Origin: Aeromonadales bacterium
GTDB lineage: Bacteria > Pseudomonadota > Gammaproteobacteria > Enterobacterales > Succinivibrionaceae
NCBI GenBank assembly: GCA_012519775.1
Contig: JAAYPN010000068.1
Location: forward strand, 1-49,459
Length of the DNA stretch: 49,459 nt
Direction: 5' to 3'
Below are positions 1-49,459 of the stretch, piece after piece (position 1 is the first letter of the stretch; every line of letters begins with the position of its first letter). The notes under the pieces were generated by a model that saw nothing but the letters and a program-made list of their open reading frames with translations, was not told where the DNA came from and did not search any database. The translations under genes were made by a program, and so were the position numbers.

Positions 1-146
1 CTACGTTATGACTATGACAGTGTGGACAAACAGGAGGGGTATTGGGACTTAGGTCTAATGTTATTAAATTGGCTTTTTCATCAATCCTATAGCATGTAAC
101 GTCATGTTCAGGATAGATTTCAGAGAAGGATTTGTAAAATGTCCAT
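1..146 (-). pseudogene. Frameshifted 5' part of a putative transposase
   Basis: ATG at 146 reads MDILQILL* (TGA 120-122); the +1 frame reads SEIYPEHDVTCYRIDEKANLITLDLSPNTPPVCPHCHSHNV to the window edge. Removing one base in codons 3-8 joins the two. Confidence 0.55.
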
Positions 147-195
147 GGGTTGCTCCTTTTGTTTTTTTGGTTATTACCACTTAAGTGAACAACCC
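1..195 (-). mobile_element. Left end of an ISL3-family-like insertion sequence, running off the window
   Basis: Minus strand starts GGGTTGTTCAC at 195 next to a T8 tract (196-203), then RBS AAGGAG (153-158), ATG (146) and a frame encoding ...LITLDLSPNTPPVCPHCHSHNV, a CxxC zinc ribbon typical of ISL3 transposase N-termini. The right end is not visible. Confidence 0.6.
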
Positions 196-375
196 TTTTT
201 TTTGCAATTTTTTCTAAAGAATTAACCTAGTTGATTTAGACTAGCAACAGTTTTCCGGAAGAACCTTTTTATTACATATTTACAATTTTTACAAAAATGT
301 GTCATTTGTCTAAAATTTTACTACAATGAGATATACTTAAAGTTAAATAATTTCTCTTTGATTGAGGACTGATAA

Positions 376-3300
376 ATGATCCCACAGATATCCGACCTAA
401 CCAAGTTAGAGCCACTCTATGAAAAATACCTTAACACCTTAAAAAATCATGGATTTAAAGGCGATGTGGAATTTACACACTCCTCACGACTACTGTGCGC
501 AACTGACAACTCTGTTTATCAGAGAATGCCTCAGGGTGTGATCTTCCCTAAGGATAATGAAGATATCAGCATTGCAGTTAAAGTAAGAAATGCTCCTGTT
601 TTTGAAAAGCTGATTATCACTCCTCGTGGTGGCGGTACCGGTACTAACGGTCAATCATTAAATGATGGTGTAACCATCGACTGCTCTCGCTACATGAAAG
701 CAACTTCTAACTTCAATGAAGAAGACAGATCAATTTACGCTCAGGCAGGCGTAATCAAAGATGAGCTTAACGATTTTCTAAAACCTTATAAGTTATTCTT
801 CTCTCCAGAATTATCAACCTCAAGCAGAGCTTGTCTTGGCGGTATGATTAGTAACGATGCTGCAGGTCAGGGTTCATTAAAATACGGCAGAACATCAAAT
901 CACATTAAGGATGTCACTGTTGTTCTTTTAGATGGCACTATTACCACCTTTGGTTCTGTAAGCGGTGAGAAGCTTCATGAATGTCTGAAAAAAGACGGCC
1001 TTGAAGGTGACATTTACCGCGGCTGCTATGCTTTAGTAAAAGACAACCGTGAGGAAATTGAAAAAGTATTCCCTAAGTTAAACCGCTTCATGACAGGTTA
1101 TGACTTATACAACTGTTACGATCCTGAAACTGATACATTAAATCTTGCAAGAATCATCTGCGGTGCTGAAGGTACCCTTGCAATTATCTGTGGTGCTACA
1201 TTAGATTTAACTAAGACTCCTGATTTCAGAGAGCTTATGGTGGTTAAGTATGAGAACTTTGACAGTGCTCTTCGCCACGCCGTAGATTTGATTGATGCAG
1301 GTGTATTCTCTGTTGAAACTGTAGATTCACGCGTACTCTCTCTTGCTAAAAAAGATACTGTATGGAATAGCGTAAAAGACTATATTCAGGAAGTTGAAGG
1401 TCATGAGATTTTAGGTATCAATATTGTTGAATTCAACGGTTATGATAAAGATGCCGAGCATGAGAAATTATCAAGAATTTTTGATGCTGTATGTGAAAAG
1501 GCAAAGACCTTTGAAAATGGTATCTTAGGTGCTCAGATTGCAAGCACACCAAAGGCTGTTGCTGCAATTTACGGCATGAGAAAGAAATCTGTAGGTCTTT
1601 TAGGCGCAGCAGCTGGCGACAAGAAGCTTGTTGCCTTTACAGAAGATACTGTAGTTCCTCCAAGAAATCTTGCTGACTATATTCTTGAGTTTAGAGCATT
1701 ACTAGATTCTCTAAATGTTACCTACGGTATGTTCGGTCACGTTGATACAGGTCTGATGCATGTAAGACCTGCTCTTGATTTAACCACTGACGAGGATAAA
1801 GAGAAATTAGTAACAATCTCCAACAAGGTTGTAGAGCTTGTTAATAAGTATCAGGGTCAGATGTGGGGCGAGCATGGAAGAGGATACCGCTCATGCTATG
1901 GTGAGGTTTTCTTTAAGAGCTTATATCCTGTTGCAAGAAAGGTAAAAGAGCTTTTTGACCCTAAGAATATTTTAAATCCAGGTAAAATCTGCGTTCCATT
2001 CTCTAATAACGATGACAAGATTGTTTCTATCAACTCTCTTATGCGCGGTGATTTAGACAGAACCATTCCTGTAACTGTAAGAAATTCATTCAAGGGAGCA
2101 GTAAGCTGTAACGGTAACGGTCAGTGCTTCAGCTATGACAAGAGCGCACTGATGTGCCCTAGCTACCGTTACACCAAAAACCACATCAACTCACCTAAAG
2201 GCTACAGCGAGCTGATGCGTGAATGGATGCGCCTGATGAACGACAGAGGTCATAACATTGCATCTGAGGAAGTAGCACTGTTCACCTCAATGCCAAATCC
2301 TGTTAACTTTATCCGTCGTGTCTTTAACACTATTGCAACTAAAGGTACTGACTACTCTACTGAATATCTTGAGCACATCTCTACATGCTTATCATGCAAG
2401 TCATGTAAGAGTATCTGCCCTGCACACGTAAATGCAGCTGATTTAAACTCACGCTTCCTGGCTTTGTATTACAGCCGTTATTTACGTCCTTTAATGGATA
2501 TCCTGATTTTAAATGCAGAATTTTCTCTACCTTTAATGTCTAAGCTTCCAAAGCTTTCAAATGCCGTTTTATCCAATAAGTTCTTTAAGAAGTTTATGGC
2601 TAAGGTATTTGGCTTTGTGGATATTCCTCTATTTAGCACACAGACCTTTGCTAGTGCATGTAAAGAACATGAATTTGAAATTCTAAGTGCGCAAAAGGCA
2701 GAGAAATCAGACTACGAGGTCATCATCGTGACCGATCCGTTTACCGTATGCTATGAGTCAAACGGCTTAATCAAGATGGCTAACTTTATGCGTAATTTAG
2801 GCTATAAGGTGGCTTTCCTGCGTCCATACGTAAACGGCAAGATTAAAATTATTCGCGGTCAGAGAAGAAGCTTCCTGCATTTTGCTGCAAAGCAGTCTGC
2901 AAGATTAGAGAAAATTGCCAAAACCAATAAGGCTTTAGTAGGTTACGATCCTGCACTTACCATCTGCTATAGAGATGAGTACACTCAGATGCTAGGTGAC
3001 AACCGCGGTGAGTTTAACGTACTTCTTCCTGAGGAGTGGTTAAATGAGCAGTTTGGCACACAAAAATTCAATGAGAACTTTGATAAAATCAAAGACAAGG
3101 TATTAGCTGCAGCTAAGAGTGAGAAATTCGCATCTCCTTACTATCTGTTTACTCACTGCACAGAAAGAGCTTTAGTTACCAATGCTCCTTTAATGTGGCA
3201 GACTCTGCTAAACAGATTCGGTTTAGATCTGATCCCACTTAACGTTGCCTGCTGCGGTATGGCAGGTTTATTCGGCCATATTGCTAAAAACCATGACGAG

Positions 3301-3471
3301 ACATATGCCGTATACGAGAAAAACTGGAAAGGCGAGATTGCAAAACGCGATTTTGACCACTGTTTAATCACAGGCTTTAGCTGCCGTTCTCAGGTATACA
3401 GAATGGAACACAAGGAAGCTGTTCATCCATTGTTCGTACTTGACGACTTATTAAATGAGGTCAAAGACTAA
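376..3471 (+). CDS. ydiJ: FAD-binding and Fe-S-binding oxidoreductase (YdiJ / D-2-hydroxyglutarate dehydrogenase family)
   Basis: PRGGGTGTNGQ FAD loop, GEHG motif, CNGNGQC, MCPS and CLSCKSCKSICP Fe-S motifs, C-terminal CCG domain (CCGMAG, GFSCRSQ); RBS GAGG. Confidence 0.85.
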   Translation: MIPQISDLTKLEPLYEKYLNTLKNHGFKGDVEFTHSSRLLCATDNSVYQRMPQGVIFPKDNEDISIAVKVRNAPVFEKLIITPRGGGTGTNGQSLNDGVTIDCSRYMKATSNFNEEDRSIYAQAGVIKDELNDFLKPYKLFFSPELSTSSRACLGGMISNDAAGQGSLKYGRTSNHIKDVTVVLLDGTITTFGSVSGEKLHECLKKDGLEGDIYRGCYALVKDNREEIEKVFPKLNRFMTGYDLYNCYDPETDTLNLARIICGAEGTLAIICGATLDLTKTPDFRELMVVKYENFDSALRHAVDLIDAGVFSVETVDSRVLSLAKKDTVWNSVKDYIQEVEGHEILGINIVEFNGYDKDAEHEKLSRIFDAVCEKAKTFENGILGAQIASTPKAVAAIYGMRKKSVGLLGAAAGDKKLVAFTEDTVVPPRNLADYILEFRALLDSLNVTYGMFGHVDTGLMHVRPALDLTTDEDKEKLVTISNKVVELVNKYQGQMWGEHGRGYRSCYGEVFFKSLYPVARKVKELFDPKNILNPGKICVPFSNNDDKIVSINSLMRGDLDRTIPVTVRNSFKGAVSCNGNGQCFSYDKSALMCPSYRYTKNHINSPKGYSELMREWMRLMNDRGHNIASEEVALFTSMPNPVNFIRRVFNTIATKGTDYSTEYLEHISTCLSCKSCKSICPAHVNAADLNSRFLALYYSRYLRPLMDILILNAEFSLPLMSKLPKLSNAVLSNKFFKKFMAKVFGFVDIPLFSTQTFASACKEHEFEILSAQKAEKSDYEVIIVTDPFTVCYESNGLIKMANFMRNLGYKVAFLRPYVNGKIKIIRGQRRSFLHFAAKQSARLEKIAKTNKALVGYDPALTICYRDEYTQMLGDNRGEFNVLLPEEWLNEQFGTQKFNENFDKIKDKVLAAAKSEKFASPYYLFTHCTERALVTNAPLMWQTLLNRFGLDLIPLNVACCGMAGLFGHIAKNHDETYAVYEKNWKGEIAKRDFDHCLITGFSCRSQVYRMEHKEAVHPLFVLDDLLNEVKD

Positions 3472-3983
3472 TGACACTTCGCAATATCCTGGCTTACTTT
3501 TTTGGTAGCACTATTTTCTTTGTGATAGGACCTGCAATCATTATTGTTTTAGCCTGGTATTGCCCGTATGATTTTATGCCTCAGAATGTTGCATCAAATA
3601 TCTTTGGTGCCATCTGCTCAGCTGCAGGTTTATTCTTTGTGATATGGTCAAACTATGAACTTATAACCAAAGGTAAAGGCGGTGCTGTTGTTGTAGGACC
3701 AATAAAACTTACAAATGAGACTGTAAGACTTGTTACTACAGGACCATATGCTTTATGCAGAAATCCGATGCATATGGGAATTATATTGTTTTATTTAGGT
3801 CTTTGTTGTGCCATAAATTCAATATTAACATTAGTCGTTCCTTTTGGTATGCTTATATTTTCATTCTTATTTGCGTACTTTTTGGATGAACCTCGTTTAA
3901 AAAAAGATTTTCCAGAAGAATATCAAGAGTGGATTAAAGAAGTTCCACAAAGGTTTTGGCCAAAACCTAAAAAGGCCAGATAA
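3471..3983 (+). CDS. Isoprenylcysteine carboxyl methyltransferase / PEMT-family membrane protein
   Basis: Hydrophobic helices, LVTTGPYALCRNPMH motif, EPRL..F.EEY tail; start overlaps the ydiJ stop (TAATG). Confidence 0.8.
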   Translation: MTLRNILAYFFGSTIFFVIGPAIIIVLAWYCPYDFMPQNVASNIFGAICSAAGLFFVIWSNYELITKGKGGAVVVGPIKLTNETVRLVTTGPYALCRNPMHMGIILFYLGLCCAINSILTLVVPFGMLIFSFLFAYFLDEPRLKKDFPEEYQEWIKEVPQRFWPKPKKAR

Positions 3984-4000
3984 TTAGAAAGGAGATTTTC

Positions 4001-5710
4001 ATGACCATGATGTCAGGCGCACAAATGGTAGTGCGTACTCTTGAGGACTTAGGTGTTGAGCATTTATTTGGTTATCCAGGTGGTGCTGTTTTAGATATTT
4101 ATGATGCATTATTAGAATCTAAAAAGATTAAACACATTTTAGGCCGTCATGAGCAGGGAGTAGCACACGCCGCTGATGGTTATGCTCGTTCAACCGGTAA
4201 AGTTGGCATATGCCTTGTAACCTCCGGCCCTGGTGCAACTAACACTGTTACTTCAATTGCAACAGCTTACATGGATTCAATTCCAATGGTTGTATTAACA
4301 GGTCAGGTTGGCACTCCACTAATCGGCTCTGATGCTTTCCAGGAAGTTGATACTGTAGGTATTACAAGACCTATCGTAAAACACTCATATTTATGCCAGT
4401 GTGCTCTGGATATTCCAAAGTATATCCGTCAGGCATTCTATCTTGCTGCATCAGGAAGACCAGGTCCTGTTGTGGTTGATATTCCAAAAGACTGCGTAAG
4501 ACCATCTCTACGCTTTGAATATCCAGAGCAGGAAGGTCCTGTAAAATTACGTTCATACAATCCTACAAAACAGGGGCACCGCGGTCAGGTAAAAAGAGCA
4601 GCAAAACTTATCGCTGAATCTCTACGCCCTGTGATGCTTGTTGGCGGTGGAGCTCAGTTAGGTGGCGCAACCGATGAGGTAAGAGCAATTGCCAAGCGCT
4701 TTAATCTGCCTGTAACCTCAACTCTAATGGGTTTAGGTGTTTATCCATCAACTGATAAACAGTTCCTGGGTATGCTTGGTATGCATGGCACCTATGAAGC
4801 TAACAATGCTATGGATAAGGCTGATGTTGTATTTGCTATCGGCTGTCGCTTTGATGATCGTGTTACTAACAATCTTCAGAAGTTCTGCCCTGCAGCAAAA
4901 ATCATTCACATCGATATCGACCCTGCCTCAATCTCAAAGACTGTAAATGCTGACATTCCTATTGTTGGTGATTCAAAGATTGTATTAAATCAGTTTATCG
5001 AAGCTTTTGACGAGTTTAATTTAAAGGCAAACGAGACCATCTCATCATGGTGGGATGAGATTACAAAGTGGAGACACTTAGATTGTCTAAACTACGCAAA
5101 AGACGACAAACTAATTCAGCCCCAGGAAATTATTGAAGCTGTTTATAAGGCAACCAAGGGTCAGGCTATCATCGCAACTGACGTTGGTCAGCACCAGATG
5201 TTTACCGCTTTATACTACAAATTTGATGAACCAAGACACCTTTTAACATCCGGTGGCTTAGGTACCATGGGTTACGGTTTCCCTGCAGCTGTAGGTGCAG
5301 CTGTTGCATATCCTGACAAGGACGTTTGCTTGTTTACAGGTGACGGTTCATTCCAGATGAATATTCAGGAGCTGTCAACCTGTCTTGAGTATGGTCTGCC
5401 AGTTAAAATCTTTATCTTAGATAACCACACCTTAGGTATGGTTCGTCAGTGGCAGAGAATGTTCTATAAAGGACACATCAGCTCTACAAACTTAAACTCA
5501 AACCCTGACTTTGTGGCTTTAGCTAAAGCCTATGGTCACGAGGGTATGAGAGTTACCGATCCTAAAGATCTGGACAGTGCTGTAGAAAAGGCATTATCCA
5601 TGAAGGATAAGCTGGTGGTTGTTGACATCGTATGTAACACCGATGCTAAGGTTCTACCTATGCAGCAGGCTGGTGGCAGCATGTCAGATATGTTCTTAAA
5701 CGAGGATTAA
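4001..5710 (+). CDS. ilvI: Acetolactate synthase (AHAS III-type) large subunit, copy 1
   Basis: FGYPGGA, RHEQG, TSGPGATN, RFDDRVT, GDGSFQMN TPP motif, LGMVRQWQ; RBS AGGAG at 3990-3994. Confidence 0.93.
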   Translation: MTMMSGAQMVVRTLEDLGVEHLFGYPGGAVLDIYDALLESKKIKHILGRHEQGVAHAADGYARSTGKVGICLVTSGPGATNTVTSIATAYMDSIPMVVLTGQVGTPLIGSDAFQEVDTVGITRPIVKHSYLCQCALDIPKYIRQAFYLAASGRPGPVVVDIPKDCVRPSLRFEYPEQEGPVKLRSYNPTKQGHRGQVKRAAKLIAESLRPVMLVGGGAQLGGATDEVRAIAKRFNLPVTSTLMGLGVYPSTDKQFLGMLGMHGTYEANNAMDKADVVFAIGCRFDDRVTNNLQKFCPAAKIIHIDIDPASISKTVNADIPIVGDSKIVLNQFIEAFDEFNLKANETISSWWDEITKWRHLDCLNYAKDDKLIQPQEIIEAVYKATKGQAIIATDVGQHQMFTALYYKFDEPRHLLTSGGLGTMGYGFPAAVGAAVAYPDKDVCLFTGDGSFQMNIQELSTCLEYGLPVKIFILDNHTLGMVRQWQRMFYKGHISSTNLNSNPDFVALAKAYGHEGMRVTDPKDLDSAVEKALSMKDKLVVVDIVCNTDAKVLPMQQAGGSMSDMFLNED

Positions 5711-5712
5711 CC

Positions 5713-6216
5713 ATGCGTCAGATCATCTCAATCTTACTTGAAAATGAAGTTGGTGCATTATCGCGCGTAGTTGGATTATTCTCTCAGCGAGGTTACAATA
5801 TCGAAAACATTACCGCAGCTCCAACTGAGGATAAGACCCTTTCAAGAATCACTATTCTTACAGAGGGTGACGGCACAATAGTTGAAAGAATCACTAAACA
5901 GCTTCACAAGCTTGTTAACGTAATCAAGGTTTCATCTCAGCAGGACGATTCCTGCGGCATCGTAGAGCGTGAGATCCTATTCGTTAAGGTTCAGGCTGTA
6001 GGCCACACACAACGTGAAGAAATCAAGACTTTATGTGATATCTTCAAGGCAGAAATTGTCGATATTACCCCTGAGTTATACATTCTTCAGTTTGTGAACA
6101 CTTCTTTTGAAGTGGACAGATTCTTAAAGGCTGTCGCAGAGCAGGCAGAAGTCATCGAGACTGTCCGTTCAGGAGTGTGTGGTATTTTCAGAGGCGAACA
6201 CTCTTTACATTCATAA
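5713..6216 (+). CDS. ilvH: Acetolactate synthase small (regulatory) subunit, copy 1
   Basis: ACT domain LENEVGALSRVVGLFSQRGYNI; EREI and RSGV motifs; 2 nt after ilvI. Confidence 0.93.
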   Translation: MRQIISILLENEVGALSRVVGLFSQRGYNIENITAAPTEDKTLSRITILTEGDGTIVERITKQLHKLVNVIKVSSQQDDSCGIVEREILFVKVQAVGHTQREEIKTLCDIFKAEIVDITPELYILQFVNTSFEVDRFLKAVAEQAEVIETVRSGVCGIFRGEHSLHS

Positions 6217-6233
6217 AGATTAAAGAATGCTAT

Positions 6234-6267
6234 AAAGCCTCCTACAATAGTATGGAGGCTTTTTTTT
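6234..6267 (+). terminator. Rho-independent terminator after ilvH copy 1
   Basis: AAAGCCTCC / GGAGGCTTT stem running into a T tract. Confidence 0.8.
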
Positions 6268-6281
6268 GTTATGGAAGCATT

Positions 6282-7298
6282 ATGGAACAGCAATATTCAG
6301 AGCAGAAAAAACAGATCCTAAAACAAATTAATGATCTTTATAAGGACGGCGATCTGTTTAAGGTAATCGATCTTTTAGAGAACTGCCAATTGGACTTTGA
6401 TTTATGTCTTCAGCTTGTACGTACCTATATCAATGTAGCACGACAGTCAGGCGATCCATATACCCTGTTTTCAAAAGCTCAAAGGCTTTTAGATAACTTC
6501 TCAAAGCAGGGCCATGATAATTCCTACTACCAGTTCTATCAGGGATGTATTCTCTTTAATTCAGGTCTTATTGCTGACAGTATTATCCGCTTTGAGCAGG
6601 CACTAAAGTTTGTTCCTGCAACCGATCCTACTCTGCTTTGCAATATACAGATCTATAAAGACAAGGCTACCTCACTTGAAACAGTAGCTTCATTTAATGG
6701 TTGCAGCAAAGATGAAGAGCTTTTGCTTCTTAGCCATTACAAAAAGCACTTTAATAATGAGCCTATGTGTTACTCAAAAGTAGGCAGCGTTAATCTGTAT
6801 GTAATAAAGCCATCAGACAATCATGACTACAACATGCTTGTAACTACAGGTCTTAGCGGTAAAAATCAGAAGTCAAAAGATGGACTATCTGAAGATTTTG
6901 AACTCTGTTTTGCCCTTCCAAAGGATTTTTCAACATCTGATCCAAAAGAAGTACCTTTTGAGATTTCCATGTTTGAAGAGGTGGTTACAAACCTTATCTG
7001 CCAGAAGGATTTTATAGGTTTTGGCTATTATTTAGAAAAAGACAGATCATTTTCAAAGACCACTGCTTTTAACGGCGTGATGTTCTGCGGTCTTGGAGAT
7101 TATAAAAAAGAAGCTCAGTGCATGAGCATAGGGGATAAGACCATCTCCTTTTTAGAGATGATCCCATTACGTCCTATGGAACTTAATTTCAGAAAGAATA
7201 ACTCTGCAAATGCACTGCTAGAATTATTCAAAGAGCAGCAGATAATGCTGACTCCGTTTATAAAGACACGTGACGACGTATGTCGCACCATAAGTTAA
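6282..7298 (+). CDS. TPR-like N-terminus plus suppressor-of-fused (SUFU) domain protein
   Basis: SUFU hallmarks (YNMLVTTGLS, FELCFALP, ISFLEMIPLRPMELNFRKNNSANALLELF); TPR-like YYQFYQGCILF...IIRFEQALKF. Start moved from 6177 to ATG 6282 because the longer ORF overlaps ilvH and its terminator. Confidence 0.7.
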   Translation: MEQQYSEQKKQILKQINDLYKDGDLFKVIDLLENCQLDFDLCLQLVRTYINVARQSGDPYTLFSKAQRLLDNFSKQGHDNSYYQFYQGCILFNSGLIADSIIRFEQALKFVPATDPTLLCNIQIYKDKATSLETVASFNGCSKDEELLLLSHYKKHFNNEPMCYSKVGSVNLYVIKPSDNHDYNMLVTTGLSGKNQKSKDGLSEDFELCFALPKDFSTSDPKEVPFEISMFEEVVTNLICQKDFIGFGYYLEKDRSFSKTTAFNGVMFCGLGDYKKEAQCMSIGDKTISFLEMIPLRPMELNFRKNNSANALLELFKEQQIMLTPFIKTRDDVCRTIS

Positions 7299-7328
7299 TT
7301 ACCATTAGCAGTTAATATAGGAGGCTGT

Positions 7329-7388
7329 ATGAGACTAAACCTTCCTTTCAACTTTTTCCTGAAAAACAAAGTACGAGTGTGCCACTAA
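7329..7388 (+). CDS. Putative 19-aa small ORF MRLNLPFNFFLKNKVRVCH
   Basis: AGGAGG at 7319-7324, 4 nt before ATG; TAA 7386-7388; upstream of ilvI copy 2. Confidence 0.3.
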   Translation: MRLNLPFNFFLKNKVRVCH

Positions 7389-7481
7389 TTTGAACTTTTC
7401 TAGAAATTGCTTAATTGTGTATATAAAGATAATTAAGCTTTAGTGTAAAATTACTGTGTATTTGGTAAAAGAAATTAAATT

Positions 7482-9203
7482 ATGGAAAAATTAAACGGCG
7501 CACAACAGGTAGTTCGAGTATTAGAAGATCTTGGTGTTACCAGAATTTTTGGTTATCCAGGAGCAGCTGTAACAGATATTTACGATGAACTATATGATTC
7601 TAAAAAGATTATTCACACTCTAGCACGACATGAGCAGGGTGCTGTACACATGGCTGACGGCTATGCAAGAGCAACAGGTGAGGTTGGTGTATCAATTGTA
7701 ACCTCAGGTCCTGGTGCTACTAATACAGTAACAGCACTTGCAACAGCCTATGGCGATTCTATTCCTCTTGTTTTAATTACAGGTCAGGTAAGCACAGATT
7801 TAATCGGCACTGATGCTTTCCAGGAAGTTGATACCATGGGTGTCACAAGACCTGTCGTTAAGTACTCATTCTTATGCAAGAAGCCAGAGGATATTGCAAA
7901 AAACATCCGAAAGGCATTCTATATTGCATCAACAGGCCGTAAAGGACCTGTTGTGGTAGATATTCCAAAGAACTGTCAGAACAGAGCTTACGCATTCGAT
8001 TATGATGAGAACCCTGATGTTCGTATAAGATCATACAACCCAACCGTATTCGGTCACAAAGGCCAGATTAAGCGTGCAGTAAGTGAGCTTTTAAAAGCTA
8101 AACAGCCTGTTATGCTATTAGGTGGTGGTGTCGTTCAGGGAGATGCAAGCGAAGAGGCCACAAAGATAGCTCATCGTCTGAATCTGCCTGTAGTCTCAAC
8201 TCTGATGGGTATTTCAGCCTTCCCTGCATCCGACCCTCAGTATCTTGGCATGCTTGGTATGCACGGTCTTTATGAAGCTAATGAGACCATGCACAACTCA
8301 GATTTAATCTTTGCTGTAGGTACTCGCTTTGCAGATAGAGCAACCAACAAGGTTTCAAAGTTCTGCCCTAATGCAACTATCGTTCACATCGATGTTGATC
8401 CTGCTTCAATCTCTAAGACTGTTCAGGCTGACATTCCTATTGTGGGTGATGCCAAGACTATTTTAAGTCAGATTAGCGTTGCCCTTGATGAGGTTCAGGC
8501 TAAAGCATCAGAGAACATCAGTGCATGGTGGGATAAAATCAACACCTTTAAGGCTAAAAACTGCCTGAAGTTTGCCAAAAAAGATGGCATGATAAGACCT
8601 CAGGAAGTTATTCAGGCCATTTCAAAGGTTTGTCATGAACTCAATATCGATCCTATCGTAACTACTGATGTTGGTCAGCACCAGATGTTTACCGCGCAGT
8701 ACTTCAAATTTGAGAAACCAAGACATTTTATTACCTCAGGTGGACTTGGTACCATGGGACTTGGTTTCCCTGCCGCTATCGGCGCACAGTTTGCAAAACC
8801 AAAAGATCTTGTAATCTGTATCTCAGGTGACGGCTCTTTCCAGATGAATATGCAGGAACTTGCCGTGTGCAGAAAGTATAATCTTCCTGTTAAGGTATTT
8901 ATTCTAGATAACTCTGTTTTAGGTATGGTTCGTCAGTTCCAGACCGTATTCTATGAGCAGCGCTACTGCGCTACTAATCTTGATGGTAATCCAGACTTTG
9001 TAAAATTAGTCGATGCCTATGGATTTAAGGGTATCAGAATCACTGATGATGATAAACTTGAAGACACCATAAGACAGGTATTACTAGATAAAGACAATTT
9101 CACCCTGGTTGATATCATTACCGATACCAACACAAGGGTAATGCCATGGCTAAGAGCTAATGGTTCTATGATTGACATGATGTTAAATAACGAGGAGAAA
9201 TAA
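7482..9203 (+). CDS. ilvI: Acetolactate synthase large subunit, copy 2 (divergent active-site residues)
   Basis: RHEQG, TSGPGATN, GDGSFQMN retained; variant motifs FGYPGAA, RFADRAT, LGMVRQFQ. Confidence 0.9.
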   Translation: MEKLNGAQQVVRVLEDLGVTRIFGYPGAAVTDIYDELYDSKKIIHTLARHEQGAVHMADGYARATGEVGVSIVTSGPGATNTVTALATAYGDSIPLVLITGQVSTDLIGTDAFQEVDTMGVTRPVVKYSFLCKKPEDIAKNIRKAFYIASTGRKGPVVVDIPKNCQNRAYAFDYDENPDVRIRSYNPTVFGHKGQIKRAVSELLKAKQPVMLLGGGVVQGDASEEATKIAHRLNLPVVSTLMGISAFPASDPQYLGMLGMHGLYEANETMHNSDLIFAVGTRFADRATNKVSKFCPNATIVHIDVDPASISKTVQADIPIVGDAKTILSQISVALDEVQAKASENISAWWDKINTFKAKNCLKFAKKDGMIRPQEVIQAISKVCHELNIDPIVTTDVGQHQMFTAQYFKFEKPRHFITSGGLGTMGLGFPAAIGAQFAKPKDLVICISGDGSFQMNMQELAVCRKYNLPVKVFILDNSVLGMVRQFQTVFYEQRYCATNLDGNPDFVKLVDAYGFKGIRITDDDKLEDTIRQVLLDKDNFTLVDIITDTNTRVMPWLRANGSMIDMMLNNEEK

Positions 9204-9707
9204 ATGAGACACGTAATTTCAATTCTAATTGAGAACGAGGCAGGTGCCTTATCACGTGTTGTAGGTTTATTCTCACAGCGTGGTTACAACATCGACAGCT
9301 TAACTGTCGCTCCTACTGATGATCCTACCCTATCACGTTGTACTATTCTTACAACAGGTGAGAAGGACGAGGCAGAGCAGATAACCAAACAGCTACATAA
9401 ACTTGTATGCGTATTTAGAGTCTCTGCTTTATGTGAGGAAGCAGAAGGCGGCATAGAGCGTGAGATGGTATTAGTAAAGGTGAATACACCTAACCGCAAC
9501 GTTCGTGATGAGGTAAAGAGTCTTGCCGATATCTTTGGAGCAAAGATCATTGATGTTAATGCTGAGATCTTTACTATTCAGTATGTTGGTAATTCAGATG
9601 AGACAGACAACTTCATTCAGACTCTATGCAAACTTGCTGAGGTAGTTGAAGTAGTTCGCTCAGGTGTTCTTGGAATTGCCAAAGGCTCACACTTCATGAA
9701 GCCTTAA
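9204..9707 (+). CDS. ilvH: Acetolactate synthase small subunit, copy 2
   Basis: IENEAGALSRVVGLFSQRGYNIDSLTVAPTDDPTLSR, very close to the E. coli IlvH ACT domain; abuts the ilvI stop. Confidence 0.93.
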   Translation: MRHVISILIENEAGALSRVVGLFSQRGYNIDSLTVAPTDDPTLSRCTILTTGEKDEAEQITKQLHKLVCVFRVSALCEEAEGGIEREMVLVKVNTPNRNVRDEVKSLADIFGAKIIDVNAEIFTIQYVGNSDETDNFIQTLCKLAEVVEVVRSGVLGIAKGSHFMKP

Positions 9708-9715
9708 AAATGCAA

Positions 9716-9750
9716 AATCTCCCTGGTTTCAGACTGGGGGGATTACTCTT
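9716..9750 (+). terminator. Hairpin after ilvH copy 2 (terminator-like, weak U tract)
   Basis: AATCTCCCTGGT / ACTGGGGGGATT 12-bp stem with G.U pairs that work only on the + strand. Confidence 0.5.
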
Positions 9751-9892
9751 AGGCTACCTCTCAATACAACCTCTCCATCATCAGTTATCTTCAGTTAAAG
9801 TGAGTATTATGGCTTATTGCAGCATAGGAATATCTGCATCTGTATAAACAATTCTGATTTGAAAGTTGGTGATTATAAGAAGAGAGGAAATG

Positions 9893-9925
9893 AAAAAGCC
9901 CAGACTAGACAGACTGGGCATTTTT
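9893..9925 (-). terminator. Terminator of the rpsP-rimM-trmD-rplS operon (possibly bidirectional)
   Basis: GCCCAG / CTGGGC stem flanked by A5 and T5 tracts. Confidence 0.75.
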
Positions 9926-9946
9926 AAGAATAAACTAATACTCTGA

Positions 9947-10300
9947 TTAGTTGATCTTCTCACGAATACGTGCTGACTTACCAGTACGCTCACGTAAGTA
10001 GTATAACTTAGCACGACGTACGTCACCGCGACGGGTTACGGTAATTGAAGCAATTAGAGGTGAGTGAGTCTGGAATACACGCTCAACACCTTCGCCAGAT
10101 GACATCTTACGAACGGTGAAAGATGAATTTAGACCACGGTTACGTTTAGCAATAACGTTGCCTTCGAAAGCCTGTAGACGGGTCTTCTCACCTTCTACAA
10201 CCTTAACCTCAACACGTACGGTATCACCAGGATTGAAATCTGGGATATCATTACGAATCTGCTCTTTCTCTAGCTGATCAATAATTGGGTTGCTAGCCAT
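9947..10300 (-). CDS. rplS: 50S ribosomal protein L19
   Basis: [33 protein letters not shown]; start reassigned to ATG 10300 (MASNPII). Confidence 0.97.
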
Positions 10301-10335
10301 TTTGAAGTACCTACCATTAAGTAAAAACAAAAAAA

Positions 10336-11079
10336 TCAGTTCCAACCGCGTTCTTTTTTATATTCCTCAAGAAGTTTCTTCTCGAGCTTTGAAAGTTCGC
10401 GATCTTTAAGCAAATCTGGACGTCTTTCATATGTACGGCCAAGACACTGCTTTAAGCGCCAGTTACGGATATTCTGATGGTTGCCACTTAGTAAGATATC
10501 CGGAACTTTAAGTCCATCAATCACCTCAGGACGTGTGTACTGAGGAAAGTGTAATAAACCTTGAGCAAAAGTATCCTCTTGCGCATTCTGAATGTTGCCT
10601 AATACACCAGGCACCATTCTTGAAACTGCATCGATGATACACATAGCAGGAAGTTCACCCCCTGATAGGACGTAGTCACCGATTGAAACCTCCAGATCGA
10701 CTTCAGTCTGAAGGACACGCTCGTCAATACCTTCGTAGCGTCCTGCTACCAAGATCATTGAACCCCAGCTGTGGAATTTAGTGACCAGAGAGTGATCGAG
10801 CTGTTTACCTTGAGGAGATAAACAAACTACTTTTGTACCCTTTGTTGCTTGAGCTTTTGCTGCATGAATTGCATCACGTAGCGGCTGTACCTGCATCAAC
10901 ATACCTGGACCACCGCCATATGGCTTATCATCCACGTTGTGAAACTTATCAAGAGTATAGTCACGAGGATTGAAATACTCGACTTTAATTAGTCCGTTTT
11001 CACAAGCTCGTCTTGTTACTCCTGATTTTGTTACAGCGTCAAACATCTCAGGAAAGAGTGTAACTACACCAAAATACAT
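10336..11079 (-). CDS. trmD: tRNA (guanine-37-N1)-methyltransferase
   Basis: [37 protein letters not shown]; start reassigned to ATG 11079. Confidence 0.97.
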
Positions 11080-11081
11080 GG

Positions 11082-11612
11082 TTAATAATCCACACCCCAC
11101 TCAACCTCAATTGTCTTAGCTTTGAGATCAACTGCTTTAACAATTGGGCCCTCGACATAAGGAATAAGTAAATCTTCTTCTCTTTCCTTTGCCAGGTGGT
11201 CAGAGGGAGAAACTTCTAAAATAGGAGCTGCTCCATAATCCCTAATTCTCGATACTTTACCGAGCATTACACCTTCAAGTCCAATTACCGTGCATCCAAT
11301 TAAGTCTACAAGGTAAACTGTACCTTCAGGCACAGGTGGCAGGCTTGAGCGCCTGATCCCTATTTCAGCTCCTGCATAAGCCTTAGCCTCTTCAGGAGTT
11401 GATGCCACATTTAACTTAACGATGAAATCGTTACCATGTGGCTTATATTCTTCAACCTGAACCTCGCGCCATTCTGCCCCGCGCTGACGTATAAACCATG
11501 GCGTGTAGTCAAAAAGGTTCTCAGGTTGGCTAGTAAAAGAACTGACTTTCATCCAGCCTTTTACTCCAAATGAAGAGCCTAAGGCTCCCATTTGACGCGG
11601 TGTATCTGCCAT
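11082..11612 (-). CDS. rimM: Ribosome maturation factor RimM
   Basis: [25 protein letters not shown] end; between rpsP and trmD. Confidence 0.95.
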
Positions 11613-11621
11613 AAGCAGGTA

Positions 11622-11996
11622 TTAAGCCTCAGCAGGTGCTTCTGCAGCAGCAGCCTCAGCAGCTTCAGCAGCAGCCTTTGCCTCTGCAGCAGCTTTCTTA
11701 GCAGCTAAAGCAGCATCGTGCTTGTCAGCCTTTGCCTTTAAAACAGTTTCTTCACCCTGCTCAGCTTCCCATAGAAGACGCTTTACACGGTCTGAAGGTT
11801 GTGCACCCTTTGCAATCCATGCATTGATGCTCTCTAAATCTAAACGTAGACGTATTTCTTTACCGCATGCGATTGGGTTGTAAATACCAACCAGCTCGAT
11901 GTAGCGGCCAGTTGCTGCAAAGCGCTTGTCTGCAACAATAACGTGATAGAAAGGACGTTTTTTAGCGCCTAAACGACGTAAACGAATGACTACCAT
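11622..11996 (-). CDS. rpsP: 30S ribosomal protein S16 with C-terminal Ala/Glu/Lys-rich extension
   Basis: [39 protein letters not shown]. Confidence 0.97.
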
Positions 11997-12071
11997 TTCG
12001 CTAGTACCTATATAAAAATAAAAATCATGGTGAAAAGTAAAAATTCACCAACATACAAAAACAGTTGCGTT

Positions 12072-12099
12072 ATTTTACATGATTTTCAACAAAAATCAA
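12072..12099 (-). promoter_or_regulatory. Candidate sigma70 promoter of rpsP
   Basis: TTGATT-N16-TAAAAT on the minus strand. Confidence 0.5.
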
Positions 12100-12164
12100 G
12101 TTTTAGAAAAATTAATATCATTTTTCTAACTAAACACAACTGTTCACCGGAAAAAAACTGTTGA

Positions 12165-13550
12165 TTAACGACGGAAAAGATTACCCATACCGCCCATGCC
12201 ACCCATAGCGCCCATCATGCCTTTCATGGCACCAGCCATCTTGCGAACACCACCTTTACCCATCTTCTTCATCATCTTCTGGGTCATGTCAAACTGTCTT
12301 AACAGAACATTAACTTCGTGGATTTCAACGCCGGCACCGGCTGCAATTCTCTTTTTACGGGAACCTTTAATAATTTCTGGGTGAATGCGCTCTTTTTTGG
12401 TCATGGAATTGATGATAGCTTCCATGTGAGCAATGGACTTGTCGTTTACCTTATCTTTAATCTGATCGGTTAAACCGCCCATACCAGGTAACTTATCTAA
12501 AAGACCTGCCATACCTCCCATCTTCTTCATCTGAGCAATCTGATCTCTAAAGTCCTCAAATGTAAAGCCCTGACCGGACTTTAACTTCTGAGCCATCTTC
12601 TTAGCCTGCTCAACATCGGTATTTCTCTGTAGATCCTCGATAAGAGTAAGCACATCACCCATATCAAGAATACGGGATGCGATTCTGTCTGGATGGAATG
12701 GCTCTAAGGCTACAATCTTTTCGCCCATACCAATGAATTTAATTGGTTTACCGGTAATTTCCTTTACTGATAAGGCTGCACCACCACGAGCATCACCGTC
12801 AGCCTTAGTTAAAATTACACCGGTAAGTTCTAATGCTTCATTGAAGGCTTTTGCTGTATTTGCAGCATCCTGACCAGTCATGGCATCAACTACAAAGAAT
12901 GTCTCGATAGGATCGACAATGTCGTGAAGTCTCTTCACCTCATTCATCATCTCCTCATCAACAGCAAGACGACCTGCAGTATCAACAATTACTACATCAT
13001 AAGCCTTGAGTTTACCTTCCTGAAGAGCAGCCTTTGCCAGGTCTTCAGGAGTACGAGATGGATCGGATGGATAGTTGTCCACACCAATTTCTGAAGCTAA
13101 AGTCTTTAGCTGCTCCATAGCAGCAGGACGATAGGTATCAACTGATACTAATAAAACTTTTTTGTTTAATCTTTCTTTTAAATATAAAGCAAGCTTTGCA
13201 GCTGTTGTTGTTTTACCGGCACCCTGAAGACCTGCAAGCAAGATCACAGCAGGTGGCTGATGAGCTAAATTGATTTCACAGGTATCACCACCCATGGTAG
13301 CAACAAGTTCAGCATGAACAGCTTTAATGAACTCCTGACCAGGAGTTAAGCTCTGACTTACCTCTAAACCTACAGTTCTTTCTTTAACTCTTTGTGTGAA
13401 GGCTTTAACAACTGGAAGGGCAACATCAGCCTCAAGTAATGCTGTACGAACCTCACGTAAGGTATCCTTGATGTTCTCTTCGGTAATTCTGCCTTTACCA
13501 GTAATATTTTTTAAAGTGCGATTAAGTCTTTGAGTAAGATTTTCAAACAT
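12165..13550 (-). CDS. ffh: Signal recognition particle protein Ffh
   Basis: GLQGAGKTT, DTAGR, TKADGDARGG, Met-rich M domain. Confidence 0.98.
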   Translation of the reverse strand: MFENLTQRLNRTLKNITGKGRITEENIKDTLREVRTALLEADVALPVVKAFTQRVKERTVGLEVSQSLTPGQEFIKAVHAELVATMGGDTCEINLAHQPPAVILLAGLQGAGKTTTAAKLALYLKERLNKKVLLVSVDTYRPAAMEQLKTLASEIGVDNYPSDPSRTPEDLAKAALQEGKLKAYDVVIVDTAGRLAVDEEMMNEVKRLHDIVDPIETFFVVDAMTGQDAANTAKAFNEALELTGVILTKADGDARGGAALSVKEITGKPIKFIGMGEKIVALEPFHPDRIASRILDMGDVLTLIEDLQRNTDVEQAKKMAQKLKSGQGFTFEDFRDQIAQMKKMGGMAGLLDKLPGMGGLTDQIKDKVNDKSIAHMEAIINSMTKKERIHPEIIKGSRKKRIAAGAGVEIHEVNVLLRQFDMTQKMMKKMGKGGVRKMAGAMKGMMGAMGGMGGMGNLFRR

Positions 13551-13606
13551 TGTTAAAGCTCATAGTTAAATCTAGTCATCATTATGATGACGACAACAAT
13601 GTGTAG

Positions 13607-13615
13607 ATTATATCA
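13607..13615 (-). promoter_or_regulatory. Extended -10 promoter candidate for ffh
   Basis: TGA-TATAAT about 57 nt upstream of the ATG. Confidence 0.45.
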
Positions 13616-13683
13616 GATAATAGCGAATATATGATAATAGCGACTTACGTCGCTCTAAGAATGAATAGAATAGATAAAATTTT

Positions 13684-14415
13684 TTAATAATCAGGCTCAA
13701 AAGCCATATTTCTGGCTATGACATTTGGTGGTAAATGCTTTTTAAGCTCTTCTTCAAGATAAGCCTTCTTGGCATTTGAGTAATCATCAAAAAACTTTGA
13801 ATGATATAACCAGCCAAAAGCTTCCTCGTATAAGGCAGGTGAACCGCCATATCCGCGAACTAGCATATCAGCCCAATTTAAACGAGCTGTCTTAGAACCT
13901 AATGCTGCCGCTGTGTGCATATACTGCTCAGATAAGGTTAAATTCTTGCTGGTGAAAAGCCCTCTTTCAAAAAACTGTGCCATCCTAACCATTGCAGGAG
14001 CATAGCCCTCGTCAGCAGCCTTTCTTATATAACCTAAACCTAATTCCTTATCTTTACGTACACAAGTGCCATCTAATAATAAGCTGCCCCATGCATACAT
14101 AAAAACAGGTGACTTTACCAAACGGGCACGATCTTCGATATCAGAGATAAACTGACATTTATCTCTTTTTTTCACAACAGAGGCTAAATCACTGTTCTCG
14201 ATGATTGTATTCATTCGGTCAGGAGAATACATCTCCAGACTTGCACCATCGGCTACAGCAATAGAACTCATATCGATACCTTCTAGTGTATCTTTAGCAA
14301 CCATAGCCTTAGTACTAGTGATCACATCATATTTTGCAGCATAAGATATATCAGTAGATAGATTAATAGCGCATATTGCCAAAGCTATAGCACTAAGCTT
14401 AAAGACATTGCCCAT
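13684..14415 (-). CDS. motX: Sel1-repeat flagellar T-ring protein MotX homologue
   Basis: Signal peptide; segments match Vibrio MotX as recalled: DKCQFISDIEDRA (cf. DNCQLVEDIVARA), GTCVRKDKELGL (GVCVEQDVELGL), SPALYEEAFGWLY (SPLDYEDAYRWLY), LPPNVIAR (MPQNIVAR); RBS AGGAGG. Confidence 0.8.
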   Translation of the reverse strand: MGNVFKLSAIALAICAINLSTDISYAAKYDVITSTKAMVAKDTLEGIDMSSIAVADGASLEMYSPDRMNTIIENSDLASVVKKRDKCQFISDIEDRARLVKSPVFMYAWGSLLLDGTCVRKDKELGLGYIRKAADEGYAPAMVRMAQFFERGLFTSKNLTLSEQYMHTAAALGSKTARLNWADMLVRGYGGSPALYEEAFGWLYHSKFFDDYSNAKKAYLEEELKKHLPPNVIARNMAFEPDY

Positions 14416-14470
14416 TACTCTCCTCCTTTAAATCCTTGCAAAGAATGATAATTTCTTTAACTCATTTTAT

Positions 14471-14497
14471 ATTTCGGTAAAAATCCATAATAATTTA
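14471..14497 (-). promoter_or_regulatory. Candidate sigma28 (FliA) promoter of motX
   Basis: TAAA-N15-ACCGAAAT vs consensus TAAA-N15-GCCGATAA. Confidence 0.45.
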
Positions 14498-14564
14498 ATG
14501 ATTATTGCGATTTTTTACGGAATATAAATCATAGTGTGACCAGAGATACCCATTTAGATAAATT

Positions 14565-14593
14565 AAGGCCCTATAACAAGTATAGAGCCTTTT
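14565..14593 (-). terminator. Terminator after mdh
   Basis: AAGGCTCTATA / TATAGGGCCTT stem on the minus strand; weak U tract. Confidence 0.6.
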
Positions 14594-14619
14594 CTTTCGT
14601 TTAATAAATTAAACTAGGA

Positions 14620-15579
14620 TTATTTGTTCTCAGCAATCCACTTCTGAGCAAACTCAACACCCTTTTGGATGTTGCCCTGAAGAGCTGGCATAGCCTCGTC
14701 AATCTGCTTCTGCTCGAAAGCTGAAATAGTACCGATATCAAGAGCACGCTCCCAACCGTTCTTACCAAATACTACAGCCTGAGCAAAGAACTTAGAGTTC
14801 TTGTTGTCTGACTCAATGTAGCAGTACTCGTTAACACCAGGCTCACCCATTAAGCCACGAACAACCTTAAGAGCAAAACGAGCACCAGCAGTTGCCATTG
14901 ATAAGGTAGCTGAACCTGCGCCTACCTTTGCCTCAACAACTTCAGTACCAGCATTCTGGATACGGGTTGTTAACTCAGCGATACGAGTCTCAGAGATCTT
15001 CTCTGAACCGATAACCTGAGAAATTAGAGGAATAATTGTATTACCTGAGTGACCACCAATTACTGGTACCTGAATACGCTGGTTTGAAATACCTAGCTCA
15101 GCTGCAATAAAGGTCTCTGAACGTAGTACATCTAGAACTGATACACCAAATAGACGGTGCTTATCGTATACACCTTCTGCCTTTAATACTTCGGCTGCTA
15201 ATGGAACTGTTGAGTTAACTGGGTTGGTAATAATGCAGATACATGCCTTTGGACAGGTTTTTGCACAGTTACGAACTAGATTTGCGATAATGCCTGCGTT
15301 TACATTGAATAGGTCATCACGTGTCATACCTGGCTTACGTGCAACACCTGCAGGAATTACAACAACATCTACACCCTCTAGAGCTTTTGGTAGGTCATCA
15401 CCAGTGAAACCATCAACAGCGACGTCTGTTGGGATATGGCTTAGATCTTTTGCTACACCAGGTGTAAAAGGTGCAACATCAAATAAGTTAAGCTGAGAGC
15501 CAGCTGGTAAATTATTCTTTAAAATCATTGATAAAGGCTGGCCAATACCGCCTGCTGCACCTAAAACTGCAACTTTCAT
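14620..15579 (-). CDS. mdh: Malate dehydrogenase (E. coli type)
   Basis: [49 protein letters not shown]. Confidence 0.97.
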
Positions 15580-15804
15580 GTGTTACTCCTAACAATAACA
15601 ATTGTGTAGATGATTCTACTTTCCTAAGTATAAGAAATAAAAAATTCTTTTCCATTCATTATTATAGCAAACCTTTAATTTGCTTGCTCTTTTATTGTTA
15701 GTATACAAACTGAATATGTGACTTTAGATAAAAAAGGCGACATTTATTATCATAAACGGATGAAATTTTTATTGCTTTTTCACGAATTTGACCTTCATTG
15801 ATGC

Positions 15805-15835
15805 AAAAGGGCCTATCTGGATCACAGATAGGCCC
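15805..15835 (-). terminator. Terminator after acnB
   Basis: GGGCCTATCTG / CAGATAGGCCC 11-bp stem followed by TTTT on the minus strand. Confidence 0.8.
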
Positions 15836-15869
15836 CAAATCGATGCTCCATGGCATCTGACTCAATATA

Positions 15870-18422
15870 TTACTTTGTAAAATCTAATAATGAGTAGATA
15901 GTTTCTTCTTTACCTTCTAGGCACTTGGTGTTCTCAAAATACTCTTCTACAGTTGGCAGATAACCTAACTTTGCAGTAACAGCTGCAAGCTCAGCACTAC
16001 CTAAGTATACGTTAGCACCGTTTCCTAGTCTGTTAGGGAAGTTTCGTGTTGATGTTGAAATCACAGTAGCATTGTCAGCAACACGTGCCTGGTTACCCAT
16101 ACATAGTGAGCAACCTGGAGTTTCAACACGGGCACCGGCCTTGCCTAAAACAGCTAAAAGACCTTCATCTGACAGTTCCTGTCTGTCCATTCTTGTAGGA
16201 GGGACTATCCATAGACGAACTTTAGCCTCGCTCTTTAAATCCTTAAAGATTTCAGCTGCTGCTCTGTAGTGACCGATATTAGTCATACATGAACCTACGA
16301 AAACCTCATCAATGTGAGTCTTGGCAACTGATGAAAGCAGACGTGCATCATCTGGATCGTTAGGTGCACATAAAATTGGCTCGTTAATCTTATCGCAGTC
16401 AATCTCAAGTACGGCAGCATAGCTGCAATCCTTGTCAGCCTCGATTAGGCTTGGGTTATCAAGCCACTTCTGCATCTGCTCGGCACGAGCTAGTAGTGCC
16501 TCTTTTGTCTCGTAAGCATCTTCTGCCATCTTCTTTAAAAGAGCGATGTTAGATTTTAGATATTTTGCTACAGACTCTTCTGACAGCTTGATTGCACAGG
16601 CAGCAGCTGAACGCTCAGCTGATGCGTCAGCAAGCTCGAATGCGTGCTCAACGCTTAGATCCTCAAGACCTTCAATTTCAATGATCTTGCCTGAGAATAC
16701 GTTCTTCTTACCTTTCTTCTCAACGGTAAGCATCCCCTGCTCAATTGCAAAGTAAGGGATTGCATGTACTAAATCACGTAGAGTGATACCAGGCTTTCTC
16801 TTGCCTTTGAATCTTACTAATACAGATTCAGGCATATCAAGTGGCATAATGCCTGTTGCTGCTGCAAAAGCAACAAGGCCTGAACCTGCTGCAAATGAAA
16901 TACCTAAAGGCATTCTGGTGTGAGAGTCACCACCAGTACCTACTGTATCTGGAAGACACATTCTGTTAAGCCATGTGTGAATAACACCATCACCTGGATT
17001 TAGAGAAACACCACCTCTGTCCTGAATGAACTTAGGTAGGGTGAGGTGAGTCTTAACATCAACTGGCTTTGGATAAGCTGCTGTATGGCAGAAAGACTGC
17101 ATAACCATTGGAGCTGAGAATTTTAAACAAGCAAGATCAACTAACTCGTCACGAGTCATTGGACCTGTTGTATCCTGAGAGCCTACAGTTGAAATAATTG
17201 GCTGGCAGTACTGACCAGGACGTACGCCCTCTAAACCACATGCCTTACCTACAATCTTCTGTGCTCTGGTATAACCGCCCTGAGCCTCAACAGTTGCAGC
17301 TTTTGCAAATACATCTGACTCTGCAAGTTTTAGATACTTACGAGCCTTTGAAGTTAAATCCTTACCGATAATAAGTGGAATACGGCCGCCAGCACGAACC
17401 TCATCTAAAAGAGTACTGGTCTTTAATGCAAACTCTGTTAATACCTTACCGGTGTTGTGATCTGTAATGGTACCATCGTATACGTTTAAATCTACAACAT
17501 CACCGCTGTTTAGATTTACAACGTCAGCTTCGATTGGAAGTGCGCCTGAATCCTCAAGTGTGTTGTAGAAAATAGGAGCAATCTTGCCACCTACTACAAC
17601 ACCGCCGGCACGCTTGTTAGGTACACCTTCAATATCATGACCGATGTGCCAGATTAAAGAGTTGGCAGCTGACTTACGTGATGAACCGGTACCTACAACG
17701 TCACCTACGAATAATAATGGATTGCCTTGTGCCTTTAATTTCTCAATGGTAGATACTGGGCCTTTAACACCTTCTACATCTGCTTTAACATCATCACGAC
17801 TGATTTTGAACATAGCAAGTGCATGTAGTGGAATATCAGGACGTGACCATGCGTCAGGTGCTGGAGAAAAATCATCAGTGTTGGTCTCGCCTGCAACCTT
17901 AAATACAGTTAGAGTAAGCTTTGATGGGAATTTGTCTTTCTGAGTAAACCAGGTAGCGTCAGCCCATTTCTTGATTAACTCTAAAGCAACCTTGTTGCCA
18001 TTATCTGCAAGAGCTGCTACATCATCAAAAGCATTGTAGATTAAAAGAGTGCTCTCTAATGCATCCATTGCATCCTGTGAAAGTTCTTCATTCTCTAAGA
18101 GCTTTACAAGATAACCTACGTTAAAACCACCCTTCATCTGGCCTAATAGCTTAACTGCAAGTTTCTTGTCTACGATTGGGCTTACAGCGCCACCTGTTGC
18201 AATCTCATACAGGAATTGAGCCTTTACCTTTGAAGACTCGTCAACACCTGGGTTAATTCTGTCTTTTAACAGGTGCAAAAGTTCATCTTTTGCGTCAATT
18301 GGAGGATTCTTTAAAAGATCACATAGTTCCTTTGTAAATTCAGCATTTAATGCTAATGGCTCAACACCAATAGCTTGACGTTGTGCTGCTTGTTCATAGT
18401 ATTTTTGAAGAAAGTTAGCCAT
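15870..18422 (-). CDS. acnB: Aconitate hydratase B
   Basis: N-terminal HEAT-like domain, GETNTDD.SPA, GTGSSRKSA, SQDTTGPM, GDSHTR, VGSCMTN, PGCSLCMGN. Confidence 0.97.
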   Translation of the reverse strand: MANFLQKYYEQAAQRQAIGVEPLALNAEFTKELCDLLKNPPIDAKDELLHLLKDRINPGVDESSKVKAQFLYEIATGGAVSPIVDKKLAVKLLGQMKGGFNVGYLVKLLENEELSQDAMDALESTLLIYNAFDDVAALADNGNKVALELIKKWADATWFTQKDKFPSKLTLTVFKVAGETNTDDFSPAPDAWSRPDIPLHALAMFKISRDDVKADVEGVKGPVSTIEKLKAQGNPLLFVGDVVGTGSSRKSAANSLIWHIGHDIEGVPNKRAGGVVVGGKIAPIFYNTLEDSGALPIEADVVNLNSGDVVDLNVYDGTITDHNTGKVLTEFALKTSTLLDEVRAGGRIPLIIGKDLTSKARKYLKLAESDVFAKAATVEAQGGYTRAQKIVGKACGLEGVRPGQYCQPIISTVGSQDTTGPMTRDELVDLACLKFSAPMVMQSFCHTAAYPKPVDVKTHLTLPKFIQDRGGVSLNPGDGVIHTWLNRMCLPDTVGTGGDSHTRMPLGISFAAGSGLVAFAAATGIMPLDMPESVLVRFKGKRKPGITLRDLVHAIPYFAIEQGMLTVEKKGKKNVFSGKIIEIEGLEDLSVEHAFELADASAERSAAACAIKLSEESVAKYLKSNIALLKKMAEDAYETKEALLARAEQMQKWLDNPSLIEADKDCSYAAVLEIDCDKINEPILCAPNDPDDARLLSSVAKTHIDEVFVGSCMTNIGHYRAAAEIFKDLKSEAKVRLWIVPPTRMDRQELSDEGLLAVLGKAGARVETPGCSLCMGNQARVADNATVISTSTRNFPNRLGNGANVYLGSAELAAVTAKLGYLPTVEEYFENTKCLEGKEETIYSLLDFTK

Positions 18423-18441
18423 AAGCTAGATGAACCTCGTT

Positions 18442-18969
18442 TTATCTTATCCAACTCCAATCAAAATAACGACCAGGATCAGTCTTTCTTGTTGGAGCAA
18501 CTTCATTATGACCTGCAATGTTATTGCCGATTGCAGGATATGTTTTCTTTAAAAGAGTCACTACCTCTTTTAAACTTGTATATTGCTCAATAGTGTATTC
18601 AGAATCATCGCTTCCCTCAAGTTCAATGCCAATTGAATAGTCATTGCACTCTTTATGATCATTATAGGAGGAGCGACCGGCATGCCATGCTCTGTCAAGG
18701 AAGGAAACATATTGAGTTATCTTCCCCTGTCTATTGATAAAAAGATGTGTAGAAACTTCAAGAGGAGCTACATCCTTAAAGTAAGGATGCGCATTTGGGT
18801 CTAAACAGCCAAGAAACAAATCATCCACAAAATGACCGCCATACTTGTGTGGTGGCAGTGCGATACAGTGAATGACAATTAGGGAGATTTCTGTAGAAGC
18901 AGGTCTTTTACCAAAGCGACTGACCGGAACCTGCCTTACATCGGAGAGCCAGCCAGCCTTAATTTCCAC
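18442..18969 (-). CDS. ampD: 1,6-anhydro-N-acetylmuramyl-L-alanine amidase AmpD
   Basis: IHCIALPP, AWHAG, SIGIELEG, AGH..VAP.RKTDPG; GTG start. Confidence 0.95.
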   Translation of the reverse strand: MEIKAGWLSDVRQVPVSRFGKRPASTEISLIVIHCIALPPHKYGGHFVDDLFLGCLDPNAHPYFKDVAPLEVSTHLFINRQGKITQYVSFLDRAWHAGRSSYNDHKECNDYSIGIELEGSDDSEYTIEQYTSLKEVVTLLKKTYPAIGNNIAGHNEVAPTRKTDPGRYFDWSWIR

Positions 18970-18984
18970 GACCTGTACCTACAG

Positions 18985-19923
18985 TTAACTAAAGGCCTGA
19001 AGTGCGTTTTTAGTATCAAGGAAATCAATTACCTCAGATACCTTATCCTCAGTCTTATTGAATTCAATGATTTCGTAGTTTGCACTGTCAGATAATAAAG
19101 CTCTTAAAAGACGGTTGTTTAAATCATGACCTGTCTTATAGGCTTTGAAGTTACCTAAAATACTGTGGCTGTCCATGTATAAGTCACCGATTGCATCTAG
19201 TAACTTATGCTTTACGAACTCATCTTCGTAACGAAGACCTTCTGGATTGATTACTCTTCTGTCGTCTAGTACTACAGCGTTATCTAATGAGCCGCCTAAT
19301 GCAAGGTTATGAGCATGCATGAACTCAACATCTCTCATAAAACAGAAGGTTCTTGCACGTGACACATCATGAGCAAAAGCCTGACCTGTAAACTCCATTG
19401 CATAATGCTGCTTGTCCTTGTCCATAGCAGGATGGTCAAAGTCAATCTGCAGGTCTAAGTGGAAACCGTTCTCGCTAGGAGTAAGCTCTGCCCACTTACC
19501 TTCATTTTCAACACGTACTTTACGTACTACACGGATGAATTTCTTTGGTGCTGGTAATTCTTTAATGCCGGTAGATACAAACAGGTAGATAAATGGCTGT
19601 GCTGAACCATCCATAACAGGAATCTCAGGAGCATTTACATCTACATACATATTATCAATACCTAAAGCACTTAATGCTGCTGTCAAATGCTCAACTGTTG
19701 AAATTCTTACGCCAGCCTCATTTACAAGAGCTGTACACAGCTGAGTATCACGAACACATTGTGCTTCGCATTTCATGGTAACAGGAGGATTAAGATCGGT
19801 ACGAGTGTAGATAATACCGGTATTTGCAGGAGCAGGTCTGAAAGCTACTTCAACCTTAGCACCAGAGTGCAAACCAATACCAGTCATTGCTACAGTTTTT
19901 TGAATTGTACGTTGATTGATCAT
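18985..19923 (-). CDS. lpxC: UDP-3-O-acyl-GlcNAc deacetylase
   Basis: [34 protein letters not shown]. Confidence 0.97.
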
Positions 19924-20126
19924 TTAATACCTCACACCAATTTTTTGCAATTATATACCAAATTTACGATCATAATCGCAATTTAAACATGTTACATGCA
20001 TTAATTTTACAAATGAAAGCTTATAGCTTTCCTTCGTATCTAATCCTATAGACTTAATGTAAGTCTAATTACTTAGTCAAAACTTATAATCAATCGGGGT
20101 TCTTTAATATTTCACTCTTATAAGAG

Positions 20127-20154
20127 TTATCGGCAAATTTGGTGTACACATTTA
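20127..20154 (-). promoter_or_regulatory. Sigma28-like promoter in the ftsZ-lpxC gap
   Basis: Perfect GCCGATAA (20127-20134) with TAAA (20151-20154) upstream; spacer is 16 nt, canonical is 15. Confidence 0.35.
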
Positions 20155-20178
20155 ATAAAGGCCACTAAAAAGTGGCCT
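20155..20178 (-). terminator. Terminator after ftsZ
   Basis: AGGCCACT / AGTGGCCT stem followed by TTATT. Confidence 0.7.
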
Positions 20179-20198
20179 CTACATTTTAAAAAATACTT

Positions 20199-21554
20199 TT
20201 ATTCAGACTTTGATCTTAGGATTGGAGGTAAATCCCATAGTCCATCTTTGTCCTCAGCAGGGCTCTGAGCAAATGAATCAACAGGAACCTCTGAAGGCTC
20301 ATGCTGTGCACCATATGCAGGCTCCTTAACTGGAGATAAAGAACCAAAACCATAGTTAGCTTCTTCATGCTGACGGAAATTGTCCTGTGGAGCAATTGAA
20401 GCTGTTGACTGAGTTGTAGTCTGTGCCTGTGAAGGAGCAGTGTAACCTGCTGAACGGGAAACTTCATTAAAGAAGCTGCTACCTTCCTGAGGACGGTTTA
20501 CAGAAGACTCTGTAAAATGCTGACTTGCTCTGTGCTTGGTTGCAAGATTGTTATCAGTAGCTGAAATACCAGTGATTAAGATTGTTACAGATACCTGATC
20601 CTCTGCAACAGTATCATCGAAGATCATACCGAACTTGCAATCTGCCTCTTCATCAGCGTATGACTGAATAGCATTACATACGTCTTCCCACTTGGTGATT
20701 GGGAAGTTAGGGTTAATTCGGATGTTAGCAAGTAAGCCTGCAGCTGACTTAATGTCAACCTGCTCGATAAGTGGTGAGTGAATAGCTCTATCCACAGCGT
20801 CCTGAACAAAGTTTGCGCCCTGACCAACACCAGTACCGATCATTGCATGACCACGGCCACGCATTACAGTAACGATATCTGCAAAGTCAAGGTTAATCCA
20901 GCCAGGACAAGTAATTGCATCAGTAATACCCTTAACAGCGTTTAATAAAACGTCGTTAGCAGCATTGAATGCATTTACAACAGAAATGTTTGCACCAAGG
21001 TTCTTTAATAACTTGTCGTTATCAATAACGATTAAAGAATCAACGTGCTTTGATAACTCGGTAATACCTGATTCGGCATTAACCATATGACGCTTACCCT
21101 CGAACTTGAATGGACGAGTTACAACAGCAACTGTTAGTGCGCCAGTCTCTTTAGCAATTTCAGCAATAATAGGAGCTGCACCAGTACCGGTACCACCGCC
21201 CATACCGGCAGTGATGAATACCATGTTAGAACCCTGAATTAGCTTCTTGATGTCGTCACGGCTTTCTTCTGCTGCTTTGCGGCCCTTGTTTGGATCGCAA
21301 CCTGCGCCAAGACCGTTAGTTAGCTTAACACCGATCTGTACTTTTACAGGTGATGTAGATTTCTTTAAAGCCTGTGAATCGGTATTAACTGCAATAAATT
21401 CAACGCCAGATAAACTCTCGTTAATCATATGCTGCAGTGAGTTACCACCGCCACCGCCGATACCTAGAATACGGATCACGCTCTGGCACTTATTATCGCC
21501 AGTAGTGCTAATTTCATCTGAACCAGGTGTTTCTTCTACACGAAAATCGCTCAT
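20199..21554 (-). CDS. ftsZ: Cell division protein FtsZ
   Basis: [17 protein letters not shown] tubulin signature, NLDFAD T7 loop. Confidence 0.97.
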
Positions 21555-21634
21555 TTTTTTACTCTCTGATAAAATCTTTCAGTCAATAATACCAACTTTT
21601 TGTCTATATTATACAATATTAAGCAAAATTTTTG

Positions 21635-23014
21635 TTACAGCTCACGCTCTGCCCAATGCTTAAAAAAGTTGCGTACTTTCTTAAGCGGGTTATTACTATC
21701 ACCATCATCTGCATCATTCTTTGATAATTGATTCATCTCGTTGAATCTTGCTGCGCGTAATAAACCGACAGCAACAGCACTATCTGTATCTGAAACAGCT
21801 CTTCTGTCACCTGCATTTTCAAAGATACTCAAATCTCTTGGATGACCTATTCTTACCTTTGATGAAATGGTTAGGAATCTGCAGGTTGGATCTTCGGCAA
21901 GTCTTGAAATTCTCTCGGAAATAACCTGCTCAATATAAGGTAATTTTGCAGTACCGCCAGTTAAAACCACACCGGCTCCGATGTTAAGTTTATCAAGGCT
22001 AGCTCCGCATGCCTCTACAATCTTCTGCAGAATAATAGATAACATTGAATCAAGTGATTTTCTAATCTGAGAACACAATGCAATCTTTGTAATATATGTA
22101 TCAACAGGAGCGCTGCCATCTGACAGAGGTAAAACATCTTCGTATTCTTTTGGATCTAAACGACTAGGTTCGGCTATACCGTAGGTGCACTTTAATCTTT
22201 CTGCCTCTGCCATTGAAATTGAGAATGCCTTAGCGATGTTCTTTGTAAGATAAGAGCCGCCATCTGGAATACCAAATGATACAAGCTGTCTATTGCTTTC
22301 AAATACAGAAACGCAAACACTGCCATCACCGATATCAAGCTCAATTACACCAATGTCCTTTTCCTGTTCGGTTAATACAGCATAGGATGCTGCAACACCC
22401 TCATAGATTACATTGGTGGTATCAATCTCACTGTTGGTCATCTTGATGGCACTTTCAATGTTCTTCATGTACATGGAGTTGCAACCGATAATATGTACGT
22501 TTACGTCTAAACGCTTGGCAAACATATTAAGCGGATTCTGCACAAGATTAGATGACTCTGTCCAGTAGTTCTGAGGAATTAAATGGATTGTTGTATAGTT
22601 TTCATCTGTAGAGCTCTTTACACCGGCGCGTGCGCTGGTTACTGCATTTGCAATATCGTCTTCTGTGATCTGACCTGTCTGGATAGTTGCTGTACCATGG
22701 TGGTTTTCAGCAAGAATATAATAACCAGGAACACCTACAGCGATATCTGTAATAGATACTCTGAATGTATTCTGATAATTTAAAATCAGGCTTGCAATGC
22801 TCTTTGTAAGCATTTCCATTGAGGTAATGCTGCACTGAACAATACCGGCACTTTTAGACTCTAAAAAGCCTACAATCTTGATATGGCCGGGTTCATCTAC
22901 TCTACCTGCAATCAGTCTTAACTTTGAAGCGCCTATGTCTAAGGCATAAAGCAGCTTTTCGTCATCATTCATAGCTGGTAATGTACTGCTTTTTTTCTTT
23001 CTCATAATAGACAT
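21635..23014 (-). CDS. ftsA: Cell division protein FtsA (divergent)
   Basis: ALDIGASK, LDIGDGS, VLTGG, AVGLL, C-terminal amphipathic helix; between ftsQ and ftsZ. Confidence 0.9.
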   Translation of the reverse strand: MSIMRKKKSSTLPAMNDDEKLLYALDIGASKLRLIAGRVDEPGHIKIVGFLESKSAGIVQCSITSMEMLTKSIASLILNYQNTFRVSITDIAVGVPGYYILAENHHGTATIQTGQITEDDIANAVTSARAGVKSSTDENYTTIHLIPQNYWTESSNLVQNPLNMFAKRLDVNVHIIGCNSMYMKNIESAIKMTNSEIDTTNVIYEGVAASYAVLTEQEKDIGVIELDIGDGSVCVSVFESNRQLVSFGIPDGGSYLTKNIAKAFSISMAEAERLKCTYGIAEPSRLDPKEYEDVLPLSDGSAPVDTYITKIALCSQIRKSLDSMLSIILQKIVEACGASLDKLNIGAGVVLTGGTAKLPYIEQVISERISRLAEDPTCRFLTISSKVRIGHPRDLSIFENAGDRRAVSDTDSAVAVGLLRAARFNEMNQLSKNDADDGDSNNPLKKVRNFFKHWAEREL

Positions 23015-23025
23015 AAAAAAGGCTC

Positions 23026-23775
23026 CTATTTACTGGTACTCTGTGCTTGCTTCTTTCCCACAGCAAAGCCAACATCATACCTTAAATCCACATACGCCAC
23101 GTCATTTAAGCTTAAACCTAGGTGGCCAAATGACTGAATAAAGCGATTTAATCTTGTTAACGCTTTTTGCTGACCTCTGCCTAAAATCAGCAGAGTGCCA
23201 TTATCTAAAGTTATTGTGTAACAGCGTACATTATCTAAATATAAAGCTATCATCTGATATGGGCTGTTATTCATAGCGCGGATGAACAAAACTGCGCTAT
23301 CGTACACCTCTGTACACAAATTATCTCTAAAAGCACCTAATTTTACTAAAGGTTGATTGAACATTGTTAGATCTGGGTAGAAAATGCTCTTAGTTTTTGC
23401 ATCATACAGGCCATTATCATTCCAGTATGCTGCAGGAACGTGCTCAATTACAGATAACAGTAAAGTATCCGGCATCTTCTTTTTAATTGCAACTTGAGCT
23501 ACCCAAGGTTCCTGAAGCAGGGCCTGCTTAAGAACATTCAGATCAAGCGTAGCAATGTTCTGACCGGCGCATAAACGACCTGTAATATCGGCTATTCTCT
23601 TTTTGGTGAGCTGTTTGAACGCACCATCAATCTTAACTGCCCTTACAGGTAGCGCATCTTTCCGAGACATGGTGTAGTTAATGAACATATCTCCTTTAAC
23701 TACAATAAAGGTAAGTATCAATAAAAATATGATACCGCCGATAACGTATGCTCGGCTATGTTTACCCTTGGCCAT
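23026..23775 (-). CDS. ftsQ: Cell division protein FtsQ
   Basis: Single TM, POTRA (EPWVAQVAIKKKMPD), YVDLRYDVGFAV. Confidence 0.92.
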   Translation of the reverse strand: MAKGKHSRAYVIGGIIFLLILTFIVVKGDMFINYTMSRKDALPVRAVKIDGAFKQLTKKRIADITGRLCAGQNIATLDLNVLKQALLQEPWVAQVAIKKKMPDTLLLSVIEHVPAAYWNDNGLYDAKTKSIFYPDLTMFNQPLVKLGAFRDNLCTEVYDSAVLFIRAMNNSPYQMIALYLDNVRCYTITLDNGTLLILGRGQQKALTRLNRFIQSFGHLGLSLNDVAYVDLRYDVGFAVGKKQAQSTSK

Positions 23776-23789
23776 GAATCACCCGGTCT

Positions 23790-25229
23790 TTAATTTAGCT
23801 TTTCAAAGATTGAACTTAAGTTTCTTGCAACCTGAACTACGTTGCCGGCACCTTGTGTTAACACCAAAGCGCCATCGTCTACGATAGACTCTAAAATCTC
23901 TGGTACCTCATTTACTGTCTGAGCAAAATGAGGTTCTACCTTGCCTTTAAGCCTTATTGACATGCAAAGATGTCTACCGTCAGCGCCAATGATTGGCTCT
24001 TCACCTGCTGGGTATACATCAACTAAAATCAGCTTGTCCACAAGACCTAGTACTCTTACGAAATCCTCGTAGCAGTCTCTTGTTCTGGTATAGCGGTGAG
24101 GCTGGAATACCATTACAAGCTCCTTATCAGGATATGCCTGTCTTGCAGCCTTGATGGTTACCTCAACCTCAGTTGGGTGGTGACCATAATCATCTACAAG
24201 AGTAATGTTCTTACCAGTCTTGGTTTTAAAATCACCATAATTCTGGAAACGACGACCAACGCCCTTAAATCCCTTTAAGGCCTCAATAATTACATCGTCT
24301 GAAATACCTTCCTCTTTTGCTACAGCAAATGCAGCAGCTGCATTCTTAGCCATATGAAGGCCAGGAATTGGAAGCTCAATCTGAACAGGAGCGCAATCTT
24401 TACGTACCAGGGTGAATTCACACTTTGGACCATGCCCTTTAAAATCTGTTACTCTAAAGTCAGCTTCCTCACTTGTACCATAAGTAACAACGGCACGACC
24501 AATTTGAGGTATGATTTCCTTTACGTTTTCATCATCAACACAGACTACAGCTACACCATAGAAAGGAAGATTGTGTAAAAACTCCACAAAGGTCTTCTTT
24601 AAATTATTAAAGTCACCGCCATAGGTATCAAGATGGTCTGGCTCAATATTTGTTACAACAGTCATCATAGGCTGCAGATGCAGGAATGATGCATCAGACT
24701 CATCAGCCTCTGCAATCAGATATTTACCTGTGCCTAAACGAGCATTGGTACCAGCGCTGTTTAATAGACCACCGATAACAAAGGTAGGATCTAGTTTTGC
24801 CTGAGCATAGATAGATGCAATTAAACTTGTGGTGGTGGTTTTACCATGAGTACCAGATACTGCAATACCGTAACGGTATCTCATTAACTCACCTAGCATT
24901 TCAGCACGGCGAACTACAGGAATATGATGAGTACGGGCAGCGCTTACCTCAGGGTTACCCTCATGAATTGCTGAGGATACTAAAACTACGCTTGCGCCAT
25001 TTACGTTTTCTTCAGCGTGGCCAATAAATACTTTAATACCAAGAGATTCTAATCTCTGTGTAACTTTTGATGTGACAATGTCTGAACCTGATACTTCATA
25101 GCCTTCGTTTCTTAAAACTTCAGCAATACCGCACATACCGGCGCCACCAATACCAACAAAGTGGATGCGCTTAACCTTGTGCATTACAGGAACATTTAAA
25201 ATTAAATTCTCATTCATCATAGTCGTCAC
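23790..25229 (-). CDS. murC: UDP-N-acetylmuramate-L-alanine ligase
   Basis: [39 protein letters not shown]; true start may be ATG 25220. Confidence 0.97.
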
Positions 25230-25240
25230 TATTTTTTTTA

Positions 25241-26314
25241 TTATTCTTTAACTAAAGATTCAATGATCTTAACAGCTTTTTCTGTAGCATCAACATGAGC
25301 GCATTCAAAAGCATGTAAAGACATGTTTTCTAACTTCTGTTTATTGTTTACCAAATCAGCCACTAACTTATATAAATCTTCAGCTTTCATAGCAGTCTGA
25401 GGGCATAAGATTGCAGCACCTTCATTTACTAACGACTGTGCATTCTTTGTCTGATGATCGTCAACTGCTGTAGGAAGAGGAACAAAAATGGCAGGAAGTC
25501 CTGCTGTGCATGTTTCTGCTACAGTCAGTGCACCGGCCCTACAGATAATTAAATCAGCATTTTTATATAAATTATCCATATCATCAATAAAATCTGTAAC
25601 TTTATATTCAAAATTTGCACCCTGATACAAAACTTCGACTTTTTCGTGATTGCCTTTACCACACTGATGAGTAACTTTAATCTCGTTATTCTTAAAGTTC
25701 ATCAGAGCCTGTGGCACAACATCATTTAAGGCGCGAGCTCCTAATGAGCCGCCTACGATGGCGATGTTCAATGGGCTATGGTTAAAATCTCTTTTCTGAT
25801 TATGAAGAGCAATAATACTCTCTCTTACAGGATTTCCTACAACTTCCACCTTACCGCCAGTAAAGGCACCTGGAAAACCTAACATAACCTTACTTGCAAT
25901 CCTTGATAAGAGTTTGTTTGTAAGACCTGCAGCTGCATTCTGCTCATGTAACACCAGAGGAATACCTAATAGTTTTGCAGCAACTCCGCCAGGTCCTGAG
26001 GCATAACCGCCCATACCTAAAACCACATCAGGATTAAATTCCTTGATGATCTTTCTAGCATCCATAATTGCCTTTACAATCTTGAATGGAGCCTTTAAAA
26101 GAGTCTTAATGCCGTTTCTTCTGACGCCTGAAACCTTAATGTATTTAATCTCAAAACCATACTTTGGAACAAGCATCTCTTCCATGCGACCGCGGGTTCC
26201 AAGCCATAGAATTTCAACACCAGATTTTTTTAATTCGTTTGCTATAGCTAATGCTGGAAAGACGTGACCACCAGTACCACCAGCCATTACTAATACTTTT
26301 TTACACTTTGTCAT
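25241..26314 (-). CDS. murG: Lipid II N-acetylglucosaminyltransferase MurG
   Basis: [38 protein letters not shown]. Confidence 0.97.
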
Positions 26315-27480
26315 TCACGCTTATCACTAATAATTTTATTTCTCCATTCGTAATCGATACGAAGAAGAATTGCAATTGCAGCACAGCTTACCATTAAAGA
26401 TGAACCGCCATAACTTACAAGAGGCAGAGTCAAACCTTTAGTTGGCAGAGCACCAGATGCAGCTCCAATGTTAATTGTGGTCTGCAGTAAGAACCAGAAA
26501 CCAATACCAAAAGAAACATATCCCTGATAAATAGCATCGTTCTTTAGAATTTTAATAGATAAAGCAAGAGCTTTATAAATAATAACGGCCTCAAGAAAAA
26601 TTATAACCATCATGCCGATAAAACCAAATTCCTCACCGATAATTGAGGTAATAAAGTCAGTGTGAGCCTCAGGTAAATAGCCTAATTTCTGATAAGAGTT
26701 CCCCATACCCTGACCAATCCAGCCACCACGTCCATAGGCCATTAAAGACTGAGTCAGCTGATAACTAGCCCCAAAAGCCTGACCCTGATCCCATGGATGC
26801 AAAAAGGATGTTACACGCTGAACTCTATACGGTGAAAAGAAAACAGCGCAAGTGGCTGCAATGAGCAGTACCACACCGCAGATAATGTATTTAAAGAAAC
26901 CTGCACCTGCCATCCATAAAAAGCCAAAGGTAATGATACCGACTACAAAGGTTGAACCAAAGTCAGGCTGGAATAACAGTAAAACTGCAAAGAAAAACAC
27001 CAGCACAAAAGGTTTTACGAAACCTTTTGTGGTTTTACTTACCTGTTCAATCTTTCTTGAAACGTAGCTTGAAAAATACAAAACCCAGAAGAGCTTTAAA
27101 AGCTCGGCTGGCTGTAAATTCATGAAACCTAAACTCAACCATCTTTTCGCGCCGTTGATACTTCGGCCTACAAAAAGCACCAGTATCAGCATAAAAAAAA
27201 TGATAAAGAGGATTTTTATTGAATGTTCTTTCCACACCTGTGTAGGAACCATGGCGCAGATAAAGCTCGTAAAAACGGCAATTACCAAAGTCATAAGGTG
27301 CTTTTTGGTCTGATATAAAGAATCGTCATACTTGACCATGGATTCCATGGTTGATGCAGAGCTGATAATCATGACACCAATGCATAGAAGAAGTAAGGTC
27401 ACGACAAGCAGTAATCTGTCAAAACCTACCTTTTGCTTTTCTATTGTCTCTGGTGCCTGATTCTTCATTACTTTATTCAC
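26311..27480 (-). CDS. ftsW: SEDS peptidoglycan polymerase FtsW
   Basis: GAKRW, QPAEL.K, QPDFG, LPEAHTDF, LPLVSYGGSS. Confidence 0.96.
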   Translation of the reverse strand: MNKVMKNQAPETIEKQKVGFDRLLLVVTLLLLCIGVMIISSASTMESMVKYDDSLYQTKKHLMTLVIAVFTSFICAMVPTQVWKEHSIKILFIIFFMLILVLFVGRSINGAKRWLSLGFMNLQPAELLKLFWVLYFSSYVSRKIEQVSKTTKGFVKPFVLVFFFAVLLLFQPDFGSTFVVGIITFGFLWMAGAGFFKYIICGVVLLIAATCAVFFSPYRVQRVTSFLHPWDQGQAFGASYQLTQSLMAYGRGGWIGQGMGNSYQKLGYLPEAHTDFITSIIGEEFGFIGMMVIIFLEAVIIYKALALSIKILKNDAIYQGYVSFGIGFWFLLQTTINIGAASGALPTKGLTLPLVSYGGSSLMVSCAAIAILLRIDYEWRNKIISDKRE

Positions 27481-28807
27481 CTAACTTTGATACAAGATCA
27501 ACAAACACCTGACCGCGGTGCTCGAAACCTTTGAACTGATCAAAAGAAGCACATGCAGGAGACAGCAATACAGCCTGACCTGTTGTTGCCATCTGATATG
27601 CCTTGTTAAGGCCTTCTTCCATGGTTTCAACATCAAAGCAGTATTTATCAGATAACTCAAGCAACTTCTGCTTATCCTTACCAAAACAGAATACTGCACA
27701 AACCTCTTTGCCCAAGTATTTCTTTAATGGGCTGAAGTCCTGCCCCTTGCCTAAACCGCCGGCAAGTAAAATGATTTTTTCTTTGTGAAGATCTTTAAGG
27801 CCGTCAATTGCAGCCTCGGCAGATGCTACATTAGTTGCCTTAGAATCGTTATAGTAACTTACATCTTTTAGCTTCTTTACAAGCTGACAGCGATGCTGTA
27901 AACCTACAAAGTGACGTAGTGCATAAATCTGACTTTCTCTGCTGATACCTACAGCATCGGCAAGAGCCATGCAGGCTAAAGCATTCAGATAGTTGTGCGC
28001 ACCGTAAATTCTAAGTTCACGAACATCAAGTACGCGCTCTTTGTTTACAGTCAGATAGGTAGTCTCAGAATCTTTTTCAAGACCGTATTCACTGTTATCA
28101 GAGCCAAAGCTTACAAAAGAGTCAAAGCCTTCTGCTGAATCAGGATAGGTTAGCTTATCCTCACGATTTACAACTGCATTCTTGCAGTGAGCATAAATTC
28201 TCTTTTTAGCATCAGCATACTCAAGCATAGAGCCATGATATCTGTCTAAATGATCTTCTGATACATTCAAGATGGTGCCTGCAGCAAGCTTTAGTGACTT
28301 GGTAGTCTCAAGCTCAAAGCTTGATAACTCAAGAACGTACAGCTGAACATCATCAGATAAAATATTAAATACAGGGATACCGATGTTAGCGCCAATGGCA
28401 ACTTTCATCTTGGCAACATCCGTCATAAAGCCCATAAGAGAGGTTACTGTAGATTTACCGTTTGAACCTGTAATACCGATAACAGGGGCTTTTGCTACAC
28501 GGGCAAAAAGCTCGATATCGCCTACAACCTCAACACCAGCCTTTATGATCTTGGTAATCTCTTCCTGATAAATACTGATACCAGGACTTATTACAACCAT
28601 GTCGTATTTTTCAAGCACAGCTGCATCAAGTGAGCCTAGACGTAAATCAACACCTACAGGAAGATCACCTGTATATGGAGGGTTTAATCTTGTATCAAAA
28701 ATTGTAAGCTGCTTTAAATCATGCTTTAAAAGGTAACTGATAACAGAGATGTTCGATACACCAAGGCCAATTACCGCAATCTTTTTTCCATTTAAACTAT
28801 CGTTCAT
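27473..28807 (-). CDS. murD: UDP-MurNAc-L-Ala-D-Glu ligase
   Basis: GSNGKSTVT, ELSSF.LE, DHLDRY, NDSKATN, LSPACASFD. Confidence 0.97.
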   Translation of the reverse strand: MNDSLNGKKIAVIGLGVSNISVISYLLKHDLKQLTIFDTRLNPPYTGDLPVGVDLRLGSLDAAVLEKYDMVVISPGISIYQEEITKIIKAGVEVVGDIELFARVAKAPVIGITGSNGKSTVTSLMGFMTDVAKMKVAIGANIGIPVFNILSDDVQLYVLELSSFELETTKSLKLAAGTILNVSEDHLDRYHGSMLEYADAKKRIYAHCKNAVVNREDKLTYPDSAEGFDSFVSFGSDNSEYGLEKDSETTYLTVNKERVLDVRELRIYGAHNYLNALACMALADAVGISRESQIYALRHFVGLQHRCQLVKKLKDVSYYNDSKATNVASAEAAIDGLKDLHKEKIILLAGGLGKGQDFSPLKKYLGKEVCAVFCFGKDKQKLLELSDKYCFDVETMEEGLNKAYQMATTGQAVLLSPACASFDQFKGFEHRGQVFVDLVSKLGE

Positions 28808-28817
28808 TTTTATAATC

Positions 28818-29900
28818 CTATCTTAGTTTTAAGGTAATTAAACCAAATAGAACCAGAACTAAAGTTATAATCCAGAAACGAGCCATAACTCTAGGCTCAG
28901 GCCAGCCGCCCTTTTCAAAATGGTGGTGGATTGGAGCCATTCTGAAGATACGACGTCCTCTCCACTTGTAGGAGCCAACCTGTAAAATCACACTCACAGT
29001 CTCTAATACAAAGATACCGCCCATGATAAATAATAAAATCTCTTCTCTTAGCAGGATGGCAATCACACCTAAAACTGCACCTAATGATAATGAGCCTACA
29101 TCACCCATGAATACCTGAGCTGGATATGTGTTAAACCACAGAAAACCTAAACCTGAACCTACAATTGCAGTACATGCAATTGTAATTTCAGTTGCATTTG
29201 GAACATATGGAATATAGAGGTAACTTGCAAAGTTTGCATTTGAGGTTGCCCAGGCTACGATACCTAAACCTGCAGCTACTGTAATTGTAGTGATAATTGC
29301 AAGACCATCAAGACCGTCAGTCAGGTTAACAGCATTTGATGAACCTGTTAACACAAAATATGCAAGTGGAATTAAAAGGTAACCAATATCAGGCATGAAG
29401 TCTTTAAAGAATGGAACTACAAAGGTTGTCTCTGCAACAGACTTTGCATTGCCGTAGATGCAGCAGGCAAGTGTAATTGCGCATGCTGACTGCCAGAAGT
29501 ACTTATACTTTGCTCTCAATCCCTGTGGGTTGTGACGCACTACTTTTAGAAAATCATCAGCAAAACCGATTGCAGCGTATGCAAGTAAAGTTGCAAGTGT
29601 ATACCATACATATGGGTTATCTAGCTTGCACCATAAAAGCATTGATACTGCTATTGAAAAAACAATCAGTACACCGCCCATAGTTGGAGTACCTGTTTTC
29701 TTTAAATGAGTCTGAGGGCCATCATCACGAACAACCTGGCCAAAATGAAGAAGCTGCAGTCTTTTAATTACGTATGGGCCTAAGAATAACGATATAACCA
29801 AAGCTGTAAACATAGACATTACAGCACGGAAAGTAAGGTACTCAAACACTCTAAGTGATGGTATATATTGACTCAAATAGTCTGACAATAAGGTAATCAT
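28818..29900 (-). CDS. mraY: Phospho-MurNAc-pentapeptide transferase
   Basis: [33 protein letters not shown]. Confidence 0.98.
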
Positions 29901-29901
29901 G

Positions 29902-31275
29902 CTACTCTCCTGCGCTGATTAGTTCTTTACTTATATTATCCATGTGCATTGAATGAGATCCTTTAACTAAGAAACTTGTAAAGGAATGCTTTTGTATTAG
30001 TTCGCGTGCACATTGTACGAGATCAGATTGACAATTAAAATGCTTTGCTTTGTTTCCGGCTGATTTACAGGTGTATTTAGTTAATTCACCTACACATAAA
30101 ATCTCATCAACCTTACCTTTTGCGAGCTCACCTACTTTTTCGTGAAGCTCAATTGCAGCATCACCTAACTCACCCATATCGCCAAAAATCATTACCTTAT
30201 AGCCTTCATATAAGGATAAAGTTTCAATTGCAGCGATTACAGCGTTGTAACTTGCATTATAAGCATCGTCAATCAGGCACATATTCTTGAAATTGTGTAC
30301 ATATAATCTACCTTTCATTGAAGATGCGTTTTTAAGTCCCTGCTCAAGAGTATCAACCTTAGCTCCTGTAATTAAAGCTAAAGCACAGGCTGCTGCTGCA
30401 TTTGATGCATTATGAGCACCAATTACATTCATCTTGATATCAAAGGATTTACCCTGAGTGCAGATTGTAAATGACACGCCATCTTTAGCATCTTTTACAT
30501 TGCGATACTGAACAAAGTCTGTAGCATTTGGACCAAAGGTAAAGAGCTTACCCTGATTGAATGCTGACTTAAAATCACTTTGCCAGCGTGTTATGTACTT
30601 ACTCTCGGATGGAACAACACCTATACCGCCAGTTGAAAGTACATTCTCTAAAATCTCGGTCTTACCCTTGTATACGCCATCATATGAACCAAAGCCTTCA
30701 ATGTGTGCACCACCTACATTGTTGATTAAAGCAGTGTCTGCTTTTACAAATTCGCAGGTATGTGAAATATCAAAAAGGTGACTTGCGCCCTGTTCAATAA
30801 CAGCGTAATCAAGTGTGTTATCAAGACGTAATAAGGTAAGTGGCACACCAATATCGTTATTGAAGTTGCCGTTTGTACACATGCTGTTACCGTTTAAAGA
30901 TAAAATTGAATGCGTAAATTCCTTAACTGTGGTTTTACCGCAGGACCCGGTTAAGCTTGCAATCTTTGCCTTGCACTGACGACGTACAAGATAACCGCAG
31001 TAACCTAAAGCCTTCTGTGTGTCATCGCATAGAACTACAGGAACTTTTGATGTGATTTTGTCATCTAAAACCTTTGATGACACCACTGCATCAGCACCAC
31101 CTGCAATTGCTTTTTCAATGTAATCGTGACCATCAAATTTCTCGCCTTTTAAAGCGACAAATACAGCACCTTTACAATCTCGTGAGTCTGTACTTACTTT
31201 ATTTACTGCTAAATCGCCACCTGTTAATTTGTAATTACCGTATACAGCAAGCTCACTTAATTTAAAACTAATCAC
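29902..31275 (-). CDS. murF: UDP-MurNAc-tripeptide-D-Ala-D-Ala ligase
   Basis: [37 protein letters not shown]. Confidence 0.96.
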
Positions 31276-32776
31276 ACTTAACTCCTAAAAGCTTGCAGGC
31301 AATCTCTCTGTCTGAAAAATGAATGGTTTTGTCTTTAAAGATCTGATAATCCTCATGACCTTTTCCTGCAATAACAATGCAGTCATTCTCTTTTGCCTTT
31401 GAAAATGCGTATTCAATTGCCTTTTCTCTGTCTTCAATTAAAGTGACATTATTAGCCTCTGATACGCCTAAAGCCATGTCATCTAAAATTGCTTTTGGCT
31501 CTTCAGAGCGTGGATTATCTGAGGTAAAGATAGCTTCATCAGCATAAACAGATGCCTTAATAGCCATAATAGGTCTCTTACCTTTATCTCTGTCACCGCC
31601 ACATCCGATAATACAGTAAACCTTGCCGTCACTGTGATGCTCGCGTACACCGCGAAGCACCTGCTCTACACCATCTGGTGTATGAGCATAATCAACTACG
31701 ATATGAGGCTTGCCCTCTTTAATAAAGCACTCCATACGTCCTTTAATTGGCTTTAGCTTTGACGCCCCGTCCATAAGCTTGTCAAAGGAGAATCCAAGGC
31801 CTAGAAGCACTGTCAGTGCACAGGCAAAGTTCTCAACATTAAAGCCACCTAAAAGGCCTATTTCACAACGGCCTGTACCAAAGGATGATTCAACCTCAAG
31901 TGCAATTGAATGAGGCTTGTAGATTACTTTTTTAATCCATACATACTGGGTTAAAAATTGAGCTGAAACTGTGCTGAAAAAATTAGGTTTGCAGGAGTAG
32001 GCAATGCAGTTTCCGTATTTCTCTGCAAATTTAGAGCCCTGCTCGTTATCGACATTAATAGCAAGCTTGCTTTGAGGGACTCTTGCTAAAAAATCCTCTT
32101 TAGCTTTGGCGTAATCCTCCATGGTCTTATGGTAGTCTAAGTGGTCACGTGTTAAGTTTGTAAAACCGCCTGAGACAAACTGACAGCCATCTATTCTGCC
32201 TTCACATACACCGATTGAAGACACCTCTAAAGCAGCGTATCTTGCGCCCTGCTCTACAAGGTTGTGCAGAGTTTTATGAAGTCTTACTGAATCTAGTGTA
32301 GTGTTTGAGCTTTTCTCAAGATTTGGTAAAAAACCAAAACCTAAAGTTCCTAAAACAGCACATTTTGAATCGAGGCTATCTGAAAGGTACTGAGCAATAA
32401 GCTGTGTGATGGTACTTTTACCATTGGTACCTGTTATACCAATAAGGCCTAGCTGTGTTGATTGATTATCATAAAACCAGCTGCAGAACTCACCAAAGTT
32501 CTTTTTATCTGAGAACTTAACAAATGGAATGGTAATACCGTCTTTTTGCTCATCTGTTGGCTCATTGTCAGCCATATGTAAAATTGCACTTGCACCTAAG
32601 TCCTGAGCCTTCTTTGCATAATCAAGACCGTTTACCCTTGTGCCTTTTAAAGCTACGAATAAGGTGCCCGATTTAACAGCGCGAGAATCAACCTCTAAAT
32701 CTGTTAACTTAACTTCATCCACTTTCCTGCGGATACCCAAAAATTTATAAACTTCTTTTAAGGTTTTCATAGGCAA
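31268..32776 (-). CDS. murE: UDP-MurNAc-dipeptide-meso-DAP ligase
   Basis: TGTNGKST, DHLDYH, DYAHTPD, DNPR (meso-DAP specificity), GKGHE. Confidence 0.97.
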   Translation of the reverse strand: MPMKTLKEVYKFLGIRRKVDEVKLTDLEVDSRAVKSGTLFVALKGTRVNGLDYAKKAQDLGASAILHMADNEPTDEQKDGITIPFVKFSDKKNFGEFCSWFYDNQSTQLGLIGITGTNGKSTITQLIAQYLSDSLDSKCAVLGTLGFGFLPNLEKSSNTTLDSVRLHKTLHNLVEQGARYAALEVSSIGVCEGRIDGCQFVSGGFTNLTRDHLDYHKTMEDYAKAKEDFLARVPQSKLAINVDNEQGSKFAEKYGNCIAYSCKPNFFSTVSAQFLTQYVWIKKVIYKPHSIALEVESSFGTGRCEIGLLGGFNVENFACALTVLLGLGFSFDKLMDGASKLKPIKGRMECFIKEGKPHIVVDYAHTPDGVEQVLRGVREHHSDGKVYCIIGCGGDRDKGKRPIMAIKASVYADEAIFTSDNPRSEEPKAILDDMALGVSEANNVTLIEDREKAIEYAFSKAKENDCIVIAGKGHEDYQIFKDKTIHFSDREIACKLLGVKCD

Positions 32777-32777
32777 C

Positions 32778-34484
32778 CTACTTTTTTTCTACTAATTCTC
32801 TATCAGGCTTTACATTAAACTGCTGCAGTGCACGTTCCATAACCTCTCTGAATACAGGTCCTGAAACCACACCACCATGAAACTTACCAGCCTTAGGAGC
32901 ACTTATAACTACAACAAGTGCAAATCTTGGATTTGAAATCGGAGCAAATCCTGCAAAGGTGGACATGTAAAACTTACCGTAACCGCCTACTGATGCGATC
33001 TTCGCTGTACCTGTTTTACCTGCCACACGGTATCTGTCAATTGCAGCCTTGCCACCGGTACCCTCTGATACTACAGTTTCAAGTGCAACCAGCATCTTTC
33101 TAACCTGTTTAGGATCGGCTACAAGCTCAGCTTTTGGAGCCTTTGACAATCTTAAAATAGATACTGGTACTTTCATACCGCCGTTTGCAAGTGTAGAATA
33201 AGCTGAGGTCAGCTGCAGATTTGTTACAGCAACACCATAACCAAAGCCTAGTGTTGCCTTATCAATTTCAGACCAGAAAGAACGGTTGGCATTTAATCTG
33301 CCTTCGCTCTCGCCTACAAGACCTGAACGAGTCTTTGCACCAAAGCCAAAACGCTGCAGTACCTGTAAAATCTTATGAGGGCCAAGACGCATTGAGATCC
33401 TTGCCATACCGGTATTTGATGAATACTGAATAATATCAAGCAAGGTTCCCTGTGACATAGCGTGTGAGTCTCGAACCATTTTTCTATCTACAATAAATGG
33501 TCTTGTATCAAATACTTCAGACCAGTTTGTTGATTTTGCCTCTAAAGCTGCAAGAGCCACAATAGGTTTCATGGTTGAACCAGGCTCAAAGATATCTGTT
33601 GCGGCTCTGTTTTTAGCATTGGCGCTGTCAAAATGGCGTCTGTCATTTGGATCAAATGAAGGTGCATTAGCCAATGCTAAAATCTCACCTGTTTTCACGT
33701 CCATTAAAACAGCAGTACCGCTGTCTGCTTTGTTTTCTTCAACAGCCTTTTTCAGCATCTGATAGGCATAGGTCTGCAACCTGTTATCAATACTTAAAAT
33801 GATGTTGCCGCCAAGAGAGCCTTTTTTAACTGTACCTGTGTTTTCTACAATGCGATCGTATCTGTCTTTTTTTGCCAGGATTGTAGATGAGGTAGATGTC
33901 AGATAACTGTTAAAGCTCTGCTCTACACCATATACACCAACACCTTCACCATTTAAAAGACCTACAAGATTTGCATTTACCTCACCTGTTGGATAATGGC
34001 GAAGATAAGAATCGTTAAATACTAAGCCGTTTTTGGTGATCTTCTTTAAAAGAGGGGCTTTATCAGGAGATAAATAGTTCTTTAAATGCACATAGCGTTT
34101 TTTCGGATCTTTAGCGCTTTTATAAAGTTTGGATACATCAATCTCTAAAATTGATGCAATCTTAGCCATCTTGTTCTTATCGTCATAAGTGCCGTCCTCA
34201 TGCAGTCCTTTGGGATCGGCTGCTACTGTTTTAACAGGTACTGAAATTGCGAGGATCTTGCCGTTTCTGTCAGTAATCAGGCCGCGAGGAGGTTCATAAT
34301 GATAATTGCGGACTACACGGGCGTTACCCTCTGCAATCAGAGCTTCAGGATGGAGAATCTGAATCCACAATAATCTGGTAATGATAAATCCAAAACAGAC
34401 TATAACTACAAACCAGAGAACACTGATACGTGTAAGGCTAAGCTGTAAACGCCCACTACCGTTTTTATCACGAATTAGAGCCAT
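32778..34484 (-). CDS. ftsI: Penicillin-binding protein 3
   Basis: RGLITDRNG, STMK (SxxK), SSN (SxN), KTGT. Confidence 0.96.
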   Translation of the reverse strand: MALIRDKNGSGRLQLSLTRISVLWFVVIVCFGFIITRLLWIQILHPEALIAEGNARVVRNYHYEPPRGLITDRNGKILAISVPVKTVAADPKGLHEDGTYDDKNKMAKIASILEIDVSKLYKSAKDPKKRYVHLKNYLSPDKAPLLKKITKNGLVFNDSYLRHYPTGEVNANLVGLLNGEGVGVYGVEQSFNSYLTSTSSTILAKKDRYDRIVENTGTVKKGSLGGNIILSIDNRLQTYAYQMLKKAVEENKADSGTAVLMDVKTGEILALANAPSFDPNDRRHFDSANAKNRAATDIFEPGSTMKPIVALAALEAKSTNWSEVFDTRPFIVDRKMVRDSHAMSQGTLLDIIQYSSNTGMARISMRLGPHKILQVLQRFGFGAKTRSGLVGESEGRLNANRSFWSEIDKATLGFGYGVAVTNLQLTSAYSTLANGGMKVPVSILRLSKAPKAELVADPKQVRKMLVALETVVSEGTGGKAAIDRYRVAGKTGTAKIASVGGYGKFYMSTFAGFAPISNPRFALVVVISAPKAGKFHGGVVSGPVFREVMERALQQFNVKPDRELVEKK

Positions 34485-34485
34485 A

Positions 34486-35064
34486 TTATCTTAAATCTAC
34501 TACAACTTCATCTTCTGTTTTAGGCTGTACCATACCAAGCTCCTGAGCATTCTGTCTGATAATTGAATACTCAGTTAAAGCCTCTCTTTCAGAGAGAAGT
34601 GACAGCCATTGTTTATGCAACTGGTCATTATGTTTTGCCACTTCATTATATTGCACAGTCATATCTCTTGTCATTTGCACCTGATGAACCTTATATACAG
34701 CAAGTGTGGTTAACACCAGGATAAGTCCATAGGTCATGAAATTAGATAAGATGTCGTTGAAAATTGTTGGAACCAGAGCTTTTCTTTTTTCAGTTTCTAT
34801 TCCTGCATGATACAGACTAAGCAATGGTTGTGGTGTTGCGCTTGCAAACTTCTCTTCTTCTTTTTCCTCAGGAGTCTGCAGGCGTATAATTCTTTCTTCA
34901 ACAATCTGGGTAACCATAGGTACAGTTTTCTGCACCGGTCTTGCCTTTGGATTCGGTCTCTGACCAAACTTAGGCTCATTGTCTGCAGGTACTGCAGCCG
35001 GAGTTGAAGGTACTACTGAAGGGTAGTTTTCCTCTACCTTTCGTAGGGCGTTTGATTGTTGCAT
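34486..35064 (-). CDS. ftsL: Cell division protein FtsL with long N-terminal extension
   Basis: Between rsmH and ftsI; TM, coiled coil and W..L..E..L, LGM..P motifs. Confidence 0.85.
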   Translation of the reverse strand: MQQSNALRKVEENYPSVVPSTPAAVPADNEPKFGQRPNPKARPVQKTVPMVTQIVEERIIRLQTPEEKEEEKFASATPQPLLSLYHAGIETEKRKALVPTIFNDILSNFMTYGLILVLTTLAVYKVHQVQMTRDMTVQYNEVAKHNDQLHKQWLSLLSEREALTEYSIIRQNAQELGMVQPKTEDEVVVDLR

Positions 35065-36015
35065 TTATGGAAGCCTCTTAAGCCTTGAGCATACACGTAA
35101 TGTGGCACTACGCGATCTCACGTTCATCGCTATTTCCTCTGGGGTAGCTTTTATAGCTCCTCCGATTGGCTCCAGTTTTGCTGTAGACAGTCTTAATTTT
35201 TCGGATTCCTCAAAAGTAATAGGTAATCCGTTAGGTACTTTCTGACCCTGCGACTGATCTTTTATAAATGTTTTTACTATTCTGTCTTCAAGTGAATGGA
35301 AGCTGATTACACACAATCTGCCCTGATTTGCTAGAACGTCCAGGCTGCCCTGCAGAGCGTTCTGTAGTTCATCAAGCTCGCCGTTTACAGCAATTCTAAG
35401 TGCCTGAAAACAGCGTGTTGCCTTATGCTTTGGTGTAGGTTTTCCACCAATCACTCTTTTAATGAATTCTGATAACTGTAAAGTTGTCTCAAAAGGTTCC
35501 TTTTCTCTGTCGCGAACGATTGCTGAGGCAACCTTTGAAGCAAAGTTCTCCTCGCCGTATACCTTAAAGATATATGCAAGATCCTGTTTGGAATAGGTGT
35601 TTACGATGGTCTTTGCATCAAGTTTCGCGCTCTGATCCATTCTCATATCCAGAGGGCCATCCTTTTCAAAGGAGAAACCTCTTGACGGATCATCAATCTG
35701 AGGGGATGACACACCAATATCCATAAGGATGCCATCAACTTTACCTAGAATACCTTCCATCTCACAGACATCTTTGATGTTTGAAAAAGCGCTGTGAATA
35801 ATTTTGAATCGGTTATCTGTAATGCTTTTAGCAGCCTCAACAGCGGTTAAATCTCTATCTAAACCGTATAATCTGCCGTTAGGTCCTAATCTTTCTAAAA
35901 TCTTTCTTGAATGGCCACCACGACCAAAGGTCGCATCTACATAAATTCCATCTTCCCTGATTGCCAGTCCTTCTAGCACTTCATTTAACAATACAGGAAT
36001 ATGAGTGAAAGCCAT
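35065..36015 (-). CDS. rsmH: 16S rRNA m4C1402 methyltransferase
   Basis: HIPVLLNE, DATFGRGGHS, DIGVSSPQ, PLDMRMD, SFHSLEDR. Confidence 0.97.
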   Translation of the reverse strand: MAFTHIPVLLNEVLEGLAIREDGIYVDATFGRGGHSRKILERLGPNGRLYGLDRDLTAVEAAKSITDNRFKIIHSAFSNIKDVCEMEGILGKVDGILMDIGVSSPQIDDPSRGFSFEKDGPLDMRMDQSAKLDAKTIVNTYSKQDLAYIFKVYGEENFASKVASAIVRDREKEPFETTLQLSEFIKRVIGGKPTPKHKATRCFQALRIAVNGELDELQNALQGSLDVLANQGRLCVISFHSLEDRIVKTFIKDQSQGQKVPNGLPITFEESEKLRLSTAKLEPIGGAIKATPEEIAMNVRSRSATLRVCSRLKRLP

Positions 36016-36025
36016 ACAAACTCAC

Positions 36026-36508
36026 TTATAGCTTTAAGCCTTGTAAAACGGAATGAGAAGAAAGATCCTTTAGAGCTTCCTGAAGAACCTTATTATCAAC
36101 ATCACGCTGAGCCTTGTAACTATCTTCAGACCAAAGCTCAAATTTATTATTAAATCCAATCAGATATGCGCATTTTTTAAGACCTGCAAGCTCACGAAGT
36201 TCCTGTGGCAGAAGAATTCTACCCTGAACGTCAAGCTGGCAGAATACAGCGCTACCAAGTATCACACGCTGTATGGTCCTGCATAGAGGATCGGTAAGCG
36301 TAGGAAGAGCACCTAAGGTTGCAACTACACTATCCCATTCATCTACAGGGTATAGCCATAGGCAGTTTTCGAATAAAGATCTTGTTACTACACATGCACC
36401 TTCATTCTGATCCATCAGGTTATCTCTATAACGGGCAGGTATAAGCAAGCGTCCCTTTGTATCAAGGGATACTTCTGATGTACCGCTTAACAGTAAGCCA
36501 TCAAACAT
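36026..36508 (-). CDS. mraZ: Transcriptional regulator MraZ
   Basis: Duplicated DxKGR/DxQGR motifs (LDTKGRLLIP, LDVQGRILLP), FELW. Confidence 0.95.
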   Translation of the reverse strand: MFDGLLLSGTSEVSLDTKGRLLIPARYRDNLMDQNEGACVVTRSLFENCLWLYPVDEWDSVVATLGALPTLTDPLCRTIQRVILGSAVFCQLDVQGRILLPQELRELAGLKKCAYLIGFNNKFELWSEDSYKAQRDVDNKVLQEALKDLSSHSVLQGLKL

Positions 36509-36544
36509 ACCATACCGTCCATTAATGATAATTTTAGGGAATTA

Positions 36545-36581
36545 CTTCCACAATCTCCCACTTTTTACCATAAGTTTACCA
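36545..36581 (-). promoter_or_regulatory. MraZ-box-like direct repeats upstream of mraZ
   Basis: Minus strand TGGTA, TGGTA, TGGGA, TGGAA at 11/10/10-nt spacing, like the TGGGN repeats bound by MraZ. Confidence 0.65.
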
Positions 36582-36795
36582 AACAAATTTATTAATTCAA
36601 GGACTATATATCTGAATAAAATAAAATTATCCCTATAATTCAGATAGTTATATTTTTAGTAAATCGCAAATAAAGATAATTATTTTCTAAATGGAGGATT
36701 GCTATCTTTATAAAAAATAAAGACAAAATGAGCGTTATTAATTTGAATAAGTCAGGAATATTTTTTATTTTGAAGAAAAAATATAAAGATGTGAG

Positions 36796-36827
36796 AAAAA
36801 ACACATTTTGCGCTGTGCGCAAACGTG
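36796..36827 (-). terminator. Terminator after rnpB
   Basis: CACGTTTGCGC-ACA-GCGCAAAATGTG stem followed by T6 on the minus strand. Confidence 0.65.
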
Positions 36828-36844
36828 CAGAATTTGTTTTCAAA

Positions 36845-37216
36845 GTGAGCCGACCTATAAGCCGAGTTCTGTTCTGCAATGCAGTGGCAACCATTCCTCT
36901 AGGCTAGCAATCGCTCGCTAGCTCCAGCAATCAACCCGCTCTTACTTCGGACCAAAGTATAAAGAGCCTATTTGATCTTGCTCCAGGTGGAGTTTACCAT
37001 GCCTTTTTTATTGCTAAAAAAGCGGTGAGCTCTTACCTCGCCTTTTCACCCTTACCATAAATGGCGGTTTACTTTCTGTTGCACTTGTCATGGGCTTGCG
37101 CCCTCCAGGCGTTACCTGGCACCTTGTCCTGCGGAGCTCGGACTTTCCTCCCCCGTGACCGTATGCTTAAAAAGCTCAAACACGCGTACACGGCAGCGGT
37201 TGCCTGGTCGACTCGC
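36845..37216 (-). ncRNA. rnpB: RNase P RNA (bacterial type A)
   Basis: GAGGAAAGTCCG and ACAGAACTCGGCTTA conserved regions, GGTAAACTCCACC, paired ends GAGTCGACC / GGTCGGCTC. Confidence 0.96.
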
Positions 37217-37220
37217 GCAC

Positions 37221-37229
37221 ATTATAACA
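37221..37229 (-). promoter_or_regulatory. rnpB promoter (extended -10)
   Basis: TGT-TATAAT followed by GC-rich discriminator GTGCGCG immediately before the RNA. Confidence 0.65.
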
Positions 37230-37259
37230 TTAAAAATTTATTTGTTTTTGTTATGAGAT

Positions 37260-37286
37260 AAAAAAGCTCTATATCGCTATAGAGCT
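37260..37286 (-). terminator. Terminator after rsmI
   Basis: AGCTCTATA / TATAGAGCT stem followed by a T tract on the minus strand. Confidence 0.75.
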
Positions 37287-37343
37287 CCTATGTTTATGAA
37301 TGGATAAAAGATTGTGTTTTATCTGTTTAGACTACGATAAAAC

Positions 37344-38192
37344 TTAATCCTGCTGCTGTTTAAGTTCTAGAGCAAGATTGTACAAATCATTCTTTTTAAC
37401 GCCTGTAAGCTCAGCTAAAACATTTGTAACAGCCTTTACAGGACTTGTTTTAATCAGCTCTTCTAATGCCTTTTTAATCTTAGGATCGATTGCATTGTTG
37501 CCCTCATCCTTAAGAGCGCCAATTGCTACTACAAACTCACCTTTGGTTCTGTCTGCATCAGCCTTTAAAAAATCAGGAGCATCCTTTGCCTTTAATCTGT
37601 AGAAAGACTCAAAAGTCTTGGTCATTTCTCTGCATAAGGTAATGTCATGCTCTGGCAGCACTTTTGCTAAAGCCTCAGCAGTTGCCTGAATACGGCGTGG
37701 AGTTTCATAGAATACTGCAGTGTAATCAACGTTAGTCAGTGCTGCTAATGTATCTAAAAGCTCTTTTTCCTTAACAGGGAAAAAGCCGTTGAACATAAAC
37801 TTGTCTGTAGGAAGTGCACTTGCCTCAAGAGCGGTAATTAAAGCGCAGGGACCAGGAAGCGGCACAACCTTTACATTTGCTTTTGAGCACAAGGTTACAA
37901 CTCTGTAGCCAGGATCGTTAATTAAAGGAGAGCCAGCGTCTGAGATTAAAGCTACAACAGCGCCATTTGATACTTCTTCGATAATGATAGAAGCCCTTTG
38001 CTCCTCATTATGGTCATGACAGCTGATTAGCTTTTTACCGCTGATTCCAAGCTTATCTAAAAGAATTTTAGAGTGACGGGTATCCTCTGCTGCAATTAAG
38101 GTCGCAGCCTTTAATACGTCAATTGCTCTAATGGTGATGTCATCAAGATTTCCTATAGGAGTAGGAACAATGTATAAAGCGCTCTCAATCAT
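37344..38192 (-). CDS. rsmI: 16S rRNA C1402 2'-O-methyltransferase
   Basis: LYIVPTPIGNLDDIT, AEDTRH, SDAGSPLINDPG, CREMTK, KGEF. Confidence 0.97.
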   Translation of the reverse strand: MIESALYIVPTPIGNLDDITIRAIDVLKAATLIAAEDTRHSKILLDKLGISGKKLISCHDHNEEQRASIIIEEVSNGAVVALISDAGSPLINDPGYRVVTLCSKANVKVVPLPGPCALITALEASALPTDKFMFNGFFPVKEKELLDTLAALTNVDYTAVFYETPRRIQATAEALAKVLPEHDITLCREMTKTFESFYRLKAKDAPDFLKADADRTKGEFVVAIGALKDEGNNAIDPKIKKALEELIKTSPVKAVTNVLAELTGVKKNDLYNLALELKQQQD

Positions 38193-38395
38193 AGCTCTCG
38201 TCTCAAAACTTTGAATGAAGCAATTCTACACTATATTTAAGACTTTGATAAATTTATACAATTGCAGGCCGTTATTAACATGAATAGTTTAAGTATGCAC
38301 TTATATTCGAATTTGAAATAAAAGCAACACATTAAGTTCAATATGATAAAATGTGCAGTTATCTGTACGAAATTTAGCTTTGTAGGAACACTATT

Positions 38396-40192
38396 GTGAA
38401 AGCAAAAAGGTCAAAATTAAATTTATATGTCTGCAGTCTGCTTACTGCTGCAACATTAACACTAGGTGGTTGTACATCTACATCAACTCAGAAGATTGTA
38501 TCTGCAAATGCCTTTGGTCCACTTACTTTATCCACTCAGGAATATCAGAACGCCTACAACGATGCCAGTGAAGAACTAAGTTATAAAGCTTTAATCTTAC
38601 TTGCCCGTTCAAAAATTGTTTCAGGTGATCTTGAAGGTGCAAAGCAGGATGTTGCAACTTTAGAGACAAAAGCTTCTACACAGGTTGAACAGCAGGAAAG
38701 CACCATCCTAAAAGCAATGATTTTATCAAGAGAAAACCATTGCAAGGGTGCTTCAGACCTTCTAAAGAGTGTTAAGTACAATGCTCTTCCAAAGCAGGAC
38801 ATCTCCTACTACCTGATCTTAAATTCAAATGTGAACGCAAGATTATTCAAGCAGACCAAGAATCCTAGCTACCAGATTGTAGCTTACAAGAACAAGGCCA
38901 CTTTACTCAATTACATTGACAAGAAGTCAGATAGAGAAACAGTAATCAATCAGAGCATTGACCTGTTGAATGAGCTTGATTCAAATACTATCGCAGTTGC
39001 TCTGTCAAACGCTAAAACAGATTTGGATAAAGGCTTCTATGAGTACTCTATCGTATCACGCTCAGCTTCAAATGATTTAAAAGACAAGGTATTACAGGAT
39101 TTCTCTGTAAAATATCCAGGCCACCCTATCAATGAACTGATTGCAAAAGCTAATGCTGAAGAAACAGCTACAACTACTGTAGTTGCATCTGGCAATGATA
39201 ACAATACTGATGCAAACGCTGTTGCCGCAGATGTTCCGGCACAGGCTTTATTTACATTAAACGACGGTGATAAAATTGCAGTTTTATTACCACTTACAGG
39301 CCGTTTTGCAGCTGTTGTAGGAGAGCCTGCTAAACTTGGTATTCTTACAGCGCTAAAAGACAGAAACAGCGCTTCAAAAGTTGTTTTCTATGATACCAAC
39401 AAGTTAAACATCTCTGATATCGTAGCTAAAATTTCAAACGACGGTACAAAGCTAATTATTGGCCCAGTACTAAAGCCTGAGGTTAAAGCTCTAAACAATG
39501 CTAATACCAAGATCCCATCAATCGTATTCAATGATGCTGACAACAAGTCAGTAAATCAGTGGTACTTTGATTTAGGACCTAACTATGAAGGCGCACTTGC
39601 AGCTTCAAAGGTATACGCTGACGGATTTAAAAAGCCTGTAGTAATTGCTCAGAGCACCGATACCTCTTCTCAGAGATCAGCTATTAACTTCAAGCAGAAC
39701 TTTGATAAGGTAAACAAGAATACCATCATCTGCAATTACAGCGATCCTAATAAGATTGAAAGCCAGATTGCAAACTGCCCTCTTGCTCAGGCTGACAGCG
39801 CCTACATCAGCGCTTCAGTCATTGATGCTGTGGTTATTAAACAGAAGATACCAGCAAACGTTGCAGTATATCTGACTGACAAGAGCTACATGGGCGTTAA
39901 CAACACCTCTCAGGAGCTTGCTCTAAAGGGTGCTAAATTAGGTGATATGCCATGGTTACTTACAGATAGTGCTTTAAAGGATTCATTCATGAAGTCACTG
40001 CCAAAGGCAAACAGCCAGGTACAAAGAGTATTTGCAGCATCATATGACGCAATTAACTTTGCATTCTCTGTTAACCATCTAGCCCAAAACCGCGATGACG
40101 TATTACACGGCTTAACCGGTGATATCTCATTAGGTCAGAACGGTTTAATTGAAACCTCACCTATGTGGGTTAAATTAGGTAAGTTAAGATAA
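38396..40192 (+). CDS. lpoA: Penicillin-binding protein activator LpoA-family lipoprotein
   Basis: Lipobox LGGC, YPGHP, IAVLLPLTG, IIGPVLK, DMPWL, GLTG; divergent from rsmI as usual; GTG start. Confidence 0.88.
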   Translation: MKAKRSKLNLYVCSLLTAATLTLGGCTSTSTQKIVSANAFGPLTLSTQEYQNAYNDASEELSYKALILLARSKIVSGDLEGAKQDVATLETKASTQVEQQESTILKAMILSRENHCKGASDLLKSVKYNALPKQDISYYLILNSNVNARLFKQTKNPSYQIVAYKNKATLLNYIDKKSDRETVINQSIDLLNELDSNTIAVALSNAKTDLDKGFYEYSIVSRSASNDLKDKVLQDFSVKYPGHPINELIAKANAEETATTTVVASGNDNNTDANAVAADVPAQALFTLNDGDKIAVLLPLTGRFAAVVGEPAKLGILTALKDRNSASKVVFYDTNKLNISDIVAKISNDGTKLIIGPVLKPEVKALNNANTKIPSIVFNDADNKSVNQWYFDLGPNYEGALAASKVYADGFKKPVVIAQSTDTSSQRSAINFKQNFDKVNKNTIICNYSDPNKIESQIANCPLAQADSAYISASVIDAVVIKQKIPANVAVYLTDKSYMGVNNTSQELALKGAKLGDMPWLLTDSALKDSFMKSLPKANSQVQRVFAASYDAINFAFSVNHLAQNRDDVLHGLTGDISLGQNGLIETSPMWVKLGKLR

Positions 40193-40206
40193 TCCAATCT
40201 TCTTAC

Positions 40207-40244
40207 AAAAAAGCTCCAGTTATTGATTTAAATGGAGCTTTTTT
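40207..40244. terminator. Bidirectional terminator between lpoA and sspB
   Basis: A6-GCTCCA ... TGGAGC-T6. Confidence 0.8.
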
Positions 40245-40263
40245 ATATCTTAATTTTTTAAAC

Positions 40264-40767
40264 TTAATCTTTTACAAATTCAAAGCCTGGCTCTGATGGT
40301 ACCTCAGGAGCTTTTTCTGTCTTAAGAGAGCTTTGCTCGGAAGATTGTTCTGATGATGAGGAATTATCCTCAACCTCAAACTCTGGAGAGAAATCATCAT
40401 TGATATCATCGATAAGATCTTCAGCAGGAGCAAGTTCAAGCTGCTCTAGAGCCTTTCCAATTGGGAATGAAGTTCCTGTCTCTAAAGCGATTAGATCTTC
40501 CATTGCTAGATATGGAATATAAATGTCCTGACTTACACCTTTAAATCTTGCTTTAAAGGAAATACCTGATTTAAGACACTTATAATCAAAGATTGCTGCA
40601 GGCTTTAAGCTTAGGATAATACTGCCGTCTTTTATGAATTCTTGAGGAACAATTACACCAGGAAAATTAGCATCCACCAGGATATGTGGAGTAATTTCAT
40701 TGTCTACCATCCAATCATAGTATGCAGTAAATAAAAATGGCTTGGTGCTGGATAATTTATCTTTCAT
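40264..40767 (-). CDS. sspB: ClpXP adaptor SspB
   Basis: KPFLFTAYYDWMVDNEITPHILVDA, F.ARFKG, A.E.G; acidic tail; RBS GAGGAG. Confidence 0.88.
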   Translation of the reverse strand: MKDKLSSTKPFLFTAYYDWMVDNEITPHILVDANFPGVIVPQEFIKDGSIILSLKPAAIFDYKCLKSGISFKARFKGVSQDIYIPYLAMEDLIALETGTSFPIGKALEQLELAPAEDLIDDINDDFSPEFEVEDNSSSSEQSSEQSSLKTEKAPEVPSEPGFEFVKD

Positions 40768-40786
40768 GGTTTTCTCCTCTTAGCTC

Positions 40787-40814
40787 ATTATAGCAAAGAA
40801 AAATGTGGAGTTAA
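40787..40814 (-). promoter_or_regulatory. Promoter candidate for sspB
   Basis: TTAACT-N16-TATAAT with extended -10 TGC, downstream of the intron 3' end. Confidence 0.55.
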
Positions 40815-40834
40815 TTATGACGAGTTCACAGGTA

Positions 40835-41242
40835 ATCGAGTATAGGGAAAGATTAACTCTCACTCCTCTGACAACACCGTACGTGTCGTTCGGTCCTTCA
40901 CGCTTAGTCTTCGCTACTACGACCTCGGCTGACTTCTTGCCATTCGTTGTTACTACGGTTTTACCGCTGACAAGAACTCCTCAGGTAAGGGCATTTTCTT
41001 TCACTCCATATATCCGCCATCTTTACAAAGTATGTTCCGTCTAACTATTGGACTTTGACTTATTTAGCAGCCTTATCCACATATTATGCCTAAGATGATT
41101 TCTGTTCGTCGGACCAGAGTTTTGCTATCCGCTTCTTTTGGCTACCATGTCACCATGACCACCTTGCGGTTTCGCTAAGTCTTCCCGTTAGCGGGCAACT
41201 TCGGGACTCACACCCTATAGATAATGCTCATGCTGAGCACAC
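40835..41242 (-). mobile_element. ORF-less, internally deleted group IIC intron
   Basis: 5' end GTGTGCTCAGCATGAGC...CTATAGGGTGTGAGTCCCGAA; domain I motifs CGCAAGG, GAAGCGGA, CTTACCTGAGGAG; AAGTCAGCCGAGGTCGTAGTA...GAAGGACCGAAC (domain III); CGTACGGTGTTGTCAGAGG (3' part of domain V); ends TACTCGAT; lies directly after the rpsI terminator. Confidence 0.9.
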
Positions 41243-41244
41243 AT

Positions 41245-41273
41245 AAAAAACCCCTGCATGGAGCAGAGGTTTT
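41245..41273 (-). terminator. rplM-rpsI terminator (intron target site)
   Basis: AAAACCTCTGC-TCCAT-GCAGGGG-TTTTTT, then AT and the intron's GTGTGC. Confidence 0.85.
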
Positions 41274-41305
41274 GATAAGAAAAACAAAATGAATTGTTTT
41301 CTGTA

Positions 41306-41698
41306 TTAACGCTTTGAGTACTGTGGACGCTTACGAGCTTTGTGAAGACCAACCTTCTTACGCTCTACAGCACGAGCATCACGAGTTACGAAGCCAGCCT
41401 TACGTAAAGCTGAACGGAATGACTCGTCATACTGAATTAAAGCTCTAGTAATACCGTGACGGATTGCACCAGCCTGACCAGTGATACCACCACCTGAAAC
41501 AGTTATGTAAAGATCAAACTTGTCTGATACTTCTAATAACTCTAGAGGTTGAGCTACAACCATACGAGATGTAGGACGACCAAAGTATTGCTCTAGGCTC
41601 TTGCCATTGATCTCTAATTTACCAGTACCCTGCTTTAAGAATACACGTGCAGTTGAGTCCTTACGACGACCGGTACCATAATACTGATTTACAGCCAT
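41306..41698 (-). CDS. rpsI: 30S ribosomal protein S9
   Basis: [36 protein letters not shown]. Confidence 0.98.
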
Positions 41699-41710
41699 TT
41701 GTTATGCTCC

Positions 41711-42139
41711 TTAAAACTTGATAACCTGAGGCTGTTGAGCAGCATGATTATGTGACTCACCAGCATATACCTTTAGCTTACGGAACATAGCACGACCTAA
41801 TGGTCCCTTTGGAAGCATGCCGCGAACAGCTTTTTCAATAACATCCTCAGGCTTACGTGCTAAAAGTTTCTCGAAAGACTCTGACTTAATGCCGCCTGGG
41901 AAACCAGTGTGGTGATAATACATCTTATCAGTAGCCTTGTTACCAGTAACTTTAACTTTAGAAGCGTTGATTACGATAATGTAATCACCAGTATCTAAGA
42001 ATGGAGTGTACTCTGGCTTGTGCTTACCGCGTAAACGCAAAGCAATTTCAGTAGCTAGGCGACCTAAAGTCTGACCCTCAGCATCAATAACTAACCAATC
42101 ACGCTTAATTGTTGATGGTGTTGCAACATAAGTTTTCAT
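41711..42139 (-). CDS. rplM: 50S ribosomal protein L13
   Basis: [35 protein letters not shown]. Confidence 0.98.
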
Positions 42140-42309
42140 TAAAAAACCCTTTTTTGAAGGAAATATCCTTTAAAACATACAGATAAAATTATCTGCTCTC
42201 TTTCCAAACAAGTAATTTCTTACTTGCATCAAGTAACACGGGTGGGAAACCGGTTCCTCGATTAGAGGGGCAATGCGGTATTTTACACTAAAAGACAAGG
42301 TGTGAGCAA
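42140..42309 (-). promoter_or_regulatory. rplM promoter and structured 5' UTR (probable L13 autoregulatory leader)
   Basis: TTGCTC-N18-TAAAAT (42309-42280); UTR of about 130 nt with hairpins CAAGTAA/TTACTTG, CAGATAA/TTATCTG and AAGGA/TCCTT; no strong SD. Confidence 0.6.
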
Positions 42310-42423
42310 TTAAATTTTCACTTATTTTCTCTATTAATTAGTACTCAATTAATTGCTTTGAAATTCAGAGTGCTGCAAAAGCTTATTTACCTTTGCAGCG
42401 ATAAAAAAATAACTGCAGATTAC

Positions 42424-43551
42424 CTACCTGTTGAAGAAAAGGACCTCACCTCTTAAAATTACACCCTTTAAATTCAGGTCATCATCAATTAAAAGTAGAT
42501 CGGCGCGCTTTCCAGATTCTATTGAGCCTACTTTGTTTACAATATTTAAAACGCAAGCCGGATTGTATGTACAGGCTTTTACAGCATCCTCAATCTTGAT
42601 GCCTGCGTTTTTTACCACATTTACAAAACAGTCATACAGGTTTGTAACTGATCCTGCCAAGGTGCCATCATCTAAGGTTGCTCTTTTACCTTTTACATTT
42701 ACCTTCTGTCCGCCTAAAGCATAAATACCATCATCAAGACCTGTAGCCATCATTGAGTCAGAGATTAAAACAAGGTTGTCTTTTGTAAATAATCTGAACG
42801 CAAGATTTATTATTGCCTTATCAATATGAATTCCATCAGCAATAAGTTCTGCCATAACCTTTCCATTATCTAATGCAGCAACTATAGGTCCGGGATTTCT
42901 ATGATTTATAGGAGGCATTGCATTAAAGGTATGAGTGAGCTCAGAAGCGCCCCGTATAAAGGCGTTTTTTGCAGTCTCATAATCTGTATTTGTGTGTCCT
43001 ATGGATACTTTTACTCTATCTTTTACGGCCTTTATAAAATCGATACCGCCTGATACTTCTGGAGCTAAAACCACAACCTTTATAAGCGAGCCTGAAGCCT
43101 GATAAAGGTCGTCGAAAAATTCCACATCCGGATTTTTTAAATACTTTGGATTTTGCGCACCTATTTTATCTTTGCTGATAAAAGGGCCTTCCATATAAAT
43201 ACCTTCAATTGAGGCATTATGCTTTTTAGAATTGAAATCTTTTGCTGAGATAAAAGCCTTTTCAAGGGCGCTCTTATCCATTGTCATTGAAGCAGGAGAG
43301 ATTGAGGTTATTCCTTTTGATGCCTCATAGGAGGTTATAGCATCTAAGGATTCATAACATCCATCCATAAAGTCTGCTTTATTTGCTCCATGTAAATGGA
43401 TATCTATAAAGCCAGGAACAACCATAAGACCATCTGCATCAAGAACCTCATTATCAGATGTACTTTTTTTTATAAGAGAGTCTTCAATATAAACCTCGCC
43501 TTGTTCAAAATGAAAACTGCTTTTGTATACTCTGGCATTTTTAATAATCAT
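42424..43551 (-). CDS. nagA: N-acetylglucosamine-6-phosphate deacetylase
   Basis: PGFIDIHLHG, EGPFI, GHT, THTFNAM, DGIH, SDSM, LAGS. Confidence 0.95.
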   Translation of the reverse strand: MIIKNARVYKSSFHFEQGEVYIEDSLIKKSTSDNEVLDADGLMVVPGFIDIHLHGANKADFMDGCYESLDAITSYEASKGITSISPASMTMDKSALEKAFISAKDFNSKKHNASIEGIYMEGPFISKDKIGAQNPKYLKNPDVEFFDDLYQASGSLIKVVVLAPEVSGGIDFIKAVKDRVKVSIGHTNTDYETAKNAFIRGASELTHTFNAMPPINHRNPGPIVAALDNGKVMAELIADGIHIDKAIINLAFRLFTKDNLVLISDSMMATGLDDGIYALGGQKVNVKGKRATLDDGTLAGSVTNLYDCFVNVVKNAGIKIEDAVKACTYNPACVLNIVNKVGSIESGKRADLLLIDDDLNLKGVILRGEVLFFNR

Positions 43552-43794
43552 TTAAGTCACACTCAAAAACTGACCATTTATACAGTCCATTATCGGTTAA
43601 AAAAGCGATAACATCAAAAAAATAGTTTACGTTTGCTCAAATATTTATGAAAATCAAAGAGTAAATTATTTGGACTTGTATAATAATAGAAATATATTTT
43701 TTTTGAGAAGTTTTCGTTCTAAGTAATTACTAAGAATAAAGCACTAATCTAAGTACACCATAAAGCTGAAAAGCTGATTTGGATTGAGGTATAT

Positions 43795-44298
43795 ATGGAC
43801 TTTTACGCACAACTTATTTCGTTATTTTTTGTAGGATTTGCAGTAGGTGTCCTTGCTTGCTTTTTAATAATGGCACAAATTTATAAACACAAACGTGTAA
43901 AAGACGAATTATTAAAATCAAAAAGAGCCGCTATTAAAGCTCAGCGCACTTTAGACAGATTCCTAAAGACATCTTTAGATCTGTTTGGTGAGCTCGATTC
44001 AGCACACAAGCAATATGTGGATTTTTTAAATGAAGCTGCACAAAAAATCGCACCTTTAGAAAGTGCTTCACACAGCTTCCTAAATCAGGAATTGAATTCA
44101 GAAAAGAAAATTAAAAAACAACCAAGCAAACATGAGCCTGTAAACGGTCAGTTAGGAGAAATTACACCTCCTAACGTTCTAAAGTCTCCTGAACCCCCTC
44201 AGGATGGAGTCATCCTTGAGGATCTTCATGAGGCTCAGGCACAGACCGATGATGGCATCAATGAAAACAAAGATCCTGCCCCTCAATTAAAGGTTTAA
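43795..44298 (+). CDS. YhcB/ZapG (DUF1043)-like single-pass membrane protein
   Basis: N-terminal TM, coiled coil (FLKTSLDLFGELDSAHKQYVDFL), disordered tail; immediately upstream of degQ like yhcB. Confidence 0.6.
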   Translation: MDFYAQLISLFFVGFAVGVLACFLIMAQIYKHKRVKDELLKSKRAAIKAQRTLDRFLKTSLDLFGELDSAHKQYVDFLNEAAQKIAPLESASHSFLNQELNSEKKIKKQPSKHEPVNGQLGEITPPNVLKSPEPPQDGVILEDLHEAQAQTDDGINENKDPAPQLKV

Positions 44299-44332
44299 GT
44301 TCATATCTAGTGTATTTATTTGGAGTAATTAC

Positions 44333-45727
44333 ATGCTAAGTAAAATTAAAACAGCCACTGCTGCAATTGTACTATCTGTAGGAGTATTAACTATAAGCAA
44401 TGCCAATGCTGCTGCTCCTATATTATCTGACATGGTAGCAAACGGTCAGACACCTTCTTTAGCGCCAATGCTAAAACAGGTGCTTCCTGCTGTAGTAAAT
44501 ATCTCTGTAAAAGGCAAAAAGGATGTTAAGGGCTTTGCTATCCCTGATAAATTCCAGTTTATGTTCCCAGGTATGGGAGATATGTTTGGCAACAATGCTC
44601 AGCCACAGCAGCGTGAGTTCCAGGCCTTAGGATCAGGCGTAATTATCAATGCCAAAGATGGTCTTGTTGTAACTAACAACCACGTGGTAGACGATGCAAC
44701 CGAAATTAAAGTTCAACTAAAAGACGGAAGAGAGTTTACTGCAAAACTAGTTGGTACTGATAAACACACTGATTTGGCTTTATTAAAGCTAAAAGATGCT
44801 TCAAACCTGACACAGGTTGAACTGTTTGATTCAGACAGTCTTGAGGTTGGTGATTTTGCCATCGCCATCGGTAATCCATACGGTCTTGGTCAGACTGTTA
44901 CCTCCGGTATCGTATCTGCTTTAGGAAGAAGCGGACTTAACATCGAGAATATTGAAAACTTCATTCAGACCGATGCAGCTATTAACTCAGGTAACTCAGG
45001 TGGAGCTCTGATTAACTTAAACGGTCAGTTGATAGGTATTAACACTGCTATTATGGCTCCATCCGGCGGTAACATCGGTATTGGCTTTGCCATCCCATCT
45101 AACATGGTAAAAACCGTAACCGAACAGCTATTAAAATACGGCGCAGTAAAGCGCGGTATGCTAGGTGTCGCAGGAACAGAGCTTACAGCTGATCTTGCAA
45201 AGAACTTTGGTTATGACCAGTCAACAGGCGCTTTCGTAAATGAAGTTCTAAAAGATTCATCTGCTCAAAAGGCTGGTATCAAATCAGGCGATATCATTAC
45301 TGCAATCAATGGCAAGAAAATCAAGTCATTTGCTCAGTTACGTGCTGAGATTGCAACTCAAAGAGCAGGCTCTGAGGTTAAGGTAACCGTATTCCGTGAC
45401 GGTTCCTATAAAGACTTTACTGTAAAGATTGGCGATAACATTGCAGCTCAGAAAATCTCCGCTGACAGCTCAAAGGAAATCTCTCCTGCATTTGCCGGTG
45501 CCGCACTCGCTAATGCAAAGGATGGCGGTGTTGAGGTAACTGATATTGCGAAAGGCTCTATGGCTGCCCGCTTTGGTCTTCGCAAGGGTGACGTTATCAC
45601 AGGTGTAAACCGTGCTGATGTTAAGAACATTAACGATCTTAAGAAAAATCTTGAGAGGGTTAAAGGTCAGATTTCAGCAATTCGCATCAACAGAAACGGT
45701 GGTACGTTATACATCACCTTAAGATAA
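44333..45727 (+). CDS. degQ: HtrA-family serine protease with two PDZ domains
   Basis: Signal peptide, TNNHVV, TDLA, GNSGG triad motifs; short LA loop; upstream of degS. Confidence 0.88.
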   Translation: MLSKIKTATAAIVLSVGVLTISNANAAAPILSDMVANGQTPSLAPMLKQVLPAVVNISVKGKKDVKGFAIPDKFQFMFPGMGDMFGNNAQPQQREFQALGSGVIINAKDGLVVTNNHVVDDATEIKVQLKDGREFTAKLVGTDKHTDLALLKLKDASNLTQVELFDSDSLEVGDFAIAIGNPYGLGQTVTSGIVSALGRSGLNIENIENFIQTDAAINSGNSGGALINLNGQLIGINTAIMAPSGGNIGIGFAIPSNMVKTVTEQLLKYGAVKRGMLGVAGTELTADLAKNFGYDQSTGAFVNEVLKDSSAQKAGIKSGDIITAINGKKIKSFAQLRAEIATQRAGSEVKVTVFRDGSYKDFTVKIGDNIAAQKISADSSKEISPAFAGAALANAKDGGVEVTDIAKGSMAARFGLRKGDVITGVNRADVKNINDLKKNLERVKGQISAIRINRNGGTLYITLR

Positions 45728-45751
45728 GGTTCCTTTATTGAAGTAAAGCGA

Positions 45752-45790
45752 AAATAGCCTCAAAATTCAAAACTTTGAGGCTATTTATTT
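45752..45790 (+). terminator. Terminator after degQ
   Basis: AAATAGCCTCAAA / TTTGAGGCTATTT stem. Confidence 0.75.
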
Positions 45791-46034
45791 ACCCAATTAA
45801 CTAAAAATTACCAGATAACTAAAATTAACAACAAATAACTACATTTAACATCAATAAGTTTCACATCTCTATCTAATCAGAATAATGTAAAGTTAAAACA
45901 ACTTGACAGTTATTTTTTGGTAAAATTTATATATCAGAATTTCTTATTTGTATCTGTCTTTTCAGACAATCTCACTATTTTTTTATTTAACTTTTGATAT
46001 TATTTAAAAGAACATATTCATTTAGCGTATAACC

Positions 46035-47117
46035 ATGAAAATCAATAAAACAATAGCAACTCTCTTATTTCCAATCGTTGCAGGTGTGCTCATTGGAGGA
46101 GCGCTTCTTCTAATCAATCCTCAGCTTGGTAAAAATATAGGCAATGTTATCTATTCAAGCGGAGTTTCCGTAGAAGGTTTCTCCTATGCAGTAAATAAAG
46201 CAGCTCCCTGCGTTGTAAACATCTATGTTGCAAATCTCAATGAGGACTACACAGAGCCTGATACCAACTCAATTACCTCCTCTGCCTCCGGTGTGGTAAT
46301 GACAGATAATGGTTATATCGTTACAAACTATCATGTTGTACCGCTTGGCAATGAACCAAACAAAGCAATCTGGGTACAGACTCGTGAAGGTAAGCTATAT
46401 CAGGCTTTTATCGTAGGTTGCGACAGAAGAACAGATATTGCTGTTTTAAAAGTTGAGGCAAACAATCTTCCTAGCATCTCCATTGCCAAAAAAACACCTC
46501 ATATTGGTGATATCGTGCTGGCAATTGGTAATCCTAACAATTTAGGTCAGACTGTCACTCACGGTATTATCTCTGCTCTGTCACGTTCAGGATCGGGGCT
46601 GCTTACCCATGATCAGATGAATATCCGTCAGGGCGTTCAGGAACTTATTCAGACTGATGCACCTATCAATCAGGGCAATTCAGGTGGTGCGCTAGTTGAT
46701 ACTAAGGGCAATCTTGTCGGTATCAATACAGCTTCATTTACAAGCGAATCATCATACGGTATCGGCTTTTCGGTTCCTGTAAAACTTGTAAAACAGGTTA
46801 TGAATGAAATTATTCGTCATGGAAAGGTCGAGCGAGGATATTTAGGTATTTCTGATTCATCTAAAAAGAGTCTTAACGGAGAGAAAGGTGTAACAGTAGG
46901 TTATATCGATCCGCAGGGACCTGCTTTTGGCGTTCTCAAATTAGGTGATGTTATTACTAGGGTTAACTATCAGAATATTCATGATGTTAAGCAGCTGATT
47001 GATTTAATCTCCAAATCAAAACCTGGCACAAAACTTAACTTTGAAGTAAACAGAAATGGAAATGTAATCAACGAAGATATTACCCTGATTGAAGATAATA
47101 CCTCCGTTGATAATTAA
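46035..47117 (+). CDS. degS: Membrane-anchored HtrA protease with one PDZ domain
   Basis: N-terminal TM, AVNKAAPCVVNIY, TNYHVV, TDIA, GNSGG; follows degQ. Confidence 0.88.
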   Translation: MKINKTIATLLFPIVAGVLIGGALLLINPQLGKNIGNVIYSSGVSVEGFSYAVNKAAPCVVNIYVANLNEDYTEPDTNSITSSASGVVMTDNGYIVTNYHVVPLGNEPNKAIWVQTREGKLYQAFIVGCDRRTDIAVLKVEANNLPSISIAKKTPHIGDIVLAIGNPNNLGQTVTHGIISALSRSGSGLLTHDQMNIRQGVQELIQTDAPINQGNSGGALVDTKGNLVGINTASFTSESSYGIGFSVPVKLVKQVMNEIIRHGKVERGYLGISDSSKKSLNGEKGVTVGYIDPQGPAFGVLKLGDVITRVNYQNIHDVKQLIDLISKSKPGTKLNFEVNRNGNVINEDITLIEDNTSVDN

Positions 47118-47120
47118 AGA

Positions 47121-48098
47121 TTATTTAGCGGCGATTTTGGAAATAACCTTATTTGATTTAATTACCGCCTGAATATCATCATTCACTGTAAGTCCAGCTG
47201 TAGTCAGCATATCACCTGTGATCTGGGCATTGATGCCAAAATCGTAAAGATTTGTAAAGAAGCTCTGAATTTTCAATCTGCCACCTGCAAGACGTAACAC
47301 TACATCTGGAAGAACATGTCTGAATACAGCAATTGTTCTTTCAATATCCTCTTCACTTATTGGAGCCTGATCCTCAAGAGGAGTGCCTTTAATTGGATTT
47401 AGCACATTGACAGGAGCGCTGTCCACACCGATTTTTCTAAGCTCAAGAGCAATATCCACTCTATCTTCAATACTCTCGCCCATACCGATAATACAGCCAG
47501 AGCAAATCTCAAGACCGGCTTCTTTTGCCATAGCAATGGTCTTCTCTTTCTGCTCCATGGTATGAGTGGTACAGATCTTTTTGAAGTAGTTTGGTGATGA
47601 CTCAATGTTACAGTGATATCTTGTCATGCCACTTGCTTTTAACTTTTTAAAATCAGCTAAATCAAGTAAGCCTAATGACCCACATAAATCAATTTTAATA
47701 TCGCTATCTTTTTGTATTCTGTCAAAAGCTTCAGCTACGGTATCAATTTCCTTTTGAGATAATCTTACACCTGCAGTCACAATTGAGTATCTGTGAATAC
47801 CCTTTTTGGCACTATCTTTTGCTTCTTCGTAAAACTCTTGCGCTGTCTTTAATGGAGCTTCATCGATTTGTGTATCATAAAAACGGCTTTGAGAGCAGAA
47901 TTTACAATCCTCGGTACATCTGCCGCATTTGCCGTTTGAGATACAGCAGAATTCTAAATCGTCCTTAAAAAAGTGTCTGGTAAGTTTAGTTGCACTTTCT
48001 TTTAGTTCTTCAAGTGGAGCGTGATAAAGTTCAATGGCCTCTTCACGAGTTATCTTATAACCATTGATAATTTTTTCACCCAGTTCTTTTAGTTGCAT
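47121..48098 (-). CDS. bioB: Biotin synthase (radical SAM)
   Basis: CTEDCKFCSQS, LCGSLG, YHCNIE, ICSG..IGMGE, PIKGTP, RLAGGR. Confidence 0.93.
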   Translation of the reverse strand: MQLKELGEKIINGYKITREEAIELYHAPLEELKESATKLTRHFFKDDLEFCCISNGKCGRCTEDCKFCSQSRFYDTQIDEAPLKTAQEFYEEAKDSAKKGIHRYSIVTAGVRLSQKEIDTVAEAFDRIQKDSDIKIDLCGSLGLLDLADFKKLKASGMTRYHCNIESSPNYFKKICTTHTMEQKEKTIAMAKEAGLEICSGCIIGMGESIEDRVDIALELRKIGVDSAPVNVLNPIKGTPLEDQAPISEEDIERTIAVFRHVLPDVVLRLAGGRLKIQSFFTNLYDFGINAQITGDMLTTAGLTVNDDIQAVIKSNKVISKIAAK

Positions 48099-48214
48099 TT
48101 AAATCTCCAACTTAAGTTCATCTTGCTGACAAACCATTAAATAATAAATGCTGCTATTTCTTAGCAGCACGAGAATTATACACTATTTTATATTAAGGCT
48201 TTTAGGAGATAAAA

Positions 48215-49429
48215 ATGATAAAACAATTAACAGCGATTGCTTTTGCCCTAATGGCAGCAACACTATCAACTGCATGTGAAAGTAATCAGGAAACTCAGAC
48301 TCTTACTGTAACAAACTATGAGAAAGCTAATATTGCATCATCATTTATCAAGGGTGCTGACGTATCAACTCTCATTGATATGGAAAAGGCAGGCTTTAAG
48401 TATTACGACGAAAACAGCCAGGAAAAAGACGTTTTAGCAATTCTAAAAGACAATGGCTTTAACTATGTAAGACTACGTCTATGGAATGATCCAAAAGATG
48501 CAAACGGAAATGTATACGGTGGCGGTAACAATGATCTTGCAACCGATCTTGAGATTGCAAAGAGAGCTAAGGCATTAGGCTTTAAGTTCCTGCTAGACTT
48601 CCACTATTCAGACTTCTGGACCGATCCTGGCAAACAGATTAAACCTAAGGCATGGGAGAATTTAAGCTTTGATGATCTGAATAAAGCAATCAGAGACTAC
48701 ACCAAAGAGACAATTGAAACCTTCAAAAAAGAAGGTGTAATGCCTGATATTGTACAAATCGGTAATGAGCTTAACAGCGGTATGTTATGGCCTGACGGCA
48801 AGAGCTGGGGCAGTGACGGTCACGAGTTTGACAGATTATCACAACTTCTAAAATCAGCTATCGAAGGCTTTAATGAAGGCAAAGGGAACAGTGACTGCAA
48901 AGTTATGTTACACCTTGCAAAAGGTCCTGATAACGGTGCCTTCAAGTGGTGGTTTGATGAAATTGCTGCTCACGGCGTAAACTTCGATATCATCGGTATG
49001 TCTATGTACACCTGGTGGGATGGTCCTGTTTCACAGCTTCAGGACAATATCAAGTGGGTTAAACAGACTTACGGTAAAGACATCATCATTGTTGAAGGAG
49101 GCTATCCTTATACTCTTGAGAATACCGATTCTCTACCAAATGACTTTAACGCAAATGATGCTAAAAACTCAGGTTACCCAGCAACTGTTGAAGGACAGTA
49201 CAGCTACTTAAAGAGCTTACTTGAAGGTTCAGATAACGCAGGTGCTACAGGTTTCTTCTACTGGGAGCCAACCTGGAAGACTGGTCCTAACGTAACCTGG
49301 TTAACAAAAGCAGGTATGGACTACATCAATTGTGGTAGCGAATGCAAGATAGGTAATGCCCGTGAAAACCAGGCTTTATTTGATGAGACAGGTAAGGTTT
49401 TACCTTCAATTAAGGTTTTCAATAACTAA
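48215..49429 (+). CDS. GH53 endo-beta-1,4-galactanase, probable lipoprotein
   Basis: KGADVS, NYVRLRLWNDP, LDFHYSDFWTDPGKQ, QIGNE (acid/base), IVE.GYP (nucleophile), FYWEP; lipobox-like LSTAC; RBS AGGAG. Confidence 0.92.
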   Translation: MIKQLTAIAFALMAATLSTACESNQETQTLTVTNYEKANIASSFIKGADVSTLIDMEKAGFKYYDENSQEKDVLAILKDNGFNYVRLRLWNDPKDANGNVYGGGNNDLATDLEIAKRAKALGFKFLLDFHYSDFWTDPGKQIKPKAWENLSFDDLNKAIRDYTKETIETFKKEGVMPDIVQIGNELNSGMLWPDGKSWGSDGHEFDRLSQLLKSAIEGFNEGKGNSDCKVMLHLAKGPDNGAFKWWFDEIAAHGVNFDIIGMSMYTWWDGPVSQLQDNIKWVKQTYGKDIIIVEGGYPYTLENTDSLPNDFNANDAKNSGYPATVEGQYSYLKSLLEGSDNAGATGFFYWEPTWKTGPNVTWLTKAGMDYINCGSECKIGNARENQALFDETGKVLPSIKVFNN

Positions 49430-49459
49430 TTGAAACAAATAAAAAAACAAAAATAATAA

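Follow-up and report, generated by a model that had tools for sequence, protein, structure and literature searches.

Acetohydroxyacid synthase (AHAS) sets the balance between valine and leucine on one side and isoleucine on the other, and a lone, valine-inhibited AHAS can starve a cell of isoleucine. The window considered here, the whole analysed stretch of 49,459 nucleotides from contig JAAYPN010000068.1 of an Aeromonadales bacterium (Succinivibrionaceae), carries two neighboring ilvI-ilvH pairs, and the question that it raises is how two such enzymes might share out that work. The answer that we judge probable, from comparison of sequences, is that copy 2 would act as a valine-inhibited, acetolactate-biased isozyme, and that copy 1 would be isoleucine-competent and less sensitive to valine, in the manner of Escherichia coli AHAS I and II.

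The original prediction had described two intact pairs approximately 1.3 kb apart, a contrast of Trp484 against Phe486, and several further changes in copy 2 (PGGA to PGAA, RFDDRVT to RFADRAT and VLPMQ to VMPWL), and all of these were found in the DNA: four frames are open (Table 1), 1,265 bp separate the end of ilvH1 from the start of ilvI2, and the contrasted codons are TGG and TTC. Identity between copy 1 and copy 2 is 58% and 54% for the two pairs compared. A further claim, of shared nucleotide blocks, held in part: a 26-base block exists (at 5183 and 8670), but it coincides with a conserved protein motif, and its length is borderline above chance, being reached in 6% of 300 shuffles under a codon-use null with a mean of 18.3. 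The spacer between the pairs is not empty, but contains a SUFU-domain gene, and a similar gene end is found upstream of ilvI2 in many relatives. The scan for promoters and terminators returned matches at chance level, and an Rfam search of 12 loci from the family returned no match; the pattern scan for hairpins had a loop limit of 8 and did not report the candidate that follows ilvH1.

Table 1. Features of the duplicated ilvIH locus, in coordinates of the window.
Feature	Position	Strand	Basis
ilvI copy 1, AHAS catalytic subunit, 569 aa, G28/W484/M554 type	4001..5710	+	ORF, TIGR00118, alignment
W484 codon TGG of ilvI copy 1	5450-5452	+	codon read
ilvH copy 1, regulatory subunit, 167 aa; Ile33 (5809-5811) and Ala35 (5815-5817) in valine-binding ACT domain	5713..6216	+	TIGR00119, alignment
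Candidate terminator-like hairpin and T run after ilvH1; 9-bp stem, 11-base loop	6234..6267	+	by eye
SUFU-domain gene between the pairs; start codon inferred	6282..7298	+	Pfam PF05076, E 3e-16
19-codon upstream frame, GGAGG ribosome site, Arg(CGA)-Val(GTG) at codons 16-17; possible (weak) copy 2 leader peptide	7329..7388	+	
ilvI copy 2, AHAS catalytic subunit, 573 aa; A28 (7563-7565), A284, F486 (8937-8939), W556 (9147-9149)	7482..9203	+	ORF, TIGR00118, alignment
ilvH copy 2, regulatory subunit, 167 aa; canonical Leu33 and Val35, also Ile9	9204..9707	+	TIGR00119, alignment

Both large subunits pass the TIGR00118 family test (830 and 783 bits, where 538 is required), the N, M and C domains of Pfam ThDP enzymes were found in the large subunit, and both small subunits score above the cut-offs of TIGR00119 and PRK11895; the named AHAS III equivalog models placed both copies under their curated cut-offs. 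The regulatory subunit is of the two-domain ACT type, adjoins the catalytic gene, and has E. coli IlvH (2F1F) as its nearest structure. Alignment indicated that the catalytic and cofactor positions of E. coli IlvG (E47, F109, Q110, K159, M250, R276, V375 and M460) are kept in both copies, with copy 2 retaining E51, F113, Q114, K163, M260, R286, V397, M482 and V483. The Trp at the position of IlvG W464 is present in copy 1 and replaced by Phe in copy 2; these residues, W484 and F486, align also with W484 of E. coli IlvI and Q480 of IlvB. The RFDDRVT to RFADRAT change leaves D285 and R286 untouched, and single-copy Trp enzymes of the family show comparable substitutions. A predicted model of ilvI copy 2 resembles plant and yeast AHAS (TM about 0.89), with pLDDT below 50 from residue 558; W556 makes no contacts in this model, which is unreliable past residue 557. 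Apart from the two copies, no other AHAS was found in the source genome (96.6% complete), which contains ilvA, ilvC, ilvD and leuA and gave no match to acetolactate decarboxylase (PF03306).

The duplication is, judging from its distribution, old and common to six genera of the family, likely the Succinivibrionaceae. Two copies are present in 23 of 24 genomes of the same genus and in all 12 genomes of genera g20, g21, g22, g24 and g29. In the tree the copy 2 clade (100/100) is sister to that of copy 1, and their joint clade (99/97) lies within gammaproteobacterial ilvI; ilvG-like sequences were included, and fell apart from both copies, and IlvB itself was absent. The proposal that both copies go back to one ilvIH ancestor, separate from AHAS I and AHAS II, is supported by this joint clade. 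Values of dN/dS between 0.00 and 0.12 (19 pairs) indicate purifying selection on both copies; they support the view of copy 2 as intact and constrained, and rule out a pseudogene. A recent duplication or wholesale gene conversion was likewise ruled out, by the 58% identity and parallel trees, as was the idea that copy 2 was imported horizontally from the Phe-type enzymes found in other phyla (AU p 7e-4). Copy 1 alone is kept in one genome (G003) and in genera g18 and g19; no genome with copy 2 alone was found among those searched.

Within this old pair, the substitutions accumulated in steps. Ala28 is found in 45/45 copy 2 proteins; Phe486 occurs in all 33 copy 2 proteins of the source genus, each time with Met556 replaced by Trp; and Trp at 486 is kept in the 12 copy 2 sequences (12/12) from five other genera. 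G28A in copy 2 and the L33I/V35A change of regulator 1 came first; W486F arose later, together with M556W and in one genus, and was followed by D284A. Specialisation of the isozymes, as originally predicted, is likely, but the split did not begin at the Trp, given that every copy 2 sequence from the five other genera retains it. Position 28 is reported as an invariant Gly in 38 AHAS in the accessible part of one study (PMC5298238); Ala is found there also in two catabolic AlsS and in E. coli Gcl. At the position of the Trp, replacement of W464 by Leu is described as abolishing the preference for 2-ketobutyrate, and AHAS I as having Gln (PMC5727371, in the portion available). In 19 of 32 other genomes a Phe-type protein is the sole match at E<1e-100, and in one of these genomes (G112) it is clustered with ilvC and citramalate synthase; Phe is thus compatible with isoleucine synthesis, which the residue by itself apparently does not prevent. 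The literature yielded no accessible measurement for Trp to Phe in AHAS or for V35A, and no paper on this duplication. Trp556 may compensate for F486 by restoring lost surface. As a general partner of Phe it was rejected: it occurs in 7 of 119 Phe-type proteins, all copy-2-like, and is missing from the other 112.

The regulatory subunits differ just as consistently. Ile33 and Ala35 are found in all 43 scored copy 1 regulators, from six two-copy genera, and Leu33 and Val35 in 45/45 copy 2 regulators and in 13/13 single-copy relatives outside the duplication. V35 is described as a valine-binding residue of the regulatory subunit (PMC11893703, accessible part). The original prediction had overlooked this pair of changes in the regulator of copy 1. 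An Ile33/Ala35 regulator also accompanies a sole AHAS in G003, in g19 and in three of five g18 genomes.

Comparable arrangements are found in other bacteria, counted here as a few lineages rather than as independent genomes. The Ile33/Ala35 regulator has three or more separate origins among genomes that carry a second copy; neither the Ile33/Ala35 regulators (AU p 5e-5) nor the Phe-type enzymes (AU p 7e-4) form one clade. Leu33/Val35 is found in 22 of 23 fetched single-regulator genomes of the G124 family, and is retained by Geobacter-like Trp copies even beside a Phe copy. In five genomes, valine-run leader peptides precede the A28+Phe copies of Geobacter-like bacteria; none precedes any of 28 Trp copies. 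T-boxes before second copies of the G124 family have a Val (GUA) specifier in all nine that were found; eight of these nine copies keep the Trp, and only five have A28. Amino-acid-specific control is reported not to require a specific enzyme (PMC2494555, in the part available).

The valine leaders and T-boxes lie in other phyla; the source family offers only the weak 19-codon frame, which is in frame in 7 of 33 genomes, all of one sub-clade, and occurs once in the source genome. It contains two Val codons and is followed by no clear terminator (the upstream alignment of relatives was read without row G006). Contigs of one gut metatranscriptome (X1), approximately 98-99% identical, match segments of each of the four genes, with 7788-8169 and 9524-9908 among the stretches covered. 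Because every bin of a 20-kb stretch is covered, this may be DNA carry-over, and these contigs neither demonstrate nor rank transcription. Among the matches listed for three biogas runs, long pieces fell on copy 1 only, and this too neither demonstrates nor ranks transcription. Acetolactate synthase is not mentioned in the text, or in one supplement, of a Succinivibrio dextrinosolvens transcriptome paper (PMC7507024).

Under the preferred reading, the two intact synthases left by the old tandem duplication of ilvIH would share out the work. Ala28 and Phe486 in copy 2 would make the 2-ketobutyrate site narrower or weaker, so that this substrate would be used less without being shut out altogether, and copy 2 would add capacity for valine under valine scarcity, its product going to valine and leucine. 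Ala35 in regulator 1 would loosen the valine pocket, so that copy 1 could still make acetohydroxybutyrate when valine is plentiful. The scheme would then follow the logic of the E. coli pair, AHAS II and AHAS I, with components derived from AHAS III. Several of the findings above weigh against this reading: the sole Phe-type enzymes, the possible compensation by Trp556, the Trp of most Val T-box copies, the location of the valine signals in other phyla, the Leu33/Val35 of Geobacter-like Trp copies and the Ile33/Ala35 regulators that serve a sole AHAS. A broader proposal, somewhat less likely than not, is that bacteria might repeatedly rebuild a valine-versus-isoleucine pair from one AHAS, by way of Ile33/Ala35 in the main regulator, which would evade valine feedback, Ala28 and then Phe486 in the accessory copy, which would keep out 2-ketobutyrate, and valine-specific accessory expression; the Succinivibrio pair would then count among three or more such independent runs, sister genera would preserve the A28/Trp intermediate, and W556 would be an additional tuning site not reported before.

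A different account would make the split regulatory only, with feedback and expression differing and substrate ratios alike, W556 on the C-terminal arm replacing the surface lost through W486F. The joint occurrence of F486 and W556 in 33/33 proteins, the retention of a Trp-bearing copy 2 in five genera, the existence of sole Phe-type enzymes and the Trp kept by eight of nine Val T-box copies are all compatible with it; nevertheless, we regard it as unlikely, in view of the 112 Phe-type proteins (of 119) that lack W556, the fixation of A28 in all 45 copy 2 proteins as in pyruvate-only AlsS, and the tree, in which the coupling of F486 with W556 is a single event on one branch.

That copy 2 was kept for dosage or acetolactate overflow (toward pantothenate, branched-chain fatty acid precursors or acetoin), its residue differences being tolerated drift, appears very improbable: G003, g18 and g19 do without copy 2, and positions close to R286 vary in single-copy enzymes also, but the differences are fixed per copy over six genera and are seen again in lineages unrelated to these, acetolactate decarboxylase was not found in the nearly complete genome, and to our knowledge catabolic AlsS has no such regulator. 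Least probable of all is a new carboligase, for example one using glyoxylate as Gcl does, or the AHAS II glyoxylate route to 2-ketobutyrate. Copy 2 has A28 and A284 in common with E. coli Gcl, and AHAS II is reported to condense glyoxylate with pyruvate (bioRxiv 10.1101/2025.08.26.672309, in the part available); however, where copy 2 has E51, K163, M260, D285, V397, M482 and V483, Gcl (33% identical) has V, F, L, N, I, L and I, a canonical valine-type regulator is kept beside copy 2, 69 of 70 genomes of the family have threonine deaminase, and the neighboring genes hint at no other pathway. The new specificity that had been suggested for copy 2 is therefore disfavored, all nine of the retained AHAS residues listed above being in place.

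If the proposed division of labor is correct, then the E. coli solution would be a recurring design rather than an enterobacterial accident, within a known enzyme family and a known kind of job. It would single out a few residues open to testing (28, 486 and 556; 33 and 35 in the regulator), with living intermediates. It would also offer natural variants for use in producers of valine or isobutanol, and guide the annotation of the numerous second ilvB copies of gut and sediment bacteria.

Among known systems, AlsS and Gcl have Ala28 and no Trp at 486, as does copy 2, and Gcl has Ala284 also; their identities are 26% and 33%, and copy 2, unlike them, keeps E51, F113, K163, D285, R286, V397 and a regulatory subunit. 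Copy 2 thus falls outside Gcl (it has E51 and V397, and scores 422 bits with PRK11269 against a cut-off of 791) and outside AlsS, by that identity and with PF03306 not found in the genome. Uncharacterised second ilvBN copies (Lachnospiraceae-like, Geobacter-like and other deltaproteobacterial) have a comparable arrangement: the accessory often has Ala or Val28 and/or Phe486 with a Leu33/Val35 regulator, under a valine-specific leader or T-box, and the main copy often has an Ile33/Ala35 regulator. By the AU tests given above their origins are separate, and none has W556. E. coli AHAS III (ilvIH) is closest by sequence (large subunits 56% and 53%, small 54% and 56%), with the same operon order and a two-domain, 167-aa regulator, and the Succinivibrio-type copies are nested in its clade; it has one pair where there are two here, and E. 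coli IlvI and IlvH lack A28, F486, W556 and Ile33/Ala35. AHAS I (ilvBN) and AHAS II (ilvGM) are 38-44% identical to the copies here, which descend from neither. AHAS I has Gln rather than Phe and keeps Gly28, where copy 2 has Phe486 and A28 (38% identity to IlvB), and the full-length regulator is 26% identical to IlvN. The regulators of AHAS I and II are short and one-domain, whereas the predicted escape from valine here would come from point changes in a full IlvH. Of that E. coli pair, one enzyme is described as valine-inhibited and lacking the Trp, the other as having the Trp and escaping valine (PMC5727371, accessible part), and the logic of the two systems is likely the same.

The four intact ilvI and ilvH genes, the W484 and F486 codons and the motif changes described in the original prediction were all confirmed in the window sequence, and both large subunits passed the biosynthetic AHAS model TIGR00118, as both small subunits passed TIGR00119. 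Alignment with E. coli proteins placed W484 and F486 on IlvG W464, IlvI W484 and IlvB Q480. The copies are 58% identical in their large and 54% in their small subunits; the shared nucleotide blocks noted earlier are present, and the 26-base block exceeds chance only marginally under synonymous shuffling, 6% of 300 shuffles reaching that length. The paralogues of four other genomes (G022, G073, G012, G024) share identical 35-53-base runs, above the shuffle null, that are possibly short gene-conversion tracts. The 1,265-bp gap between the pairs is occupied by a SUFU-domain gene, which is kept there across the genus and persists in genome G003 after loss of copy 2. Copies 1 and 2 are the only AHAS-like genes in this 96.6% complete genome, which also carries ilvA, ilvC, ilvD and leuA. 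Copy 1 follows genes for a YdiJ-like D-2-hydroxyacid dehydrogenase and a membrane methyltransferase at gaps below 20 bp, so that co-transcription with them is likely and space for its own attenuator is absent. RNA-library contigs overlap both copies, a presence that alone is no proof of transcription; contigs of runs X6 and X7 depart from the window sequence at 3979 and 5230 with identical loose ends, representing either a strain insertion or rearrangement at copy 1 or an unrelated match.

Both copies were present in 23 of the 24 genomes from the same genus and in 12 of 12 from genera g20, g21, g22, g24 and g29, and one close copy in 33 genomes of 11 other genera (20 of them fetched); small subunits mirror this distribution, and copy 2 without copy 1 was seen in none of the genomes searched. 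Most of the named records among the matches listed, with copy-2-like proteins at 69-83% identity, bear Succinivibrio or Succinatimonas in their titles. In a 52-row IQ-TREE phylogeny, copy 2 forms a clade (100/100) whose sister is copy 1 together with genera g18 and g19 (99/96), and the two are joined at 99/97 inside gammaproteobacterial ilvI rather than with unrelated AHAS clades. This topology demonstrates a single duplication; copy 2 was later lost from genera g18 and g19 and from G003, a genome in one contig. Both copies have been retained under low dN/dS (0.00-0.12 in 19 pairs for copy 2; 0.02-0.12 in 18 computable pairs for copy 1).

The order of substitution in the large subunit is likewise evident. 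Ala occupies position 28 in all 45 copy-2 proteins, and F486 and W556 occur in 33/33 from this genus, while the 12 from other genera all keep Trp 486 and Met 556. Ala 28 recurs in two catabolic AlsS and Gcl, and Gly there is described as invariant in 38 AHAS (PMC5298238). D284A occurs in 32/33 same-genus copy-2 proteins (the earliest-branching keeps Asp); residues around R286 vary also in the family's single-copy Trp enzymes. The Trp-to-Phe change originally noted is thus a feature of copy 2 in this genus but did not begin the split, having arisen late on an already distinct copy. W556 is confined to this clade (7 of 119 Phe-type AHAS-like proteins, among the matches listed). At one locus (L082, genome G014), Asn replaces Met480 of copy 1, beside which no small subunit was found, the copy-2 regulator alone being present; G094 and the T-box-led genes L388 and L389 share Asn at that site.

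The small subunits lay outside the original prediction, and their reciprocal states emerged here. L33/V35 is found in 45/45 copy-2 regulators, in 13/13 single-copy relatives outside the duplication and in E. coli IlvH; I33/A35 is found in all 43 scored copy-1 regulators of six two-copy genera, two copy-1 large subunits without a scorable partner lying outside that count. Among 150 IlvH-like representatives, 126 of them scorable, L/V occurred in 115 and I/A in six. According to PMC11893703, V35 binds valine in E. coli IlvH together with L9, N11, L16 and N29, and feedback is altered when the corresponding C. glutamicum residue is changed. In g18, which lacks copy 2 and has ilvI-ilvH spacings of 113-345 bp, two of five regulators carry L33/V35; these copy-1-type regulators, in single-copy genomes (L107, L088), possibly reverted following copy 2 loss.

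Upstream of ilvI2, a short frame retains an in-frame CGA-GTG (Arg-Val) at about codons 15-17 while its remaining peptide has diverged; it is kept in 7/33 genomes, occurs once in this genome, and might tentatively be viewed as a local control signal. Conserved noncoding blocks that differ between genera precede ilvI2 in g20 (L071-L075) and g21 (L070, L078); those scanned (L071-L074, L070, L078) gave no Rfam match at gathering score, and the blocks are possibly novel control elements.

Comparable combinations arose independently elsewhere. A Phe-motif scan returned at least 120 stretches, of which 119 of those listed were AHAS-like, across many phyla; a shared origin of the Phe type with copy 2 was rejected (AU test, p 7e-4), and I33/A35 regulators do not form one clade (p 5e-5; four changes forced). 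Among 32 hand-picked Phe-motif genomes, a second strong AHAS is present in 13, each of which has one such copy with Trp. Both regulator types coexist in Acetatifactor-like, Gracilibacteraceae and two deltaproteobacterial genomes, with the L33/V35 regulator adjoining the Phe gene. In the G124 family (91-genome draw), where fetching favoured matches to an I33/A35 query and the genomes are kin, L33/V35 occurs in 22/23 fetched single-regulator genomes, and a small residue at 35 in 26 two-regulator genomes versus one single-regulator genome. T-boxes there precede a second copy at 1/9 and 8/20 loci, with a GUA (Val) specifier in 9/9 (eight by pattern, one by eye). A leader with four to six Val codons, then hairpins with T runs, precedes 4/4 Geobacter-like A28+Phe genes, as a valine-rich leader likewise precedes E. 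coli ilvBN; a 41-genome draw added a fifth, against 0/28 Trp genes. These five AHAS genes are orphans, with no small subunit gene detected alongside.

Positions in the window, or locus handles in other genomes, of the genes and control features
Feature	Position or locus	Strand	Description
Genes preceding copy 1	376-3983		dehydrogenase, methyltransferase
ilvI1	4001-5710		W484 codon 5450-5452
ilvH1	5713-6216		copy 1 regulator
SUFU-domain gene	6282-7298		between pairs
Short upstream frame	7320-7388 (frame 7329-7388)	+	19 codons, before ilvI2, strong GGAGG ribosome site
ilvI2	7482-9203		F486 codon 8937-8939
ilvH2	9204-9707		copy 2 regulator
Valine-run leaders	L312, L317, L318, L319, L394		before orphan A28+Phe AHAS genes, Geobacter-like
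Val-specifier T-boxes	L311, L378, L379, L381, L382, L384, L386, L388, L389		before second ilvB-ilvN pairs

Copy 2 is probably acetolactate-biased and valine-inhibited, and copy 1 isoleucine-competent and partly valine-escaping: copy 2 would be mainly an acetolactate producer shut by valine, and copy 1 would keep its 2-ketobutyrate preference, its partial escape allowing isoleucine synthesis to persist when gut valine is plentiful. Phe is reportedly among the W464 mutants already tested; published measurements of Phe, Ala28 or Ala35 effects were not found in the accessible literature. Several observations count against this division of roles. The Phe-type gene is the sole match at E<1e-100 in 19/32 genomes (completeness not given), ilvC is present in 5/5 tested genomes with a sole Phe-type gene, and in G112 that gene clusters with ilvC and an over-cut-off citramalate synthase. 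Phe alone seems compatible with isoleucine synthesis, and these sole genes lead to a prediction of a lower, not a zero, 2-ketobutyrate ratio; W556, around which the structure model is unreliable, could also compensate for F486. Geobacter-like Trp copies, moreover, retain L33/V35.

That the split is regulatory only is a less probable reading: Trp is kept in 8/9 Val T-box genes, and amino-acid-specific control may sit on unspecific proteins (PMC2494555). Retention of copy 2 for dosage or overflow is improbable; a search of the 96.6% complete genome found no acetolactate decarboxylase. The new carboligase offered as an alternative in the original prediction is the least likely reading, copy 2 having kept its catalytic residues, D285 and R286 among them, unaltered.

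No published account of this ilvIH duplication or of the convergent signature was found in a search mostly outside the subscription journals that hold much AHAS enzymology; a residue and regulation signature recurring across phyla is cheap to test. The plant W574L enzyme is still active and herbicide-resistant (PMC9188596). According to PMC5727371, Trp464>Leu abolishes the 2-ketobutyrate preference, AHAS I carries Gln at the Trp464 site and is valine-inhibited, and AHAS II is insensitive to valine. The present paralogue pair is real, old and conserved; it varies this known isozyme theme in a new way, and belongs to neither AHAS I nor AHAS II.

Follow-up and report, generated by a model that had tools for sequence, protein, structure and literature searches.

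Class C group II introns of bacteria are expected to insert behind terminators (PMC1702495, PMC3522654), and the closest described systems to the element reported here, B.h.I1 of Bacillus halodurans, GsI-IIC and the 7uim intron, combine terminator insertion with a 4-nt EBS1-IBS1 pairing and GUGYG/AY ends, per the account in PMC1702495. The active site of group II introns resides in domain V, which carries an AGC or CGC triad, and truncated or inactive is the state in which most bacterial copies are described (PMC4424553). Class C intron fragments have been described in Enterobacteriales, among them So.gl.I1 in Sodalis and others (PMC3522654).

Here we describe a 408-nt internally deleted group IIC intron in the window (the whole stretch of DNA that was analysed, 49,459 nucleotides). 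It shares terminator insertion and GUGYG/AY ends with the three introns named first, and its parent element resembles them in a 4-nt EBS1-IBS1 pairing, its length of ~1.9 kb, its RT of ~430 aa and a domain V with a CGC triad and a GAAC loop; unlike them, the relic has lost the triad strand of domain V together with domain IV and the RT gene and would be nonfunctional. Like the So.gl.I1 fragments (PMC3522654) and FRE652 of Sinorhizobium (PMC4181065), it is an inactive intergenic remnant which holds the 5' part of the ribozyme at a conserved transcribed locus. Unlike those remnants, as far as the accounts in these sources go, it keeps both ends and has suffered an internal deletion rather than a 3' loss, and it has many close counterparts in its own genome; unlike FRE652, as portrayed in PMC4181065, it is not shared between species. 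With ORF-less introns that are helped in trans, such as C.te.I1, it has in common the missing ORF and the presence of related RT-encoding introns in the genome, whereas those introns, in the description of PMC4424553, keep a complete domain V. A description of the relic itself was not found in literature searches, although the fragment lists in the papers' supplements could include relatives.

Position, boundaries and neighbours of the relic

The sequence as read places the relic at 41242-40835 on the minus strand (408 nt), with a 5' GTGTGC and a 3' CTCGAT, which agrees with the element and ends given in an earlier note on this DNA. The ends are identical to those of 12 (5') and 11 (3') other copies with differing flanks. 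The features of the locus are as follows.

40835..41242, minus strand: group IIC intron relic with an internal deletion (408 nt, 5' GTGTG ... CTCGAT 3')
40888..41242, minus strand: 5' segment, domains I-III, nt 1-355 (RF02001, RF01998 and parent alignment)
40888..40893, minus strand: microhomology CCGAAC, 6 nt, at the deletion joint (present twice in the full intron)
40835..40893, minus strand: 3' segment, domain V loop and 3' strand with a destabilised domain VI (folding; no RF00029 match)
41063..41066, minus strand: putative EBS1 TAAA (covariation register; the majority family allele here is ATTA)
41023..41023, minus strand: candidate EBS3 (A), complementary to the T at 40834 with which the 3' exon begins (predicted)
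41243..41246, minus strand: 5' exon end TTAT (pairing count with EBS1)
41247..41273, minus strand: intrinsic-terminator-like hairpin of rplM-rpsI, the insertion target (folding)
41306..41698, minus strand: rpsI, ribosomal protein S9 (PF00380)
41711..42139, minus strand: rplM, ribosomal protein L13 (PF00572)
40264..40767, minus strand: sspB, the gene downstream of the relic (PF04386)
40787..40814, minus strand: sigma-70-like promoter candidate for sspB (10/12, extended -10; consensus match only)

The domain I-III motifs that the earlier note had recognised were borne out using Rfam, in which RF02001 matched at 41159-40990 with 127.4 bits (gathering 32, E 5.7e-26) and RF01998 at 40957-40893 with 44.9 bits against a gathering value of 35. 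The placement behind the rplM-rpsI terminator holds as well: an 11-bp hairpin with a T tail at 41273-41247 closes rplM-rpsI (z -6.7, 200 shuffles), and the relic begins right behind it. Nor is there an RT ORF, as had been noted, for a tblastn search with the family RT against 40701-41400 retrieved nothing, not even an RT remnant, at E 10.

The relic thus carries the ancestry features of group IIC (domain I-III, terminator adjacency, GUGYG/AY boundaries and a class C RT in its parent), and it descends from a group IIC intron that likely retrohomed behind the rplM-rpsI terminator. In its own genome (G000), all 13 of 13 intron 5' ends are preceded by a hairpin 0-7 nt away (z -3.8 to -9.0), T is the base behind 12 of 12 intron 3' ends, and congeners have empty alleles, so that the earlier claim of a IIC origin and a true retrohoming event is supported and the intron-less alleles that it suggested looking for are found.

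Between the 3' end of the relic and sspB lie 68 nt. The candidate sspB promoter falls outside the relic, in the 3' exon, in a scan that returned 11 sites in total against 9.4 expected in shuffles; within the relic the promoter scan found no promoter-like site, including any that the private 3' changes might have made. The predicted fold of the whole 408 nt is no better than that of shuffled sequences (z -1.32, with 13 of 100 shuffles as good). A 79-aa plus-strand ORF at 40805-41044 has no Pfam match, runs antisense to the intron and was set aside as a chance ORF.

Two further observations concern the neighbourhood. An ordinary RNase P class A RNA lies at 36842-37215 on the minus strand (323 bits in Rfam). 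In enteric bacteria, sspA usually stands between rpsI and sspB; in the window (40264-41698), sspB follows rpsI without sspA between them, as it does in the congeners with short spacers.

A deletion between two CCGAAC hexamers

Relative to a complete intron of ~1.93 kb, the relic consists of nt 1-353 and the last ~59 nt (1870-1927), and the ~1.52 kb that are missing comprise the entire ORF with the rest of domain IV as well as the 5' strand of domain V. The hexamer CCGAAC occurs in the full intron at 348, after domain III, and at 1870, in the domain V tetraloop, and a single time in the relic. All 11 of the other 3' ends carry GAAACGCCGTATG ahead of the hexamer, and their full domain V helix folds; at the place of GAAACGCCGTATG the relic carries a domain III strand, the CGC triad strand of domain V being deleted. 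RF00029 (domain V/VI), which matches the 11 other 3' ends of G000, the complete congener copy described below and sequences in 15 of 43 congeners, did not match at the relic in a 2.2-kb search even with E up to 10; the intact ends to which the earlier note drew attention do not, therefore, amount to an intact ribozyme. Domain VI of the relic is predicted at -6.7 kcal/mol, versus -18.2 to -23.9 in all 11 other copies, and their fold was not recovered.

Of the features of a functional ribozyme, the relic is missing a domain V with an AGC/CGC triad and bulge and a domain VI helix with a bulged A, and of those of a mobile retroelement it is missing an RT/maturase ORF in domain IV. Domain IV is the region to which the RT binds. 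With the triad lost from domain V, established chemistry implies that the relic would be unable to splice or reverse-splice, even with an RT supplied in trans.

The joint was also followed in sequencing runs. Two of the four runs (X12 and X14) bridge it at flank depth with over 31 letters to either side, and runs X2 and X7 contain it with 24 letters past the hexamer, likewise at flank depth; run X2 is identical to the window, which may have come from that sample. The joint region carries private letters that are absent from the family; further private letters of the relic lie at 41140, 41028 and 40976. Run contigs have loose ends at 40888 and 40893, and no contig examined spans the whole relic.

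The two segments on either side of the joint are unequally preserved. Domains I-III are nearly undamaged, scoring 127.4 bits versus 130.9 for an intact congener copy, and the 5' segment shows 12 differences in 355 nt from the same-species multicopy family, of which 9 also occur in other members of the family and 3 are private. Divergence is higher in the 3' remnant, at 6 of 53 versus 12 of 355 (Fisher p 0.02, a crude test), and domain VI is variable among the other copies too (mean 2.3 differences, maximum 5). A near-intact 5' part with a diverged 3' part, in a relic that seems fixed in its species, could reflect an insertion of recent date, a chimera or gene conversion, with small room for selection on the 5' part.

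The parent element and its resident family

Per BLAST, G000 (1.72 Mb in 159 contigs) contains, besides those of the relic, 12 5' ends and 11 3' ends of the intron, and all of these additional ends sit near contig ends. Contig ends with intron sequence belong to C11, C13, C14, C43, C51, C66, C71, C103, C109, C112, C114 and C128 in one set and to C25, C28, C29, C45, C46, C51, C58, C77, C82, C100 and C125 in a second. A recent burst has left at least 12 near-identical IIC copies in this 1.7-Mb genome; they break the assembly, and the full element is missing from it. Three of the 3' ends in G000 carry the RT C-terminus, with 80-84% identity. Searches with the Pfam families GIIM and RVT_1 returned no intron RT in the G000 assembly, a result that does not imply absence, as the middle of the repeat is unassembled.

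A complete parent copy was found in the congener G024. It is 1927 nt long, with an ORF at 514-1827 that encodes a 437-aa RT with a YADD motif, and this RT passes TIGR04416 with 406 bits versus a cut-off of 300. The solved structures closest to it are 7uim and the GsI-IIC RT 6ar1, and by similarity ranking the parent RT is class C-like. The 5' segment of the relic is 89% identical to nt 1-353 of the 1927-nt intron. In run X17, a 2770-nt contig contains both intron ends, 1524 nt apart. Relative to the sspB flank, contigs of the family are ~13-19x as deep in four runs of DNA or likely DNA, which stem from four studies, depth not being equal to copy number.

Among plasmids, the best RT hits are those of Clostridium, which are 44% identical. 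At this value the Clostridium plasmid RTs are too distant for a recent import from Firmicutes, and the source of the relic is, as far as sequence comparison tells, an intron family resident in the genus. The Firmicutes-type import that the earlier note thought probable is not needed, the nearest source being the organism's own multicopy family.

Other copies have met with insertions of their own. One intron copy is directly flanked at its 3' end by an unrelated sequence (G000:C28:1-130, found again on C123 and C59), probably another mobile element that inserted in it. In the complete genome G003, two intron copies lie within 9 kb of one another (L045, G003:C1:778000-787000), one of them split by an insert of ~1.35 kb, and at least one G003 intron copy has a broken RT frame.

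Target recognition and the register of EBS1

The register of EBS1 was examined by pairing counts over 20 copies from 12 congeners. With EBS1 set to the four loop nucleotides directly behind TGC, 66 of 80 pairs are Watson-Crick, or 41 of 48 if one copy is counted per genome (12 genomes), versus 25-31 of 80, or 15-20 of 48, in four other registers; in these counts kin are not independent, and copies missed by the search pattern are uncounted. As covariation favours the register right after TGC, we assign the putative EBS1 of the relic to TAAA at 41066-41063 and not to ATAA. The ATAA at 41063-41060 that had been put forward as EBS1 is indeed present and complementary to TTAT, but it lies 3 nt out of register, and its register gives 19 of 48 pairs. 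A candidate EBS3 has one covarying case, G with C in G010.

Against its own exon end, TTAT, the relic's EBS1 forms 2 of 4 pairs, the majority allele ATTA forms 3 of 4, and with the exon end shifted by one base the relic's EBS1 pairs at 4 of 4. Either the loop was altered after insertion, or the intron inserted after TTTA and the 5' joint gained one T, an extra base with which the sequence of the two closest empty alleles, ...TTTTA-TATC, is compatible.

Almost every congener has an EBS1 loop of its own, which covaries with the exon end (L011-L021, L035, L041-L049). Within G000 there are two target classes, namely 8 sites, mostly NAAT (also TAGT and GATT), that fit EBS1 ATTA, and 4 sites ending in NTTA that fit TAAA, the relic's allele, at 3-4 of 4, while ATTA fits them at 0-1 of 4; the loops of the four copies at NTTA sites are not readable from the assembly. 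A third, minor allele of the EBS1 loop occurs in run X2.

Distribution of the relic and of similar deletions

We located rpsI in 39 of 43 congeners and dropped 3 with under 100 nt downstream, which left 36 informative genomes with at least 140 nt after rpsI, and these were searched with a profile built without the window copy. No intron match follows rpsI in 35 of the 36, including the two closest by S9 identity (98.5%). The sole match is in G008 (E 8.8e-10). sspB lies within the fetched stretch in 25 of the 36, with spacers of 85-135 nt in 9 of these.

The same-site remnant in G008 is decayed, being 64% identical to the window copy over 153 nt and 69% to the full copy over 117 nt, with a GC content of 32% and no Rfam match there; its breakpoints are not placeable by global alignment. 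It is likely an independent, older insertion at a favoured site. An insertion shared with G008 was considered and appears unlikely, as the remnant is 64-69% like the family versus ~97% for the relic, and the closest congeners are empty.

A search for the joint itself that allowed up to 2 mismatches found 1 copy in G000 and none in the 43 congeners. In genome and metagenome collections, which may omit records of very near genomes, the same-joint pattern was retrieved from 4 GTDB genomes and 3 metagenomes; a profile search found domain I-III upstream of none of the 7, Rfam found nothing in the 4 GTDB-genome matches, and we regard them as chance matches, having no intron features beside them. The search for further copies of this junction that the earlier note proposed thus yielded no intron-linked copy in the genome or the collections.

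Within the species, all 4 runs of DNA or likely DNA, which date from 2016-2024 and belong to 4 studies, show the 3' part of the relic connected to sspB. An intron-free joint is listed in none of these runs, whose contigs drop rare variants. The relic seems to be fixed in the species. The earlier note would have called a single, strain-specific, untranscribed copy an ordinary fossil; the copy is single, but it is apparently species-wide rather than strain-specific.

Three other short relics, with different breakpoints, were found in G008 and G028; internal deletion is a recurring fate of the family, and the joint of the present relic has not spread. In G008:C50 (L097), the decayed remnant lies 55-400 nt after rpsI, behind its terminator, and a second, internally deleted relic lies just after sspB, 1167-1641 nt after rpsI. 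A relic of ~420 nt in G028 (L019, G028:C5:10545-10970) has kept domain I and domain V/VI (46.1 bits, over the Rfam cut-off) and lost domains III-IV, with a short duplication in the domain V loop. At a contig end in G008 (L053, G008:C104) there is an ORF-less copy with a domain IV of ~240 nt and point changes in domain V. The rpsI-sspB spacer measures 810-1877 nt in three congeners (L061, L064, L090), which suggests a general insertion hot spot in this spacer.

Contigs from RNA runs

The RNA evidence consists of the assembled contigs of 4 out of 6 RNA runs. Among the pieces listed for these runs, no contig joint skips 40835-41242. Their rplM-rpsI contigs end at 41271, 41304, 41277 and 41310, before or at the terminator, and DNA contigs extend to 41214-41215; the RNA contig stops do not fall at one place and prove nothing. 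Among the pieces listed, two are identical to the window inside the relic or at its edge, a 61-nt contig of run X17 (depth 4.6) and a contig of run X16 covering 40578-40856 (depth 2.9), and both may stem from DNA carry-over or from another copy. Intron-family contigs are present in all 4 RNA runs.

Discussion

We read the relic as the joined ends of the organism's own multicopy IIC intron, a dead and immobile fossil that arose through retrohoming followed by a microhomology-guided deletion, and we would put the probability of this reading at roughly 0.88. A full element of ~1.93 kb would have retrohomed behind the rplM-rpsI terminator, and after insertion DNA slippage or recombination at CCGAAC would have deleted ~1.52 kb; alternatively, the deletion could have come about by a template jump of the RT during insertion. 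Lying between the terminator and the sspB promoter, the relic would persist at low cost.

The unequal divergence of the two segments could also be explained by a chimera, in which a newer copy inserted at the same terminator in front of an older, decayed one and recombination joined the post-domain III hexamer of the newer copy to the domain V hexamer of the older, or in which gene conversion refreshed the 5' part. The site is a repeated target, as the remnant in G008 shows, and the poor fit of the relic's EBS1 to its own exon end (2 of 4) would follow from such a history. However, the numbers are small and no part of the family varies more than domain VI, the EBS1 misfit is also explained by insertion after TTTA plus one extra T, and a tandem allele was not seen; we consider a chimeric origin possible but unlikely. 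That the joint is an artefact, a collapsed repeat mis-joined at the hexamer, has in its favour that other copies do break the assembly at contig ends and that the relic is nowhere spanned whole by an examined contig, but a joint present in 4 of 4 runs at flank depth, bridged on both sides in X12 and X14 and carrying its own private letters makes this barely credible.

A function for the element would have to take one of two forms. Read-through from rplM-rpsI might give a stable, domesticated RNA, or the insert might act in cis by insulating or tuning sspB, and the near-intact domains I-III, the apparent fixation in the species and the precedent of FRE652, a long-kept remnant for which a cis-regulatory role is only hypothesised (PMC4181065), could be taken to point this way. 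Yet a same-site remnant exists in 1 of 36 congeners only, and in a decayed state, the promoter-like site of sspB lies outside the relic and none lies inside, and youth alone accounts for the intact 5' part, so that domestication strikes us as quite improbable. A functional non-autonomous mini-intron, spliced or mobilised in trans by the RT of full-length copies, would agree with the two kept ends, with the helper copies in the genome and with the observation that ORF-less bacterial introns nearly always accompany related RT-encoding introns (PMC4424553); but no RT supplied in trans could make up for a domain V that has lost its triad strand, domain IV is gone, domain VI is destabilised and the joint is single-copy, and we give this explanation next to no weight. 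The earlier note's proposal of a domesticated or non-autonomous miniature is accordingly not supported, given a deleted domain V catalytic strand and a single-copy joint found in none of 43 congeners. Very doubtful, too, is the notion that the relic serves as a silent store of target specificity, with its TAAA loop on a near-undamaged domain I-III scaffold; if it were true, EBS1 loops would be exchanged between active copies and such relics through gene conversion, and the family would escape target saturation.

As a fossil, the relic is of little import, broken copies being the usual state of bacterial group II introns. We would like to note, nevertheless, that a hexamer-to-hexamer deletion can mimic a tidy miniature with perfect ends yet without an active site, and that ORF-less, miniature-like introns need a check of domain V. 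The parent family, for its part, presents natural covariation between EBS1 and target across 12 genomes and, within a single genome, two classes of target, and this covariation set is useful for studying how IIC introns change their target sites.
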